From: Candidatus Obscuribacterales bacterium
Lineage (GTDB): Bacteria > Cyanobacteriota > Vampirovibrionia > Obscuribacterales > Obscuribacteraceae
Reading direction: 5' to 3'
DNA length: 64,000 nt
Assembly: GCA_965228855.1 (NCBI GenBank)
Contig: CBDDIJ010000002.1
Span: 2,464,001 to 2,528,000 of the forward strand
The number at the start of each line of letters is the position of its first letter. The stretch's first letter is position 1. Positions 1-64,000 of the stretch are shown here, in pieces. A program made the translations under genes and the position numbers. The notes beneath the pieces were generated by a model, which searched no databases, was not told the DNA's origin, and saw nothing but the letters and a program-made list of their open reading frames with translations.

Positions 1-990
1 TTCTACATTTGCGTTAGTCTTTTCCTTCTCTGATTCCAATTCTTTCAATTTAATGACAAAGACATTTTCTAAAGTCGGGGTGCTTTCGCGTCCCTCGCTC
101 AGCTCCAAGCCAATATCGTTCAACTGCTGACGAATTTGTCCTTGAGCATCTTCCTTCTCGCTGGACAAAACTTCCAGCCTGTCTCCGAACGGATAGATGT
201 CTCTGATGCTGTCTAAAGATAACTCTTGTACAATCGCAGGCGCCTCGTTCAATTTTTCGCTTGTCTTGATTTGAAAAGTCAGGCGACGCATACCGAGCGC
301 TTCTTGCAGCTCCCGAGGTGGACCTTCGAGCTGAATCTTACCTTCATACATCAACGCGATTCTATTGCATCTTTCCGCTTCATCGAGAAAAGGCGTAGCA
401 ATGATCGCCGTGACTCCATCATGAGACAATGTCGAAAGCGCTTGCCAGAGCTCGCGGCGCGCGATAGGGTCGAGACCAGTGGTCGGTTCATCCAGCAAAA
501 TCAATTTCGGTTTTCCGACCAGGGCGCAGCAAAGAGCGAGCTTTTGCTTCATGCCACCGGAGAGTTTGCTGGCTAGACGGTCTTGAAATTTCAGAAGCCC
601 CATTTTTTCAAGATGAGTCTCTTTGAGCTTTTCGATATCATCTAAATTGACGCCGCGTAATCCTGCCTGGTAAAGGAGATTCTCTTCGACTGAGAGCTCC
701 GGATATAGAGCGGTATTTTGAGGCACGTATCCAATCCAACTTCTGGCGTCTGCTGGGCGTTTCCCCAGAATTTTGGTTTCACCGCTAGTCGGTTCCATGA
801 CCCCAGCCAGTATTCGCAGTGCTGTCGTTTTTCCGGCGCCATCAGGACCGACGAGACCGTATAGGTCCCCTTTCTTAATATCTAGATCCAGCCCTTTAAG
901 AGCCTCGGCGCCCTTCTTATATCGCTTTACCAGAGCGTGGACCGTCACGACGTTCTCGTCAGTATTCGAGCGAGTTTTCGGTTGTGTCAT
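1..990 (-). CDS. ABC transporter ATP-binding protein (YbhF-like), 3' end runs out of the window
   Basis: Read manually, absent from the ORF track because no stop lies in the window. ATG at 990 gives MTQPKTRS...; Walker A GPDGAGKTT, signature LSGGMKQK, Walker B LILLDEPTTGLD. Lies downstream of the HlyD gene. Confidence 0.92.
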   Translation of the reverse strand, partial: MTQPKTRSNTDENVVTVHALVKRYKKGAEALKGLDLDIKKGDLYGLVGPDGAGKTTALRILAGVMEPTSGETKILGKRPADARSWIGYVPQNTALYPELSVEENLLYQAGLRGVNLDDIEKLKETHLEKMGLLKFQDRLASKLSGGMKQKLALCCALVGKPKLILLDEPTTGLDPIARRELWQALSTLSHDGVTAIIATPFLDEAERCNRIALMYEGKIQLEGPPRELQEALGMRRLTFQIKTSEKLNEAPAIVQELSLDSIRDIYPFGDRLEVLSSEKEDAQGQIRQQLNDIGLELSEGRESTPTLENVFVIKLKELESEKEKTNANVE

Positions 991-1050
991 TGTGTTTGTC
1001 ACGCTATATTGCTCCCGGAGTTTTCATCTAGCCACCGTCCATGGTGCCCA

Positions 1051-2046
1051 CTAATGTTCGTGCCGGTCAATTACTTTTATCTTCGCATCGGCACGGACGC
1101 CGGGTTTTGCCTCGCCGCTAGAGTTGTCCAGAGCGATTTTGAGACCGAATGACTGACGCAGCCTATCGGTTTTAAAGTAGACGTTCTGAGGTGTGAAGGA
1201 CGGTCTTGCGTCGATCGCGGTCACTGTTCCTTTGAATGGTTTGTTGTCACCGCCGAGGTAAACATCGGCTTCCGAGCCGATGTTGAATTTCGAGAGGTCC
1301 TTTTCTTCCGCGAAAGCCCGCATATATGCAGACTTAGGATCAACAAGAGTCAACAGCACATTTCCTTTGCCGACAATCTCGCCGACTGATACGCTGCGCA
1401 CAGCTACGATGCCATCAATTGGGCTGGTCAGTTTAAAGTAAGAGACCTTGTTCTTTCCGGAGCTGATGGCTGATTTTGCTTGAGCTGCTGCGCTGCTGGC
1501 CTGGAAAGACATCATCTTCGCCTTGAGCATCTCGCGCTTATAAGCTTCAGCTTTCTTCGCGCGCCCTTCCGGGCTGGTGAATACTCGGCTCCAGAAGCCG
1601 TTTCCTTTCTTACGAGCTTCATTTATGTCCTTTTGAACTACGGCAACCTGGCGATTCGCCTCACTCTTCGCTTTGTTCGCTTGAGAGAGCATACTGCCCG
1701 CGCCTTTTATCTTCTTCTCAAGATTGTCGGAGTCGAGCGTGACTAGCAGCTGTCCTTTCGACACCTTCTCTCCCTCATCCACTAACACTTCGGTGACGCG
1801 TGTGCCGGTAGCCGCCATGATGTGTGTCTCATCAGCCTCTATCCGGCCGCTGACCTCGACCACATTGGGATCCGCGTGCGGATAAGCGAAGAAGGACACT
1901 GCGCATCCAAGCGCTAATAGAAGGATGCAACCGATGACGACCGCCTTAACTGTGCGAGATCCTAGGATTTGTTTCAAGAGAGGAGCGTGGCTCTTCGAGC
2001 GGTTATCTGCTTTTGGCGGTTGGGAAGCTTTTGTTTTCGTTGACAC
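1051..2046 (-). CDS. HlyD/YbhG-family membrane fusion protein (efflux adaptor)
   Basis: N-terminal TM, SGRIEA, lipoyl-like half motifs (EVLVDEGEKVSKGQLL; SPIDGIV), FTPQNV typical of YbhG; next to the ABC ATPase. Confidence 0.9.
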   Translation of the reverse strand: MSTKTKASQPPKADNRSKSHAPLLKQILGSRTVKAVVIGCILLLALGCAVSFFAYPHADPNVVEVSGRIEADETHIMAATGTRVTEVLVDEGEKVSKGQLLVTLDSDNLEKKIKGAGSMLSQANKAKSEANRQVAVVQKDINEARKKGNGFWSRVFTSPEGRAKKAEAYKREMLKAKMMSFQASSAAAQAKSAISSGKNKVSYFKLTSPIDGIVAVRSVSVGEIVGKGNVLLTLVDPKSAYMRAFAEEKDLSKFNIGSEADVYLGGDNKPFKGTVTAIDARPSFTPQNVYFKTDRLRQSFGLKIALDNSSGEAKPGVRADAKIKVIDRHEH

Positions 2047-2260
2047 CGTTCAGCCTCACTTACCTTTTTATAGTGGGTATAGACGACCACCGACGTTCAA
2101 ACTGGCAGCCAGCCGAGTCGGGACGTTTCTTTCGTAGCACCTTTCAAGCTTTCCGAAGCCGGATTCAACTCGAAAATGTTTTCGATAGGAGACAGGCGGT
2201 ATTTTTCAAGAAGTTTGCTATATGGAACGTATCGCACTTGAAACCCCGGAGACCTCTCTC

Positions 2261-3586
2261 ATGGCAAAGCATGTTCTTGTAATTTTCAATCCCGCAGCGA
2301 AATCGCAGATTGCGCCTGAAGAGTGGATTGGTAGGCTCGTTGAGGAACTCAATAAGGATGACGAATACCTTGTCTCCTTCTATCCGACTACAGCGGAGAC
2401 CACACCGCTCCACCTGGTACCGTTGTTCAAGCCGCCGCTGGATCTTGTCATCGCCGCGGGTGGCGATGGGACTGTGAGATTCGCTCTGGCAGCGCTTGCG
2501 CGCGCAAAGTCAGATATTCCTGTTGCCATTTTTCCATTGGGTACCGGAAATGTTCTCGCGCGAAACCTTGGAATTGTCGATGTGAGTTTATTTGCAGATC
2601 CACTTGAACGCGCCTATGAATATGTGAAAAACGGCTCGCCCCGCCGCATGGACATGGGGTTGATGAACGGACATTACTTTGCCGGGATGGCTGGCGTAGG
2701 CCCGCTTTCTGACGCATTCATGACGCCTGAGCGCACGCTTAAAACCAAGTTCAAACTGTTGGCTTATATTGTTGAACTTCTGAAGTCGATTGCGAAACCG
2801 GCACGAACGTTCAAAATCACCAGCGGCGGCAAAGAATTCAAAATTAAAGCCTCAGGAATTTTCATCGGCAACGTTCAGGATCTGGGCATGGGCAGAGATG
2901 TCGAGTTTGAGCAGCTCTCCGATGGATTGCTGGAGCTGCATGCCGTTAATCCGACCAATTTAAAAGAATATGTCGGGTTGGGAGCTCGGTTCGCTTCTGG
3001 TAAAGAAACCGAAGACAACCCCGACCGTGTGGTGCGAATCAAGGAAGCGGTGATTGAACTTGTGCCTCGTCAGGGAGTCAGGTCAAAGTTTCAAAAAGCA
3101 GCTCATAAACTAGTTCGCATGCTCACAGGTGAGCCACAGGAAGCTCCGGGGCGCGCTGATCAGCTCCCTTGCATGATTGATGGCGAGGAAGCTGGTGTCA
3201 CTCCTATGACAGTGAGCGTGATACCACATGCGGTGAACGTTTGGGTTCCAAATTTTGATTCGGAGGGCAATCCCATAATGGGAAAGTCGAGGTCGTCAAC
3301 GGAAAAAGAGCAGCCGGTCAAGTTGATAGCCGAGCTGTCTAATACTCAAGCCGCTCGGGTGCTCGGAATCGATGCCACTAGAACGTCTGATGCAAGGAAA
3401 ACCGAAGCAGCTGAAGGCTCTGAAACTGTTGAAGTTGACGAGGAAACGCAACTGACTGACAGTTCGAAAGAAACGGTTAAGCCGCATCTGACCGAAGGTG
3501 CTCATACTCCTGTTCCAGGGGAAGTTCAGGCTGTGATCATCGAGGTGGCGACCGCGCCGGTTGACCGGAACTCTAACGTAGCTTAG
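2261..3586 (+). CDS. Diacylglycerol/lipid kinase family protein (YegS/BmrU-like) with acidic disordered C-terminal tail
   Basis: FNPAA, AAGGDGT, PLGTGN and IDGE motifs; start moved to ATG 2261 (MAKHVLVIFNP). Confidence 0.9.
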   Translation: MAKHVLVIFNPAAKSQIAPEEWIGRLVEELNKDDEYLVSFYPTTAETTPLHLVPLFKPPLDLVIAAGGDGTVRFALAALARAKSDIPVAIFPLGTGNVLARNLGIVDVSLFADPLERAYEYVKNGSPRRMDMGLMNGHYFAGMAGVGPLSDAFMTPERTLKTKFKLLAYIVELLKSIAKPARTFKITSGGKEFKIKASGIFIGNVQDLGMGRDVEFEQLSDGLLELHAVNPTNLKEYVGLGARFASGKETEDNPDRVVRIKEAVIELVPRQGVRSKFQKAAHKLVRMLTGEPQEAPGRADQLPCMIDGEEAGVTPMTVSVIPHAVNVWVPNFDSEGNPIMGKSRSSTEKEQPVKLIAELSNTQAARVLGIDATRTSDARKTEAAEGSETVEVDEETQLTDSSKETVKPHLTEGAHTPVPGEVQAVIIEVATAPVDRNSNVA

Positions 3587-3682
3587 TCGAATCTGGTTCA
3601 AGCACTATAAAACTATCATTAGATCTTCCATAGAACGCGGTGGACATACTTTAGAGTATGAGTGCATTCGTTGGAGTTTTAT

Positions 3683-5392
3683 ATGCAAATTTTCAAGCCA
3701 GTCAAGACAAACGACAGTCTTTTCAACAAACACGAGTCTGTGCTCAAAGACGCCACTGAAGCGGTGCATAAGCGCGTACACTACACGCCATTCCCCGAGA
3801 TGCCGTCGCCAAAGGAGTATGGGGAAACTGCCGAAGCTGACCAGAAGAGCAAATTCGAAGCTCAGCTCAACGGCAAATTCGATCGCCTGAAACAGAGTTC
3901 AGATACCTGGCTGACAAGTGACGAGGAAAGTCCGTACACTTCGAAGGCTCTCGGATTGAGCTATCCGGCGTTCTCGGACGTTGAGTCCTACATCAAGGCT
4001 GCTGACAAGGCGAGCCAAGATTGGAAGAGAACAGATGCCAAGACTAGAGCCGGCATCTTAATTGAAAGCCTGTATCGATTGAAGGCGAATTTCTTCGAAC
4101 TGGCTTTTGCCACGATGCATACAACTGGACAAGCTTTCTTGATGAGCTTCCAGGCCAGCGGTCCTCACGCTGCCGACCGCGCGCTCGAAGCCATTGCCAT
4201 CGGATATCAGGAATTGACGCGCTTCCCGGACCACATCAGTTGGGAAAAGAGCGCCGGAAAGTTCAATCTCAAACTTGAGAAATACGGGATTAACGTTGGA
4301 CGCGGATTGGGTCTGGCAATTGGCTGCAGTACCTTTCCTACCTGGAATACACTCCCCGGGCTGTATGGTTCATTGATTGCCGGAAACGCAGTTATTGTGA
4401 AGCCGCACCCGAAGGCAATCTACCCGATCGCTATCGTGATTGGAATGATTCAGGACGTTTTGAGCGAAAACGGTTTCGATCCAAACTTGGTTATGCTCGC
4501 CGTGGATAAAGCAGACAAACAGATCACGAAAGAGCTAGCTGAAAATCCTTCGATCCGTATTATCGATTTTACCGGCAGCAACACATTCGGTAGTTACGTC
4601 GAAAGCTTGCCTAACAAAATCGTGTTCACAGAGAAGGCCGGTATCAACAGCGTAATCATTGATAGCGTTGACGATCTTGAAGCAGTGGCGAAGAACATCG
4701 CGTTCAGTATCAGCCTCTACAGCGGACAAATGTGCACGGCTCCTCAGAACATTTATGTCCCCGAATCCGGTATCAAAACCAAGGATGGTGTCAAATCTCT
4801 CGCCGAGGTAGAGAATGCTATCGTTGAGGCGACGAAAGGTCTGGTTGAGCATCCGAAAGCAGGTTTTGCCGTTGCTGGAGCGATTCAAAGCAAAGACACC
4901 GTCGAGCGTATCAAGAAAGCTGGTGAACTTGGCGGCAAGATTTTGCTGGAGAGCAAGCCGATTGTTAATCCTGAGTTCGCTGACGCGCGCACTGGCAGCC
5001 CGATCATTATTGAAGTCAGCAAGGACAAACGTGATCTGATTAAGGGTGAGATGTTTGGACCGATCGTGTTCATCGTGCCCACAAAGGATACTGCAGAGAG
5101 TATTGAGCTGGCAGCGAGTGGTGCGCGCGAACATGGTGCCATTAGCTGTGGTGCTTACACAAAGGACCCAGCGATTATGGAACAAATCGCGCTGCAGATG
5201 GCAGAAGCCGGTACACCGGTTTCATTCAATCTGACAGGCATGGTGTACGTTAATCAGAACTCTGGCTTCTCGGATTTCCATGTGACTGGTGGCAACCCTG
5301 CCGGCAATGCATCGTTCACTAACCCGGAGTTCATCGTGAAGAGATTCATTCGCGTTCAATCGCGGGTTGAGGGCGATGCTCTCTCCAACTAG
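3683..5392 (+). CDS. paaN: Phenylacetic acid degradation protein PaaN-like aldehyde dehydrogenase
   Basis: MHTTGQAFLMSFQASGPHAADR, GCSTFPTWN, YSGQMCTAPQN (catalytic Cys), EMFGP and SDFHVTGGNPAGNAS match the PaaN subfamily; GGAG RBS before ATG 3683. Confidence 0.85.
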   Translation: MQIFKPVKTNDSLFNKHESVLKDATEAVHKRVHYTPFPEMPSPKEYGETAEADQKSKFEAQLNGKFDRLKQSSDTWLTSDEESPYTSKALGLSYPAFSDVESYIKAADKASQDWKRTDAKTRAGILIESLYRLKANFFELAFATMHTTGQAFLMSFQASGPHAADRALEAIAIGYQELTRFPDHISWEKSAGKFNLKLEKYGINVGRGLGLAIGCSTFPTWNTLPGLYGSLIAGNAVIVKPHPKAIYPIAIVIGMIQDVLSENGFDPNLVMLAVDKADKQITKELAENPSIRIIDFTGSNTFGSYVESLPNKIVFTEKAGINSVIIDSVDDLEAVAKNIAFSISLYSGQMCTAPQNIYVPESGIKTKDGVKSLAEVENAIVEATKGLVEHPKAGFAVAGAIQSKDTVERIKKAGELGGKILLESKPIVNPEFADARTGSPIIIEVSKDKRDLIKGEMFGPIVFIVPTKDTAESIELAASGAREHGAISCGAYTKDPAIMEQIALQMAEAGTPVSFNLTGMVYVNQNSGFSDFHVTGGNPAGNASFTNPEFIVKRFIRVQSRVEGDALSN

Positions 5393-5455
5393 GTACGACA
5401 TATCACGCATCCACTGAGGGGCGCGTTAACTACTTTCGTCCTGCTCTGGCTGCGG

Positions 5456-6709
5456 CTAAGGCAGGACGATTCTTTCTAGTTGTTCTGACGAGTTATCTCC
5501 AGGCTGTGGCGCGGGAGAGCTTTTGGGCGAGTGCTGAGAGATTGGAAACACGTCGCTGTCGGTGAAGATGTTTCGAGATTCTCTCTGGGGCGCGGGTGCT
5601 GATTGTGTGGCTAGATTCGAATGGGAGCGCGCGGGTGTCCTCGCCGCATCTTCTTGCAATTGGAAAATAGACTGAAGCAGTTTGTTTGGCTTCGTTTCCT
5701 TTGTCGCGCTGGTAGGTTCTGCTGGTGGTGGTTTCTCAATCGAGTTCATCGAGGGCGGCTTTGTGATCGGCTTATCCACTGCTTTGTCAGAAGCCTTCGG
5801 TAGTGACTTCGCTTTTGCTTTATCTGATGGTGATAATTGTTCTGAAGACTCGCGCACACTCTGGGGTGGCATACCCGGTACCGTATATGGGGCGTAGCCG
5901 AACATCTGCATCTGATTCAATGGAAATGCCATCGTGGGTGGTGGCGGAGGAACCAGCACCGTCCGAGATGTTTTGGAGCTTCTAGGAAGTCTCGATGATG
6001 GAGAGGCAGAGACGGGTTCTGAATTCTCCCGGTTCCTACTCATTTTACGCCTGGCGTGCTTCGATGACTTAGACTTTTGTGAAGAAAACGGACTAGCCTG
6101 TTTTCCTGTCTTCGTAGTACCACCGATTTCCCTTGAAGTTGTTGACGAAATCCCTCTCTTTGTAGTTTCGCCGGCTTGCGGTTTCAGCAACTTCACTGCG
6201 GACGGAGCGATCGCGGGAGGCATTGCAGCAATAATCTTTGCTGCTGCCCGCTCGAAACCTCCCGGCACAAAGTAGAAAAAGCTGCCGAGTGTGATGGCGC
6301 AGATACCGCCGAAGACAAGCGCTAGCCTCCATGATTGGTCGGGCGCGCGGTGAGTTTCATACCGCTCTGGGTCGTAAGTGTAGATCGGGGGCTCAGGTCT
6401 TGCGGCTTTCCGCGCCATTCCGGGCATAAAACTCGCAGGCACCAGGTTTTCATTGAAAAAGCTCATTGAGAGCCTCACGTTTGTTCCGTCCGAAAGCCTG
6501 AGCGCCAGGTCGGAGACAGACGCGAGCTCGTCTTCTTCCATCGGCACCTCGGTTTGGGCCGCGAGGCAAACAACTTTGTTTGTCCGAGGGTGGACGATTC
6601 GCTTTGCTAGTGAGACTTGAACCGTGGGTGCTAAGTATGTTCCGACTGGTTCTACCGTCACTGCACGGCTTTCTTCCTCGGTTGCGGGAATGAGTTCTGT
6701 TCCTTTCAT
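5456..6709 (-). CDS. Hypothetical single-pass membrane protein, Pro/Ser/Lys-rich C-terminal region
   Basis: 417-aa ORF, one TM (LALVFGGICAITLGSFFYFV), low-complexity tail. Confidence 0.7.
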   Translation of the reverse strand: MKGTELIPATEEESRAVTVEPVGTYLAPTVQVSLAKRIVHPRTNKVVCLAAQTEVPMEEDELASVSDLALRLSDGTNVRLSMSFFNENLVPASFMPGMARKAARPEPPIYTYDPERYETHRAPDQSWRLALVFGGICAITLGSFFYFVPGGFERAAAKIIAAMPPAIAPSAVKLLKPQAGETTKRGISSTTSREIGGTTKTGKQASPFSSQKSKSSKHARRKMSRNRENSEPVSASPSSRLPRSSKTSRTVLVPPPPPTMAFPLNQMQMFGYAPYTVPGMPPQSVRESSEQLSPSDKAKAKSLPKASDKAVDKPITKPPSMNSIEKPPPAEPTSATKETKPNKLLQSIFQLQEDAARTPARSHSNLATQSAPAPQRESRNIFTDSDVFPISQHSPKSSPAPQPGDNSSEQLERIVLP

Positions 6710-6987
6710 TTTGCGCGAGACCCGAAATCTTGCTAACGACGCCTTTTTTTCGATATTGGATAGTGATCTATATACCGCGGAGTCTTTTCTTTCTAACTCC
6801 TGGAGCGGTTTTTCGTTAATCGAAAGAATCTAATCCTTCGAGTATATTTCAAAGAGGCGCATCCAATCTCTGTTGTCGGGAACGAGATCGCTTCGAGTTC
6901 GGAAGGAAATTTTACCGATTTCGAAGCAGTTGCTATGGCCTTCTAGTGGGTATGAAACAATTGCATTATCTAAGGATGGAGTCGACA

Positions 6988-7374
6988 ATGTCAGTCACGC
7001 TTACAGTGTGCGAGAAAAGTCCAGGTGGACCGCCTGCCGAAGAGTATTCACTCGAGCTCAAAGAAGAGCGAATCACAGTGCGCGATTTGATTCAAAACAT
7101 TGTCTTTCATCAAGTTTATAAACTGAATACTGCCGCGCGAGATTGGAATCGTATGGCGGATGCCAGAGAGCAATTGCTGAATTCTAAGCCTGCCGGCCAG
7201 GGACGTACGATAGATTGGGTTCCGAAGTTCGAGCAGGCTCTCAAGGCGTTTGAAAATAATCAGATCGTTCTTCTCGTTGATGACACTCAGGTCGAGGAGC
7301 TTAACGAATTCGTTGATTTGACTCCGAAGACAAAGGTAACTTTTTTGAAACTTGTTCCGCTAGTTGGGGGCTAA
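6988..7374 (+). CDS. Ubiquitin/MoaD/ThiS-like beta-grasp protein with C-terminal GG and a helical insertion
   Basis: GGAG RBS, ATG 6988; TVRDLI helix motif; C-terminus LLVDDTQVEELNEFVDLTPKTKVTFLKLVPLVGG-stop resembles MoaD/SAMP/Urm1 C-termini. Confidence 0.7.
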   Translation: MSVTLTVCEKSPGGPPAEEYSLELKEERITVRDLIQNIVFHQVYKLNTAARDWNRMADAREQLLNSKPAGQGRTIDWVPKFEQALKAFENNQIVLLVDDTQVEELNEFVDLTPKTKVTFLKLVPLVGG

Positions 7375-7375
7375 G

Positions 7376-9862
7376 ATGTCGCTTTTCAAAAAGCTTGTGG
7401 ATGTGTTTTCCGGAGAGAACACCGAATCCGGTGGCGGACTGAAATTGTCTGCAGAGTCAAAAATGTTGTTTGATGCCTACCTCAACGAAGCATTCAACAT
7501 GAACGCTTATGACATGACGGCCGCAAACAGTTTGGCCGCGAAGGAAATCAGCGAAGCTGCCCCTGAACTGCAAATGGAGATTCTCAAAGAATCGATGCGC
7601 AGGCATAACGAAGCACACTCTTATAGCGATCACATCACGTTGAAGCAGTTGGAAGAGATGCTTCTTCGTAAACACTTGAAATACTCGGAGGAGGACATTC
7701 TAACGATTTTCGCAATAGCAGGCAGTGCCAAGAAAAGCAGTTGGAGTTCTCCTCATAGCGCATGGCTTGCTGGGATTGCTGAGCGTTATTCGAAGGAAAA
7801 CCAGCTGTCCGATGACGTCAAATTGGCATTTCAGTCGCTTGTAGATCGCTTGATAGCTGAGTCGAATGACGCGAGCACTCGAAAACTAGTTCGAGCGTTG
7901 ACCGTTTTATTAAGTGATGCGGGCGAGAATGCCGTGCCGTTTGCCGTGAACGGCTACGAGGCTTGGGGAGCAAAAGCTATAGCTGACGTTCGAGCGCTGC
8001 CGGATGAACCACTGTTGAACTGGAAACGTCTTTTAGAGTATGCCACTACTTGCAGTGGCAGCACGCCATCAAAAAGGTGGCAAGATGGTGCCCTCAAGTA
8101 CTTACAAAAAGTTGACCAGGAAGTTTTTGTGAACTTCATAGACAGCTGGTTCTCGCTTGTTGGAACTAGAGGGACCTATCCTGAAAAACAGAGAGACCGT
8201 TACTCGATAGATCCTAACGAAACGCTGACCTCAGAAAGTGCGGATTTGCTAAAAGGTCTGGCGTGGATATCTATTCAAGTAGATGATCCGCGTCTGGCGC
8301 GCGCACTCGGCGATGCTGCCAACGCTAGTTTTAAGAAAGTCGTTAACGTCGGACCACGTTGTCCGAAACTTGGGAATGCGTGTGTCGGTGCCCTGAGTAA
8401 CTTGAAATCGAAAGAGGCGATTGCGCAATTGGGTCGTTTGAAGTCCAGCGTGAAACACGCCTCCACTCGCAATACAATCGAGAAGGCTTTGAACAACGCC
8501 GCGACCAGAGCTGGTATGTCAGTGCAAGACCTCGAGGAATTGAACGTTCCCGATTACGGTTTCATGGAGGTTGGAAAGTTTGTACAAAACTTCGAAGCCC
8601 ACCGCGCTGAGATCGTGATTGATGGTTCCAGCGTCTCATTGCATTGGTTCGATGTCACCAATAAGGAACACAAGTCAGTTCCAGCCAAGGTGAAATCCGA
8701 CCATCCGGCCGAGGTGAAGGCACTTAAAAAGACACTGGACGATGTCGAAAAACAGCTCTCTGCGATTCGCTACAGAATAGAGACCAGTCTGATACGGCAG
8801 CGACATTGGGCGTTCAAGGATTTGAAGGAGCGCTACCTGGAGCATCCGATCGCGGCTGCGATAGCGCGCCGCCTAATTTGGCGAGTCAATGGAAAATCAG
8901 CGATTTATCTCGATGGCGAAATGGTCGATGTGCAAAGTTGTCGCGTGGAAACACCTGATAATGCAATTGTGGAACTCTGGCATCCGGTTGCGTCTGAAGC
9001 TGAAGAGGTGCTTGCCTGGCGGATGTTCTTGCGCGGTCATGAAATCACTCAACCGTTCAAGCAGGCTCATCGCGAAATATATGTCCTTACTCCTGCTGAA
9101 ATCGAGACGGACACGTATTCGAATCGTTTCGCCGCGCATGTTTTGAAACAGCATCAATTCAATCAACTCTGCCAACAGCGGGGCTGGAAGTATCGTCTTC
9201 AGGGGGCCTGGGATAGTTACAACACACCATACCTTGAGTTGCCGCAATGGGATTTGATCGCGGAGTTTTTCGTTGAACCGGTAACAGATGAGGCGTCGGC
9301 AACCGGAATATTCACGCACTGCGTTTCCGACCAATTAAGATTTAGAAGGTCGAACGGTGAATCGGTATCGCTTGTTGAAGTAATGCCTATCGTGTTAACG
9401 GAAGTGATGCGCGACCTCGATTTGTTTGTCGGGGTTTGCAGCATCGGAAACGATCCAACCTGGATCGACGCCGGAGACACTCACCACGGTTACTGGCATG
9501 CCTTTTCATTTGGTGACCTTTCTGCGTCCGCGGAAACGCGCAAGGACGTTCTAAAAGAGATTTTACCAGCTCTGAAGATCAAGGCGAGGTGCCGGATAGA
9601 AGGAAAGTTTTTGATTGTGCAGGGCGATATTCGAACATACAAGATTCACCTTGGAAGCGGCAATATCTTGATGGAACCGAACGATCAGTATCTCTGCATC
9701 GTTCCCGAGCGTGGTGGCAAAAGCAGTGGCACTTCAAAAATCTACCTTCCCTTTGAAGGCGATGGAGTTTTGTCCGTGATTCTAAGCAAGGCTATGATGC
9801 TAGCAAATGACTCGAAAATCACGGATCCAACTATCGTGCGTCAGATCAATTTTAGAACCTAG
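7376..9862 (+). CDS. DUF4132 domain-containing protein
   Basis: LEELNVPDYG, YLEHP...ARRLIW, LWHP, QPFKQAHREIY, EVMRDLDLFV and a conserved-looking tail RTYKIHLGSGNILMEPNDQYLCIVP...LPFEGD; ATG 1 nt after the upstream stop. Confidence 0.88.
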   Translation: MSLFKKLVDVFSGENTESGGGLKLSAESKMLFDAYLNEAFNMNAYDMTAANSLAAKEISEAAPELQMEILKESMRRHNEAHSYSDHITLKQLEEMLLRKHLKYSEEDILTIFAIAGSAKKSSWSSPHSAWLAGIAERYSKENQLSDDVKLAFQSLVDRLIAESNDASTRKLVRALTVLLSDAGENAVPFAVNGYEAWGAKAIADVRALPDEPLLNWKRLLEYATTCSGSTPSKRWQDGALKYLQKVDQEVFVNFIDSWFSLVGTRGTYPEKQRDRYSIDPNETLTSESADLLKGLAWISIQVDDPRLARALGDAANASFKKVVNVGPRCPKLGNACVGALSNLKSKEAIAQLGRLKSSVKHASTRNTIEKALNNAATRAGMSVQDLEELNVPDYGFMEVGKFVQNFEAHRAEIVIDGSSVSLHWFDVTNKEHKSVPAKVKSDHPAEVKALKKTLDDVEKQLSAIRYRIETSLIRQRHWAFKDLKERYLEHPIAAAIARRLIWRVNGKSAIYLDGEMVDVQSCRVETPDNAIVELWHPVASEAEEVLAWRMFLRGHEITQPFKQAHREIYVLTPAEIETDTYSNRFAAHVLKQHQFNQLCQQRGWKYRLQGAWDSYNTPYLELPQWDLIAEFFVEPVTDEASATGIFTHCVSDQLRFRRSNGESVSLVEVMPIVLTEVMRDLDLFVGVCSIGNDPTWIDAGDTHHGYWHAFSFGDLSASAETRKDVLKEILPALKIKARCRIEGKFLIVQGDIRTYKIHLGSGNILMEPNDQYLCIVPERGGKSSGTSKIYLPFEGDGVLSVILSKAMMLANDSKITDPTIVRQINFRT

Positions 9863-9956
9863 ACGGCAATCGAGCAGAGTGCGTTCATAGCACGTTCACC
9901 ACGCGGTGCTAAAGTTGGAAACGTCAGCCTCAGCACTCCGTGTGAATGTCATTCAA

Positions 9957-10403
9957 ATGCAACTGCTGGTAATTCTGTTAGTGGTGAACGCTTGTCTTGC
10001 CTGGTTTATGACTGGGCTTATCTGGTTTGTCCAGATCGTGCACTATCCGATGTTCGACATGGCATCCAGAAATGAGTTCGTGCAGTTCGCAAACCGGCAC
10101 TGCCAGTTGACTACGAGCGTTGTTGCACTGCCGATGGTGGCAGAGTTGCTGTGCTCTTTTTTACTTGCTGTCCTCTGGAATGGGAATGGAAAACTTTTAG
10201 TCTGGCTCTCTTTTATTCTTGTCGTCGGAATCTGGTTTTGCACTGTCGCCTATTCAATCCCGAGCCACAACAAGTTCTGCAGTGTTGGATTCGTTCAGGA
10301 AACCCATCAGTATCTAGTAACGACCAATTGGGTCAGAACCATTTTGTGGACCGTCCGCGCAGGGTTGCTGGCTGTTCTTCTCAGTCGACTTCGTTTCAAC
10401 TGA
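9957..10403 (+). CDS. Hypothetical 4-TM membrane protein
   Basis: Hydrophobic segments with GLIWFVQIVHYP and NWVRTILW motifs. Confidence 0.75.
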   Translation: MQLLVILLVVNACLAWFMTGLIWFVQIVHYPMFDMASRNEFVQFANRHCQLTTSVVALPMVAELLCSFLLAVLWNGNGKLLVWLSFILVVGIWFCTVAYSIPSHNKFCSVGFVQETHQYLVTTNWVRTILWTVRAGLLAVLLSRLRFN

Positions 10404-10604
10404 GCTACCGACAGTTTGCAAGTCCGAAAGTTTGTGATAGCTTTACCACCGATTTTAATCGTGAGGTCTGGTAAACCGAGACCGCACTCGCGGTTGCCGC
10501 TACTTAAGCGAAGCCATCCCCGGTCGTATATACTGAGAAGTGGGTGCCGGTCGGCGCCAGTTTGAAAACCTGGTAATACAAGCGGGCTTTGCCTGGAGGC
10601 GAAT

Positions 10605-10913
10605 TTGAGCTCATCTTACAAACCCAAGCGCCTGAAATTCTGGCATGTATTGTTTTGGTTCATGATGATAGCTATCGGGATCAAGGTTGCGATTATCGGT
10701 GCCTTCCTGATGCTGGGGCTCTTGCCTCATGAATTGCTGTTTGCATTCTTTTCCAAGCTCTGGACACTTGGACCGACCTTTATGCTCAACGGCTTAATCG
10801 TATCGAGTGTGGGATTTTTGATTGTCTTTCTCTGCGTCTGGATGCTTATGAAAATGAGCGGAGACTGCAACAAGCCTGACCCCGCCAAGTCGATGGACGA
10901 GTTCTTAACCTGA
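10605..10913 (+). CDS. Small hypothetical membrane protein
   Basis: GGAGG RBS before TTG start; 2-3 hydrophobic segments. Confidence 0.6.
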   Translation: MSSSYKPKRLKFWHVLFWFMMIAIGIKVAIIGAFLMLGLLPHELLFAFFSKLWTLGPTFMLNGLIVSSVGFLIVFLCVWMLMKMSGDCNKPDPAKSMDEFLT

Positions 10914-11132
10914 ACCACGCTTTTAATCTTTGATCTGATCGAGCGCGCTGCGCTTTGCTGCGACCTTGCCGGTCTTTTGGCGGCAGCGCGCGAGTTGTCA
11001 CTAGTAAATATTCGCTCAAACACACGCACAAAACACCCCCACTTTCGGATACTATCTCGATGTGTTCATCGGAGACCGGCTGGTTCGGCTTCGAGACTCT
11101 TTGTTCGCTTGATCACATAGGAATCCATCGTT

Positions 11133-12215
11133 ATGCCTCATATGTTTGAACCGCTCACCGTCCGTGGTGTCACACTGCGAAATCGCATTTGTGTTTCGCC
11201 GATGTGTCAGTATTCGTCAGTCGACGGACATGCAACTGATTGGCACTTGGTTCACCTCGGCTCAAGAGCCGTTGGTGGAGCGGCTCTGGTGATCGCCGAA
11301 GCCACTGCTGTCGAGCCGGAAGGCCGAATTTCTTTTGAGGACGCCGGCATCTGGGCGGACTCTCATATAGAGCCTTTGAAACGCATTACGAAATTTATTG
11401 AAGAGCAAGGCTCGGTGCCAGGAATTCAAATTGCACATGCCGGCCGGAAGGCGAGTACGAAGCGCCCCTGGGAAGGTGGCGGCAAGTTGCCGTTGGATCA
11501 AAACGGTTGGCAACCGGTTGGACCGAGCGCGATTCCATTCGACACAGACTATCTGATGCCGAAAGAATTGACTCTCGACGAAATCGGTGCGATTCAAGAA
11601 AAGTTTATAGCGGCAGTAGAACGAAGTCTCAAAGCCGGCTTTAAATGGATGGAGTTGCACGCTGCTCACGGTTATCTCTGCCATAGTTTTCACTCGCCGT
11701 TGTCTAATCAGCGCAAAGATCAGTATGGTGGCAGCTTTGAAAATCGAATTCGATTCACGATTGAAACCGCCACTAAGGTTCGCAAAGCCTGGCCTCAAGA
11801 GCTGCCGATGAGTGTACGCCTGTCATGCAGCGATTGGGCCGACGGTGGATGGACGATTGAAGAATCAATTGAGCTCAGCAAGCAACTTAAGGCTTTAGGC
11901 GTGGATCTGATTGATTGCAGTTCCGGTGCCGGCACGCCACACGCGAAAATACCTGTGGGTGCGAACTACCAGGTTCAATTTGCCGAAGCGATTAAGCGGG
12001 AAGCTGGTATCATGACTGGTGCCGTCGGAATGATTACCGAGCCGATGCAAGCGGACGCGATCGTTCGTATGGAGCAAGCTGACGTTATCTTCTTGGCTCG
12101 CGAACTTCTTCGTGATCCTTATTGGCCCGTTCACGCTGCACAAATTGTACATAAGTCGGACGCTGTTTCGTTGCCCGATGCCTACCAGTATGCCGCCTAT
12201 CCGAAACGCAAGTAA
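11133..12215 (+). CDS. NADH:flavin oxidoreductase, Old Yellow Enzyme family (YqjM/NamA-like)
   Basis: SPMCQYS, QIAHAGRKAS, HAAHGYL, RELLRDPYW. Confidence 0.95.
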   Translation: MPHMFEPLTVRGVTLRNRICVSPMCQYSSVDGHATDWHLVHLGSRAVGGAALVIAEATAVEPEGRISFEDAGIWADSHIEPLKRITKFIEEQGSVPGIQIAHAGRKASTKRPWEGGGKLPLDQNGWQPVGPSAIPFDTDYLMPKELTLDEIGAIQEKFIAAVERSLKAGFKWMELHAAHGYLCHSFHSPLSNQRKDQYGGSFENRIRFTIETATKVRKAWPQELPMSVRLSCSDWADGGWTIEESIELSKQLKALGVDLIDCSSGAGTPHAKIPVGANYQVQFAEAIKREAGIMTGAVGMITEPMQADAIVRMEQADVIFLARELLRDPYWPVHAAQIVHKSDAVSLPDAYQYAAYPKRK

Positions 12216-12224
12216 AAGGAATTT

Positions 12225-12842
12225 GTGATGAGTAAGTATTCGAAATTAGATAAAGACAAAGCTGTCGTTCTGCTTGTTGATCATCAGGCCGGACTTCTGT
12301 CTCTGGTCCGCGACTTTTCGCCGGATGAGTTTAAAAATAACGTTTTGGCGCTCGCCGACATCGCGAAATTTTTTAAATTACCGACGATATTAACGACCAG
12401 TTTTGAGCAGGGACCGAACGGTCCCCTGGTGCCGGAGTTGAAGCAGATGTTTCCTGATGCTCCATACATTGCTCGCCCTGGTCAGATCAACGCCTGGGAC
12501 AATGAAGAATTCGTTGCCGCCGTCAAAAAGACCGGGCGGAAACAGTTGATCATTGCAGGTGTAGTGACAGATGTTTGTGTGGCTTTCCCTGCTTTGTCGG
12601 CGCTGGAAGAGGGCTTCGAAGTATTCGTAGTTACCGACGCATCCGGCACGTTCAATCCCGTGGTGCGTGATGCGGCATGGGCCCGAATGTCTGCAAACGG
12701 CGCGCAGCTAATGAACTGGTTCAGCGTCGCGTGTGAACTGCATCGCGATTGGCGCAATGATATCGAGGGATTAGGAACGCTCCTTGCGAACCATTTGCCA
12801 GCGTACGTCAACTTAATGCAGAGCTACTCCGTTAAAAAGTAG
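12225..12842 (+). CDS. ycaC: Isochorismatase-family cysteine hydrolase YcaC
   Basis: LLVDHQAGL, RPGQINAWDN, GVVTDVCVAFP, ELHRDWR. Confidence 0.93.
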   Translation: MMSKYSKLDKDKAVVLLVDHQAGLLSLVRDFSPDEFKNNVLALADIAKFFKLPTILTTSFEQGPNGPLVPELKQMFPDAPYIARPGQINAWDNEEFVAAVKKTGRKQLIIAGVVTDVCVAFPALSALEEGFEVFVVTDASGTFNPVVRDAAWARMSANGAQLMNWFSVACELHRDWRNDIEGLGTLLANHLPAYVNLMQSYSVKK

Positions 12843-12855
12843 CTCTGCCAGTTTC

Positions 12856-13710
12856 CTACGGTGTATTGCCGTTGGTGTTTTGTTGCCGTCTTTGTTGATG
12901 TCGCTGCTTCATCTCATTAACAAACTGGTCACGCTGCGCTTGCTCATTCGCATCGAGTGAACCGTCACCGTTGGCGTCAAATCGTTGCATCAGCTTTTGC
13001 TGACGCTCTTGTTTTTTGCCGTTGTTCCAGTCGCCGGCGACATTGCTTCGGTTTTTGCCGCGAAAACCGCCAAAGTTTTCCATTGGACCACCGGCGCCCT
13101 GGTTGCCGTCTCCGGGAGGACCAAACTCGCCAGGCCCACCAGGCGGTCCGAATTGTCCGGGTCCCTGACCTCCGTTTCCCTGACCTCCGAAACCGGGACC
13201 GCCATTTCCGCTGCCGCTCAGACCGCCACCGCCGAACCCTCCACCCTGTCCGCCAAAACCGCCAGGACCGCCATGGCGTCCGCCGCGTCCTTTACCAAAC
13301 TTCTCCCGCAGTTCCTGGGCTTTTGCTTTCTCCGAAGCATCCAGGGTGCCGTCACCGTTAGCGTCGAACCGTTGCATAAACTTGGCTCGTCTGGCTTCAC
13401 GGTCGGCTTCGCTGCCGCCGAAACCACCGCCCTGCCCAGGTCCACCGCCCCCCATGAAGCCGCCCTGTCCGGGTCCGCCCTGGCCTTGCCCTCCGAATCC
13501 TCCACGCCTTCCAGCGTGTTTACCTTGCCAGCCACCGGCTTCATTAATAGGTGGAGCAACCTGAGGCGGCTGTTCATCGGGTGTGCCCTGTGCAGGTGGT
13601 GGCTGATTCGGGTCTGTTTGAGCCCCGACCTGGGCCATCGCGGCTGGCGCCAGGGTTGTTAAGGCTGTCAAAAGCGAACCCAGCGCTATCAATCGGTTTA
13701 AGTTTCTCAT
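12856..13710 (-). CDS. Secreted Gly-rich protein with two EF-hand motifs
   Basis: Signal peptide (..APAAMA-Q); two RFDANGDGxLDAxE loops separated by G/P/Q/F-rich linkers. Confidence 0.82.
   Translation of the reverse strand: MRNLNRLIALGSLLTALTTLAPAAMAQVGAQTDPNQPPPAQGTPDEQPPQVAPPINEAGGWQGKHAGRRGGFGGQGQGGPGQGGFMGGGGPGQGGGFGGSEADREARRAKFMQRFDANGDGTLDASEKAKAQELREKFGKGRGGRHGGPGGFGGQGGGFGGGGLSGSGNGGPGFGGQGNGGQGPGQFGPPGGPGEFGPPGDGNQGAGGPMENFGGFRGKNRSNVAGDWNNGKKQERQQKLMQRFDANGDGSLDANEQAQRDQFVNEMKQRHQQRRQQNTNGNTP
12962..13377. repeat. Internal 29-bp duplication encoding the two EF-hands
   Basis: ccgtcaccgttggcgtcaaatcgttgcat (12962-12990) vs ccgtcaccgttagcgtcgaaccgttgcat (13349-13377), 26/29 identical. 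Confidence 0.85.
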
Positions 13711-13797
13711 ACAGGATAACTCCGTAAAATGGGCTCAGGGCGTCAACGCCACCAGGGCGGGCGTTTCGCTCCGGGAAGAACGTCTAGACTAGATAGG

Positions 13798-13824
13798 TAG
13801 ACGCAGTTCCGAGATAAAAAGTTC
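13798..13824 (-). promoter_or_regulatory. Putative ECF-sigma (sigmaE-like) promoter for the EF-hand gene
   Basis: Minus strand GAACTT-N16-GTCTA, about 90 nt upstream of ATG 13710. Confidence 0.45.
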
Positions 13825-13912
13825 AATGCCGTCACAAGTTCTGAAAAAGTTTAATCAAACTTGCTAGGTATGCTATCAAGTGATAGTGAGTGAATGATGA
13901 GGAGATCCGTAG

Positions 13913-14791
13913 GTGTCTTCGGAAAATACTGAGAAGTTTTTCGAGCGTTACCGCGACGATAAGGATAAGTACGGCTTCAACCTGAAGTCCTGCAAGGACT
14001 CAGAGCCGTTTTTCCGCTTCCTGTACCAGAGATGGTTCGACGTCACGATTGTCGGGCTGGAAAACATTCCTGACGATGGTCGGGCGGTCATGTACGGAAA
14101 TCATTCGGGCGTCTTGCCCATCGACGGCGTGATGCTGTACGACGGCATAATTAACGACCATCCGAATCCTCGCCGCATTCGCTTTCTGGTTAATGAGTTC
14201 ATCCGAAAGTCGCCGGGTGCAGGTGGTATCATTCGCGGTTTCGGCGGCGTTCCTGCAAAGTATGATGTTGCCGTTGAACTTCTCAAGGATGAGGAGCTGG
14301 TGTTCTTCTATCCGGAAGCCGAAAAGGGCACGGGGAAACTCTACAAAGACCGCTACAAGTTGCAGGAGTTCAATCCTGGATTCGTCAAAGCGGCCCTGGA
14401 GACCGACTCTAAACTGATACCAGTTGTCACCGTGGGTGGTGACGAGATTTATCCACTTTTAGGAAATTTGAAACCATTTGCAGATCTCATTGGCGCTCCG
14501 TACTGGCCGATTACGCCCTTTTTCCCACTTCTCCCATTTCCATTGAGCGCAATGCCGCTGCCGGTCAAGATTCTGATTTGCGTCGGCAAACCATTCGAGT
14601 TGGATATCCCCAGAGAAAAGGCAGATGATCACGCCATCGTGGATGCGGAAGCCAGGAAGCTGCGTCAGAACATACAATCGACGCTGGACGACCTCCTGTT
14701 GCTTCGGGTTAATCGCTACATGAAGTGGGATTTGCAGAAGGTTCAGCGCTATTACGATGAGCATATTGTAAACGTCAATATGAACGCCTGA
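13913..14791 (+). CDS. Lysophospholipid/glycerol acyltransferase (PlsC family)
   Basis: VGLENIP, NHSGVLPID (HX4D), FYPEAEKG, LIPVVTVG; GAGGAG RBS before GTG. Confidence 0.9.
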   Translation: MSSENTEKFFERYRDDKDKYGFNLKSCKDSEPFFRFLYQRWFDVTIVGLENIPDDGRAVMYGNHSGVLPIDGVMLYDGIINDHPNPRRIRFLVNEFIRKSPGAGGIIRGFGGVPAKYDVAVELLKDEELVFFYPEAEKGTGKLYKDRYKLQEFNPGFVKAALETDSKLIPVVTVGGDEIYPLLGNLKPFADLIGAPYWPITPFFPLLPFPLSAMPLPVKILICVGKPFELDIPREKADDHAIVDAEARKLRQNIQSTLDDLLLLRVNRYMKWDLQKVQRYYDEHIVNVNMNA

Positions 14792-14931
14792 GCTGGTTCT
14801 AGGTTGTTTGATTTGAGTGTCTGCGCGCACGTTTAACATCGATATAACTTGGACCCCGCTAAAATTCTCGTGCGGTACAGTAAGGGGATCGCCAGGAGCG
14901 AATCCGGCAGATCGCAGGAGATTTTAAGAGT

Positions 14932-15993
14932 ATGAGATTTAAGTCGCGTTTGTTTGGCTCGCTGAGCGCATTTTTGCTTGCATCGTCTGTGGTGGCATGC
15001 CAGCCGGGAGTGGCTTCTGATCAGCATTGGGGATACGTCAATGTGAAAGGCGACTTTATAATCAAACCTACTTATCTAAATGCGGGTAACTTCAGGGATG
15101 GCTTAGCCCCTGTGCGCGTCAAGGTTGAAAGAGATGGCAACTCTGACGAACGCTGGGGTTTCATCAACAAACAGGGCGAAATGACTATTGAAGCTAAGTT
15201 TGATGAAGTGCTCGAGTTTCAAAACGGTCTGGCTCCAGCGAGGCTACCTGATGGTAAGTGGGGTTATATCGATAAAACCGGAACCTTCGTGATCGAACCT
15301 CAATTCGATCGTGCCGACTGTTTCTCCGATGGACTGGCGGCTGCGTCTGATGGCTCCAACTGGGGATTTATAGACCAGCGAGGTAATTGGGTTATTAAAC
15401 CGCAATATCAGATCGCTTGCCGTTTCTCCGGAGATCGCGCCGCCGTGCTGCACAACGATGGAACCGGGATGTTATCGTTGAGCGTGCGGGACGATATTTA
15501 CACTGCTCACGGTGGTCACTGGAATTACATCGATAAATCGGGGAAGGTCGTGATTGATTCACTCTTCGACGGGAGTGGTATCTTCGGTGATGGCTTGGCG
15601 CCGGCGGCTGTGGGCGCTAATCAAGGTGTTGCTGTTCCTGATAAATGGGGCTTTGTGAATAAGTCCGGTATGCTCATTGTTAAGCCGCAGTTTGCTGCTG
15701 TTCATGCGCCATCTGAAGGCATGGCTGCGGTTCAAACCGGACAGTGGAAAAAGATCGGACAGGGTTTTAAAACCTGGATGCCCGGTAAATGGGGATATAT
15801 CAATACTAAAGGCAAGCAGGTCGTCAAATCTCAGTTTGACGGTGCGGATCCATTTTCGGAAGGACTCGCAGGTGTTCGAGTCGATGGAAAGTGGGGATAC
15901 ATCGACAAGACAGGAAAGATTGTGATTGAACCAAAGTATAAATATAATGGGGCTTTTTACGAAGAATTGGCGCCGGTTTGCGTTACACAATAA
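14932..15993 (+). CDS. WG-repeat protein, probable lipoprotein
   Basis: Repeated WG(Y/F)I(D/N)KxG and FxDGLA units; lipobox-like VVAC after a hydrophobic stretch. Confidence 0.92.
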   Translation: MRFKSRLFGSLSAFLLASSVVACQPGVASDQHWGYVNVKGDFIIKPTYLNAGNFRDGLAPVRVKVERDGNSDERWGFINKQGEMTIEAKFDEVLEFQNGLAPARLPDGKWGYIDKTGTFVIEPQFDRADCFSDGLAAASDGSNWGFIDQRGNWVIKPQYQIACRFSGDRAAVLHNDGTGMLSLSVRDDIYTAHGGHWNYIDKSGKVVIDSLFDGSGIFGDGLAPAAVGANQGVAVPDKWGFVNKSGMLIVKPQFAAVHAPSEGMAAVQTGQWKKIGQGFKTWMPGKWGYINTKGKQVVKSQFDGADPFSEGLAGVRVDGKWGYIDKTGKIVIEPKYKYNGAFYEELAPVCVTQ

Positions 15994-16005
15994 TTGATGT
16001 AACAG

Positions 16006-16023
16006 CGTTCAATCGATTGAACG
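16006..16023. terminator. Perfect 18-bp palindrome just after the WG gene (terminator or binding site)
   Basis: CGTTCAATCGATTGAACG is self-complementary; no U-tract follows. Confidence 0.35.
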
Positions 16024-16575
16024 GCGTTCCCCAAAGTGATACCACTGACGATGTCAGTCTGTGGACGCTGTAGGTGCTTTTTTACGGGATCTGCGATTCA
16101 CAGAAAAGCGATATGATGCTAAATATGGTGCCACCAGAGTCACTGTATGTGGTGTCACTTGTCGGGCGTGGGTCGAAAAACGAGCCGATTATTTGTCCGC
16201 CGTCCGAAGGTGGCCCTTCAAGTCCATTTGCAAATCGGACTCAAAAGCCGTACCCAGGGCTAATCCTGCTTATAAATATTAGTGTGAAAGAAGTCATGAT
16301 TTATGGGTATAAAACTGCTGATTACCTTCGACATCCCTTGTCGAGTCTGGGATAGACGTCCAGTTCCAACAGTAAGCCACTTGGACCCGGACCTACATCT
16401 CCCCTGAATTAAGAGTCGACGCTCGATTTAGAGTCACTCATGAGGCGTTTGTATGGATGTAATCACGTATCGAAACTGCGGGGAACCGTGGAATAGCTCC
16501 CGAGTTCCACGAAAATGCCACAGATTTTAGCTTAGTATTATTAGCTCGCAGTTTCTTTAGTCAGGATGCTCAGGA

Positions 16576-17955
16576 ATGAATACGATGTCAACATCGAGGT
16601 CGATGCAGAGTGAAAAGATGGCAACGGGGGAGTTTTACAAACCCGAGGTAGTTCTGGACAACGTCGCCAGGTCGTCGAAAACCGAAGAGGGCGTGATCGT
16701 CATATCCACGCGCGACCTGACAGGAAGAATCGGAGTTCAAAATAACTCGCTGATTATCGGAGCGGTCGTCGACAGCACGGGGGAAACTGGAAACGCCGCC
16801 CTGTGCAAGCTTTTGTTGCTGCCATACGGCACTTACACGTTCCGGAAAGCCATTCCGATGGACAACTTCCATCTCCAGCAGGACTTGAATCTGACGTTCG
16901 AAGACGTCAAACGATTCATCGGCGGACATAACTCAATCGGTCTGGCTAACACCGCTGAGCAAGTTTTGAAAAATTTCCGTCCCGGACAAAATGCTCATAA
17001 GGCCAACACTGTGCCGACCGGCGACTTCGACTGGGAAACCACCGGTTTTAGAACCAAGTTCGACGATATTGTCGGGGACGCCGATTACGAGCCAATTGCG
17101 CAGCCGATTGACCGAGAGATTTACGAATCTTACATGAGCGATTGCAATCTCATTCTCGAGGCAATCAAAGAGAAACGCACCGAAGAGATTGAGATGCTTC
17201 ACGTGCTGTCCGAGCCGAGCAAACGTGCTCAAGAAGAAGCTCTACTGAAGCCGGGTCCGCTGCCGACGCGGAAGAAGAAGACCGCCCTCAAAATCGAACC
17301 AATGTGGATTGTGGCAGCGGCCTGCGTGGTTCTTGGTTTTGGCGGCTTCACGATGTTCAGCCAGAATGCGATGATTATGCGCAATGACGCGGCTCAAACG
17401 GCTGCGACCGAGGCTCCGGCTGATCAGGTCGTCGCTAGTGCGCAGGAGCCGGCGAAGCCGACTCCCTCAGCAAGTGGAACTGCACCATATGCGTTCCCCA
17501 ACCAATCGACTTCGCCTCCGCCAAACCCCACGCCGGCGGAGCCTCCGCCTGATACCTCCTCTGATACAAGTGCTGAAGACGACGCGGCGTCATTGGGACC
17601 GGCGCCTGCTCCGGTCTCTGCCGGCTCTGCGAACCTGGCGCCTGCGCCTGCCGCTTCGGCTGCCGGTAATGACGAGGTCATGCGCTACAGCGACGCCGTA
17701 CGCAAAAATCCAGGTGACATTGGGGCGCGCCGTTCCCTCGCCTACGCATACCTCGTAGCCGGCAACGCCCCTGCATCGCTCGAGCAGTTCTACACCGTCA
17801 TGAAGGTTCAGAAGGTCGACTCCTCTGAAATTATCGAGTATGCGGACAATATGATGGCTTTCTGCGGGCGGAGTGCCGCTAAGCAGTTCCTGACCGACAT
17901 GGTGCGCATCGATCCAAATTCGACGGTGCTGAGGCAGAAATTGCAGTCGATGTAG
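16576..17955 (+). CDS. Hypothetical membrane protein: DUF4388/PATAN-like N-terminus, TM, Pro/Ala linker, TPR-like C-terminus
   Basis: TGRIGV...GNAALCKLL..GTYTF pattern; TM WIVAAACVVLGFGGF; NPGDIGARRSLAYAY TPR-like helix pair. Confidence 0.65.
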   Translation: MNTMSTSRSMQSEKMATGEFYKPEVVLDNVARSSKTEEGVIVISTRDLTGRIGVQNNSLIIGAVVDSTGETGNAALCKLLLLPYGTYTFRKAIPMDNFHLQQDLNLTFEDVKRFIGGHNSIGLANTAEQVLKNFRPGQNAHKANTVPTGDFDWETTGFRTKFDDIVGDADYEPIAQPIDREIYESYMSDCNLILEAIKEKRTEEIEMLHVLSEPSKRAQEEALLKPGPLPTRKKKTALKIEPMWIVAAACVVLGFGGFTMFSQNAMIMRNDAAQTAATEAPADQVVASAQEPAKPTPSASGTAPYAFPNQSTSPPPNPTPAEPPPDTSSDTSAEDDAASLGPAPAPVSAGSANLAPAPAASAAGNDEVMRYSDAVRKNPGDIGARRSLAYAYLVAGNAPASLEQFYTVMKVQKVDSSEIIEYADNMMAFCGRSAAKQFLTDMVRIDPNSTVLRQKLQSM

Positions 17956-18076
17956 TCAGGACCAGCACATCGCCAGTTGCAAATGTGGTAACTTCATAGC
18001 CGTTCGGTCGGCGCACAAGGTGTTTGACTGCGAGCCGAGCAAGTGAAGTCACAGTCGCCACCTTTGCAGGATAGTT

Positions 18077-20422
18077 ATGAAACGCGCATCGTTCGTCTGT
18101 TTGCTCTTGATGTTGATCTTGACCTTTGCGTCATCGTTTGGACCGGTGCAAGCTCTTGATTTGTCCGGTATGCAAAAGATCGGCAGTGTTCGAAAGGTTG
18201 CTAAAAGCAATGACGGAGTAATTATCGATTGCGATGATGAAAGCCAGGTGTTATTGAGAGTATTAGCACCGGATTTGGTGCGTGTGCGGGTCGGGTTTAA
18301 AAAGCCGATTCCGGCAAAAGATAACTCCTGGGCTATTGAGAAGAAAAACTGGGAGCCGGTTTCTGCGACTATCAACGAGAGCGGTGATTCTGTTTCCATT
18401 GAAACAACCGAACTGCGAGTCGTTGTGAACAAAGCTCCGCTTCAGATATCTTTCTATGACGCGAAGAGCGGTCAATTAATCAATAAAGACAACCAACCGA
18501 TGCAGTTCAATTCGAGCGGGTCCGTAGCAGCGGTGAAAGCGCTTGGATTTGAAGAGCACTTTTATGGTCTGGGTGAGAAGGCTGCGCGTCTCGACAAGCG
18601 CCGCGAGGCGTATCAGATGTGGTCGATGGATATGCCCGGCTATGTACTGGGAACAGATCCGATTTACCAGAGCATTCCGTTTTACATCGGGCATGTCATG
18701 GATCGCAACCAAGCAGGCGATTGGAAGGGCACCGCATACGGTATCTTCTTTGATAATAGCTATCGAACAAAGTTCGACCTGGCCAGCGGCGATCCTGAGA
18801 ATGTAGTTTTTCAAGCCGATGGTGGTGAGATGAACTACTACTTTTTCTTCGGTCCACAGATGAAGAAAGTTGTAAATCGCTATACAGAATTGACAGGACG
18901 AATGCCCATGCCTCCGAGATGGGCTTTGGGTCACCAGCAGAGCCGATATAGCTATGGAAATGCACAGCAAATCAAGGACGTTGTTGAACGGTATCGCGAA
19001 GAAAAAATTCCGCTCGATGTGATGCACTTCGACATTCATTACATGGATGGCTACCGCGATTTCACCTGGAATAATGAGCGTTTTCCAGACCCGAAAGGTT
19101 TGGTTTCGTGGCTGGGAGAGCGTGGTGTTAAGGCTGTCACAATCATCGATCCAGGTGTTAAGTACGAACCTGGTGGCAACTACAGTGTATATAACGAGGG
19201 TGTAGAGAAAAATTATTTCTTGAAGAAAACCAACGGCGAAACTTACGTTGGAAAAGTCTGGCCTGACAAGTCAGTGTTTGTTGATTACACTCTTCCGGAA
19301 GCTGCGAAGTGGTGGGGCGATCAGCATAAATCTCTACTGGACATCGGCATTGCCGGTATCTGGAATGACATGAACGAACCCGCGGACTTTGAGAGTCGCG
19401 ATGGTGAGAAGTGGAAGGATGTCGTTAACTACGATAATGGCGAGAACTCCAAACACAACAAGATGCGCAACCTCTTTGCCATGTTGGAGTGCAAATCAAC
19501 CTATGAAGGTTTGTCGAGATTGCGTCCAAACGAACGTCCCTACATTATTACTCGCAGCGGCTTTGCCGGTATTCAGCGCTATGCCACCATGTGGACCGGT
19601 GACAGTCCGAGCACTTGGGATGCTATGGCATTGAGCATTCCGATGTTCCAATCTCTGGGATTGTCGGGGCAGCCGTTTGTCGGTTCGGATTGCGGCGGTT
19701 ATATGGGAAGATGCGACGGCGAGTTGCTAACGCGTTGGTATCAGATTGGATTCCTCTCTCCGTTTTTTCGAAACCATCACGCCGTCGATTATTACGATCA
19801 AGAGCCGTGGAGATTCGGAAAACGCTACGAAGACATAATTCGCAAGTATGTTCAATTACGGTACAAACTGATGCCGTATCTCTACACTGTGCTTTCCGAG
19901 GCGCATGACACTGGAGTACCCTGGTTTCGTCCTCTCATTCTTGAATACCAGGACGACTATAATGTGCTGAATATCGATGACGAATTTATGGTTGGTGACA
20001 AACTGCTGGTAGCACCTGTAGTATCAAAAGGCGCCACTACGCGTGATGTCTATCTTCCAACCGGTGAATGGTTTGAATATGCTACCGGTAAAAGGCATGG
20101 CGGTGGACGCTGGATCAACGTGCAAGCGCCTCTTGATACCGTTCCTATGTTCGTTAAGGCCGGGTCTGTTTTACCTGTCGGGCAAGTTGGAGATAGTCTT
20201 GCGCAATCTGCAATTGCGCCGGTCAGTTACGAAGTCTATCCCGATAAAAATGGAAGCGCACTCGGTGCTCTCTATGAGGATGATGGAGCGACGCTCGCCT
20301 ATCTAAAAGGTGACAGCAAGAGTTACGAATTGCGGTACATTAGCAATAAGCTTATGTCTGGGGCATCGGACGAGAAGGAAGATCGCGAGATTCCTGCTAG
20401 TTCAGTGAAGGTATTTGAGTAA
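18077..20422 (+). CDS. Glycoside hydrolase family 31 (alpha-glucosidase-like), secreted
   Basis: Signal peptide; YGLGE, PPRWALG, catalytic WNDMNEP and WTGD, PFFRNH. Confidence 0.95.
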   Translation: MKRASFVCLLLMLILTFASSFGPVQALDLSGMQKIGSVRKVAKSNDGVIIDCDDESQVLLRVLAPDLVRVRVGFKKPIPAKDNSWAIEKKNWEPVSATINESGDSVSIETTELRVVVNKAPLQISFYDAKSGQLINKDNQPMQFNSSGSVAAVKALGFEEHFYGLGEKAARLDKRREAYQMWSMDMPGYVLGTDPIYQSIPFYIGHVMDRNQAGDWKGTAYGIFFDNSYRTKFDLASGDPENVVFQADGGEMNYYFFFGPQMKKVVNRYTELTGRMPMPPRWALGHQQSRYSYGNAQQIKDVVERYREEKIPLDVMHFDIHYMDGYRDFTWNNERFPDPKGLVSWLGERGVKAVTIIDPGVKYEPGGNYSVYNEGVEKNYFLKKTNGETYVGKVWPDKSVFVDYTLPEAAKWWGDQHKSLLDIGIAGIWNDMNEPADFESRDGEKWKDVVNYDNGENSKHNKMRNLFAMLECKSTYEGLSRLRPNERPYIITRSGFAGIQRYATMWTGDSPSTWDAMALSIPMFQSLGLSGQPFVGSDCGGYMGRCDGELLTRWYQIGFLSPFFRNHHAVDYYDQEPWRFGKRYEDIIRKYVQLRYKLMPYLYTVLSEAHDTGVPWFRPLILEYQDDYNVLNIDDEFMVGDKLLVAPVVSKGATTRDVYLPTGEWFEYATGKRHGGGRWINVQAPLDTVPMFVKAGSVLPVGQVGDSLAQSAIAPVSYEVYPDKNGSALGALYEDDGATLAYLKGDSKSYELRYISNKLMSGASDEKEDREIPASSVKVFE

Positions 20423-20615
20423 CACTGCATGTGTCGCTCCTGGTAAGGTGGCAAAGGTTGAACTCGAAAAGACCAAACGGAACAGATATTTTGCGCAGTT
20501 AAAATGCAAGAACGGCAAACAGAAGTAGCTCATTCTGTCTTTTCTTAACTGTGCCAAACGCGAGTTCTGCGACTTCGCTGTAAGATTAGAATCGTTGCTT
20601 CAGGTCTATTGAAAC

Positions 20616-21107
20616 ATGAGTAAGAAAAAAACAGGCAATATCAACACTGGCACCAGTCCGACCAGCACGGTTGCTGAAATAATCGCCCTCTTTGACCGGG
20701 GCGAAGTTGAGACTGCTAAAAATATGTTGGAAGCTGCATATGCGAAAGATCCGAAGGATGAAGATTTTTTGGCTGTCGTAGCGCATTTGCAGAAAACATA
20801 TCTTGGTGAAAGCGGCGGTGCGCCTGCAAAGAGTCTTCTTCGCGATGCGCTTCTACAGAGAAGCTCTGATTCAAACGTAAAAATCGTAAGTACGCTCATG
20901 AGATTGCTAGCCCTTTCGGGGCGGGACAAAGAAGCAATTCAACTGCAAGAAAATCAGTTGAAACTTCTCGAAGATCAGTCCGCATTTTTAAGAGAGGTGG
21001 CCCGCGCGAAGCTCAAGGATACGGACGAAACTGGGAGCCTGGTAGGTCGTAAGGAACCCTGCCCATGCGGGAGCGGAAAGAAATTCAAAAGGTGTTGCGC
21101 GAAATAG
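20616..21107 (+). CDS. SEC-C motif (Zn-binding) protein with TPR-like helices
   Basis: C-terminal GRKEPCPCGSGKKFKRCC. Confidence 0.85.
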   Translation: MSKKKTGNINTGTSPTSTVAEIIALFDRGEVETAKNMLEAAYAKDPKDEDFLAVVAHLQKTYLGESGGAPAKSLLRDALLQRSSDSNVKIVSTLMRLLALSGRDKEAIQLQENQLKLLEDQSAFLREVARAKLKDTDETGSLVGRKEPCPCGSGKKFKRCCAK

Positions 21108-21462
21108 TCTTTTGCGCGAAAAGTAATTTTCGGATTTCGGGAACTTTTTTGAGGTTCTCTTGTCTCGTAAGCAACAATCGGATGGGAACGAAATTTTCGC
21201 TATTTCTTTCGTGTGCCAGTAGTTGAAGCCGAATAGCGTCAGGCTATTGGACCATCCAGTCGTCTAGGCTAACTAGATATTCAAACGAGCTTTTGTCTTC
21301 TCTGTATTGAGCAGTCGCTGACTCGTTTGCAAACAACCGCAATCCTGGATTCGTCCGGATTGCGGTTTGCTATGTTTCGGTCGGTAGGGAACCGCACACT
21401 CATCGATTTCGCGGCGAAGATGGCATTCACGATTATTGATGCCATCTTTCGCGATTGTTTGA

Positions 21463-21825
21463 TTATCGTTCTTTCCATCCAAAGTCGAAACCTACCGGCG
21501 CGACAATGTAATAGTCTCGTCGATATTTAATTACATCGCCTACTGATGTGCTGCGTTGCTCTCCGCTCCACTCATCGTTTTTGTGATTCGTCACATAGAA
21601 TATGCGTTCCAGTTCTTCTTCGATTTCTTCCAGCGGAAATTCCGGGCGTTTGAAGATGCCAACCGATTTATAGTCACCGTTTCTAAATCCCTCTCGAATG
21701 GTTGCTATATCGACGTCGGGTCGTCCGTAGCGAAGATATTTCCAAAAGCTCTCATCGACAGAATGGAACAACTCAAATGTCACCTGTTTTGTTTTGGTTT
21801 TTAGCACAGCATGAAGTTTACTCAT
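21463..21825 (-). CDS. YodL-like domain protein
   Basis: AAGGAGG RBS; LERIFYVTN...RSTSVGDVI...YYIVAPVGF fits the YodL-like pattern (LE.IF..N...S.SV.DV...Y.V...GF). Confidence 0.7.
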   Translation of the reverse strand: MSKLHAVLKTKTKQVTFELFHSVDESFWKYLRYGRPDVDIATIREGFRNGDYKSVGIFKRPEFPLEEIEEELERIFYVTNHKNDEWSGEQRSTSVGDVIKYRRDYYIVAPVGFDFGWKER

Positions 21826-21863
21826 CGCCGCCTCCTTGAAACGTGTAGATGGGTCTAAATTGA

Positions 21864-21890
21864 ATTACGGAAATTCGGAGCAAAAAGTTC
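21864..21890 (-). promoter_or_regulatory. Putative ECF-sigma promoter for the YodL-like gene
   Basis: Minus strand GAACTT-N16-GTAAT (CGTAA -10), about 40 nt upstream of ATG 21825; same TTGAACTTTTT block as at 13816-13826. Confidence 0.4.
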
Positions 21891-22078
21891 AAATTTCTGA
21901 GCAAGTTTAATCTTCAATTTTGCTATGCTACGAACTCGCTAGCTGTGCAGGTATTCGATCTGTAAATGCGTGCAGCTGGTTTCGAAAGCAAACTGTTATT
22001 CTGTTTGTATGAAACGCGTCGTGCTTGAGAAGCGTTGAAACAGTTTTAGTTGCAGTTTGCGGCATTTTAGGAGCAGAG

Positions 22079-22555
22079 ATGAGTTTGCAAGACACTACGG
22101 GTATGACTAAATTGATGCTGGATGACCTGCATGTCGGGCAGATCTTCCGGAGCGAATCTTACGTAATGGATGTTGATAAGATCAAAGCATTTGCTTTCGA
22201 GTTCGACCCGCAGCCTTTCCACACAGATGAAGCTGCTGCTGCTGGAACGTTTTTCGGAGAGCTTGTAGCGAGTGGATGGCACACAGCCGGCGTCACCATG
22301 CGGCTGCTGGTGGCGAGTCTGCCGATCTCCGGTGGCTTGATTGGTGCTGGTGCGGAGATTTCCTGGACTCGGCCTACCAGACCTGGTGATGAACTCTATG
22401 TAGAAAGCGAGATTATCGAGATTCGACCGTCAGCGAAAAATCCGGCGCGTGGAATGGTCACCGTGCGTAGTATCACAAAAAATCAGGACGGCAAAACTGT
22501 GCAGTCGATCACTTCGCGAATGGTTGTGCCAAGGCGAGTACCTGACTCTGTATGA
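22079..22555 (+). CDS. MaoC-family dehydratase
   Basis: FDPQPFHTDE, ASGWHT, RPGDEL. Confidence 0.92.
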   Translation: MSLQDTTGMTKLMLDDLHVGQIFRSESYVMDVDKIKAFAFEFDPQPFHTDEAAAAGTFFGELVASGWHTAGVTMRLLVASLPISGGLIGAGAEISWTRPTRPGDELYVESEIIEIRPSAKNPARGMVTVRSITKNQDGKTVQSITSRMVVPRRVPDSV

Positions 22556-22626
22556 CAATAGTCATGGTGTTTAGTGCTGGCTTTATAGATCAGCTAAAGT
22601 AAAATCGTTTCATTAGGCGGTGTCAA

Positions 22627-23127
22627 ATGTCAGATTCAACGTCCATTATTAAGAGATATGAGCGGACTTCGGAAACGAAACTGATTGAACTTTCTGCAAA
22701 AAAGCCCTACGAGCAGGTTCTGATCGACTTCGAGAAGCAGCTTGGGCGCTTCGATCAGGAGGCGGCCATGAAATCTTCGGACTTGGAATCGGCGATCCAG
22801 AGCATGACTGGTGAACTTGGTTTGATGATTATTCATGTCCTGGAGATGAGTGCACTCCTGCCGTCGTTGGCATCTGCTGAAACTTGTGCGCGCCAATATC
22901 TAATTGGTAATCCGCTGATCGCAAGCCAGATGGCGAAGTTTGATCCACGCGCTGCACTATTCGCTCCGCCGCGCGTCTTGATTCATTCTAATGGCGACGA
23001 TACCCATATCACTTTTGAAAAACCGTCCACGACATTTGGTCGTCTGTTTAATCCTCTGATCGATGAAACCGCAGTCATGCTCGACGATAAATTTGAAACT
23101 CTGGTTCAAAAGGCCCTTAGTCCGTGA
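22627..23127 (+). CDS. DUF302 domain protein
   Basis: YLIGNPLIASQM...AALFAPPRVLI...FEKPS pattern. Confidence 0.78.
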   Translation: MSDSTSIIKRYERTSETKLIELSAKKPYEQVLIDFEKQLGRFDQEAAMKSSDLESAIQSMTGELGLMIIHVLEMSALLPSLASAETCARQYLIGNPLIASQMAKFDPRAALFAPPRVLIHSNGDDTHITFEKPSTTFGRLFNPLIDETAVMLDDKFETLVQKALSP

Positions 23128-23236
23128 ATTCCGAAAGCCTTTATAAAGCTTGCTATCCTGTTTTCTTCGCGACCCATTGGAATTTTGCAACAATTGCGAT
23201 ATGCTCGCCGACATAATTTCCAATGCAGGCAGGGGC

Positions 23237-23788
23237 ATGATACTTCCAATTGTTCAGACCGGCGATCCGGTACTGCGGGCGGTGGCTCGAGCGTTAACTC
23301 CTCAAGAGATCCAGTCGACCAAAATCAAAGAGCTTATTGAGAATATGCGCGAAACAATGCGCACCGCTCCGGGCGTAGGTTTAGCGGCGCCGCAAATCGG
23401 TGAGTCTATTCAACTGGTTGTGATCGAGGATGAAGCGACTGAGGAGAAAACACGTTTGTCTGCCGAGGAACTGTCGAAACGAGAGCGCAAGCCGATTCCT
23501 TTTCACGTGCTCATAAATCCTAAGTTTACCGCGATTGGTGATGAACGCGTGACGTTTTTCGAGGGCTGCTTGAGCGTAGATGGATTTGCTGCGATGACCT
23601 CGCGATTTCGGCAGGTTTCCGTATCAGCGCTCAACGAGCGTGGCGACGAGATTCGCATTGACGCGACGGGCTGGTATGCGCGCATTATGCAGCATGAGAT
23701 CGATCACCTCAATGGAACTATCTATATTGATCGAATGGATTCGAAAACCTTTTCTACAGTTGCGAATAAGGCTAAGTATTGGGATTAA
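23237..23788 (+). CDS. def: Peptide deformylase
   Basis: GDPVLR, GVGLAAPQ, EGCLS, QHEIDHLNG. Confidence 0.96.
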   Translation: MILPIVQTGDPVLRAVARALTPQEIQSTKIKELIENMRETMRTAPGVGLAAPQIGESIQLVVIEDEATEEKTRLSAEELSKRERKPIPFHVLINPKFTAIGDERVTFFEGCLSVDGFAAMTSRFRQVSVSALNERGDEIRIDATGWYARIMQHEIDHLNGTIYIDRMDSKTFSTVANKAKYWD

Positions 23789-23889
23789 AATCAAATTGAG
23801 TTATTCTAAAAGATCGAGAATGTTTCAGCCAGGCGCAATGCCTTGGCGTGGATTTCGACAAATGGCGTGAATACGCCGGAGGAGCTTGC

Positions 23890-24783
23890 ATGGCAGCATT
23901 ACCGCTTGGTGGCACTTTTACATTTGCCGGCACGAATCTGACGGTCAATCGAATGGGCTACGGCGCCATGCAGCTCTCCGGTCCGGGGATATTCGGACCG
24001 CCTAAAGATTTAGAGCAGGCTCGGGCGGTTTTGCGCGAAGCGCTTGAAGCGGGTATCAATCATATAGATACTAGCGATTTCTATGGACCGCATGTGACAA
24101 ATCAGCTAATCTGCCAGACTTTGCATCCCTATCCTGACCGGCTGGTGCTTGTCACCAAATTCGGTGCCAAGCGTGGTGACGACGCTTCGTGGATTTTCGC
24201 GAGGAGCAAGGAGGAGCTTTTTGCCGCCGCTCACGACAATCTTCGCAATCTCAAACTTGAGGCGCTCGAAATTGTGAATTTGCGGGTTGGTGATTTCATG
24301 ACCGCTAATGAGGATCCGATTGAAGAACCTCTTAGCGCCATGATCGAACTGAAGAAACAAGGGCTGGTCAAGCATATTGGTTTAAGCACGGTTAGCCCGA
24401 AGCAGTTTGAAATCGCATCCAAAATGACAGACATCGTTTGCGTACAAAATATGTACAACTTAGTGAGCCGAGCCGATGATGCTTTCATTGATGAGCTGGC
24501 GGCAAAAGGCGTAGCTTACGTGCCTTACTTCCCGCTGGGAGGCTTTGAACCATTGCAGCTTGACGCTCTTAACCAGGTCGCCGCAAAGGTCGGTGCGACG
24601 CCGATGCAAGTTGCGCTTGCCTGGTTGCTGCGCCGTTCTCCAAACATTTTGCTTATTCCGGGGACGAGCTCCGTGGGGCATCTTAAAGAGAACATTTCGG
24701 CCGCCTCATTGGAACTTTCGGACGAGGTTATGGCTGATCTCAACGCTATAGGGGCGGCAAGCGCTGCGGGCGCTACTGCTTGA
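23890..24783 (+). CDS. Aldo/keto reductase (YdbC-like)
   Basis: RMGYGAMQL, IDTSDFYGP, PYFPLG, IPGTSS; GGAGG RBS. Confidence 0.92.
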   Translation: MAALPLGGTFTFAGTNLTVNRMGYGAMQLSGPGIFGPPKDLEQARAVLREALEAGINHIDTSDFYGPHVTNQLICQTLHPYPDRLVLVTKFGAKRGDDASWIFARSKEELFAAAHDNLRNLKLEALEIVNLRVGDFMTANEDPIEEPLSAMIELKKQGLVKHIGLSTVSPKQFEIASKMTDIVCVQNMYNLVSRADDAFIDELAAKGVAYVPYFPLGGFEPLQLDALNQVAAKVGATPMQVALAWLLRRSPNILLIPGTSSVGHLKENISAASLELSDEVMADLNAIGAASAAGATA

Positions 24784-24810
24784 GCTCTTGAAACCAATTC
24801 TGCGGGCCGG

Positions 24811-24850
24811 TTGACACCTGTAATTAATGAGTGTACACTCACTCATTAAT
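24811..24850 (+). promoter_or_regulatory. sigma70 promoter overlapped by a TetR-type operator
   Basis: TTGACA (24811-16)-N17-TACACT (24834-39); perfect 11-bp inverted repeat ATTAATGAGTG-N6-CACTCATTAAT (24823-24850) around the -10; GGAGG at 24851. Confidence 0.85.
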
Positions 24851-24859
24851 GGAGGACTA

Positions 24860-25450
24860 ATGGCTCGACCCAAGAGCGAGGAAAAGCGCAACACTTTATT
24901 GTCGGTAGCCGCGCAGGTATTCGCGAAAAATGGACTCTCCGCTTCGACCGCTTCGATAACAAGCGCGGCGGGCATGGCAGAGGGGACGTTGTTCAACTAC
25001 TTCAAAGGCAAAGACGATTTGATGAACACGCTGTACGTCGAGATCAAAAATGATCTCGCGTCGACCATGCTCTGTGGCAACCCGAAAACTGACTCTCCCA
25101 AAGATGTAATGCATCATATCTGGTGCAATTATGTTGCCTGGGGTGCCAGAAATCCCGACCGATTAGCCGTTTTGCACAAGCTAAAGGTTTGGGAGGGGCT
25201 GAAACCTGACATACCGGAAAGCACCACCGCGTGTTTCGACGAACTTCAAAAGATGGTCAACAACGCCATCGCCTGTGGTGCGTTGCGGGATGTGCCGTAT
25301 GAGTTCATGCTTGCCATTTTTGCTTCCAACGCCGAGACTGTAATGCACTACATCAAGCAAGATCCGGACCGGGCAGATTTCTACACGGAGCAAGGGTTCC
25401 AACTGTTTTGGAGCGGAATTGCAGGTGATCTGCATAGCAGTGAGAAATAG
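24860..25450 (+). CDS. TetR/AcrR-family transcriptional regulator
   Basis: MARPKSEEKR...AAGMAEGTLFNYFKGKDDL HTH; GGAGG RBS. Confidence 0.95.
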   Translation: MARPKSEEKRNTLLSVAAQVFAKNGLSASTASITSAAGMAEGTLFNYFKGKDDLMNTLYVEIKNDLASTMLCGNPKTDSPKDVMHHIWCNYVAWGARNPDRLAVLHKLKVWEGLKPDIPESTTACFDELQKMVNNAIACGALRDVPYEFMLAIFASNAETVMHYIKQDPDRADFYTEQGFQLFWSGIAGDLHSSEK

Positions 25451-25610
25451 TATTAATCGCGTTTGATGGAAACTGACAACGCTTTCGACTGAATAAACTG
25501 GATAACACACGAAATCAGGTTGCAAACTGTGACTGAGCGATGTGCGTTGGCTTCGCATTTGGTATCAAACCAAATCGCGTGGCTGCGCTTTGGAACAAAG
25601 GAGTTCAAAA

Positions 25611-26681
25611 ATGAAATACAAAACCCTGGGCGACACTGGTCTCTTAGTGTCCACGCTTTGCTTCGGTGCGATGACCTTTCATGGTGGTCGAGGACTGTTC
25701 GCAATGATGGGTGGTACGCAACAGGACGAGGCTGATGAACTCGTCAAGAAATGCATCGATGGTGGTATCAATTTCTTCGATACGGCCGACATATATTCGG
25801 AGGGCGGAAGCGAAGAGATGCTTGGGCAGTCCTTTCGCAATTTAGGAATTCAGCGGAAGGATGTGGTGATTGCCACCAAATGTGTCGGTCGAATGGGACC
25901 GCGCCACAACGATATCGGTGCTTCACGCAAGCACATAATCGAGGCTGTTGATGAGAGTTTGCATCGATTGCAGACTGATTATATCGATCTCTATCAACTG
26001 CACGGATCTGATTCGGTGACACCTCTGGAAGAGCAGCTTCGCGCTCTCGACACGCTTGTCCAACAGGGCAAGGTCCGTTACATAGGCTGTTCGAACTGGG
26101 CTGCCTGGAAATTGCAGCGAGCTCTCGATATTTCCGAATTCAAAAATCTTGCTCACTTCAATACTTTACAGGCGTATTACTCGATTGCAGGTCGCGATTT
26201 AGAGCGAGAACTGATTCCTTTAATGGAGAACTCGAAAACAGGATTGCTGGTTTGGAGCCCGCTTGCCGGCGGTTTGCTATCAGGTAAATTTGATCGCAAT
26301 AATCAAAAACCCGAAGATAGTCGTCGGTCCCAATTTGATTTTCCTCTAGTCGATAAAGAGCGGGCTTGGAATATCATCGATACGATGAAACCTATCGCGG
26401 AGGCGCATGACTCCACAGTTGCGAAGGTTGCGCTGGCTTGGTTGCTCTCGAAGCCTGTCGTCACTTCGGTCATCATTGGTGCCAAGAATATGAAGCAACT
26501 CGAGGACAACATCGGTGCAGTAGACCTGAATTTAACTGATGATGACCTGAAGAAGCTGGATGCCGTGAGCGCATTGCCGCCAGAGTATCCAGGCTGGATG
26601 ATTCCGTTTCAAAACATGGATCGACTTGATCCTAACTTCGATCGGTGGGCCGCTCTGCAGGAGCATGCCGCAGTTAAATAG
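25611..26681 (+). CDS. Aldo/keto reductase
   Basis: GINFFDTADIY, YIDLYQLH, WSPLAGG; AAGGAG RBS. Confidence 0.95.
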   Translation: MKYKTLGDTGLLVSTLCFGAMTFHGGRGLFAMMGGTQQDEADELVKKCIDGGINFFDTADIYSEGGSEEMLGQSFRNLGIQRKDVVIATKCVGRMGPRHNDIGASRKHIIEAVDESLHRLQTDYIDLYQLHGSDSVTPLEEQLRALDTLVQQGKVRYIGCSNWAAWKLQRALDISEFKNLAHFNTLQAYYSIAGRDLERELIPLMENSKTGLLVWSPLAGGLLSGKFDRNNQKPEDSRRSQFDFPLVDKERAWNIIDTMKPIAEAHDSTVAKVALAWLLSKPVVTSVIIGAKNMKQLEDNIGAVDLNLTDDDLKKLDAVSALPPEYPGWMIPFQNMDRLDPNFDRWAALQEHAAVK

Positions 26682-26799
26682 TTGTATGCGGTTTCAATCG
26701 AAATGGATTTTTCAATCGAATGAGACCGCAGATATTCTGCAACGCATTAAAAGTTTCGCCGCGGCAAAGTAAGAGGGGCAACCTTACTTAATCGCACGA

Positions 26800-26856
26800 A
26801 CGGACAGACGTCGGGAGTCTTGCGGCTCCCGGCGTTTGTTTGTCTGTCAGTTTTTT
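26800..26856 (+). terminator. Long hairpin terminator between the convergent AKR and SDR genes
   Basis: 20-bp stem ACGGACAGACGTCGGGAGTC-TTGC-GGCTCCCGGCGTTTGTTTGT with 5 G.U pairs; T-run at 26851-56. Confidence 0.65.
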
Positions 26857-26861
26857 CGTGA

Positions 26862-27593
26862 TTAAACTTGTGCAAAACCGCCGTCGACACAAAGGTCGAT
26901 TCCGGTGACATAACTAGAGTCGCTTGATGCCAGGAAGAGCGCGACCGTCGCAATCTCTTCGGATTTACCTATTCGACCCATCGGGACGAGCTTCTTAAAC
27001 TCGGCCTTCATCTCATCCGAAATGCCGTCCATAGCTGCCGTATCAATAGGACCCGGGCTTAGCAAGTTTACGCGAATTTTGCGTTCCTTCAAGTCATTGG
27101 TCCAGGATCTCGCGAATGAACGCAGTGCCGCCTTGCTTGCATTGTACACGCTGAACGCAGGCATTCCCTTGAGGTGTGCGACGGAGCCATTCATGATAAT
27201 CGAGGCACCATCAGGCATTAGTGGAAGTGCCTTCTGGACGGTGAAGAGCGTTCCTCGTACATTCAAGTTGAAGGTTTTGTCGAAGTGTTCTTCGGTGATG
27301 CTTCCGAGGGCTTGGAATTCACCAAGTCCAGCGCTGGCGAAGAGAACATCGATCTTTCCCTTTTCCGCTTTGATTGTTTCGAAAAGTTTGTCGAGATCCG
27401 CTAGATTAGCCGCATCTCCCTGAATTCCTTTGACGTTCTTTCCGATCGCTTTGACGGCATCGTCAAGGTTGCTCTGCCTGCGTCCAGTGATGTAAACATA
27501 CGCGCCTTCCTCTACAAAAAGCTTAGCGGTTGCGAGCGCCATGCCTGAGGTCGCTCCTGTGATGACGGCAACTTTGCCTTCGAGTTTTCCCAT
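26862..27593 (-). CDS. Short-chain dehydrogenase/reductase
   Basis: [13 protein letters not shown] (YxxxK), [15 protein letters not shown]. Confidence 0.95.
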
Positions 27594-27832
27594 TGGTGTA
27601 AACACTCTCCATTGTTTAGTCTGTATATCGAGCCTTAAAAGTACGCGCGCAGTTTACTGGTGAGTAAGAATCTCACCAGGCGGGGCGTTGACGCTGTTTG
27701 CAGCGCCGAAGCGCGGTCTTTGGAGAATAATAGACCGGTCGACTAGTTTCGTCAATACCTCATGTATGCTCTGTTTAGCAAACGTTCGTTATATAGGCTT
27801 CGTCTATCAGACCTTTGATATGGGGGCTTTCT

Positions 27833-29230
27833 TCAGCAAACGTTCGATTCACCCAGGATATATGTCCGTTTTCGATCGGTTTTAGCTAGGATTCCGATCG
27901 CCTCCTTAATATCTTCCATCAATATATCTGCGAGGTCCCGGGTGAAACTTTCTCGGACCACTATGCGAAGCACGGCGATGGATTCGGCTGCCGGCGGCAT
28001 GGTGTATGCCGGTACAATCCAGCCACGGGTGCGAAGCAGATGCGAAATGTCGAATACGTCACATTCACTGGTATCTTTCAGTTTAGCCACCACAATTGGT
28101 ATCGTGTTTTGCTTGCTGACGATCTCAAACTTGCCCGTTTTTTCCATTTCGCTGGAGAGATAACGCGCGTTTTCCAGAAGGTTGTCCATGATGTTACGGT
28201 AACCTTCTTTGCCGAGTCGAATGAAATTGTAATACTGGGCAATGACGTTGCTTGCACCCTGTGAGAAGTTGAGTGTGAATGTCGACATCTTTCCGCCGAG
28301 GTAGTTGATATCGAATACCAGCTCTTCCGGCAAATCTTCTTGATCGCGCCAGATTGCCCAACCCAAGCCCGGATACACCAGACCGAATTTATGACCGGAT
28401 GTATTGATGGAGCGAACTTGCTCCAGTCTGAAATCCCACTTCAAGCTTGGTCGAGTGAATGGTATCACAAAGCCACCACTGGCTGCATCAACGTGAATCG
28501 GTATGTCCAGACCCTTTTTCTTTTTGACTTGCAGAAGTTTTGAGTTGATTTCTTCTATCGGATCGAGTTCTCCAGTGAAGGTTTGACCGAGAATTGGCGC
28601 AACAAGAATGGTGTTTTCATCAACCGCTTCGGCGACTTGATCGGGATCCAGAGTAAAACGATTCGTCGTCAGAGGGAGTATGCGCTCTTCCACGTCGAAG
28701 TATCGAGCGAATTTGTGCCAGACTACCTGAGTGTTTGCGCCCAGCACCATATTCGGTTTTTCTATATCCAGGCCTTTTTTCTTGCGCTGTTCGCGCCACT
28801 TCCACTTGTGTGAGAGACCGGCAAGCATGATAGCCTCCGATGAACCGACAGTGGATGTTCCAGTGGCGTTTTCGTTCTTCGGCGCGTGATAGAGCCGCGC
28901 CAGCATGTTAATGCAGCGACGCTCGATCTTTTGTGTTTGCGGATATTCATCCCGGTCTATCAGGTTTTTGTTGAGCGATTCGTCAATGAGTTGTTGAGCT
29001 TGTGGCTCCATCCAGGTAGTAACGAAGGAGGCTAAATTTAGCGTCGGGTTACCGTCCAGATTCAATTCATCGCGGCAGACTTGATATGCCACCTCCGGTG
29101 GCATCGAATGTGGTGGTAACTCAAACTTAGGCACTGGCCGAGAGAGATACCGTGCACTGTAGCCTGGCGAGTGATGCAAATCTTCGCTATCGGCCTCTTT
29201 CGTGTTTTCCAGATCGGCTAGATTAGGCAT
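27833..29230 (-). CDS. gadB: Glutamate decarboxylase (PLP-dependent)
   Basis: NLASFVTTWME, STVGSSEAIML, IHVDAASGG, SGHKFGLVYPG (PLP Lys), GWIVPAY; GGAGG RBS. Confidence 0.95.
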   Translation of the reverse strand: MPNLADLENTKEADSEDLHHSPGYSARYLSRPVPKFELPPHSMPPEVAYQVCRDELNLDGNPTLNLASFVTTWMEPQAQQLIDESLNKNLIDRDEYPQTQKIERRCINMLARLYHAPKNENATGTSTVGSSEAIMLAGLSHKWKWREQRKKKGLDIEKPNMVLGANTQVVWHKFARYFDVEERILPLTTNRFTLDPDQVAEAVDENTILVAPILGQTFTGELDPIEEINSKLLQVKKKKGLDIPIHVDAASGGFVIPFTRPSLKWDFRLEQVRSINTSGHKFGLVYPGLGWAIWRDQEDLPEELVFDINYLGGKMSTFTLNFSQGASNVIAQYYNFIRLGKEGYRNIMDNLLENARYLSSEMEKTGKFEIVSKQNTIPIVVAKLKDTSECDVFDISHLLRTRGWIVPAYTMPPAAESIAVLRIVVRESFTRDLADILMEDIKEAIGILAKTDRKRTYILGESNVC

Positions 29231-29338
29231 ATGTCCTCCGTTGTTTGAGTAATTACTTTACGATCGAGTTTTTGATTCCTGTTGTTGTTTTCGATTCCTC
29301 TTGAAACTTCAATTCGATTGCAGTATCGCGAGTGGTGA

Positions 29339-31915
29339 TTAGGAAACGGTTGCATTCTCTTGTGCGGTTATCACAACCGCACATTTGTTATTAATGCGAT
29401 TCAGATACTTTCTGAAGACTCCTTGTTTAATAGCTTTGGCCAGATAGGCTCTGGGCAGCCCAAGAATGAGCAGGTCCTCTGTGGTTACGCTATCAAATTG
29501 TCTGAGAAGCGCCGCTGGCGAGTTCGCTTTCATCTTCTGTGTTTCTACTGAATATTGATGTTTCTTTTCTAGGAGGGAGTGAGCCTCCATCATATTTGCT
29601 TCAACAGACTCTGCTATTTCGGAGCGTTTGCCATTCGTACCGTCGACTCGACATAGAGTGATTTTCGTGTCGGTAGGGCAGTAGTTGAGGCAGATGTCCA
29701 GCGGAAGATTTGTGTCGAGAACTTCAGCAACGGGCAGAATGCAGTGCTTGCGTTTCGACTCGTGGAACAGCTTACCCAGGAGAATCACAGAGCATGTGCT
29801 TCTAGATAGGATAGATTGAATGAGCAAATCGCTCCTGCGCGACCGCTTGCTGCTGAAATATCGCATCAAGAATATGCTTATATTTCGGTCCGAGATTGTC
29901 TCGGCGATTGCTTCGGAAACGTCGTGCGCCACACGAATACTGGTGTGAATCGGTACGTCGAGCTCATTTCCAATTTTTTCACAGTGCTCGATCAGTTCCC
30001 GACCCTGGTCGATGGAGATGTCTGTAGTAGATGGTGACTGCTGCAGTGGAACCGTAATCACGTGCAGGCATTCGAGCTCGTAGTTTCGGGACTTTGCAAA
30101 TGATGCGGCAGTACGGACCAGGGAGTCTGCGCCGTTAGGATCGCCGACAGCAACCAGCATCCGGCCGTTTCCTGTTTCCGGAGAGCGGGTCTGGTAGACC
30201 GGATATGACCTGCTACCGGATGTGGTGCGCATTCCAAACGCTTGCGACTCTGCACTCAGAACATCTTTTCTTGTGATGATACCAATCAACTTGTCCGCTT
30301 CCACGACTGGCAAGCGGCTGACTTTGTAGCGGTCCATCAAAAACAACACGCCCGACAGCGGCTCATCCGGACTGACGGTAATCGGCTTTGGTGTCATAAA
30401 CTGTTCGACAGGCGTTACCGGTTTCAAGTCCGCAGCCTTTGCTTTTTTGAGATCCGGTTGGGCAATAATTCCGATTACTTTGTGATTTTCGTCAACCACC
30501 GGATAACCATTGTGAGTGTGCTCTTCGAATGTTGCGATAGCGAATTCCAGATTGGCGCTCTTAGGAATTGTTAGAACCTGCTTGGTCATGAAACTTCTAG
30601 CCTTGAGCTTGTTCATGACACCACTTTCGGTTTCTTCTTTCAGGTCGTAACCGCTCCAAACCATGAGCCGATCATAAATGGAGCCGGGGTCAAGTTTTTC
30701 CGCCACCAGATACGCTACCACGCAGCTTACCATCAAAGGTAATACCACATTGAAGTCCTGGGTCATTTCGAACACAATGACTACCGCAGTCATGGGAACT
30801 CGTGCCACTGCGCAGAAAAAGGCTCCCATACCGACTACGGACATTGTTGAGACATCGCCGTAGTTGGTAAGATACATTTCGAAAACCGCGACAAGGTGCC
30901 CGAGACATGCTCCAATAGTCAAACTTGGGGCAAAGAGTCCCCCAGGCGAACCCAGTCCGTACGCCAGTAACGTCAGGAACACCTGCACCAATAATGCGAT
31001 AACAATGACATGATTGGTCGTGCCATCCTGAATAAGCATGATGCGGAGACCGGCATAATTCCAATACAACTCAGGAAGGTGCATGATCACAAGTCCAGTT
31101 ACGAGACCTGCTATTGCGCAGGAGGCGATCACTGGAATTTTCAACCGCTCACGGTTGAGTGTCATTGCCGTCAACAGAGTTTTATTGAAAAAGGACGCGC
31201 TAACGCCGCTCACGAAGCCGAGTAAAATTAAAAACGGAATGTCGATGAAACGAAAAGTTGCTTGCGAAAATAGTTCCGAGATATTGATATCCAAGCTGTG
31301 AACACCCACGAGCCTCGAGGTCACAGCTGCGACAAAACATGCGACGACGGTTGTTCCAACCGCCATTCCGGACATCTTTTTGATGAGTTCCTCGAGAACG
31401 AAGAGAACGCCTGCCAACGGTGCATTGAAAGCAGCAGCGAGACCGGCTCCAGCTCCCGCGGCGATTAACTGGATTCTATGAGTCGGTGATGTTTTCAGCC
31501 AGCCACTGAACTTGGAAGCCAAAGCAGCTGAGATTTGAACAGTCGGACCTTCGCGTCCAAGCGCAAGACCGGAGCCCAACGATGTTACGCACCCTGCCAG
31601 TTTAACAAGCGCGGTGGTGAGATCTAGTCTGACAGGATGTCCGGAAAGAGCCGCCTTTGTCTGAGGGATGCCACTACCCGCGGCGCCAGGAGCTAGAAAT
31701 TGAATGAGTGCACCAGCGAATGCGCCGCCCGCAAGCCCGATTATCGGTAGATACCAGTTCCATTCGCTCGCTAGATGAACGCGTAGTGCACCGACGAAAC
31801 CGACTCCCCACTTCAATGCAACTGCGCCTAAAGCCGCAGCCAGACCGATGATACATGCTTCGGTGACTGCAATATTAGTTGGCGACTTGTGGGGGGAATG
31901 AGCGTTGGCGCTCAA
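29339..31915 (-). CDS. ClC chloride/proton antiporter with CBS pair and universal stress protein domain(s)
   Basis: GSGIP, GREGP (gating Glu), AAAFNAP..FVLEEL, GLFAP; CBS repeats; USP-like C-terminus; GAGGAGG before TTG. Confidence 0.92.
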   Translation of the reverse strand: MSANAHSPHKSPTNIAVTEACIIGLAAALGAVALKWGVGFVGALRVHLASEWNWYLPIIGLAGGAFAGALIQFLAPGAAGSGIPQTKAALSGHPVRLDLTTALVKLAGCVTSLGSGLALGREGPTVQISAALASKFSGWLKTSPTHRIQLIAAGAGAGLAAAFNAPLAGVLFVLEELIKKMSGMAVGTTVVACFVAAVTSRLVGVHSLDINISELFSQATFRFIDIPFLILLGFVSGVSASFFNKTLLTAMTLNRERLKIPVIASCAIAGLVTGLVIMHLPELYWNYAGLRIMLIQDGTTNHVIVIALLVQVFLTLLAYGLGSPGGLFAPSLTIGACLGHLVAVFEMYLTNYGDVSTMSVVGMGAFFCAVARVPMTAVVIVFEMTQDFNVVLPLMVSCVVAYLVAEKLDPGSIYDRLMVWSGYDLKEETESGVMNKLKARSFMTKQVLTIPKSANLEFAIATFEEHTHNGYPVVDENHKVIGIIAQPDLKKAKAADLKPVTPVEQFMTPKPITVSPDEPLSGVLFLMDRYKVSRLPVVEADKLIGIITRKDVLSAESQAFGMRTTSGSRSYPVYQTRSPETGNGRMLVAVGDPNGADSLVRTAASFAKSRNYELECLHVITVPLQQSPSTTDISIDQGRELIEHCEKIGNELDVPIHTSIRVAHDVSEAIAETISDRNISIFLMRYFSSKRSRRSDLLIQSILSRSTCSVILLGKLFHESKRKHCILPVAEVLDTNLPLDICLNYCPTDTKITLCRVDGTNGKRSEIAESVEANMMEAHSLLEKKHQYSVETQKMKANSPAALLRQFDSVTTEDLLILGLPRAYLAKAIKQGVFRKYLNRINNKCAVVITAQENATVS

Positions 31916-32096
31916 AATTCGCCTCCTCGGCGGAGATGAAGCAAGCTCACAAACAGCGCTTCAAAACGGACTCTGCGCCAGACATTATAACGCTATAAAC
32001 GAACCGGTATCTTTCGCTTATGTTTCTTCAGTTGTTGAGGACTGCCGTCCAAGCCCATCCATGCTATGTGTTCTCTGACAAAAAGAGGATGACAAT

Positions 32097-32342
32097 ATGA
32101 ATTTTGAAAATGATGATGACCCGATAATCCCAGGAACCGAGAGCGATAAAGACAGCAGGGGGGCGGATAATGCCGGTCAACTTAGAGACAGCGAAGAACG
32201 CCCGGGGAAGACGTTCAAAGAAGTGCAGGAAAGTACGAGTGCTCCCGCGCCGGAAAGCGATCTGAAGAACAGTGCTTCTTCAGGTAAGAGTAAGCAAGAA
32301 GGAAATTCGAAACGAGATAGGAAGTCAATTTCAGACGATTAA
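32097..32342 (+). CDS. Small hydrophilic/disordered hypothetical protein
   Basis: GAGG RBS, ATG, 81 aa rich in D/E/S/K, fills an intergenic gap. Confidence 0.5.
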   Translation: MNFENDDDPIIPGTESDKDSRGADNAGQLRDSEERPGKTFKEVQESTSAPAPESDLKNSASSGKSKQEGNSKRDRKSISDD

Positions 32343-32455
32343 GTCAGAAGGCGTCAGGTTCGATTTTCCAGTCAGCATTTTGGTCCCAAAGTGTAAATGC
32401 TGAAAACGGATGATGGTGTTTTACTTATTTCAGTGATAACCTTTGGAGTTCTGAA

Positions 32456-34744
32456 TCAGAGCAGTTTGTCCAGCGTGATTGGCAGCTCGCGTATGCGCTT
32501 GCCGGTTGCGTTGTAAACAGCGTTGGCGATTGCTGCTGCTGCCCCTGTTATACCAATCTCGCCGATGCCTCTTGCGCCCAGAGGGGCATGCTCGTCGGGG
32601 ATATTTAAGTATTTGATCTCGATGTGAGGAATATCGAGGTGAACCGGCATGTGGTATTCCGCTAGCGATGGATTTGCAACGCGACCGTAGCGGTCGTCGT
32701 AAATAGTCTCCTCCATAAGCGCCATGCCGATGCCCATTATGATTCCGCCGCGGAACTGGCTCTCAGCGGTCTTTGGATTGATGATGCGTCCGGCGTCGAA
32801 GCACGCTAGCCAGCGCGCAATTCGGAGTTCACCGGTTTCGGAATGTACCCTGACTTCGCAAAATTGCGCGCCGTACGAATGCATTGAGTGTTTCAACATC
32901 TCAAATGGCTGTCCCGACGAGCCTTCAGCTTCGAGCTCGTCGACGCCTGCCAGTTTCAAAATTTCTACGAATGAACAGCCGACATCGGTTTCTTTTCCAT
33001 ATATGCCACCAGATTTGATATCAATGTCTTTTGCGTGCAAGCCTTTGAAAGGAGAAGATGCTGATTTATTCGCTGCTTTGATGCAGACCTCGACCAGTGC
33101 ATTCACCGCTGCTTCTATAGATGCACCTAAGCTTGCGGTTTGGTTAGATCCTCCTGCCATCGGAGATTCCGGCAGCGAGGTGTTGCCGTACTGCATCGAG
33201 ACCTGTTCGATCGGAAGCGTCATTCTGTCTGCAAAATGTTGGAGCTGAACCGTCGCAGTTCCCATTCCCATCTCATGAGCGGCAGCCTGGATACATGCCG
33301 TTCCATTACTGAAAATCTTTGCTTTGGCTTTTCCTGGCAATCTGTAATAAGGGTAATACGCGGTTGCCACGCCCTGTCCGACGCGCCATTTGCCATCGCG
33401 TTGCGAACCTGGCTTTTGCGGATTCCAGCCGAAGGTCTCTGCGCCTACTTTGTATGCCTGCACGATGTTGCGGCAGGAAAATGGAATGTGGCGAAGGGGG
33501 TCCGATTTCGGTTCGTTTATCTCGCGCAGCTTAATTGGATCTATATTCATCTCATGCGCAAGTTCGTCTATTGCGGATTCAAGCGCGAATGTTCCGATGG
33601 ATTCTCCTGGTGCACGCATGAATGTGTTAGCCAAGGTGTCTGTGTGGACAACCTTTTGACCGATGTCGAAAGTTTTTGAATGGTACAAATACCTGGCGGG
33701 GAAGCTGAACTGTTCCGCGAAATTATTGTACTCTGTTGTCTGGGTCGTGCCTTGGTGGATTAAAGCTTCTAGCTGTCCATCTTTGTTCGCGCCCAGTGCG
33801 ACGCGTTGAACGGACGGTGTCCGACCTCCTACGATTCGATAGACTCCCTCGCGACTCAAGTTTAGCTTCACTGGTCTTTTCGCTGCTCTGGCTGCTGCAA
33901 CGCATAAAATACTGTGTTGCCACATGGAGCCTTTGCCACCGAAACCGCCACCAACAAATGGTGATAAGACTTCAACGTTTTCCGGCTTAATTCGAAACAT
34001 CTTGGCGAACGTGTTTTTAAACGCGTATAGCATTTGGGACGCGTCGAAAACTACGAGCTTTTCGTCGCTCTCCCAATGTGCGATTGTGGCATGAGGCTCG
34101 ATGGCGTTGTGGTTGTAACGCGGTGTACGATATACATGATCGACTTTGTGCGCGGACTTCTCGTAAGCTTCTTCGGCATTGCCGACCTTGACCTCAGGAT
34201 CTTCGCCTAAAACATCTTTCGGTGTTTTCGCGTTCGGCAGTTCGCTCTCAAAGCTTACTACTGCTTTCTCCTCTTCGTATTCGACTTTGATAAGGGAGGC
34301 GGCTTCGTCCGCCTGGTCTTGAGTCTCTGCGACGACTACCGCGATGGGCTGACCGTTCCAGTATATTTTCTCGTCCTGAAGGACGGGAATGTCTGCCGCC
34401 ATGGCACCGCCGCTGCCACCAGAAGGGTCCATCAATGCTGGTTTGCCAATCCGGGGGGCGTTTTTATAGGTAATGATCGTGATGACACCAGTGCAGCTTT
34501 CCGCGCCTGCGGTATCAAATGTGGTGATTTTGCCTTTAGCAATCGTACTGTAGACCAATGCCGCATAGGCGATGTTTTCGAATTTATACTCTGCTGTAAA
34601 CTGTGCTTGACCAGTAACTTTCAGTACACCGTCTACCCGTTTCATGGCTTTGCCGATGTATTTGCCTTCGCCGATCAGCGGATCTGGCTCTTTCTCGGGA
34701 GTAAACTGCAGTACGCGCTCCATCACTTTCTTCAACAATGTCAT
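32456..34744 (-). CDS. Xanthine dehydrogenase-family molybdopterin subunit (YagR/PaoC-like)
   Basis: KVTG, GGGFGGK, MRAPG, HEMGMGT, ARGIGEIG. Confidence 0.95.
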   Translation of the reverse strand: MTLLKKVMERVLQFTPEKEPDPLIGEGKYIGKAMKRVDGVLKVTGQAQFTAEYKFENIAYAALVYSTIAKGKITTFDTAGAESCTGVITIITYKNAPRIGKPALMDPSGGSGGAMAADIPVLQDEKIYWNGQPIAVVVAETQDQADEAASLIKVEYEEEKAVVSFESELPNAKTPKDVLGEDPEVKVGNAEEAYEKSAHKVDHVYRTPRYNHNAIEPHATIAHWESDEKLVVFDASQMLYAFKNTFAKMFRIKPENVEVLSPFVGGGFGGKGSMWQHSILCVAAARAAKRPVKLNLSREGVYRIVGGRTPSVQRVALGANKDGQLEALIHQGTTQTTEYNNFAEQFSFPARYLYHSKTFDIGQKVVHTDTLANTFMRAPGESIGTFALESAIDELAHEMNIDPIKLREINEPKSDPLRHIPFSCRNIVQAYKVGAETFGWNPQKPGSQRDGKWRVGQGVATAYYPYYRLPGKAKAKIFSNGTACIQAAAHEMGMGTATVQLQHFADRMTLPIEQVSMQYGNTSLPESPMAGGSNQTASLGASIEAAVNALVEVCIKAANKSASSPFKGLHAKDIDIKSGGIYGKETDVGCSFVEILKLAGVDELEAEGSSGQPFEMLKHSMHSYGAQFCEVRVHSETGELRIARWLACFDAGRIINPKTAESQFRGGIIMGIGMALMEETIYDDRYGRVANPSLAEYHMPVHLDIPHIEIKYLNIPDEHAPLGARGIGEIGITGAAAAIANAVYNATGKRIRELPITLDKLL

Positions 34745-35730
34745 TTCGAATTCTCCGCAGTTTTGAGTTCGCTCAGGACGCTAAAAATTGTTCTTTTGGC
34801 CAATTCGATTTTAAATTCATTGTGTTTGAAACCGACCGCCGCTTCCATTTCTCGGTCGATGGCTTCCTTGAATCGGCCCTCGGTGGCGGGTGTTCCGCGC
34901 AGGTATGACTCCAGGATGTCAGCTCGCCATGGTTTGTGCGCCACGCCACCAAGCGCGATGGCGATCTCCTCTACTATTTCATCCTTGATGCTCAATATAC
35001 AGGCTACGCTCACGAGCGCGAACGCGTAGCTTGAGCGATCGCGAATTTTTCGATATGTGGAACTGCCTCGCGCGGCGTGTGCGATGTCGATGGATGCAAT
35101 TATTTCACCAGGCATAAGGTCCGTTTCCAAATGCGGCGTATCGCCAGGAAGGCGGTGGAAATCGGCGAAATCTACAGTGCGTTTTCCATGATTGCTTTCC
35201 AAATTGATTTTTGTGTCAAGAATCCGCAGTGCTATGCACATATCTGAAGGATGTGTCGCTATGCAGGAGGTCGATGTTCCGAAAATCGCATGTCCACGAT
35301 TGATACCATTTATGGCATCACAGCCGGAACCGGGTACTCGTTTGTTGCACGCGGCCGCATCGTCATAGAAGTACATGCAGCGCGTGCGCTGCATGATGTT
35401 TCCCGCGACAGTCGCGACGTTGCGAATTTGACCGGACGCACCATAAACGATGGCGTGCGACAATACCGGAAAGTTTTCCCGCACTTTCTGGTGATTTGCC
35501 AGTTCCGTATTCTTTACCGCTGCATCAATGCGCAGGGTTCCATCATCAAGTTGCTGGATTTGTCTTGACAAGCGCGACACATCAACAATTTCATCAGGCT
35601 GCTCGATGTTTTCGCGCATCAGATCAATCAAGTTTGTGCCACCGCCGATGATTCTGCAATTGGACCGTTCCATCAATGCCGTTTTTGCGCTATCCAGCGA
35701 ATCGGCTACGCTAAATTGAAAGTTTTTCAT
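34741..35730 (-). CDS. FAD-binding subunit (YagS/PaoB-like)
   Basis: GGGTNL, QIRNVATVAGN, QRTRC..CNKR..GC..C (4Fe-4S insert), KIRDRSSYAFA; 4-nt overlaps with both neighbours. Confidence 0.95.
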   Translation of the reverse strand: MKNFQFSVADSLDSAKTALMERSNCRIIGGGTNLIDLMRENIEQPDEIVDVSRLSRQIQQLDDGTLRIDAAVKNTELANHQKVRENFPVLSHAIVYGASGQIRNVATVAGNIMQRTRCMYFYDDAAACNKRVPGSGCDAINGINRGHAIFGTSTSCIATHPSDMCIALRILDTKINLESNHGKRTVDFADFHRLPGDTPHLETDLMPGEIIASIDIAHAARGSSTYRKIRDRSSYAFALVSVACILSIKDEIVEEIAIALGGVAHKPWRADILESYLRGTPATEGRFKEAIDREMEAAVGFKHNEFKIELAKRTIFSVLSELKTAENSK

Positions 35731-36308
35731 CGGGCACCTTCCCTGGTGGCGGGTTTGTTATCCACAAAATCTTTCCCGGCATATTCTTCAATGGCTGCGA
35801 CAATTCCGTTGTATGCGCCGCACCTGCAAAGGTTTCCGCTCATACGTTCGCGTATTTCTTCATTCGTGAGTTTGGGCTGGTTGCAAACAGTTTCGCACAC
35901 TGCGCTTGGTACGCCGTTCTTGTATTCCGCCAGCATACCGATTGCCGAGCAGAGCTGACCTGGGGTGCAGTAACCGCATTGAAAGCCGTCGTGTTTTACA
36001 AATGCAGATTGCAGAGGATGCAACTCCTCCGATGTTGAGCTATCTGTGCCGCTGTGAGCCAGCCCTTCGACAGTTTGTATCGAAACACCTTGATACTGTG
36101 CGGCCAACGTCAAGCAGGAATTTATGCGGTTTCCATCTACGAGAACCGTGCAGGCGCCGCATGCTCCTTGATTGCATCCTTTCTTTGTACCGGTCAGACC
36201 GATGAATTCTCGCAACGCGTCTAGCAGTGAAACGCGCGGTTCGATTTGCAATAGATAGTCGCTCCCGTTGACATTCAACGTGATTGACATCGTCGATGTT
36301 TGTGCCAT
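35727..36308 (-). CDS. [2Fe-2S] subunit (YagT/PaoA-like)
   Basis: GCNQGACGACT..NSC, FQCGYCTPG, GNLCRC. Confidence 0.95.
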   Translation of the reverse strand: MAQTSTMSITLNVNGSDYLLQIEPRVSLLDALREFIGLTGTKKGCNQGACGACTVLVDGNRINSCLTLAAQYQGVSIQTVEGLAHSGTDSSTSEELHPLQSAFVKHDGFQCGYCTPGQLCSAIGMLAEYKNGVPSAVCETVCNQPKLTNEEIRERMSGNLCRCGAYNGIVAAIEEYAGKDFVDNKPATREGAR

Positions 36309-36511
36309 GGTGCAGTCCTTGGTAGAACGCCGCTCGCCACGACGCCCTTGGAAATTGTTGATTGGGTTTCTGCCAAGATCATAGAGAGGTCCGGTGTTTT
36401 TTGCATTAATCGCGATGTGACGAGTTTTAATGGCATCGCTTCGCTCGGTTACTAATGTGCTAGGGTGTTCTGAATGGTCTGTTTAGTCGTCTAGTCTTGG
36501 TGTGAGGTTAT

Positions 36512-36928
36512 ATGGATACGAATGGTCACCGACCGTATGATGGTGACTCGCCGAAGGGCGAGCAAGTTGATGGCAATGCGAGACGGTCGAGCCGTAACCA
36601 GTTGCGGTCGTCGCACAAGTTCGACGCGATTAACAGCGTATTGAATTTTGATGTCGATGAGTTTGTAGATTTCTGGTTTCGCACGAGCACAGGCAAGATC
36701 GTGATTGGGCAAAAACCGAACACGCCGATGGTTGTGTACTCGACTGCAAAGACTGTCGCGAGTATCGCACCCAAAGGGCGATTGCGCGATGGTGCGCGGT
36801 TGGTAGCGGATGCATCGCTGACCTACTGGGCCGTGTTGGAACTCACCGATGGAGTCAATCGATTTCGCAAGTTGATAGGATTTGCGACGCTGTTTGGTAT
36901 GCTCAGCTCTAAGGTAATTAAGCGTTAG
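36512..36928 (+). CDS. Hypothetical membrane-associated protein
   Basis: GAGG RBS; IVIGQKPN..P and WAVLELTDGVNRFRKLIG look like a conserved small-protein motif. Confidence 0.6.
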   Translation: MDTNGHRPYDGDSPKGEQVDGNARRSSRNQLRSSHKFDAINSVLNFDVDEFVDFWFRTSTGKIVIGQKPNTPMVVYSTAKTVASIAPKGRLRDGARLVADASLTYWAVLELTDGVNRFRKLIGFATLFGMLSSKVIKR

Positions 36929-38255
36929 AACGTGGACTGGCTGTTAGCTGCAACTGGCTCGGTTTTTCGAGATTATATGCCTCAACGATCTGCCGTGCCG
37001 CTGCGATTGCATTCTTTGCGGATTGATCGACGAGCATTGCGCCTTTGCCGATGTAGTCTCCAACGATGAAGACGCCCTTCATGTGGGGCACTTCAGGTGA
37101 AGGGATGGCGTAGCTACCATTTGTTTCTGCTAGTGGAATTCCAAAACTTGCGTTCATGTTTGGCAGAAAACGCTTGAAGACGAGCTCATTTTGCCAGCCT
37201 GGTTGTAGTTGATCCAGAAGCTGCAACAACCTGGTTTCGTGTTCGTGCGTTGCTTCTTCTTCTCCCAGGTAGTATGCGAGATGGATCATGGCGCCTCCAC
37301 TCGGTGCGAGCTTCGCCGCGGTCGAATGTACAGAGTAGTAGAGCGGCTCATCGATTCCGATCGCGAATTCATTTTCCGGCTCTGTAAGTTTCTTCAAGCA
37401 GACATCGAGACATGCCGCTCTGCTTGGTATTATTTTCGGTACCAGTTCAGATGGTATCGCACTCGGTGCTAGTTTTTGAATAACCCTTGGCGGCACGGCC
37501 AGTATTGCGTTATCGAACTGTTGTTTTATGCCATTTACAGTTACGAAAACACCATCACTCGTCGACTCTATCGATTCGACCTTACTTTCGAATCTAAATT
37601 CAACATCGCTTGCGAGCTTTGTTTGAATTGCTGAGACAATTCTTGCCCAGCCATCATCTAGATAGTACACGCCCTGGAGTCCAATTTTAATTTGTTCAAA
37701 AACGGCTCCGGCTGAGATCTGAGTAGGATTATTTCCATAAGTTGTCAGCCGCGCGAAGGATTTAATGACAGCGCGAACATGCTCGCTTTTAATTTTTGTC
37801 TCCAAATACTTTTCTAGAGAGAGCGACATTGCGCTGTTCCAATCGTTTTTCTCCAGGGAAAGCATGAACTGCCCGAACTCGAACTTTTCGGAAACGCTCA
37901 AGAGCTTCGTGCTTAAAATTGACGCGGGCGTAGTCGGAAGGTCGTATAGCTCTCCCTCGAATGTTGCCAGGCTTCGCTTCGGTTGTGGAATTGCGCCGTC
38001 TGGGGTCACGCCGATGGACTTCAGAAATTTGTTTGCCTCTCCACCGGCGTAGAGAGCGTGCGGTCCAAGATTGAGATGAAAACCGTCGCGCGAGACCGTT
38101 TGAGCGCGTCCACCGGCGTGATGATCCTTTTCGAAAATGGTGACTGTGGCACCAGATGTGGTGAGCTGGTGGGCGGCGATAAGTCCTCCGACACCGGCTC
38201 CGATGATGGCGATATTCGGTTTTTTGTCTGAATGGTTCAAAGTGAAATTGTTCAT
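36918..38255 (-). CDS. FAD-dependent oxidoreductase (phytoene desaturase/amine oxidase-like)
   Basis: IIGAGVGGL Rossmann motif, GGRA, NLGPHALY, VFIVGD; GAGG before ATG 38255. Confidence 0.88.
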   Translation of the reverse strand: MNNFTLNHSDKKPNIAIIGAGVGGLIAAHQLTTSGATVTIFEKDHHAGGRAQTVSRDGFHLNLGPHALYAGGEANKFLKSIGVTPDGAIPQPKRSLATFEGELYDLPTTPASILSTKLLSVSEKFEFGQFMLSLEKNDWNSAMSLSLEKYLETKIKSEHVRAVIKSFARLTTYGNNPTQISAGAVFEQIKIGLQGVYYLDDGWARIVSAIQTKLASDVEFRFESKVESIESTSDGVFVTVNGIKQQFDNAILAVPPRVIQKLAPSAIPSELVPKIIPSRAACLDVCLKKLTEPENEFAIGIDEPLYYSVHSTAAKLAPSGGAMIHLAYYLGEEEATHEHETRLLQLLDQLQPGWQNELVFKRFLPNMNASFGIPLAETNGSYAIPSPEVPHMKGVFIVGDYIGKGAMLVDQSAKNAIAAARQIVEAYNLEKPSQLQLTASPRSNA

Positions 38256-38300
38256 GAGATGCCTCGCGTTCTCTTTTTTGTCTGTGCAACTATTCAATCA

Positions 38301-38356
38301 TGGATAAAAAATATCCACAATAGCCATTTCCTTAAATTTTGGATAAAATATATCCA
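38301..38356. promoter_or_regulatory. Tandem palindromic operators for the Rrf2/RsrR-like regulator
   Basis: TGGATAAAAAATATCCA (38301-17) and TGGATAAAATATATCCA (38340-56), both TGGATA-N5-TATCCA, between the divergent genes. Confidence 0.8.
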
Positions 38357-38358
38357 CG

Positions 38359-38850
38359 ATGAAAATGGGACAGGGAGTCGAATGGGCTATTCACTGCTGC
38401 GCGCTGCTGGCGTCGCTGCCGCCCGATTGCGCCTTGCGTTTGGAGAAAATAGCGGAGTTTTATGACCTGCCCGTTCCTTATTTAAGGAAGCACTTCCAGG
38501 CGTTATCGCGTGCGGGTTTGGTGAGCACCACTTCCGGACCTCGGGGCGGCTACCGGTTGGCGCGTGCGGCATCTGAGATTTCGTTGTTGCAGATCTATCA
38601 GGCGCTCGAGGGCAAGGAGCCGGCGTTTCGCTGCAATGAGATTCGTAAACAGGGACCGACAGCCTGTGCGCAGAAATTGTATCCGGGTGCGTGCAACATC
38701 GCGACATCTATGTGGAGGGCAGAGGCGGCATGGAAATCGGAATTGGAAAAGGTTTCGCTAGCAGATGTTTTGGGCGAGGCGGCGACCCAGATTCCGCAGG
38801 CGCGAGTCGATGCGACGTTGAAGTGGTTCGAGGATGTGCTCGGCGGCTAG
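38359..38850 (+). CDS. Rrf2-family regulator, RsrR-type [2Fe-2S] redox sensor
   Basis: GVEWAIHCC, GPRGGY, AFRCNEIR, GACNIA..AEAAW; Glu/His/Cys/Cys ligand pattern and Trp switch of Streptomyces RsrR. Confidence 0.88.
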   Translation: MKMGQGVEWAIHCCALLASLPPDCALRLEKIAEFYDLPVPYLRKHFQALSRAGLVSTTSGPRGGYRLARAASEISLLQIYQALEGKEPAFRCNEIRKQGPTACAQKLYPGACNIATSMWRAEAAWKSELEKVSLADVLGEAATQIPQARVDATLKWFEDVLGG

Positions 38851-39061
38851 GGGGACAGGCCTTTCATCTGGATTCTGCAACAGATTTGTTCCATTGTAGT
38901 TGCTTATGTGCTCGATTCTGTCGCACTATTGGCAATACCATAGCTGGAGAGGTGAGAAACGATGCAGCTCAGCACTAACGTTGAACCCGCATCGCCGAGA
39001 GTACGTTTGCTGTTGAGTCAAAACTTTATGAGGTCAGAATCGTTTGACTCTTTGAGCGCAA

Positions 39062-39259
39062 TCACGAGACGGCGTCCCACTGACCAACGTTTCCACTGGT
39101 ATTACATTTGTAGATCTTTCCGTCGTCCATTTTGAGAACAGCTCCCTTCGAGTATCCAAGGCCTTCGAAGTAGCAATAAATCAACTCTTGCAGGATGGTC
39201 TCATCGTTTCCTCGATCTAGTTTGTTCGTTTTTTGCTCAACCGGCAGTTTCTCTTTCAT
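39062..39259 (-). CDS. Small Cys-containing protein, DUF1496/YnjH-like (65 aa)
   Basis: AAGGAGG RBS before ATG 39259; CYFEGLGYSKGAVL...YKC...W motif. Confidence 0.65.
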   Translation of the reverse strand: MKEKLPVEQKTNKLDRGNDETILQELIYCYFEGLGYSKGAVLKMDDGKIYKCNTSGNVGQWDAVS

Positions 39260-39683
39260 TTGAATCCTCCTTTCTTCAGTCCAAATGCATTCATGATGGC
39301 GCTTTCCTCCTCTCGATAAAATTGGTGAATACTTTAGTTCTTCGATACGGTAAGAAAGCACTTTTATTTGCAGCATAGCGATAACGATATGGCAATTAAA
39401 GATGTTCGCTCAGTTCAATGCCAATTTCTATCACCCAAGCGAATGAAAGTTGCTTTCCAGATGGAGCGCTGTTCTACTGTCTTGTATGAGACTTAGACTC
39501 GTATCCAATAGCATACCTGGAGTGGAATTTCTATCACCTCGCTGGCGGATTGATCCGAAGCTGATGCCGCTGCTATAACTACGTTAAAAGTTCGTTTCGG
39601 AGTCCTGTCAATCGTCGTTCGAAGCCAAAGTGGCGGTTCGGGCGACGTGTAGTCCTTGTCGCAAATTTTCTTGGAGGCACAAG

Positions 39684-41450
39684 ATGACAGCGCAAATTTC
39701 AACGGAATCTAAAGTAAATACACCCGTGGTTTATGGAGCTCATCCAAATGACGATGAGAAGATTGAAGGGATTGCCAAATATATAGGTAACTTTCACAAA
39801 ACTCTTTGCCACAATAAATTCGGTGAGGTGTTCGAAGATGAGTATGTACACTTCGAGAAAATTTGTCGTCATGTCTCCGACAATGGCGATTTCGAAAGAG
39901 TAGGCGCAGGCAAACTTAGTGATCCTAACCAAGCTGACTTTATCGTCCGACCGATTCCCACGCATGTGGCCAAGCTCGTTAACCCACAGGCTGGCCGTTC
40001 GACTGATGTGTCTGGACCAGATCCGTTGCATATCGACATGCACCCGGCGCCCGGAGTTTTGTCTGATTCGACGGCAGCGGAAATGACCGAACTGTATTGG
40101 ATGGCCATTCTCCGGGATCTGTCGTTTGATGAATGGCAGAGTAACGCCAAAGTGAAGACTGCGATTCGGGAACTCTCCGAAGTTTTCTCTCGTGGCGTGC
40201 ACGACTTAAACGATCCTGGAAAGTTGTTACTCGGTGTTGATTTGCCTGTAACTTCGAAGGGACAGTTAGATTTGCGATTGCAAACGCTATTCCGAGCGGG
40301 GTTGCCAGATGAAGATTTTGGACCGATAGTCAGTCAGTTTTTCCTTCAAAACATTAACTATGGAGCGCAACTCATTGAACAGTCAGTTGTTCCATACGTT
40401 GAAGGACGCAACTATTTACAGGCGCATTCGAACTGGTTGCTTGCCCAAAACTCAGGATACGATGTCCATGGTCGCGACTATGGATCGGACAACTTTTACG
40501 GCGACGACAAAACTGCATATGAAAATCCTTGTGAGCGTGTTTATATTCGAAACATGCGAGATATTGCAAGGTTCGTAAATCGAGACGCTCTGCATCAAGC
40601 ATATTTCAATGCGGCTCTGCTTCTCTTAAATTGGGGTGCGAAGGAAAATGTCGGTAATCCCTACAATAACTACGTTCGTCAACTTGGTTTCGGTACTTTG
40701 GGAGGACCTAACTTGCTTGCCTTAGTGTCCGAGGTTGCGACGAGAGCACTCAAAGTTGTTTGGCGCCAAAAGTGGCTGGTGCATCGTCGCCTCCGTCCTG
40801 AAGCGTATGGTGGACTTATGCAAATGCAGCGGAATGGCTATGAAGCTGAATGGAGAAAATACGGACTGCCAGAGTGGGTGTTCGAGACGGACGCCGCTAA
40901 ATGCGTTCAGGACATGGAAAGTTCGCTCTTTTTGCCGATGGCATATTCTGCTGGCAGTCCCAATCATCCATCCTATGGTGCTGGACATGCCACTGTAGCC
41001 GGTGCCTGCGTTACGATTCTGAAAGCTTGGTTTGAGGATGCGAATCTCTGCGAGCTCTTCTCTAAACTTCCTGAGTGCGGAAAAGATCCTGGAGCACCGC
41101 CGACAATTTTACAGCCGGGAAAGAACAGCAGAACTGAGCCTCTAAAGGCGTATTGCGAGGAAGATGCCAAACGCCTGACCATTCACGGTGAGTTAAATAA
41201 GCTTGCTGCGAATGTCGCCATGGGTCGCTCGATGGGCGGCGTGCATTGGCGCACCGACAATACACGAAGTCTACGACTCGGAGAACGGGTGGCTACGATC
41301 ATGTTGCGACGAATTCTGCCGACCTACGCGGAGAGACCGATTTCACTGTCGTATGTCAACTTCGATGGCAATCGTGTCCGCATCAACTCTTCTGGAGCGA
41401 TTGAGGTTGAAGGTGATGAGCCGTTGAATGAGTTTTACTCACGTTCTTAA
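39684..41450 (+). CDS. Vanadium-dependent haloperoxidase (algal/cyanobacterial VBPO type)
   Basis: AEMTELYWMAILRD, QKWLVHRRLRPE, HPSYGAGHAT, GELNKLAAN..GRSMGGVHWRTD; GGAGG RBS. Confidence 0.92.
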   Translation: MTAQISTESKVNTPVVYGAHPNDDEKIEGIAKYIGNFHKTLCHNKFGEVFEDEYVHFEKICRHVSDNGDFERVGAGKLSDPNQADFIVRPIPTHVAKLVNPQAGRSTDVSGPDPLHIDMHPAPGVLSDSTAAEMTELYWMAILRDLSFDEWQSNAKVKTAIRELSEVFSRGVHDLNDPGKLLLGVDLPVTSKGQLDLRLQTLFRAGLPDEDFGPIVSQFFLQNINYGAQLIEQSVVPYVEGRNYLQAHSNWLLAQNSGYDVHGRDYGSDNFYGDDKTAYENPCERVYIRNMRDIARFVNRDALHQAYFNAALLLLNWGAKENVGNPYNNYVRQLGFGTLGGPNLLALVSEVATRALKVVWRQKWLVHRRLRPEAYGGLMQMQRNGYEAEWRKYGLPEWVFETDAAKCVQDMESSLFLPMAYSAGSPNHPSYGAGHATVAGACVTILKAWFEDANLCELFSKLPECGKDPGAPPTILQPGKNSRTEPLKAYCEEDAKRLTIHGELNKLAANVAMGRSMGGVHWRTDNTRSLRLGERVATIMLRRILPTYAERPISLSYVNFDGNRVRINSSGAIEVEGDEPLNEFYSRS

Positions 41451-41554
41451 TTGCGAAGTGTTTCGCTTAGAGCTGCATTGCAGACCCAACCCAAGGCATG
41501 TTCGTTGGAAATTAAAGACCATCAATATTGAAAATCCGAGTATAGGAGGTCGTC

Positions 41555-42307
41555 ATGTATAGCGATGAAATTAAGTTCGTGTCGGGAGTTGGGAGAGGTG
41601 CAAAGGGTGTACATGTCCGGCGTGTGCAAGAGTGGTTGACCCTTCACGGATACAATGTCGCTGTTGATGGAATCTTTGGACCCGCAACCGAAAGAGCTCT
41701 AAGCAAATTTCAGAAAGCTCAGAATCTAACTGTTTCTGGGTCCTCTAATCAACGCACTTTTGAGGCTCTCGTTTTGCCAATGACAATGGCTTTGAGAGAG
41801 ATTGATAGCGGGCAGGACACGATCTCATCATTGACCCTGAAATATGCAGCTCAACACCTCGCTTCACATCCGAGAGAAGTTGGAGGGCAAAACAGAGGTC
41901 CTTGGGTACGTCTGTATATGAAAGGAAATGAAGGGCCAAGTTGGCCTTGGTGCGCTGGTTTTGTTTGTTTCTGTGTTCAACAAGCTTCGAACACATTGAA
42001 GAAACAGATGCCATTTAGCTACACGTTCTCCTGCGACACGCTAGCAGCTTTCGGTAAGCAGAGTAAAAAATTCGTAGCTGAATCGGACGTGGAGGTAGAT
42101 AAACTTGCTCCAGGCAGTATTTTTCTGGTGCGACGAACTGCAACAGATTGGACGCATACTGGTTTCGTTTCAGAGGTTAATGTAAACTCCTTCGACACGA
42201 TTGAGGGAAACACAAACAACGATCCAAGGACCGAGGGGCCCAGAGAAGGTTATGAGGTGTGTGCGAGTGTGCGTGAGTATAAGAAAAAGGATTTTATATC
42301 CCTTTGA
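41555..42307 (+). CDS. Peptidoglycan-binding domain + CHAP-like amidase/endopeptidase
   Basis: VRRVQ..L..VDGIFGPATERALSKFQ (PG_binding_1); WCAGFV, HTGFV, TIEGNT (CHAP Cys-His-Glu); AGGAGG RBS. Confidence 0.88.
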   Translation: MYSDEIKFVSGVGRGAKGVHVRRVQEWLTLHGYNVAVDGIFGPATERALSKFQKAQNLTVSGSSNQRTFEALVLPMTMALREIDSGQDTISSLTLKYAAQHLASHPREVGGQNRGPWVRLYMKGNEGPSWPWCAGFVCFCVQQASNTLKKQMPFSYTFSCDTLAAFGKQSKKFVAESDVEVDKLAPGSIFLVRRTATDWTHTGFVSEVNVNSFDTIEGNTNNDPRTEGPREGYEVCASVREYKKKDFISL

Positions 42308-42406
42308 GAATTTATAACTTGGCGTAAATGACAATCACTCGGTTTCTATAACAAATAGTTTTGCACGTCCAGAGAGACTTACTTTATCCAAATTGTGAGG
42401 ATTCGA

Positions 42407-43753
42407 ATGAAAAGATTGAGTAGCACTATAACTCTTGCAACTATGTTTTCGCTTGTTACAGGTCATTGTTTCGCAAAGCCGATATTTATTATTCGGTCGA
42501 GCGCTGTTCCAAATGAAACCGTTGAGCCTGAACGACTATCGAAAAAACCAACAGAGTACTTGCGTGACACTAAGGCTAATAACAACACTGCAATTTTCTA
42601 TCTCCCAAAAACTATCGCGGAAGTGGAAGTTACGTATGCGATTTATGCCAAAAAAGAGGCTTTGGCTAAGTTGGAGCGTGCAGTTCTGCCCGCATTTGTT
42701 CCGCCGAATTCCGGAGAGAAAGCGAAAGAGCGTGAGGACGAGAAGAAAGAGCGAGAAGATGTACTAGCTCTTGCAGGCAACCACATGCGTCCTGCCGGCG
42801 TTGAAGCGAATGCAAGAGCCACCGATGCGGTCACACCGCTTGTTGCTGTTGTCGACAGGGCGCCAAAGAAGGGTTTTGTTCGCTATCCGTCGAAAAACGA
42901 AACGTTCCAGAGTGGTGAGGTCGTTGAGAAGTGTCCTGTTGTTGTTACAATTCCTGTGCCGCTTGCCGTTAAGTTTGTGCAGGTGCCCGACACGAACCTG
43001 GGTTTTCGGGCTGATCTCGGAGCAATGAAAGGCTTGGTTAGTGACGTAAACAAATCCCAAATTACAAAAAATTCCGATGGAACCATAAGCGGTGTTGATG
43101 CCGAGATAGTCGATCGGACCCTGGATATATTTGAGGACTTTTCTGTAGCATCGATTAACGTTGGGAAGAAGGTTATGTCGATGGGCCTTTTTGCAGTTCC
43201 GCTGTTCAGAACCGATGACACTCCTGTGTATACTCAGGTTGGCACTATAAAAATTCGCAAATTAGTTGATATTGGCGGCCCGGTTCAGCCGAAAGAAGAT
43301 CGTTTTCAGTATCCGATCGACGATGCTCCAGACGTTGAAGTTGTTCAAAATACATTAGCTGGACTTGGCTTTACGGGCGTCACTTTTGCCATGCCGAGAT
43401 TGGCATGGAGCCTAGACCGAAAGCTCAATTCCGAAGTTAAGTCAGGTGATTTGATCGATAAGGCGGGGTATCAGGGGATCGTTGTAAGAGAGCCCGAGAC
43501 AGTTGACGTTTCTATTGCAGCGGATGGCAATTTTATGAATTCCGCACGAGTTTATCATGGGCGTCAGATTCTAGCGCAGACGGGAGGATTTGCAGGAGTG
43601 CGCATTGGAAAGAGAACTTTCAGTAAGGCCGCTCAGCAGATTACACTGTCCCCTCAAGGAGCAGTTCTCACGGTAAACAAAACGACCAACAGTCCCTTAA
43701 AGAATATTTCGGGTGCAGTTCGAAATATCACAGCGGCTGCTGCTTCACCCTAA
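42407..43753 (+). CDS. Exported hypothetical protein (DUF4831-like motifs)
   Basis: Signal peptide (..GHCFA-K); FYLPKT..V.V and PD...F...DGTISGVDAEIVDRT; beta-rich. Confidence 0.65.
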   Translation: MKRLSSTITLATMFSLVTGHCFAKPIFIIRSSAVPNETVEPERLSKKPTEYLRDTKANNNTAIFYLPKTIAEVEVTYAIYAKKEALAKLERAVLPAFVPPNSGEKAKEREDEKKEREDVLALAGNHMRPAGVEANARATDAVTPLVAVVDRAPKKGFVRYPSKNETFQSGEVVEKCPVVVTIPVPLAVKFVQVPDTNLGFRADLGAMKGLVSDVNKSQITKNSDGTISGVDAEIVDRTLDIFEDFSVASINVGKKVMSMGLFAVPLFRTDDTPVYTQVGTIKIRKLVDIGGPVQPKEDRFQYPIDDAPDVEVVQNTLAGLGFTGVTFAMPRLAWSLDRKLNSEVKSGDLIDKAGYQGIVVREPETVDVSIAADGNFMNSARVYHGRQILAQTGGFAGVRIGKRTFSKAAQQITLSPQGAVLTVNKTTNSPLKNISGAVRNITAAAASP

Positions 43754-43843
43754 AAATTGAAAACCTGATGACGTAGCGCGCGCAACCTTGGCAATTGAGA
43801 TATAAATCTGCATCAGCTATGCAGCTCGTTCGCAATGCGATGA

Positions 43844-44464
43844 TTAGTCCTGGATTCCGAGCAATGCCTGTTGCATAAGAATTAAACGCAGGTTGACGCC
43901 GCGCAGGTCGAAGCTGTCAGCATCGAAATCTCCACCTGCCCAGTCAAGCAGTTCCATTCCCTCATCACATGCGGGATCTTCAACTTTATCGAGAAAATCT
44001 TTGTAGCCGGGCGGACCGCCGACGTCTTCGGGCGGGCACGCGCGTCTGCCGCCGAGGCACGTCACAAATCCCTCGCCTTCACCCTCGTGTACCTCCTCAA
44101 CAACCACGTCGTGAAACCAATCATCGCCGTAGTCGTAGAGGTACACGAATGTGTCGCCGGCTTTCTCTGCAAGATCGCCTAGCGTGAAATTGCTTTCGTC
44201 ACGGTATCTACTCGAATCCATGTCGGGATCTTCGGCACCGTAGCTGATACCACCAGACTGGAACTCGTGAGCGTGTGTGTCCCACCATCCCATCGAAATT
44301 TGAAAGCACTCATGAACAAGTGCCAGCGGTGTCGATGTTTTAATGACGAGGCGTCTCCAGATTGGAAGCGGCGCGTTACGCAACGTCACTTTCATTCGAA
44401 ACATCGCATTATCTGATTTCTTCGCGTTCTTAGTTATTCGTCGCTTTGCTACTTTTCCAGCCAT
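43844..44464 (-). CDS. Plasmid pRiA4b ORF-3 family protein
   Basis: PIWRR, MGW..H.HEF, YLYDYGDDW, RACPPEDVGG..GY. Confidence 0.92.
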   Translation of the reverse strand: MAGKVAKRRITKNAKKSDNAMFRMKVTLRNAPLPIWRRLVIKTSTPLALVHECFQISMGWWDTHAHEFQSGGISYGAEDPDMDSSRYRDESNFTLGDLAEKAGDTFVYLYDYGDDWFHDVVVEEVHEGEGEGFVTCLGGRRACPPEDVGGPPGYKDFLDKVEDPACDEGMELLDWAGGDFDADSFDLRGVNLRLILMQQALLGIQD

Positions 44465-44498
44465 GGCAGCTACTCCCGATTTCAGTCACGCGCGTATC

Positions 44499-46037
44499 TT
44501 AGTGATCGTGATCGCATTCGTCGTCACAGTCACCCTCTTCATACCGCTCGTCCGCAAACTCGTCGATTGCGTAAATCCGCTCGGCGACAGCTTTTTCTTC
44601 GTCCAGACGTTCTTGCATGCGTAAGCTCATGCGGAGCAGCTGTAACGCGTCAATCATGTCTAGGTGATTCGATGAGCTTGTTTGTTCGACAATCTCAGCT
44701 ATTCTTTTCGCATTTGACTCGAGTGCCGTCCAATCTTCATTCTGTATAGCGAGAGAACCTATGATGGAGAGAGCAATCTGCTCAACATGGGTTGAGGCTC
44801 TGGAAGGATTCTTTTCCAAATATTCCAGGGCTTTCTTTGCGGATGACTCGATCAGTTTCTCCTGACCCGGTATCTCGCTCAGGAGTACAGAAAGATCTGC
44901 GTATGAATTCGCCAGCGCTTCGGGTTTCGCCGTTTTCTCTTGCTCTTTCAGCCATTCGGCGCGTTTTTCCAACTCTGTGGCGACCATATTTCCTTCAAGT
45001 GCTTCATCGACTCTAGCCACCGTAGCAATGATCTCTTCGAACATCGCACCACCATCGTTGAGTCTGTTCGCATCACGCAGAACCTTTGCGAACGACTTTC
45101 TCGCCTCTTTGAAGTCTTCGCGTTCAAGATGAGAACCGAGAATTTCAAGCTCCGACTCTATGCGTTTAACTCTAGCTTCGTCTATGGTTTCTTCTTCGCC
45201 AACGCGCGCGAGACCGTCATCACGCCAATCTTTTAACCAGGTCAACGCGCCGTCTGTCGAGCGCCATGCTTCGCCGGTCACTCTCACATATCGGTCTAAG
45301 AAGTATCCTTCGATATCGATGTCCTCAGCGGAACTCTCGTCGCCTTGTTCTAATGCTTCGAACATGGTGTTGAATGCGGTATCAGCGAAGTGTTCCAACA
45401 TTTCATCATCAAAACCGAATGCAGCGGCCGCTGCGCCTCGTGAGTAGTTGCAATCGCCCTGCTCGATAAACTTCAACAGAGCATTGGCATAATGCCATTC
45501 GAGTGTCGGAACGGATTCGCCGTTCAAAATTTCTCTGGCTTTCTCGATTTGTTTTTCGCAGAGCAAATAGGTCATCAGGCTGAAACGAATAGCGTCTGTA
45601 AAATACTGTCCGACTTGCAGCTCCTCGATTTCTGTTTCATTCAAAACTGCGATAGCCTCTTCTCTCTTGCCTTCGCTCCAGAGAAGTTCGGACAACTCAA
45701 TTGAAGCTAAGGCAAAAATCAGAGCTGATGCGGCGTGGTCATCAGCGTTTTTCGAGACCTCGACCGCCTTCTTGTAGTGCTCTAATTTCTGTTCTGTATT
45801 GGCGTAGTTGCGAGCAAGAATTAGCTGAGCGAAACCGCTTTGGTCCTCGTTTACAATGCTCTGAGCTGCCTTGATGCGTTCTGCAGGGCTCGTTGGATGA
45901 AAGGCGTCGCGAAGCTTTTCAATGACGCTATCGTCGAGATCTTCCGCCAAATCATCGAAAATTTCGTGCATCATGAACAGCAAATACGGTTGCTGTTTGA
46001 TTTCAGTGTTCTCTTGAGTAATAACCGAAGTCGACAT
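44499..46037 (-). CDS. Acidic all-helical (TPR-like) hypothetical protein
   Basis: 512-aa ORF, AGGAG RBS, helical repeats, C-terminal CDDECDHDH; 34 nt upstream of the pRiA4b ORF-3 gene. Confidence 0.7.
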   Translation of the reverse strand: MSTSVITQENTEIKQQPYLLFMMHEIFDDLAEDLDDSVIEKLRDAFHPTSPAERIKAAQSIVNEDQSGFAQLILARNYANTEQKLEHYKKAVEVSKNADDHAASALIFALASIELSELLWSEGKREEAIAVLNETEIEELQVGQYFTDAIRFSLMTYLLCEKQIEKAREILNGESVPTLEWHYANALLKFIEQGDCNYSRGAAAAAFGFDDEMLEHFADTAFNTMFEALEQGDESSAEDIDIEGYFLDRYVRVTGEAWRSTDGALTWLKDWRDDGLARVGEEETIDEARVKRIESELEILGSHLEREDFKEARKSFAKVLRDANRLNDGGAMFEEIIATVARVDEALEGNMVATELEKRAEWLKEQEKTAKPEALANSYADLSVLLSEIPGQEKLIESSAKKALEYLEKNPSRASTHVEQIALSIIGSLAIQNEDWTALESNAKRIAEIVEQTSSSNHLDMIDALQLLRMSLRMQERLDEEKAVAERIYAIDEFADERYEEGDCDDECDHDH

Positions 46038-46484
46038 AAGTTTCTCCTGAGTCGTCTCCGACCCGTGCTCGCTGAGTAATCTTGCGCTATGATACCGCGC
46101 GGGACTCCCGTTTTACGGCTTCTTTAAGCGGTTAATGGAAAATGGTTTCATACCTAATTACATGTCGGTTTTCATGTCTTGTGTCAGAACGGTGAAACCG
46201 GCGCGTCTTCAGCCGTTTCTATAGCGGTTCGTTGCCTCTCCGAAATCGTTGCAGGCGCTGCAATTCTTAAGGATGTGTTACCGCAGGCGGGAATGTCAAG
46301 AGGTTGGCTATAATGGCTACATTGTCATCCAGGTTAGCGGTATCCCAGCGTTTCAGGTGCCCACTCCACTCAATATCTTCTGTTCGTTTTGCACAATGTG
46401 TTTGGCCTAACCTGGCGTTCTGCGCACACTCTCTTGTTTGCACTCCTGCGCGTACAACTCGCGCTAATTTCCTGAATCAAACCG

Positions 46485-47744
46485 ATGGCTAACGAGTTTA
46501 CTAACTCACCGTCCGACAAAATGACTAAGCAACCGGAACCGGCAAACTCTTCTGCACTGAATATGGTGTCAAGACGTTTTCTTGCGGGTTTAAGCGATGG
46601 TATTATAATTGGTGCTATTAGTGCCGTTACCGTCAGTCTTCAGTTACTTGCGGCTATCCGCCATGTCGAGATAGTACCGTTAGCCTGCGCGGCATTAGCT
46701 GCCTTTTGTATTGCGTTTTGCGAGTCGCTTACGGGTCTTGGCGGTATCATCTATCTTATCGGTCTTCTTCTATTCGGGCTTAGTTTTGGGCCCAGTGAGG
46801 CCTACTTCTGTTACTGGATGTTTGTTGCATTCGCACTGCCGCTCAATTGGTTGTATCACTTGATTTTCGAATATTCGACGAGCCGCGCGACCCCTGGTAA
46901 ACGGTTGTTCGGTCTGCAGCTTTGTGACAATCGTTTTGGTCGGCCTCGATGGTCATCTCTTACCAAAAGGCATTCTCTCAGGGCGGTTTCAGCGTTGGCG
47001 ATGTTATTGCCGATTATCCACTGTCTGCTTGGAAGCCGTAATCAATTGATTCACGATCGGTTGAGCGGTGTATATGTCGTAAAAACATCTGACCTGGAAA
47101 CGAATCAGCTTCCGGTTCTATCCAGCAAAAGCGAGGGACCGCCTCAAGCGGTTTGTGCCAACCTCTGGAAGCGAATTCCAGCGGCGATTCTTGACCTTAT
47201 CTTTTTCGACTCGTTGCTTTCGATAACAATTTTGGTGACATGGATGTTGGCAGCGCACTTATTTTCCGCTCCCGACAATCAAGTGATAGCAATAATCACA
47301 TTGGTTCTACTGGTCCCCGTGTGTTCATTTTTGCCAGTTGTGTTTCCAATGCTCATCATGGCGACATTAGAGTCAAGCTCCTTGCAGTCAACGCCTGGAA
47401 AACTTGCCCTTGGTCTGGTCGTGACGAGTGCTTCCGGTCGTAAAGTCAGCTTTGCCGAAGCGCTATCCAAGCAGGTTGTACAAGCGGTTCTCTATGTCAG
47501 CCTTATACCTGTTGTTTTAGTCGCGTCGTTTATCGCCGCGCTGTTAAGTGCTGCGGCACCAAATAGTGAAATTCCAATTTATGTATCTGCTTTGATTTTA
47601 GTCTCATTCTATGTGTTATATGGTTTGGCAGTTTGCGCAACGTTTTTCAAAGAGAAACAGAGTCTTCTTGATTATTTGTGCGGGCGTTATGTGCTCGTCG
47701 AGCATAAGCTGCATTCTGGTAATTTGATTGAGGTCGTCAAATGA
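46485..47744 (+). CDS. RDD family membrane protein with two RDD domains
   Basis: RRFLA..D / TPGKRLFGL / HDRLSG and KRIPAAILD / TPGKLALGL / LDYLCG. Confidence 0.85.
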   Translation: MANEFTNSPSDKMTKQPEPANSSALNMVSRRFLAGLSDGIIIGAISAVTVSLQLLAAIRHVEIVPLACAALAAFCIAFCESLTGLGGIIYLIGLLLFGLSFGPSEAYFCYWMFVAFALPLNWLYHLIFEYSTSRATPGKRLFGLQLCDNRFGRPRWSSLTKRHSLRAVSALAMLLPIIHCLLGSRNQLIHDRLSGVYVVKTSDLETNQLPVLSSKSEGPPQAVCANLWKRIPAAILDLIFFDSLLSITILVTWMLAAHLFSAPDNQVIAIITLVLLVPVCSFLPVVFPMLIMATLESSSLQSTPGKLALGLVVTSASGRKVSFAEALSKQVVQAVLYVSLIPVVLVASFIAALLSAAAPNSEIPIYVSALILVSFYVLYGLAVCATFFKEKQSLLDYLCGRYVLVEHKLHSGNLIEVVK

Positions 47745-48811
47745 GGAAACGCATCTGTTCTATTCTCGTAGTTTTCGGCGTGGCTGTTTGCAGCTTCTTA
47801 CTGCTTGAGTTTGCCAAGACTGACGCCTATTTCAAACTGCTGTCCGTGCAGCTTATTGCGGAATATCCGGACACTAAACTGCCGCGCCTCCTTCCTGTGT
47901 TCAGAGAGGCTCCTCACAAATACGGTTTTATCGACAAAAACGGCTCCTTAAAAGTCCCCGCGACATTCGATGACGCCAGTGATTTTCACGAAGGATTGGC
48001 AGCCATTCGAATAGGGAAGCGCTGGGGCTATGTCACCACAAATGGTGTCATGGTGATTCAACCGCAATTTCATCGTGCCAGAGATTTCTCGCACGGTCTG
48101 GCGGCCGTGAAGAAAGGAAACTTCTGGGGCTACATAAATAAAAGTGGGACATTCGTTATTAAGCCACAGTTTTTAGTCGCGGAAGACTTTCGCGAGAACA
48201 GCGCTACTGTTTCAGACTACGTAAACTATGGGCTCGTCGGTCGAAATGGGGAGATTCTGCTTCCGGTTTCTGCCGCGAAACTTGGCGACTTCTCTTCCGG
48301 CATCGCGCGGGTCCAGATTCATGGGAAGTATGGTTTCTTAAGAGAAAATGGAACATGGCTCCAGAAACCGATTTACGCAGACGCTGGTGAATTCAGCGAA
48401 GGTCTTGCGGCATTCGAGAAGGATGGTCTCTGGGGTTACTTGGACGATTGCGGCTCTGTGGTTATCGCTCCAAGATTTAAGCATGCTGCTACTTTCTTTG
48501 AAGGGCTTGCGGCTGTAAAAGGCGATAACGGGCGCTCGGGATTAATCGACAGCAAGGGAAATTTCGTTGTGAAGCCGACCTTCGACGGTTTAGCAAGAAT
48601 GACAAAACCTAGTTGGAAACAGCCGGTACCAATTTCGGCGAATGGCTTGACGCCTTTCGTTGAGCACATGAAGGGCTGGGGCTTTGCATCAAATGAAACA
48701 GGTGAGCCCGTGATCGAGCCTCAGTTCATGGAGGTCAATCCATTCTCCGAGGGGTTTGCTTGCGTCGCGATTAAGGAGAAAATCAAGTCACCGTATAGAA
48801 TCGCCAGGTAG
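47741..48811 (+). CDS. WG-repeat protein with N-terminal anchor
   Basis: Repeated WGY and F.EGLA units; ATGA overlap with the RDD gene. Confidence 0.92.
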   Translation: MRKRICSILVVFGVAVCSFLLLEFAKTDAYFKLLSVQLIAEYPDTKLPRLLPVFREAPHKYGFIDKNGSLKVPATFDDASDFHEGLAAIRIGKRWGYVTTNGVMVIQPQFHRARDFSHGLAAVKKGNFWGYINKSGTFVIKPQFLVAEDFRENSATVSDYVNYGLVGRNGEILLPVSAAKLGDFSSGIARVQIHGKYGFLRENGTWLQKPIYADAGEFSEGLAAFEKDGLWGYLDDCGSVVIAPRFKHAATFFEGLAAVKGDNGRSGLIDSKGNFVVKPTFDGLARMTKPSWKQPVPISANGLTPFVEHMKGWGFASNETGEPVIEPQFMEVNPFSEGFACVAIKEKIKSPYRIAR

Positions 48812-48937
48812 CCTCCTTCATTGCAGCAGGTTCGAATTCGTGCAAATGCCTTCACCGTTTGTTTTTAGTGCTATTCTTGTCTAACTATCGAATCCCTCAA
48901 TCCGTCATGTTCTCTTGATGAGTCTTTTCACAGTTTC

Positions 48938-50629
48938 ATGAAGTTTCTAACTTCTCAAATCTTGAGTCTAGTGCGCGACCGATCCAGTCGCGTGAAGCTC
49001 AGGATTCTTATTCGTTTTTTGATTGTTTTGGTGATTCTTGTCACCATATATAGCGTCATGTTCCACTTCATCATGGAGTATGAAGGACGGCGTTATTCTT
49101 GGATTACTTGTATCTACTGGACGCTTACGGTGATGTCGACTTTAGGTTTCGGCGACATCACGTTCCACTCGGATCTCGGCAAGGTTTTCTCACTGATAGT
49201 GTTGATGAGCGGAATTGTTTTCCTCTTGATTCTCTTGCCATTTACCTTCATTGAATTTTTCTACGCACCATGGATGAAGGCGCACAATGAGGCACGCGCG
49301 CCGACCTCTCTTCCCGAAGGCACCACAGGTCATGTCATAATCACGAATTTCGATGGTGTCACACGTACGCTCATAGGCAAGCTTAAGCAGTACAGTCAGC
49401 CCTATGTGTTGCTGGTTCCGGATTTGACAGAAGCTCTGAATCTGCATGATCAGGGCTATAGAGTCATGCTCGCAGATCTGGATACGCCGAAATCATACCA
49501 GCGCGCGCTGGCTGACGATGCGCTCATGGTTGTTGCGACTGCGAGCGATCAACTCAATGCGAACATCGCGTCAACCGTTCGTGAAATTTCCGACAATGTT
49601 CCAATTGTTGCGACTGCGAACGCTCCTGCGTCATTAGACATACTCGAGCTCGCGGGCTGCACGCAGGTGCTTGAGCTTTGCGAAATGATGGGTCGTGGAT
49701 TGGCCCGAAGAGTTTTTGATGGAAAGAGACTGGCGCATCCGATTGGACGTTTTGGTGACTTAGTAATCGCGGAAGCTATGGTGCGGGACACGAGCCTTGT
49801 TGGAAAAACGCTGCGCGAAAGTTGCTTGCGAAAAGACACGGGTCTGAATGTTCTCGGCAGCTGGCAGCGCGGTTTTTTTGAAACTGTTTCGCCCGATATG
49901 CTGATTACCGACAAAACAATTTTGGTTGTGGCCGGTTCTGAACAGCAGCTTGATTCTTATAATCGGCTTTATCAAAGCGAGCAGGCGATGGATGCACCGA
50001 TAGTAGTGATTGGTGGTGGGCGCGTGGGGAGGGCGACGACGCGAGCGCTGGCTGATCGTGGTCTCGATTATTGCATCGTTGAGAAACGACCGGAGCTGAT
50101 TAAAGACCCAGCTAAATATGTTCTTGGTGATGGGGCCAACTTCGACGTTCTCGATCAGGCGGGGATCATGAAGGCGCCTGTCGTCATAATCACCACCAGT
50201 GATGACGACATGAACATTTATCTTACGATTTACTGTCGCCAGTTGCGTCCGGATGTTGAGATTCTGTGTCGTTCTAACCTTGAACGAAATGTAGCGACTC
50301 TACATCGTGTAGGTGCGGATTTCGTTTTGTCATATGCCTCCATTGGCGCCAATACTATGATCAATTTGCTAGGTCGTATGAACATTCTGATGATGACCGA
50401 AGGTTTGGATATCTTCCAAGTCGACATGCCGCCTAAGTTCATAGGTAAGAGTGTGACCGAGTGCGATATTCAGAGGAAAACCGGTTGTACTGTGGTGGCA
50501 CTGCATATGGAAGATCAGAAACAGGTGATGCTTGATCCGAATCTTCCTCTGCCTAAAGATGGGCGACTGATCTTGATTGGCTCGCCTGAGGCAGAGCAGC
50601 GATTCTTAACAACTTACGGTTGTCGGTAG
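48938..50629 (+). CDS. Potassium channel with two TrkA-N/TrkA-C (RCK) pairs
   Basis: 2 TM plus pore STLGFGD; GGGRVG NAD-binding motif in the second RCK; TrkA-C repeats. Confidence 0.9.
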   Translation: MKFLTSQILSLVRDRSSRVKLRILIRFLIVLVILVTIYSVMFHFIMEYEGRRYSWITCIYWTLTVMSTLGFGDITFHSDLGKVFSLIVLMSGIVFLLILLPFTFIEFFYAPWMKAHNEARAPTSLPEGTTGHVIITNFDGVTRTLIGKLKQYSQPYVLLVPDLTEALNLHDQGYRVMLADLDTPKSYQRALADDALMVVATASDQLNANIASTVREISDNVPIVATANAPASLDILELAGCTQVLELCEMMGRGLARRVFDGKRLAHPIGRFGDLVIAEAMVRDTSLVGKTLRESCLRKDTGLNVLGSWQRGFFETVSPDMLITDKTILVVAGSEQQLDSYNRLYQSEQAMDAPIVVIGGGRVGRATTRALADRGLDYCIVEKRPELIKDPAKYVLGDGANFDVLDQAGIMKAPVVIITTSDDDMNIYLTIYCRQLRPDVEILCRSNLERNVATLHRVGADFVLSYASIGANTMINLLGRMNILMMTEGLDIFQVDMPPKFIGKSVTECDIQRKTGCTVVALHMEDQKQVMLDPNLPLPKDGRLILIGSPEAEQRFLTTYGCR

Positions 50630-50704
50630 TGTCCTGTTGGGTTGTACACATTTGAGAATTTAGTTTCGAGATGCGAAACTGTTTTAATGAGTTTGAGGAA
50701 TCCC

Positions 50705-52693
50705 ATGAATAAGTCGTTCTTTGTTTCGATCTGCATGTGCTTAATCGGAGCGCACGCCGCTGCCGAGGAAATCGGCTCGGGAAAAGGGCTGTATCGCGAT
50801 CGTCCGTCGCAAGCTTCCGAATCGAACATGTCGCTATCCAGAGAGGCGGCGCAAGCCAGGCTTGACGAGAACGCTAGCAAGTCGTTGGAGTTGTCGACCC
50901 AGTTCGCAACTCTTGTTCAGAAACATTTAGAGCTCGCCGGCAAATACGACGTCGATGCTTTTCGGAAAAACGATGATGAACTCGCGACATTGTTTGAGAA
51001 GATGGATGCGAATTATCTTGAGTCGCGCATGTTGTACAACCATCTTGGACTCTCTGAGGAACCACTGGATGTCGACAAGAAGAGTATTCAGGACTCGAAG
51101 ATGTTTATGTACAAGAGTTCTGCGATCTTCAATTTGTGTTTCGGCCGTCCTATGAATTCCGCTCAATTGAGCCGGCTTTCGCTAAATCTAAGCGAGCATG
51201 CAACTGGTAAGAAGGAGTTCGAGCCAGATGTGCTTTATTACCTGGGCTCTGCATTATGTTGGGCTGGCGATTACAAGAATGCCGAGAGTCAGCTGAGGAG
51301 CGCAATCACTATAGGGAAAGGAAGACCGTTTACTCAGTTGAAGGCCGGCGAGGCTGTGAATGTTGGTGGGCAGAATCCGTTTGCGGCGCAACAGCTTGCG
51401 ACTGTTTTGTTGGCCGAGAATGAGACGGGCAAAGCAATCGACCTGTTGAGGCAAACCCGTGCAACTGCTCCGAGTGATGAAATTCGAGGTAATGCTGACG
51501 CACTGTTAGCGGTGGCATCATCATTGGACGCTAACCAGAATTCGCGAAACGTTGTGCGAGAATCCGTAGTCAATGCGAAACGGGAGTTAAGTCAGCGTCA
51601 GAGTCAAACATTTCCTGCGGTAGCGACGGAGTCGCTTGGTATTGCCAGCGCGGTTGAAGGTAATTACGCGGAAGCGGATAAACTGTTGTCCGAGGCAATT
51701 CCGAAGTTGCAAGAGTCGCCTATCAAGTTGGGCAATCGGCTGGAAGCTGCGCAAGCGTCCTTGTGGCGTGCTTATTGTCGTGATCGATTGGGAAACAAAA
51801 TTGGTTGCGACCAGGACCTCAAGTATGCTATGTCGTTTGCGGATGATGCACCGCATCTGGTGACCGTTTCGAAAATGCTAAATAAGGTTTTCGGCAAAGA
51901 GCTGTTCAAGCCTGTTGCCAAACAATCTTCGCAGAAGTGGGCAATCGTAGTTGGGCTGAGCGATTTTGCCGATCCGAAAATTCCAAAGCTCAAGTATCCC
52001 AAGAAGGATGCTGAAGATGTGGCGAAATTCCTGGTAGAACATGCCGGTTTTCAGACCGATCATATTCGCACGCTCACGAACGATGGGGCGACCAAAGATG
52101 AATTCTTGAACAGCATAGCCGGAAACTGGTTGCCTTCTGTCACCAGGCCGGACGATGTTGTTTTCATCTTCGTCTCGTCTCATGGTACGCCAGCCTACGA
52201 AGACGTTGGTGCAATGAATTCCGTTGTTACATACGATACGAAGATGGATCAGTTATTCTCGACGTCCATTCCGATGCAAAACATAGTGCGTTTGCTAAGT
52301 TCGAAACTAAGCAAGCGGCACGTATTTGTCGTGCTCGATACCTGTTATGCCGGCGGGCTTGGCGCGCCGGTTTCTAACAATCATTCTGCCAACAGCATAG
52401 ACCCGGAATTCTTGTTGAGCTCAAATTACCAATTGCTCGTCAGTTCCAGCAGTGGAAACGAAAAGTCGTGGGAGTCCAAACGTTATCCAAACAGCGTGTT
52501 TACAAGGCAAATGATTGATGCGTTGACGGACAATCAAAACTACGAGCGCTTCGAGTCGGTTTTCGATTTGATTCAGATGAGAGTTTCGGAGGAAGTGTCG
52601 GCCGACCACAAGGGAACCACACAGACTCCAAGTTTTTCAGGACTGTGGCATGGCAGGGAGCTGGCAAAAGATTCCAGGGCGGCTCAGGAATAG
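50705..52693 (+). CDS. TPR + caspase-like (peptidase C14) protein with signal peptide
   Basis: KWAIVVG, KDA, SSHG (His), LDTCYAG (Cys), SWES...SVFT, QTP; N-terminal ..AHAAA-E. Confidence 0.88.
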   Translation: MNKSFFVSICMCLIGAHAAAEEIGSGKGLYRDRPSQASESNMSLSREAAQARLDENASKSLELSTQFATLVQKHLELAGKYDVDAFRKNDDELATLFEKMDANYLESRMLYNHLGLSEEPLDVDKKSIQDSKMFMYKSSAIFNLCFGRPMNSAQLSRLSLNLSEHATGKKEFEPDVLYYLGSALCWAGDYKNAESQLRSAITIGKGRPFTQLKAGEAVNVGGQNPFAAQQLATVLLAENETGKAIDLLRQTRATAPSDEIRGNADALLAVASSLDANQNSRNVVRESVVNAKRELSQRQSQTFPAVATESLGIASAVEGNYAEADKLLSEAIPKLQESPIKLGNRLEAAQASLWRAYCRDRLGNKIGCDQDLKYAMSFADDAPHLVTVSKMLNKVFGKELFKPVAKQSSQKWAIVVGLSDFADPKIPKLKYPKKDAEDVAKFLVEHAGFQTDHIRTLTNDGATKDEFLNSIAGNWLPSVTRPDDVVFIFVSSHGTPAYEDVGAMNSVVTYDTKMDQLFSTSIPMQNIVRLLSSKLSKRHVFVVLDTCYAGGLGAPVSNNHSANSIDPEFLLSSNYQLLVSSSSGNEKSWESKRYPNSVFTRQMIDALTDNQNYERFESVFDLIQMRVSEEVSADHKGTTQTPSFSGLWHGRELAKDSRAAQE

Positions 52694-52739
52694 TTCAGAT
52701 ATCTTGCGGTATAATTCCAGCGTTCGCTTGGAGGTTGCT

Positions 52740-53525
52740 ATGAGAAAGTATTTCTTGCTTCTGGTCCTCGGCATGATGGCTACTGCTCAGCCTTCGCATG
52801 CGCAATTCAATATTCAGAGTCCGGATGGCAGTGTCAGCATTGGTCCTAATGGCATCAACGTACAACAAGGGAATCAGTCCGTTCGTATGAACGGCAGTGG
52901 AATTTCGGTAGATAAACCCGGCGAATCAGTCCGAATCAAACCGACTTCAATTAAGACGACAAAGTCTAAAACGGTCACTACGACGGTTAAGTCTCCCGCA
53001 GCCAGTGCCTTGACGCTGGCGCAAAGAGTTGAGGCGTTGGAAATCGCAACGCACGGCAAGGTGTCTGCAGGTTCGCTCATCAGTCGCGTTCAGAAGCTGG
53101 AGATGGATACCATCGGCTCTGCAGGGACGGGAACTCTGGCGGTACGCATCACAAAAATTGAGAATTCTCTCGGTAATGTGGGTAACGTGCCTGAAAGAGT
53201 CGTTGTTTCAACCAAGTCCGCTAGCGTGAAATCTCATGCTGTTTCTTCCTCGACGGGCGGGAAAGATATTACACTCAACAACAGCAACTATGAAGGAACA
53301 ATCGCTTGCAGCGGAGGCAACGTAACGCTGAATGCCAGTCACTGTGAGATCAAATTCACAGGTCATATCAATTCACTCGTTATAAACGGCAGCGGCAATG
53401 ATATCGCATGTGATACCGTGAGTCACGTGGCTGTGAACGGAAGTTCCAATGACGTCAAATGGAGCCGGGCTGTAAATCCGTCGATAGCAGACTCCGGAAG
53501 CGCCAATACGCTTGAGAGCCAGTAA
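52740..53525 (+). CDS. Secreted hypothetical protein with C-terminal beta-solenoid (DUF3060-like)
   Basis: GGAGG RBS; signal peptide (..PSHA-Q); INGSGN, VNGSSN and DSGSAN repeats. Confidence 0.7.
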   Translation: MRKYFLLLVLGMMATAQPSHAQFNIQSPDGSVSIGPNGINVQQGNQSVRMNGSGISVDKPGESVRIKPTSIKTTKSKTVTTTVKSPAASALTLAQRVEALEIATHGKVSAGSLISRVQKLEMDTIGSAGTGTLAVRITKIENSLGNVGNVPERVVVSTKSASVKSHAVSSSTGGKDITLNNSNYEGTIACSGGNVTLNASHCEIKFTGHINSLVINGSGNDIACDTVSHVAVNGSSNDVKWSRAVNPSIADSGSANTLESQ

Positions 53526-53559
53526 GCTCAAGCGTTGAGCGCTAGCTTATTCAACGCAA

Positions 53560-55344
53560 ATGGCAAAAGCAGGCACGAGTAAGAACAAGATAGATGTGAA
53601 GAAATTCGCACTTGAGCTGGATGGTGCTTTCAATCTGAGCGAGCTCAATGCGTTTTACCGATCGCATGTGGGGACCGGCGGTCCGACGAGGAAATACGAG
53701 CTTGCTACCCAGCTGGCGACGTTTTTCACTTGCGAACAATTGAAGGCGACTTTTGAAAAACTGGAGCCGCTCGAGAAGCTTGCTGTCTCTGAAGCCGTTC
53801 ATTCGGAGGACGGTTTCGATCCTGAGATGTTTGAAGCGAAGTATGGAATGTGTCCCGCGTTTCGCTTGGATTTTAAAAACGCCCCCTCCGCGGCCTGGCT
53901 GTTCATGAGATATGAGGTCTTTCGCGGTCATCGTGCCCGTCCTTCCCTGGAGGCATGCCTGAAGAGTATCGTGCCGCTTCCGCAGGGCGCGCAGATCAAC
54001 ATAACCAGAACACCTCTGCGTGAAGTATTCAAAGAGGATAAAGCGGCTCGAGTAGAATATTTTGCGCGAAGCGAGCTTGCCCAGGTTGAGCTTGGTGCGA
54101 TGCTCAAGGCTGTGCAGGATGGTCTGATTGTAGTCTCCGAGAAAACCGGCTTGCCATCCAGCGACACACTGGCGAAGATTACCCGGATGATCAAGTCTGA
54201 TTATTATCAATGGCTTGATGCAGCTGACTACAAGCCGATTGGTCCGATGCGGGCATTCGCGTGGCCAATGCTCTTGACGCACGCCAGACTGGTTGTCCAG
54301 GATGGGAAAAGGCTGAAGATCGCGAGTTCCGCGAAGAATGCAAAATCGCTTCACGACGTCGAGTTGCTGCGGGAGATTTGGTTCGCATTCATAGAATGTA
54401 CCTTTGATGAGCTCAGCCGCATTAGCTCTGTCAGGGGGCCGCGCAATGGTCGCTACTCGATGTCGACGTCTCGAATTCGTCGGCGCGCAATTGTGGAGAC
54501 GCTCAAGCAATGTCCGCAAGATGCCTGGATCGAGTTCGATGAGTTTGTTCGATTTTTGCGTGCTTCAGGAAATACTTTTGTTGTTTCTTATCAACCCTGG
54601 AACATGTACAGTTCTTACGGCGCTTCGCTCGGAATGGTCGGCGATCAGTTGCTGCAAGAACTTTATGTGCGAGCTTTTCTTTTCGAGTACGCATCGACGT
54701 TGGGACTGATTGATATTGCCGTGGTGCCTCCTGAGTACTCAAGGCGTAATTGCGAGTCTGGCTATTTCGAAAATTTCAGCCGCTATGACGGATTGCTCTA
54801 CTTCCGAATAAATGAGGTCGGCGCATTCTGTTTGAGTGAAACCGCCAACAGCAAATTCACAAGCGGAGATGCTCCGAAGTTGTCTGTTCGTCCTAGCCTG
54901 CGAATCGCTCATGTGGAGGGCAATTTGTCTGTGGCAAACAAATTGATACTTGATGCGTTCGCTGAAAATATTGCAGATGGTGTCTGGGACCTTTCGCGTG
55001 CACGAGCGATTGCCGCTTGTGAAGCGGGTCAGGACATAGGTGATCTGCACGAACTTTTGACTATGCTCGACGAGCAGGAACTGCCTGATCAAGTTGAGAC
55101 TTTCATTTCGCAGGTCCGGTCAAGATTTACTGCGGTAGAAAGCGCAGGTGCTGCCGAACTATTCACTTGTCGCGATTCTGCTATCGCGAAAGAGATCAGC
55201 AGCCATACACTAATGAAGGACCTATGCAGTCTGGTTGGAGAGAAGCAGCTCGTTGTGATGCAAAACAAAGTCGAAAAGTTTCGCAAGACTCTTCATACAA
55301 TTGGTTACGGAACTGTTGAAACTGTTAGAAATCAGCGGCGATAG
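53560..55344 (+). CDS. Helicase-associated (XPB N-terminal-like, Helicase_C_3) domain protein without helicase motifs
   Basis: FLFEY..TLGLID, LDAFA...WDLSR...A...G...L; no Walker A or DEAD motif seen. Confidence 0.6.
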   Translation: MAKAGTSKNKIDVKKFALELDGAFNLSELNAFYRSHVGTGGPTRKYELATQLATFFTCEQLKATFEKLEPLEKLAVSEAVHSEDGFDPEMFEAKYGMCPAFRLDFKNAPSAAWLFMRYEVFRGHRARPSLEACLKSIVPLPQGAQINITRTPLREVFKEDKAARVEYFARSELAQVELGAMLKAVQDGLIVVSEKTGLPSSDTLAKITRMIKSDYYQWLDAADYKPIGPMRAFAWPMLLTHARLVVQDGKRLKIASSAKNAKSLHDVELLREIWFAFIECTFDELSRISSVRGPRNGRYSMSTSRIRRRAIVETLKQCPQDAWIEFDEFVRFLRASGNTFVVSYQPWNMYSSYGASLGMVGDQLLQELYVRAFLFEYASTLGLIDIAVVPPEYSRRNCESGYFENFSRYDGLLYFRINEVGAFCLSETANSKFTSGDAPKLSVRPSLRIAHVEGNLSVANKLILDAFAENIADGVWDLSRARAIAACEAGQDIGDLHELLTMLDEQELPDQVETFISQVRSRFTAVESAGAAELFTCRDSAIAKEISSHTLMKDLCSLVGEKQLVVMQNKVEKFRKTLHTIGYGTVETVRNQRR

Positions 55345-55798
55345 TTTTTTTTCTACCGTCGCGCAAAAACTGCCGATAAGCTGTATCACAGGCGTTTAAC
55401 GCGTCTTCAACAGACTCGAATATCTCATCGGACGGTTTCAAAAACAAGACTGAGCGATATAAAGTGTTCAAACCATCGAAACAGAGTGGTGATGCCACCA
55501 CTTTTGTAAGGATACGTTGATCGACTATGCGACTCATTTGATCGCCGCTGACGTATTTAAGGTCGCGCAGATCCAGAAGCAGGGTCACAGGATTACTCGC
55601 TGCAAAACCATCACCAATCATGGCGTGCATAAATTTGTAGCCGGAGTTGTGCGATTCGGTTTCCACAACGGTTCCAGAGAATGTTGCAATCAAGCAGTTC
55701 TCGGAGGGAAACGACGGCAGTTTGCAAAACAAGAGTCGACATTGAATCAACTCTTGTATGTTTTCTTTAATAAGCGAAAAATGAAGTTCGTCCGGCAT
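55325..55798 (-). CDS. Hypothetical protein, STAS-like
   Basis: LLLDLRDLKYVSG and IFESVEDAL resemble STAS signatures. Confidence 0.5.
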   Translation of the reverse strand: MPDELHFSLIKENIQELIQCRLLFCKLPSFPSENCLIATFSGTVVETESHNSGYKFMHAMIGDGFAASNPVTLLLDLRDLKYVSGDQMSRIVDQRILTKVVASPLCFDGLNTLYRSVLFLKPSDEIFESVEDALNACDTAYRQFLRDGRKKTIAADF

Positions 55799-55840
55799 CC
55801 GTTTATTTTACTTCTTCGTCTATCGGATCTCTAGTGTTTT

Positions 55841-56614
55841 TTATTCGGTCCCCTCCTTCTTTTGTAGAGCGAAGCGACCGCGTTCTGCATCCTTTTGTGT
55901 AACTTCGTATTCATGCTGTTTGTAGAACTCTTCTGTCATGTATGGCACTTCATTGCCGTCTTTGTCCGTTTGATGTGACACTTTTCCGGTGTTTTCATTG
56001 TAAACGGCGCGATAGGCGACATAAGGTTTTCCACTGTCGTCGTATGCGTAAACGTTGACCAGGTAGACGCCGTCGGTTTCGGTTTCAGTCATTTGCACTT
56101 TTACAGGGACTTCGTTTCCTAAAAGATTCAGCGTTGCCGTCGCACCATCGCCAAGTTTCGCAGCAGCCTCCATCTTTTCCGGAGTGTTGCCTCGTTCAAG
56201 CATTCGCTTGTAGAAGGCTTCACTGCCAGGTTCTACCGGGGGGAGAGGTGGTGCGACTCTATCATATGGGATTTTGGTAGGGGGCTCAGTTCTTTCTGTT
56301 GGATTTTCGTCGGGGCCGTTCGCGTGACCGTTTTTCTCTCGTTCTATGCGTTTTCTTTCATTTTCACGATGCTCTCCGGGTGTTTCAACTGCAGTGGGGA
56401 GGGCGCTTTTAGTTTCGCTAGTAAAAGTTGTTTCCTCTTGCATGAGAGATAGTCCAGGCAATATTGCTCCTAAATTCGATTGTTCGGTCATGGTTTTAGT
56501 AAGTTGTTTGAAGTCTTTCAGGTTCATGGATCCAAGTGAGTCCGAAAATAGGACGCCTTGTAGTCCATCGAGGATCGTGGAATTTTGATTATGTTCGAGT
56601 CTATTTTCTGACAT
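55841..56614 (-). CDS. Hypothetical protein
   Basis: GAGGTG RBS before ATG 56614; low-complexity N-half, globular-looking C-half. Confidence 0.65.
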   Translation of the reverse strand: MSENRLEHNQNSTILDGLQGVLFSDSLGSMNLKDFKQLTKTMTEQSNLGAILPGLSLMQEETTFTSETKSALPTAVETPGEHRENERKRIEREKNGHANGPDENPTERTEPPTKIPYDRVAPPLPPVEPGSEAFYKRMLERGNTPEKMEAAAKLGDGATATLNLLGNEVPVKVQMTETETDGVYLVNVYAYDDSGKPYVAYRAVYNENTGKVSHQTDKDGNEVPYMTEEFYKQHEYEVTQKDAERGRFALQKKEGTE

Positions 56615-56692
56615 AGCAAGCACCTCAAGAGCGGCGGTATGCAGAAAGCATATTGGGGGTGCCTGACATTTGACTGACATCGCTGACCGCGC

Positions 56693-56737
56693 AAAAAAAA
56701 AGAGCTTTGCGGGCAGTCAAACAAGACTGATGCCCGC
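56693..56737 (-). terminator. Probable intrinsic terminator after the kinase gene
   Basis: Minus strand GCGGGCATCAGTC-TTGTTT-GACTGCCCGC followed by AAAGCTC and a T9 run. Confidence 0.55.
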
Positions 56738-56806
56738 CTCTAACCCGTCCCTCTAGAAGATAAGATTTCTTACGCCCCCGTGAGCCGTGACCACGCAACG
56801 CAAGAT

Positions 56807-58825
56807 CTATTTTCGCGGACCGTCGATTCTGCGTTTCGCACCTACATCTTTTAGAACCCAGTCTTTATATGCCGGGTGCTCTTCATAATGGAATCGTTGT
56901 TGCGGTTTTGGCAAAGATGCTGGAACCGTCGCACCACTATTAGTACCAGAACCAGATACGGTACTGTTATTAGTGCCGGTTGGGGCGCCACCGGACACGC
57001 TACCATTCGCGGTGGCAACACCATTTGTGGTACCATTCGCGACTTTGGTCGTGGGCTTCTTCTTCTCGCTCGGATTGACCTCCTCCGGTGGGCGGGTATC
57101 GATATCGTCAAAGTTAGTCTGCTGTTCTTCTCCACGCATGGCGGCGCTCAGTCTCGTTGAAGTTTCAATCCAGGCTTGACCAAGTTTGTCCCAATTCAAA
57201 ATTATGAAAGTCATTGACAGCAGTAGCAACGCAATTGAGGCAACGATCTTCATCGTCAGCCTCGTGATTGTTTTTGCCGGAGACACGCGAGGTCCCTGGA
57301 CTTTGAATACCTGCGTTAGATGCATCTCGAGGCTTTCTTCTTCACGCGCCTGAGTGTTTTTCAACTGCTGCACATTGAAGATTTCACGCTTTGCCAGCTT
57401 CGAATCGCGTTTTCGTCGAGTCCTGATGACCGGGGCGCTAGCAACCCCACTGCTTCCCTCAGAACCATCGGTCGGATGTGAACCGTCTGCGGGGTCTCCG
57501 TTAGGAAATTGTCCCATCAAGCCGCCATCATGCGGTTGGACCTGCGGATGGGGTGTTGGCGCTCCGAATGAATTTACTCCTACCGAATCTTCCGCGCCGA
57601 GAGTTTGATGGGATGCTGATTGATCTCTTGTGGATACGTCCACACGCGGAAATGCACCCGTTGCGCCTGTATGCTCCTGGCGCGCTTTACCAAGCCATTC
57701 TTCAAAAGCCTTTCTGAAATCGCTAATGTCATCGAAGCGCCAGTCCAGGTCTGGATCCATCGCTTCGTCCAGCACATCGTCCAGCGCATCAGGTGCCAGT
57801 ACGTTCGGATTGGCTTCGACCAACTTCTGGCGTTGCACGAGGGTGCCATCAGGAGCTAGTTTCTGATCCGATTCCCCTATCACCATCTCGTAGACCATGA
57901 CCGCCAGGGCTAGAATGTCTTTTTTCTTCAGGTCATCAAACGAGACCGGCTCTTCGTCAGGGCTGCGAGAACCATTCAAGAGTTCAATGGTTTCCGTTAC
58001 TTTGTAAAAGCCGAAATCAAGAATTTTTAGTTCTATCTGCTCATTCACCTCGGCGAGCATTACGTTCGAACATTTGAGGTCTCCGTGAATAACGCCTTTC
58101 TCATGAGCAAACTCAAGGGCGTCGCAGAGTTGTAACACTACCTCTGCGATTTCCTCTTCATCATCTAGTGAACCACTTGAGTCAATTACGTCTTGAAGCG
58201 AAATGGCATCGATGAACTCCATGACGTAAAACGGACGTTTCAACGCTGTTTCCATTAGACCGAGCGAACCGACGATATTTCTGTGTCCAAGTGTAAGATG
58301 CGATTCAGCCGCTTTTGAAAACTCGCTTGTTATTGCCGATTGCAAGTGTTTTGTAGTCTTGATCGCGACAATACGATCTTGTGAGATCCATTTTGCCTCA
58401 TAGGTGGTCGAAGCCAGCCCCCCTCCGATAGCACCGGCTATCACATAATCTTCGAACAGGGTCTGCCCGACAAGCGGATCCTGCCGTTCAAGCGGGGGGG
58501 CGGATGCTACCAATCGAGAGTTGCTGCTGCCGGCAGGTCTCCTGAGCGCCGGACGAGAGCCAGTATCATTCGGTGATGGACTAGCCAAGCCGATATCAAC
58601 CGGTGGTCCTAAACCTATGTCCACCCGCTTCGCAGGGTCAGGAACAGCAGCGTGTGAGCCTGTAGTTTGAACCGGTTTCGGCTGTCTCGTCTCAGCGTCG
58701 GCATAAACGTCAGCTGTTTCATTATCGCGCGCAGCACCGAATCCGATACCAGATTCGGTCTCGGCTTTTGCTTGTATTTCTGAATTTGATTCGGAAGTTA
58801 AATCTGCCGAATTTTCGGATGTCAT
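56807..58825 (-). CDS. Membrane Ser/Thr protein kinase (atypical, non-RD)
   Basis: GAIGGG, VAIK, HRNIV, YVMEF, HGDLKCSN, LDFG; TM IVASIALLLLSMTFIIL. Confidence 0.88.
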   Translation of the reverse strand: MTSENSADLTSESNSEIQAKAETESGIGFGAARDNETADVYADAETRQPKPVQTTGSHAAVPDPAKRVDIGLGPPVDIGLASPSPNDTGSRPALRRPAGSSNSRLVASAPPLERQDPLVGQTLFEDYVIAGAIGGGLASTTYEAKWISQDRIVAIKTTKHLQSAITSEFSKAAESHLTLGHRNIVGSLGLMETALKRPFYVMEFIDAISLQDVIDSSGSLDDEEEIAEVVLQLCDALEFAHEKGVIHGDLKCSNVMLAEVNEQIELKILDFGFYKVTETIELLNGSRSPDEEPVSFDDLKKKDILALAVMVYEMVIGESDQKLAPDGTLVQRQKLVEANPNVLAPDALDDVLDEAMDPDLDWRFDDISDFRKAFEEWLGKARQEHTGATGAFPRVDVSTRDQSASHQTLGAEDSVGVNSFGAPTPHPQVQPHDGGLMGQFPNGDPADGSHPTDGSEGSSGVASAPVIRTRRKRDSKLAKREIFNVQQLKNTQAREEESLEMHLTQVFKVQGPRVSPAKTITRLTMKIVASIALLLLSMTFIILNWDKLGQAWIETSTRLSAAMRGEEQQTNFDDIDTRPPEEVNPSEKKKPTTKVANGTTNGVATANGSVSGGAPTGTNNSTVSGSGTNSGATVPASLPKPQQRFHYEEHPAYKDWVLKDVGAKRRIDGPRK

Positions 58826-59082
58826 TTCGGTCTCATGGGACTCCCTGAACAGCGTCGATACTGTCAGTATACTCCCGTATACGAGGGGTGACCGTCACGG
58901 ACCGATCACACTCGGTTTGGAAGCGGAACGCGGTGCTTGATCGGCTCTCCTCAGACCCCATCAGGTACCGCGTATCTGCCAGACACAAGCTCACCCGCTG
59001 CTCCCCACCTACCGGGATTAGCCCGCGTGTGATTTAATCGAGTTATATCCTGAACGACCTACTCGCTAATCTGGGAACCGCT

Positions 59083-60726
59083 ATGGCTAAGAAATTCAGC
59101 AGACGGCAAGCCGGCAGCATGCTGGTTCTAGTAATTGCGTTCATCTTCTTGATCCTGTGTCTGGCAGTGGTCATGGGACTTGGCTTTGTTCGCCTGGTCG
59201 GTACTAACACGGAGCAACGCACAGCTATCGAAGCTGCAGCGATCGCTGTAGCCCGGGACCTGAGCGCTATAGTTGTGAACACGCCGGAGTGCGGTTTTGT
59301 TTCTTTATCAGACTACGCGCCTGTCGGCACCGCGACGCAAAATGGTGATGGCTTCGCGATGCCTGTTCGAAGCATTAACACTTTGATTGGAACCGCACGT
59401 CTTGACCTGATTATCGGTGACCTGATGGACCAGGATGTGATGCGAGAACTTGCCAAAAGAGATATGCAAGACGCGCTCAGTGCTAAAGATCAGCTGTTGA
59501 ACGTACTTGCCGCGTCGATGGCGCCCGGGGGCTCCGCTACCGACAAAGACGGCAACGCCATAACGCCCTACGTCGATGCCGAAAATGCTTACCGAAACAA
59601 CCAGATTCGCATGACTGGCGCGTCGAACTATGTTCCAAACTCAATGGTTCTCGCCTTGGGCTCCATCCAGGGTGGCCTGAGCACTGCCATTCCAGTTCCC
59701 AAACCAGCTTCGACCGCTCCCGTTTCAAGTTCGCAACAGGTGAACGGTTTTTACAAGTCTTTCGTGAATATTCCATATGGGGGAGTGGATTTTGTTTTTG
59801 GCGGAATTGGACCCAACGTCAAAATCGTAGATTATCGAAACTGGGTTGCGACGATTCCATCGCTTCCATATCAGATGCAAACCATCGTCAGGGCAGAAGC
59901 TGTTCAGCACATGACTGACCCGTACAATCCAAATGGTTATGACGTGAAGGCTGTCGCATGCGCGCAGCCCGCGAGCGTTCATGACCCGCTTCCGCAGCCT
60001 GGTGCGCTGTCGATTAGTTTTCCGGATGGAGCTGTACCGGAGATTCGATCGCCTAGAGATGTTTACGAGAATACTGATTTGAAGGGCGGTGTAGTGGATC
60101 TGCTCACCGCAAAGGCTGGTGATTATCCAACCGATCCTGGCTCGAATATGGCGCCGACGTCCTGGCCGGTCGCCTCTGCGCTGAATACGTCCAATGCCTG
60201 GTTAACCGGTCTGCACGACTGGATTCGGCGTGCCGGCACAAAGGCCGATATCGATTCGATAATCAATATGCAAACCACCCCGCTCGACTCGGCATCACCG
60301 TCGACGGCGGCCTGGGTCGCGCCTGTAGTCCACGGTGGACCTTATTTGAATATTGGAACAGTTCCAGCCGGTATTATTCACATTTATAAATTCGACATGG
60401 ACGGCGTTGTCACCTACCAGAGTCGCTTGTTGACACCGTATCCACTCTATGTCTCAAGCAACGAACAGATGTACGCAGAGACCATGATGGCTATTCCAAA
60501 CAGCAGCGTGCCGATTCAAACCTATAGCGTTCCTCTGCCGGACGGCAATAAAGATATACAGCTGATGAAGCGTTGGGACGTGTACATTCGCGACGAAGTG
60601 CGAAATCCTGGTAGCATCCGCGGTGGCAAGCACGGTGGTGAACCGCTGGCAAAGCCGCTAGTAGTGAAAAACCTGAGTTCGACAGACCGCACGACAATGC
60701 TTCTTCAAAGACGGGGGGCATACTAA
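59083..60726 (+). CDS. TadG/pilus-assembly-like hypothetical protein
   Basis: RRQAG-SML prepilin-like cleavage site plus hydrophobic helix; EQRTAIEAAAIAVA matches the Tad AADAAALA pattern. Confidence 0.7.
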   Translation: MAKKFSRRQAGSMLVLVIAFIFLILCLAVVMGLGFVRLVGTNTEQRTAIEAAAIAVARDLSAIVVNTPECGFVSLSDYAPVGTATQNGDGFAMPVRSINTLIGTARLDLIIGDLMDQDVMRELAKRDMQDALSAKDQLLNVLAASMAPGGSATDKDGNAITPYVDAENAYRNNQIRMTGASNYVPNSMVLALGSIQGGLSTAIPVPKPASTAPVSSSQQVNGFYKSFVNIPYGGVDFVFGGIGPNVKIVDYRNWVATIPSLPYQMQTIVRAEAVQHMTDPYNPNGYDVKAVACAQPASVHDPLPQPGALSISFPDGAVPEIRSPRDVYENTDLKGGVVDLLTAKAGDYPTDPGSNMAPTSWPVASALNTSNAWLTGLHDWIRRAGTKADIDSIINMQTTPLDSASPSTAAWVAPVVHGGPYLNIGTVPAGIIHIYKFDMDGVVTYQSRLLTPYPLYVSSNEQMYAETMMAIPNSSVPIQTYSVPLPDGNKDIQLMKRWDVYIRDEVRNPGSIRGGKHGGEPLAKPLVVKNLSSTDRTTMLLQRRGAY

Positions 60727-61241
60727 TGATGAGTTCTCCTCTTGCGGTCGAAAAAGAAAGCATCAGAAAAGCGAAGCGCTACGAACGAGAAGTTCGACTA
60801 GTTGCCATATCCCTTTGCTCATTGATTTTTCTCAACGCCAATTCTTGCAGTGGTGGTTCCGGTGGACCTGGCGGACCAAGCGGTCCAGGTCCGAGCGGTC
60901 CTACAGGTCCGACTTCGAGCGGTCCAACTGGTCCTACGGGGCCGACTGGCACTTCGTCGACCGGCTCGGCAGGACCTGGTACCGGCGGACCTACTGGTGG
61001 TGCACCTGGTGGCACAGGAAAGGGTTATCCACCTTTGATTACGCCACAAACGGATACCGGTGAGTTAATGGTGCCCGCATCACCCGTAGTGACTGCGATG
61101 CCAACCACATCATCCACCACCAGACCGTTCTACCAGACAAGCGGCACCGCAGTCGATATCCGATTCAGACGGCAAGTTGATGTTACTAATTTGAAGATAA
61201 CGTTTGATGTGGGTTATATCGGCGAAACGACAGCACCTTAG
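60726..61241 (+). CDS. Gly/Pro/Thr-rich protein; separate gene or -1-frame C-terminal part of the upstream gene
   Basis: TAATG overlap; the frame is open from 60642; GPT repeats followed by RPFYQTSGTAVDIRFRRQ. Confidence 0.55.
   Translation: MMSSPLAVEKESIRKAKRYEREVRLVAISLCSLIFLNANSCSGGSGGPGGPSGPGPSGPTGPTSSGPTGPTGPTGTSSTGSAGPGTGGPTGGAPGGTGKGYPPLITPQTDTGELMVPASPVVTAMPTTSSTTRPFYQTSGTAVDIRFRRQVDVTNLKITFDVGYIGETTAP
60852..61020 (+). repeat. Collagen-like G-P-(T/S/G) coding repeat
   Basis: GGSGGPGGPSGPGPSGPTGPTSSGPTGPTGPTGT...GPGTGGPTGG. Confidence 0.75.
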
Positions 61242-62223
61242 CAAACGCGTATTTTACGGAGTTGACGAAACATTCAACGTCTTCTGGCTTTAGAAACAAT
61301 ACATAGGACGCGATCATCAGGTGCTCGAAGATTGGAAGATTCATCGTCCAGTCTATTCCGAGGTGTAAAAGAACTCCGAGCACCAGAACGTAGTAGCGCA
61401 GTTCCTTGACCCAGATCAGGGTCCAGAGTGCAATTTCAATTGCGAGCGTTGCCCAGGTCGCAATTTGATAACCAAGCATTCTGTCGAAGATGAATGGGAT
61501 GGGAAACTTCGAAAAGTCTTCCATTCGGTTTGCGTAGTACACGGCCGTTCCATTCCACCATGTTTCGCCGTCCATTTTTGCGAGCGTTGACTGAGCGTAT
61601 ACGAGAGCGATTTGAAAGCGCAGAAGGTTTTGAGTCCATGGTCTACAGAGTATGGGCGGCAACGCTTGTGATACATCAATGGTCCTGGGCTCCAGCTCTT
61701 GTCCTTCAGCCAGCGCATCGCGTTCTGCTTCACGGTCAGCGAACCGCGGGCGGTGCCAATTCGCAAACCAACTGTCAATCGAATACATTTTTCCAATCGG
61801 ACCAAACATCATCAAAAATAAACACACACGCATCAAAGTGTGCCCGCTATTGAAGATGAGCAGGTTGCGATGGTGGAACGATGTAACGCAAAGAAAGAGA
61901 ATCAGCGCGCTGAAGTTCGCACGCAAACCCAACGTAAATGTTACGGCAGCGATCATCATGATTACATAGAGTTTCGATACCCAGGCATTGTCAGGCGGCA
62001 ACCAGAATAAAATAGAGAAGCGGTTGCTTGCTTCGAATTGTTCCATGGTTTGAACGGATACGATGCCGTCATAGCCGAACCACGTCTGCAAATCCGGCAA
62101 CCAGAGCAAGCTCGACAATATTAACAGCAAGCCCAACAATATTCGAAAGAGACAAAGCGGAGCCGGAGATTGTGGTTGAAACCACATTCGATACCAGAGC
62201 GTACGTATGTCCTGAAAACTCAT
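61186..62223 (-). CDS. HTTM domain membrane protein (SdpB/vitamin K carboxylase-like)
   Basis: LFRILLG, HHRN, YSID, LRFQIALVY...K..G.TWWNG, LHLGI; 3' end overlaps the convergent ORF by 56 nt. Confidence 0.88.
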   Translation of the reverse strand: MSFQDIRTLWYRMWFQPQSPAPLCLFRILLGLLLILSSLLWLPDLQTWFGYDGIVSVQTMEQFEASNRFSILFWLPPDNAWVSKLYVIMMIAAVTFTLGLRANFSALILFLCVTSFHHRNLLIFNSGHTLMRVCLFLMMFGPIGKMYSIDSWFANWHRPRFADREAERDALAEGQELEPRTIDVSQALPPILCRPWTQNLLRFQIALVYAQSTLAKMDGETWWNGTAVYYANRMEDFSKFPIPFIFDRMLGYQIATWATLAIEIALWTLIWVKELRYYVLVLGVLLHLGIDWTMNLPIFEHLMIASYVLFLKPEDVECFVNSVKYAFAKVLSFRRYNPHQTLSSN

Positions 62224-62855
62224 TTTGAATCCTCATGAAGCTTACGTTTCAAATCTTCAGACGAGGTCTGTTTCGAAATCTCCTGCGAAGTCTGTTTCAA
62301 GTCCTCCGGCAGCACTCTGTATAAGTAGAACTGATACTTTTCCAATTGTTCGGGATTTGGCTTGCCGAAACCATCTTCGGGCGGCATTGTCTCCGCGCGC
62401 GTGCGAGTCAGCGCGACTGTCAGCGGATGTTTTGACTTCTCGTCATTCGCTCGTGCAACCCAGCGAGCGAAGTCCGGCCATAATAAGTTGTTGCCATTTA
62501 AACAATCGTTTCCGTACTTGCGCCAATGTTCTTTGCAATAGCGCTCAAACAATCCCAAGTTTTCCATTGCCGGATAATGCCAGATCTTCTCTGTTCCATC
62601 ATCGTATCTAATGGTGGCATAAATTCGGTAATTCTCTTTGCGCGGGTCAGGGGCGAATACCGCAAAGCCCTGCCAAATCCCCGTGTAATAGATCTGTTGC
62701 GTAATCGGTTTTATAAAGAAATCTCTTGTGCGCGACCACGGCAAAACCCACAGTATGACCGACAGGATGTAGAAGATGATAAACAGTGTTATCACCGTCT
62801 TTCTAAACGGGCTATCTATGGGTTTTTCAATGTGTGCTTGCATCCGCGTCGCCAT
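62220..62855 (-). CDS. HTTM-associated membrane-anchored protein (SdpA/DUF5819-like)
   Basis: N-terminal TM, GIWQGFAVFAPDP, EHWRKY; 4-nt overlap with the HTTM gene. Confidence 0.72.
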   Translation of the reverse strand: MATRMQAHIEKPIDSPFRKTVITLFIIFYILSVILWVLPWSRTRDFFIKPITQQIYYTGIWQGFAVFAPDPRKENYRIYATIRYDDGTEKIWHYPAMENLGLFERYCKEHWRKYGNDCLNGNNLLWPDFARWVARANDEKSKHPLTVALTRTRAETMPPEDGFGKPNPEQLEKYQFYLYRVLPEDLKQTSQEISKQTSSEDLKRKLHEDSK

Positions 62856-63642
62856 TAGGGTGTTCGCTGCCCGCGTTTACGCTTTGATTACTTGGAACGT
62901 TTGCTCCGCGAGTTTCACTCGTTTCATCTGCTTTCGGCGCTCCGGACCCTGCGCCTGTAATGCGTCTGATCTTCCGAGGCTTCCCGACCTCGTACTCTTG
63001 AAGCGCTTTATCGACCAGAACATCGGCAGGCTTTCTCCACTTCGGCGCGTAAAAGTCGTAAATCATCAGCACGTCCTTAGCTTTTGTATCAACGGCTTGC
63101 AGATATTGGGCACGTAGTTCCTGCTTGGCGATTTCGATAGCATTCGCCTTGGCCTGCTCCAGCGTGCCGCCCTCTCCGTAAAACGTGCGACCGATAACTC
63201 GATGACAGGCTGCGCTTGCGGCTTCGTGGGCATCAACAAAAACGCGTTGGCAAACTTGCACATGACCGTCTTCAAAGTCGGCACGGCGATTTTGAACGGT
63301 TTGCGATAGCCAAACCGTAATCGGCAATTTTAGCGTTACACGCGCCCGCGTGATTGTCGCTCTGACCTGCCATTTGTTTCGCGAGACCTGGTTTTCATCT
63401 GCAATTTCAGCTTCTAGCTCTGGCTCGCAGACGTACTGGTAAACGGTTGTAGACTCTTCTTTTCCGACCTCTGCCGGAGGCAACTTCTTATCGAAGACTT
63501 TCTTCTCGACCGTGGATGCCTCTTTGTTTATTTCGACCGGTGAGGTTTTGAAATATTTTGGCGCGACGGCAACTATTGCGATGATGACCGGGATTCCGAT
63601 AATCATCAGTAGAGTTTCCATCTTGGGTAAGCCTGGTTTCAC
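62827..63642 (-). CDS. Hypothetical membrane-anchored protein
   Basis: GAGG before GTG; N-terminal TM; EDGHVQVC motif; overlaps the next gene by 29 nt. Confidence 0.7.
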   Translation of the reverse strand: MKPGLPKMETLLMIIGIPVIIAIVAVAPKYFKTSPVEINKEASTVEKKVFDKKLPPAEVGKEESTTVYQYVCEPELEAEIADENQVSRNKWQVRATITRARVTLKLPITVWLSQTVQNRRADFEDGHVQVCQRVFVDAHEAASAACHRVIGRTFYGEGGTLEQAKANAIEIAKQELRAQYLQAVDTKAKDVLMIYDFYAPKWRKPADVLVDKALQEYEVGKPRKIRRITGAGSGAPKADETSETRGANVPSNQSVNAGSEHPNGDADASTH

Positions 63643-63703
63643 GTTTCCTCGAGCCTTGAGACCGCATTTACTTTATGCCACGGAATGTAGGCTCAAAATT
63701 CAT

Positions 63704-64000
63704 TTATTTGTTATCGGCGCGGTCTGCGTCGCACACAGACCGCGCGAGCCAATATTCGAGTTTGGCGATCAGTGTGTCTAGTACCACCGGCTTGCTGAGA
63801 TAATCATCCATTCCGGCTTTCAAACAGCGCATCTCGTCACCTGCCATCGCAAGAGCCGTCATCGCTATGATCGGCGTGCGACGCTCCGTCTGCTGCTCGT
63901 ACTCTCGTATCAAGCGCGTTGCCTCGAAGCCGGAAATATCGGGCAAATTGCAGTCCATCAGTATTAGATCAAACTCTTCGCTGCAAACAGCACTGACGGC
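63704..64000 (-). CDS. Response regulator receiver domain (5' part outside the window; may be a hybrid kinase tail)
   Basis: FDLILMDCNLPDISGFEAT, PIIAMTA, AGMDDYLSKP; frame open to the window edge. Confidence 0.9.
   Translation of the reverse strand, partial: AVSAVCSEEFDLILMDCNLPDISGFEATRLIREYEQQTERRTPIIAMTALAMAGDEMRCLKAGMDDYLSKPVVLDTLIAKLEYWLARSVCDADRADNK

Follow-up and report, generated by a model that had tools for sequence, protein, structure and literature searches.

Two adjacent genes on the forward strand of a 64,000-nucleotide stretch of DNA from Candidatus Obscuribacterales (here called the window) likely constitute an undescribed bacterial protein-tagging module. The first gene (6988..7374) encodes a 128-residue ubiquitin-like (Ubl) protein with a free C-terminal Gly-Gly, and the second (7376..9862) encodes an 828-residue partner that contains the domains DUF4132 and DUF7737. 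With a confidence somewhat short of even, we propose that the Gly-Gly protein would be activated by a ThiF/MoeB-type E1 enzyme encoded elsewhere and then loaded as a thioester on Cys774, within the predicted E2-like last domain of the partner. Loading would probably occur during DNA-damage stress; the large protein would most likely be a fused carrier and substrate-binding scaffold, handing the tag to a lysine of either a target or the partner itself and switching a tag-independent DUF4132 core. If Cys774 takes the tag, DUF7737 would represent a new class of E2-like domain, and a first biochemical handle would become available for DUF4132 proteins. A literature search found no description of the pair as a ubiquitin-like system, and NCBIfam is blank for the pair.

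The Ubl gene is preceded by GGAG (6978..6981, + strand), a likely ribosome-binding site six nucleotides 5' of the ATG at 6988. An alternative in-frame GTG at 6946 would yield a 142-residue protein, and is disfavoured because the relatives begin at the same methionine as the 128-residue form. The translation ends in LVPLVGG, as the first-pass annotation had read it, with the Gly-Gly codons (7366..7371, +) immediately 5' of the stop. Gly-Gly ends 148 of the 150 best profile-found relatives and 65 of 65 relatives from a word-seeded search, compared with just 31 of the 4849 stop-to-stop frames of at least 250 residues in the genome, so that its frequency exceeds chance. Conservation of Gly-Gly holds for these relatives but not universally: a distant Prevotella-type subfamily lacks it, with TGLYF at the terminus in 85 of 102. 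The family comprises 2414 proteins at 50% clustering, across many phyla. Codon changes relative to the nearest relative are mostly silent in both genes (20 silent and 5 replacement in the Ubl gene; 122 silent and 34 replacement in the partner gene).

The beta-grasp fold that had been proposed for the small protein is strongly indicated by structure prediction (pLDDT 78.7) and fold search. The best match of the model is MOCS2A (Z 10.0, rmsd 2.8, 80 residues aligned), small subunits of molybdopterin synthase (5mpo, 6jc0) rank at the top, SAMP1 and Urm1 structures were also matched, and all of the best 50 VIA matches listed are ubiquitin-like or beta-grasp entries or chains containing such a domain. 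Foldseek returned a best E of 3.6e-3 with the same model, with none at 0.001; a sequence profile search of the PDB gave nothing significant, an ESM Atlas search gave unnamed clusters only, and no Pfam family, ThiS included, matched at E<=1. According to DSSP and pLDDT, the helical part of the model (residues 31-89; 7078..7254, +) consists of a long helix, a low-confidence loop (residues 52-71) and a second helix, and it carries a family-specific insertion. Residues N47, E61, Q80, A84 and F88 are conserved in 92-100% of 133 sequences.

The partner gene begins, as had been noted, one base after the Ubl stop, with its ATG at 7376. The DUF4132 protein of about 830 residues that was expected there proved to have DUF4132 at residues 430-604 (8663..9187, +; E 3.7e-50, 170.8 bits) and also DUF7737, unnamed in the earlier annotation, at residues 719-824 (9530..9847, +; E 5.1e-41, 139.3 bits), both over the Pfam cut-off of 27. 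Across the family, partners range from 800 to 1800 residues with DUF7737 at the end. The variable N-terminal region (residues 1-394; 7376..8557, +) has low conservation before residue 185 and probably consists of helical repeats, judging from a non-significant match to designed helical repeats (E 0.36) and from HEAT_2 matches in long relatives. DUF4132 contains the conserved residues H536, QPFKQxHRExY (559-569) and R584, and the core is conserved whether a Gly-Gly tag is present or absent. In the model, which comprises residues 395-828 (434 residues), a middle domain with TBP-like/helix-grip resemblance (residues 579-689; 9110..9442, +) matches 2pww_A (Z 8.2, rmsd 2.9, 98 residues aligned) and includes the conserved residues E676, R679 and D680. 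No PDB match to this model was obtained with Foldseek at E<=0.001, profiles of the partner and of DUF7737 found nothing significant among PDB sequences, and residues 555-828 had no usable match in the ESM Atlas. The best viral Foldseek row (E 4.8e-4) was discarded for its rmsd of 21.7. An apparent fusion of partner and Ubl (P0151) was also rejected: its residues 630-835 appear to be off-frame (R+G+P+H 0.57, D+E 0.03), and it lacks DUF7737. The E. coli DUF4132 proteins of the MolR/YehI type, a name found in the available text of PMC8533742, share the DUF4132 core with the partner; in profile search controls, E. coli had a score for DUF4132 and none for DUF7737.

The pairing is conserved: in a neighbourhood survey the partner was adjacent to the Ubl gene at 74 of 80 loci, where no third gene recurs and no E1, E2 or JAB neighbour is recurrent. 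Among 201 genomes of the host phylum, DUF4132 is found in 18, DUF7737 in nine and the Ubl in six; all six Ubl-bearing genomes possess both domains, and all nine genomes with DUF4132 alone lack the Ubl. A mobile origin was considered and rejected: phage records and viral contigs contain no Ubl match, the plasmid set contains four Ubl records, and the GC content of the window is flat near 0.49. Viral scans yielded bacterial-type long partners only.

Covariation links the two proteins at Cys774 (9695..9697, +), the candidate thioester acceptor for the Gly-Gly tail. Among 123 DUF7737 partners, Cys774 is present in 108 of the 109 that adjoin a Gly-Gly protein (the exception being locus L159) and absent from 12 of the 14 that do not; the latter comprise four with a non-Gly-Gly tail and no Cys, one with a GGA tail and Cys, and nine with no Ubl, of which eight lack the Cys. 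With frequencies of 0.99 and 0.14 in the two groups, Cys774 is the top Gly-Gly-tracking column among about 395, its rounded difference being tied with that of T578. Seven independent contrasts gave five concordant, two tied and no discordant outcomes. Residues T578, Y581, N583, H588 and D652 likewise track Gly-Gly status, which may just mark the subfamily. The first-pass annotation had tentatively tied both the His and the Cys of the motifs YKIHLGSG (H758) and YLCIVP (C774) to the Ubl; both motifs were confirmed, but only the Cys fits that role. The H758-L-G-S761 segment (9647..9658, +) was dropped as a tag-specific site: H758 and S761 have frequencies of 0.99 with Gly-Gly and 0.86 without it, they occur in 110 of 110 long partners, and His758 is kept where Gly-Gly and Cys are both lost.

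Because 63 of the 110 long partners lack the Cys and Prevotella-type Ubl proteins lack Gly-Gly, the pair evidently persists without Cys774-Gly-Gly chemistry. Some loci still pair a Ubl with a tail of TGLYF, TGLMW or AGRMW with a partner lacking the Cys, P792, F793 and D796 are, like H758 and S761, retained regardless of Gly-Gly, and the two genes are under tight translational coupling, all of which would suit a non-covalent pair free of tagging, in which the Ubl acts as a plug or adaptor: its tail would occupy a pocket of DUF7737 and keep the partner switched off, in the manner of an antitoxin. This arrangement is unlikely, since simple binding requires no joint gain and loss of Cys and Gly-Gly such as is found in several lineages, and some partners have no Ubl nearby (L102, L103, L161 and L176). 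The lineages that lost both Gly-Gly and Cys are natural controls for thioester loading on Cys774.

An E2-like shape for DUF7737 is weakly suggested by the model. Eight of the nine rows that cover this part among the best 50 structural matches are E2/UBC-type entries (Z 4.2-4.6, a level that the tool grades as a common arrangement; rmsd 3.6-4.6, from the 434-residue model), among them UBE2G2 (Z 4.5) and 8tyz_C (Z 4.6), the latter a chain from a bacterial E1-E2-Ubl complex. Cys774 lies after a strand meander and before the closing helices of the model, and the match, being one of structural Z only, does not place it over the catalytic Cys of an E2. Sequence comparison gave no link between DUF7737 and an E2: in a comparison with the E2 Pfam families UQ_con and Prok-E2, 42 members were significant for DUF7737 only, hhalign gave probabilities of 0.2 and 1.0 percent for DUF7737 against two Prok-E2_E proteins, and neither the DUF7737 profile against the PDB nor the BubB-like E2 provided such a link. 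DUF7737 might instead act on the tag as a His-Cys protease, taking it off or trimming it, and a host E1 alone would carry out conjugation, as in SAMP chemistry. The invariance of H758 and C774 in 73 of 73 short partners would be in keeping with this, and a tag remover is otherwise missing because no JAB match over the cut-off was found in the host genome. A protease is nevertheless very improbable: no cysteine-protease fold appears among the rows listed for the DUF7737 part, the His is retained where the Cys is lost, and the tag is made with its Gly-Gly already exposed.

The statement that ThiF, E2, JAB, MoaE and ThiG are missing from the window was upheld by a Pfam scan of 57 non-overlapping ORFs of at least 75 residues (E<=0.001, best five families per protein), and ThiF (PF00899) matched neither the Ubl contig nor the partner protein. 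The genome possesses three ThiF-family genes, all on other contigs, one of which encodes a ThiF-rhodanese protein beside a ThiS-family gene. By analogy, the tag resembles SAMP, TtuB and Urm1 as a Ubl that a general E1 encoded elsewhere would serve. To our knowledge, SAMP, TtuB and Urm1 need no E2, whereas here the tag is accompanied by a dedicated partner that bears a Cys. The earlier suggestion of an E1-independent system is unsupported, because no E1-like fold is listed for residues 395-828 and three ThiF genes are present elsewhere. In its specific form, the partner would act as a one-protein E1-E2: its DUF4132/middle core would contain a nucleotide-binding site of unrecognised type at which Gly-Gly is activated, and the partner would then load it on Cys774. 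No E1 gene recurs in the 80 loci, the core has no close solved relative, its near-invariant polar residues (H536, Q559, Q563, R566, E567, Y569, R584, E676, R679 and D680) could serve such a site, and the five other Gly-Gly-tracking residues may add to the case. We consider it doubtful, however, in view of the retention of the invariant core in partners without a Gly-Gly tag, the occurrence of DUF4132 without the Ubl in 12 of 18 genomes of the host phylum, the lack of any ThiF-type or other adenylating fold among the best 50 matches listed for residues 395-828, and the ending of the tag at Gly-Gly, which leaves no extension to drive transpeptidation. It is similarly improbable that the pair is a two-gene DNA-damage ubiquitination system in which one large protein activates the tag with a catalytic core of unrecognised kind, holds it on a Cys domain of divergent E2-like type and selects targets through its variable N-terminal region, with no ThiF-family E1.

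The Ubl resembles the sulfur carriers of the MoaD-MoaE-MoeB and ThiS-ThiG-ThiF pathways in its beta-grasp fold and C-terminal Gly-Gly, with MOCS2A as its top match (PMC12355090, available text). It differs from them in its length of 128 residues with a long helical insertion, in having no MoaE or ThiG neighbour, and in coexisting with a separate ThiS-family gene in the host genome; no MoaE, ThiG or cysteine-synthase neighbour recurs in the 80 loci. Its likeness to molybdopterin-synthase small subunits and the ThiF-rhodanese of the host would accord with a sulfur or redox relay, in which a MoeB-rhodanese thiocarboxylates the Ubl, which then donates sulfur either to Cys774 or to a partner-bound substrate, as MoaD does to MoaE. 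So would the binding of thioredoxin Trx1 by DR_A0165 of D. radiodurans, deletion of which raises peroxide survival according to the available text of PMC9650054. Such a relay has little probability: no sulfur-pathway gene recurs nearby at the 80 loci, the rows listed for the Cys-bearing domain are of E2 type and not of MoaE, and moeA and moeB were unchanged upon induction of the D. radiodurans operon (PMC8533742, available text).

DR_A0165 (SEP068184) and DR_A0166 of D. radiodurans have the same order as the host pair, a small Gly-Gly-ended gene 5' of a DUF4132 gene; in an ungapped comparison by eye, DR_A0165 shares 21 of its last 45 residues with the Ubl. In profile search controls, D. radiodurans was over the cut-off for DUF7737, DUF4132 and DUF5724. 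Its partner is of the 1626-residue long type, compared with 828 residues in the host. The available text of PMC9650054 predicts a MoaD/SAMP1-like shape for DR_A0165, calls the protein Deinococcus-specific, and does not treat the Gly-Gly tail or DR_A0166 as a system. In the published pull-down with DR_A0165, which used unstressed cells and for which the paper lists an 83-residue form of the bait, none of the tables contains DR_A0166. Knockout and tagged strains of D. radiodurans have already been published.

In the available text of PMC11601603, every Bil operon has genes for a Ubl, E2, JAB and E1, Bub operons encode an E1, E2 and DUF6527, and the Ubl conjugation systems described bring their own E1, those with a shown role acting against phages. 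The present pair is like Bil and Bub in its beta-grasp Ubl, its candidate Cys-bearing E2-like domain and its sporadic distribution, but it consists of two genes with no E1, JAB or DUF6527, and its E2-like part ends a protein of 800-1800 residues. Neither the Bil set of genes in one operon nor the Bub set with a Ubl is present at the host locus or recurs in the 80 loci. The proposed role in anti-phage defence was not supported: there was no PADLOC match, and no defence neighbours recur in the 80 loci.

The module is probably tied to DNA damage, on the basis of its relatives in Deinococcus and actinomycetes and not of the host genome, where no known damage-promoter box was found in the window. 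An analysis of 81 upstream regions showed no enrichment of known LexA-type boxes, and the window has none. According to the available text of PMC8533742, the drA0165-drA0166 operon of D. radiodurans is DdrO-repressed and DRA0166 is up after mitomycin C; that of PMC9650054 conflicts with this in reporting the operon to be without a DdrO box. A PafBC-type promoter motif precedes five of 13 actinomycete loci, compared with 38 of 3900 control windows (1%). This family of only two genes is placed behind DNA-damage controls in two distant groups. Two partners are fused to an ATP-dependent DNA ligase and WGR.

The first-pass annotation had proposed a gene for a small protein ending in Gly-Gly, coupled to a DUF4132 gene, and reading of the ORFs confirmed this arrangement: on the forward strand, a 128-aa ubiquitin-like protein (Ubl; 6988-7374) ends in LVPLVGG-stop, and an 828-aa partner (7376-9862) starts one base past that stop. 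The partner contains the Pfam domains DUF4132 (residues 430-604) and DUF7737 (residues 719-824), and the Ubl has no family match in Pfam, NCBIfam or PADLOC. The pair is present as a single copy in its genome, and its closest named relative (96% identity) is found in a Candidatus Obscuribacterales genome. A divergent 417-aa Pro/Ser-rich ORF without a Pfam family (5456-6709, reverse strand) shares the upstream region.

The beta-grasp fold proposed for the small protein was borne out by an AlphaFold2 model built from 142 sequences (pLDDT 78.7): in a comparison with 48,161 chains, all 50 listed rows were beta-grasp entries, the best being human MOCS2A (Z 10.0, rmsd 2.8, 80 aligned), and Foldseek returned zero rows for the model at E<=0.001. 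On this predicted structure, the small protein is ubiquitin-like. Its Gly-Gly (GG) end is conserved in homologues, being present in 148 of the best 150 among 2414 relatives (at 50% clustering) found by profile search, against a background of 31 of 4849 long frames in the same genome. Counts of 65/65 and 79/79 GG ends (one frameshifted locus left unscored in the latter) are biased because the searches were seeded partly on the tail.

The Ubl-partner module is real, and consists of two tightly paired genes. In the best 80 of at least 458 genome stretches, which were retained for locus analysis, the partner directly adjoins the Ubl in 74 (downstream in 68, upstream in 6), is further off or partial in two, and is absent from four, of which two are short contigs and two belong to genomes with a DUF7737 gene elsewhere. 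No third recurring gene emerged when the ORFs of at least 90 aa in these 80 loci were clustered; the largest non-partner cluster, shadow frames aside, spans seven loci and resembles protein kinases. Neither this result nor PADLOC, which gave no match, points to the defence role once suggested. DUF4132 is found in 18 of 201 genomes sampled evenly across the phylum, DUF7737 in nine and the Ubl in six, and all six Ubl genomes possess both domains. Two actinomycete Ubl genes (loci L143 and L144) have no partner in the surrounding 8-10 kb, and three loci (L021, L070 and L169) have one Ubl gene with two partner genes around or after it.

A wide fold search with partner residues 395-828, modelled from 129 sequences (pLDDT 90.6), divided them into three parts: PH/EVH1-like rows reaching Z 5.6 cover residues 395-465, TBP-like/helix-grip rows (2pww at Z 8.2) cover residues 579-689, and of the nine rows that cover the DUF7737 part, eight are E2/UBC-type entries. 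No ThiF-type fold is among the listed rows. The DUF7737 matches include 8tyz_C, a chain of a bacterial E1-E2-Ubl complex and probably its E2 (Z 4.6, 91 aligned), and, at Z 4.2-4.5, UBE2G2, 8qat_D of the FTS complex (which we take to be an E2 variant), Ube2K, UBCi, UBE2J2, Ubc9 and a SidC-UbcH7 chain. The scores for this modelled likeness are weak, and comparison with Pfam E2 families, PDB and two Prok-E2_E proteins gave no sequence support for DUF7737 as an E2. A core of H536, the Q559-Y569 motif, R584, W604, E676, R679 and D680 is invariant in partners with or without the tag, and this DUF4132/middle core therefore likely serves a tag-independent job. Two of the 120 long relatives listed (P0215 and P0216, ~1480 aa) are fusions in which ATP-dependent DNA ligase, OB and WGR domains precede the partner.

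H758 and Cys774 are invariant in 73 short partners; 110 long (DUF5724-type) partners all possess H758 and S761, and 47 possess the Cys. That the partner is a protease that removes the tag is quite improbable. The covariation set was extended by loci picked through DUF7737 in four phyla. Among 123 DUF7737 partners, in which the Ubl was the criterion for selecting most GG rows, 108 combine a GG tail with the Cys, one has GG without Cys, one has GGA with Cys, and four have another tail without Cys; with no Ubl within 3 kb, eight lack the Cys (three close to contig ends) and one has it. The set leaves out five rows that have no DUF7737 columns, fragments that are short or 3'-open, duplicates of Prevotella-type loci, and both L137 and L138 (Cys present, no Ubl nearby, GG Ubl elsewhere in the same genomes). 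By hand count of partner-picked rows only, the Cys is present in 27 of 28 GG loci and missing from 12 of 14 others (12 of 15 with L137). Cys774 is the top GG-tracking column of ~395 (0.99 vs 0.14), equalled on rounded difference by T578. Seven independent contrasts on a FastTree tree built with the Cys column included gave five agreements (one with 3/4 rows), two ties and no disagreement, which is suggestive, not strong, sequence evidence that Cys774 tracks the GG tail.

Scans of viral collections yielded Cys-less long partners with Ubl tails TGLYF, TGLMW or AGRMW. The TGLYF-ending Ubl is homologous to the GG family (hhalign 92%), and 85 of its own 102 relatives also end in TGLYF. Ubl homologues with tails TGLYF, TGLMW, AGRMW or AGA adjoin Cys-less long partners at L109:2843-3247, L131:1-486, L133:2023-2436 and L158:2020-2493, and may be a non-covalent branch or else precursors that are cut back to the single Gly. 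For the module as a whole, a tag acting as a non-covalent plug is unlikely. Degenerate DUF7737 domains (no Cys; His or Ser lost) occur in DUF4132 proteins of genomes without a Ubl match (L088, L102 and L103). A putative partner-Ubl fusion (P0151) was rejected, as the joining part appears off-frame.

The 57 non-overlapping window ORFs of at least 75 aa include no ThiF, E2, JAB, MoaE or ThiG gene, as first observed, but this absence is no sign of the E1-independence drawn from it: three ThiF genes lie on other contigs, one a ThiF-rhodanese adjoining a ThiS-family gene and two small. One of these, a 211-aa stand-alone ThiF directly 3' of a 317-aa gene without a Pfam family (L092:503-2100; G000:C3, about 1365.7-1367.3 kb), is a candidate E1 for the tag in a possible orphan E1 module; the third (L093:1477-2136; G000:C5) is divergent and ~220 aa. 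The presence of ThiF proves little, since 11 of 14 control genomes also score over cut-off for it. The sole JAB match in the genome is under cut-off. Self-activation of the tag without an E1 is doubtful. Tentatively favoured is a scheme in which a distantly encoded ThiF-type E1 would adenylate the tag, which would then form a thioester on Cys774 and be handed by the large protein to a target or itself under DNA-damage stress. What has been observed so far is limited to anatomy, pairing and covariation.

The stress context comes partly from Deinococcus radiodurans. According to PMC8533742 and its preprint, depletion of DdrO raises expression of the drA0165-drA0166 operon, for which a DdrO box is listed, and DRA0166 is upregulated after mitomycin C in an IrrE-dependent manner. 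The parts of PMC9650054 available describe DR_A0165 as induced by radiation and peroxide, as MoaD/SAMP1-like by prediction, and as a Trx1-binding protein whose deletion improves survival of peroxide; in contrast to PMC8533742, they report no DdrO box, and they consider DR_A0165 Deinococcus-specific. By eye, 21 of its last 45 residues match the window Ubl. DR_A0166 is absent from the proteome and pull-down tables seen of that paper, which have no row with the words MoeB or ThiF. Members of the family measure ~130-140 aa, but the supplement gives DR_A0165 a length of 83 aa and another record 104 aa, and the first strands may be missing from the annotated form. The LexA-independent P1/PafBC motif, with its consensus from the section consulted of PMC5656591, lies 25-32 nt upstream of the start in 5 of 13 actinomycete loci (at most one mismatch), compared with 38 of 3900 control windows. 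Outside this count, TGTCG-led PafBC/P1-like sequences with shifted spacing lie upstream at L119, L120, L121 and L127. LexA-type boxes are not enriched in 81 upstream regions.

Judged by sequence, the pair may work like a Ubl conjugation module. It falls outside the Bil and Bub systems as defined in the part of PMC11601603 available and outside the MoaD/ThiS systems as defined in that of PMC12355090; a sulfur relay is improbable. The searched literature contains no account of the pair as a ubiquitin-like system, although subscription papers or comparative-genomics supplementary tables may hold one, and while DUF4132 is named in five of its papers, no mention was found there of DUF7737, DUF5724 or the three Pfam accessions; a term search of the PMC1779556 text, supplements apart, found no MolR, YehI or HEAT. 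Elsewhere in the window are a pRiA4b ORF-3-like protein (43847-44464, reverse strand) and, on the forward strand, a 683-aa TPR protein with a caspase-like (Peptidase_C14) domain (50642-52690) and a 594-aa protein whose weak match to Helicase_C_3 lies under cut-off (53560-55341).
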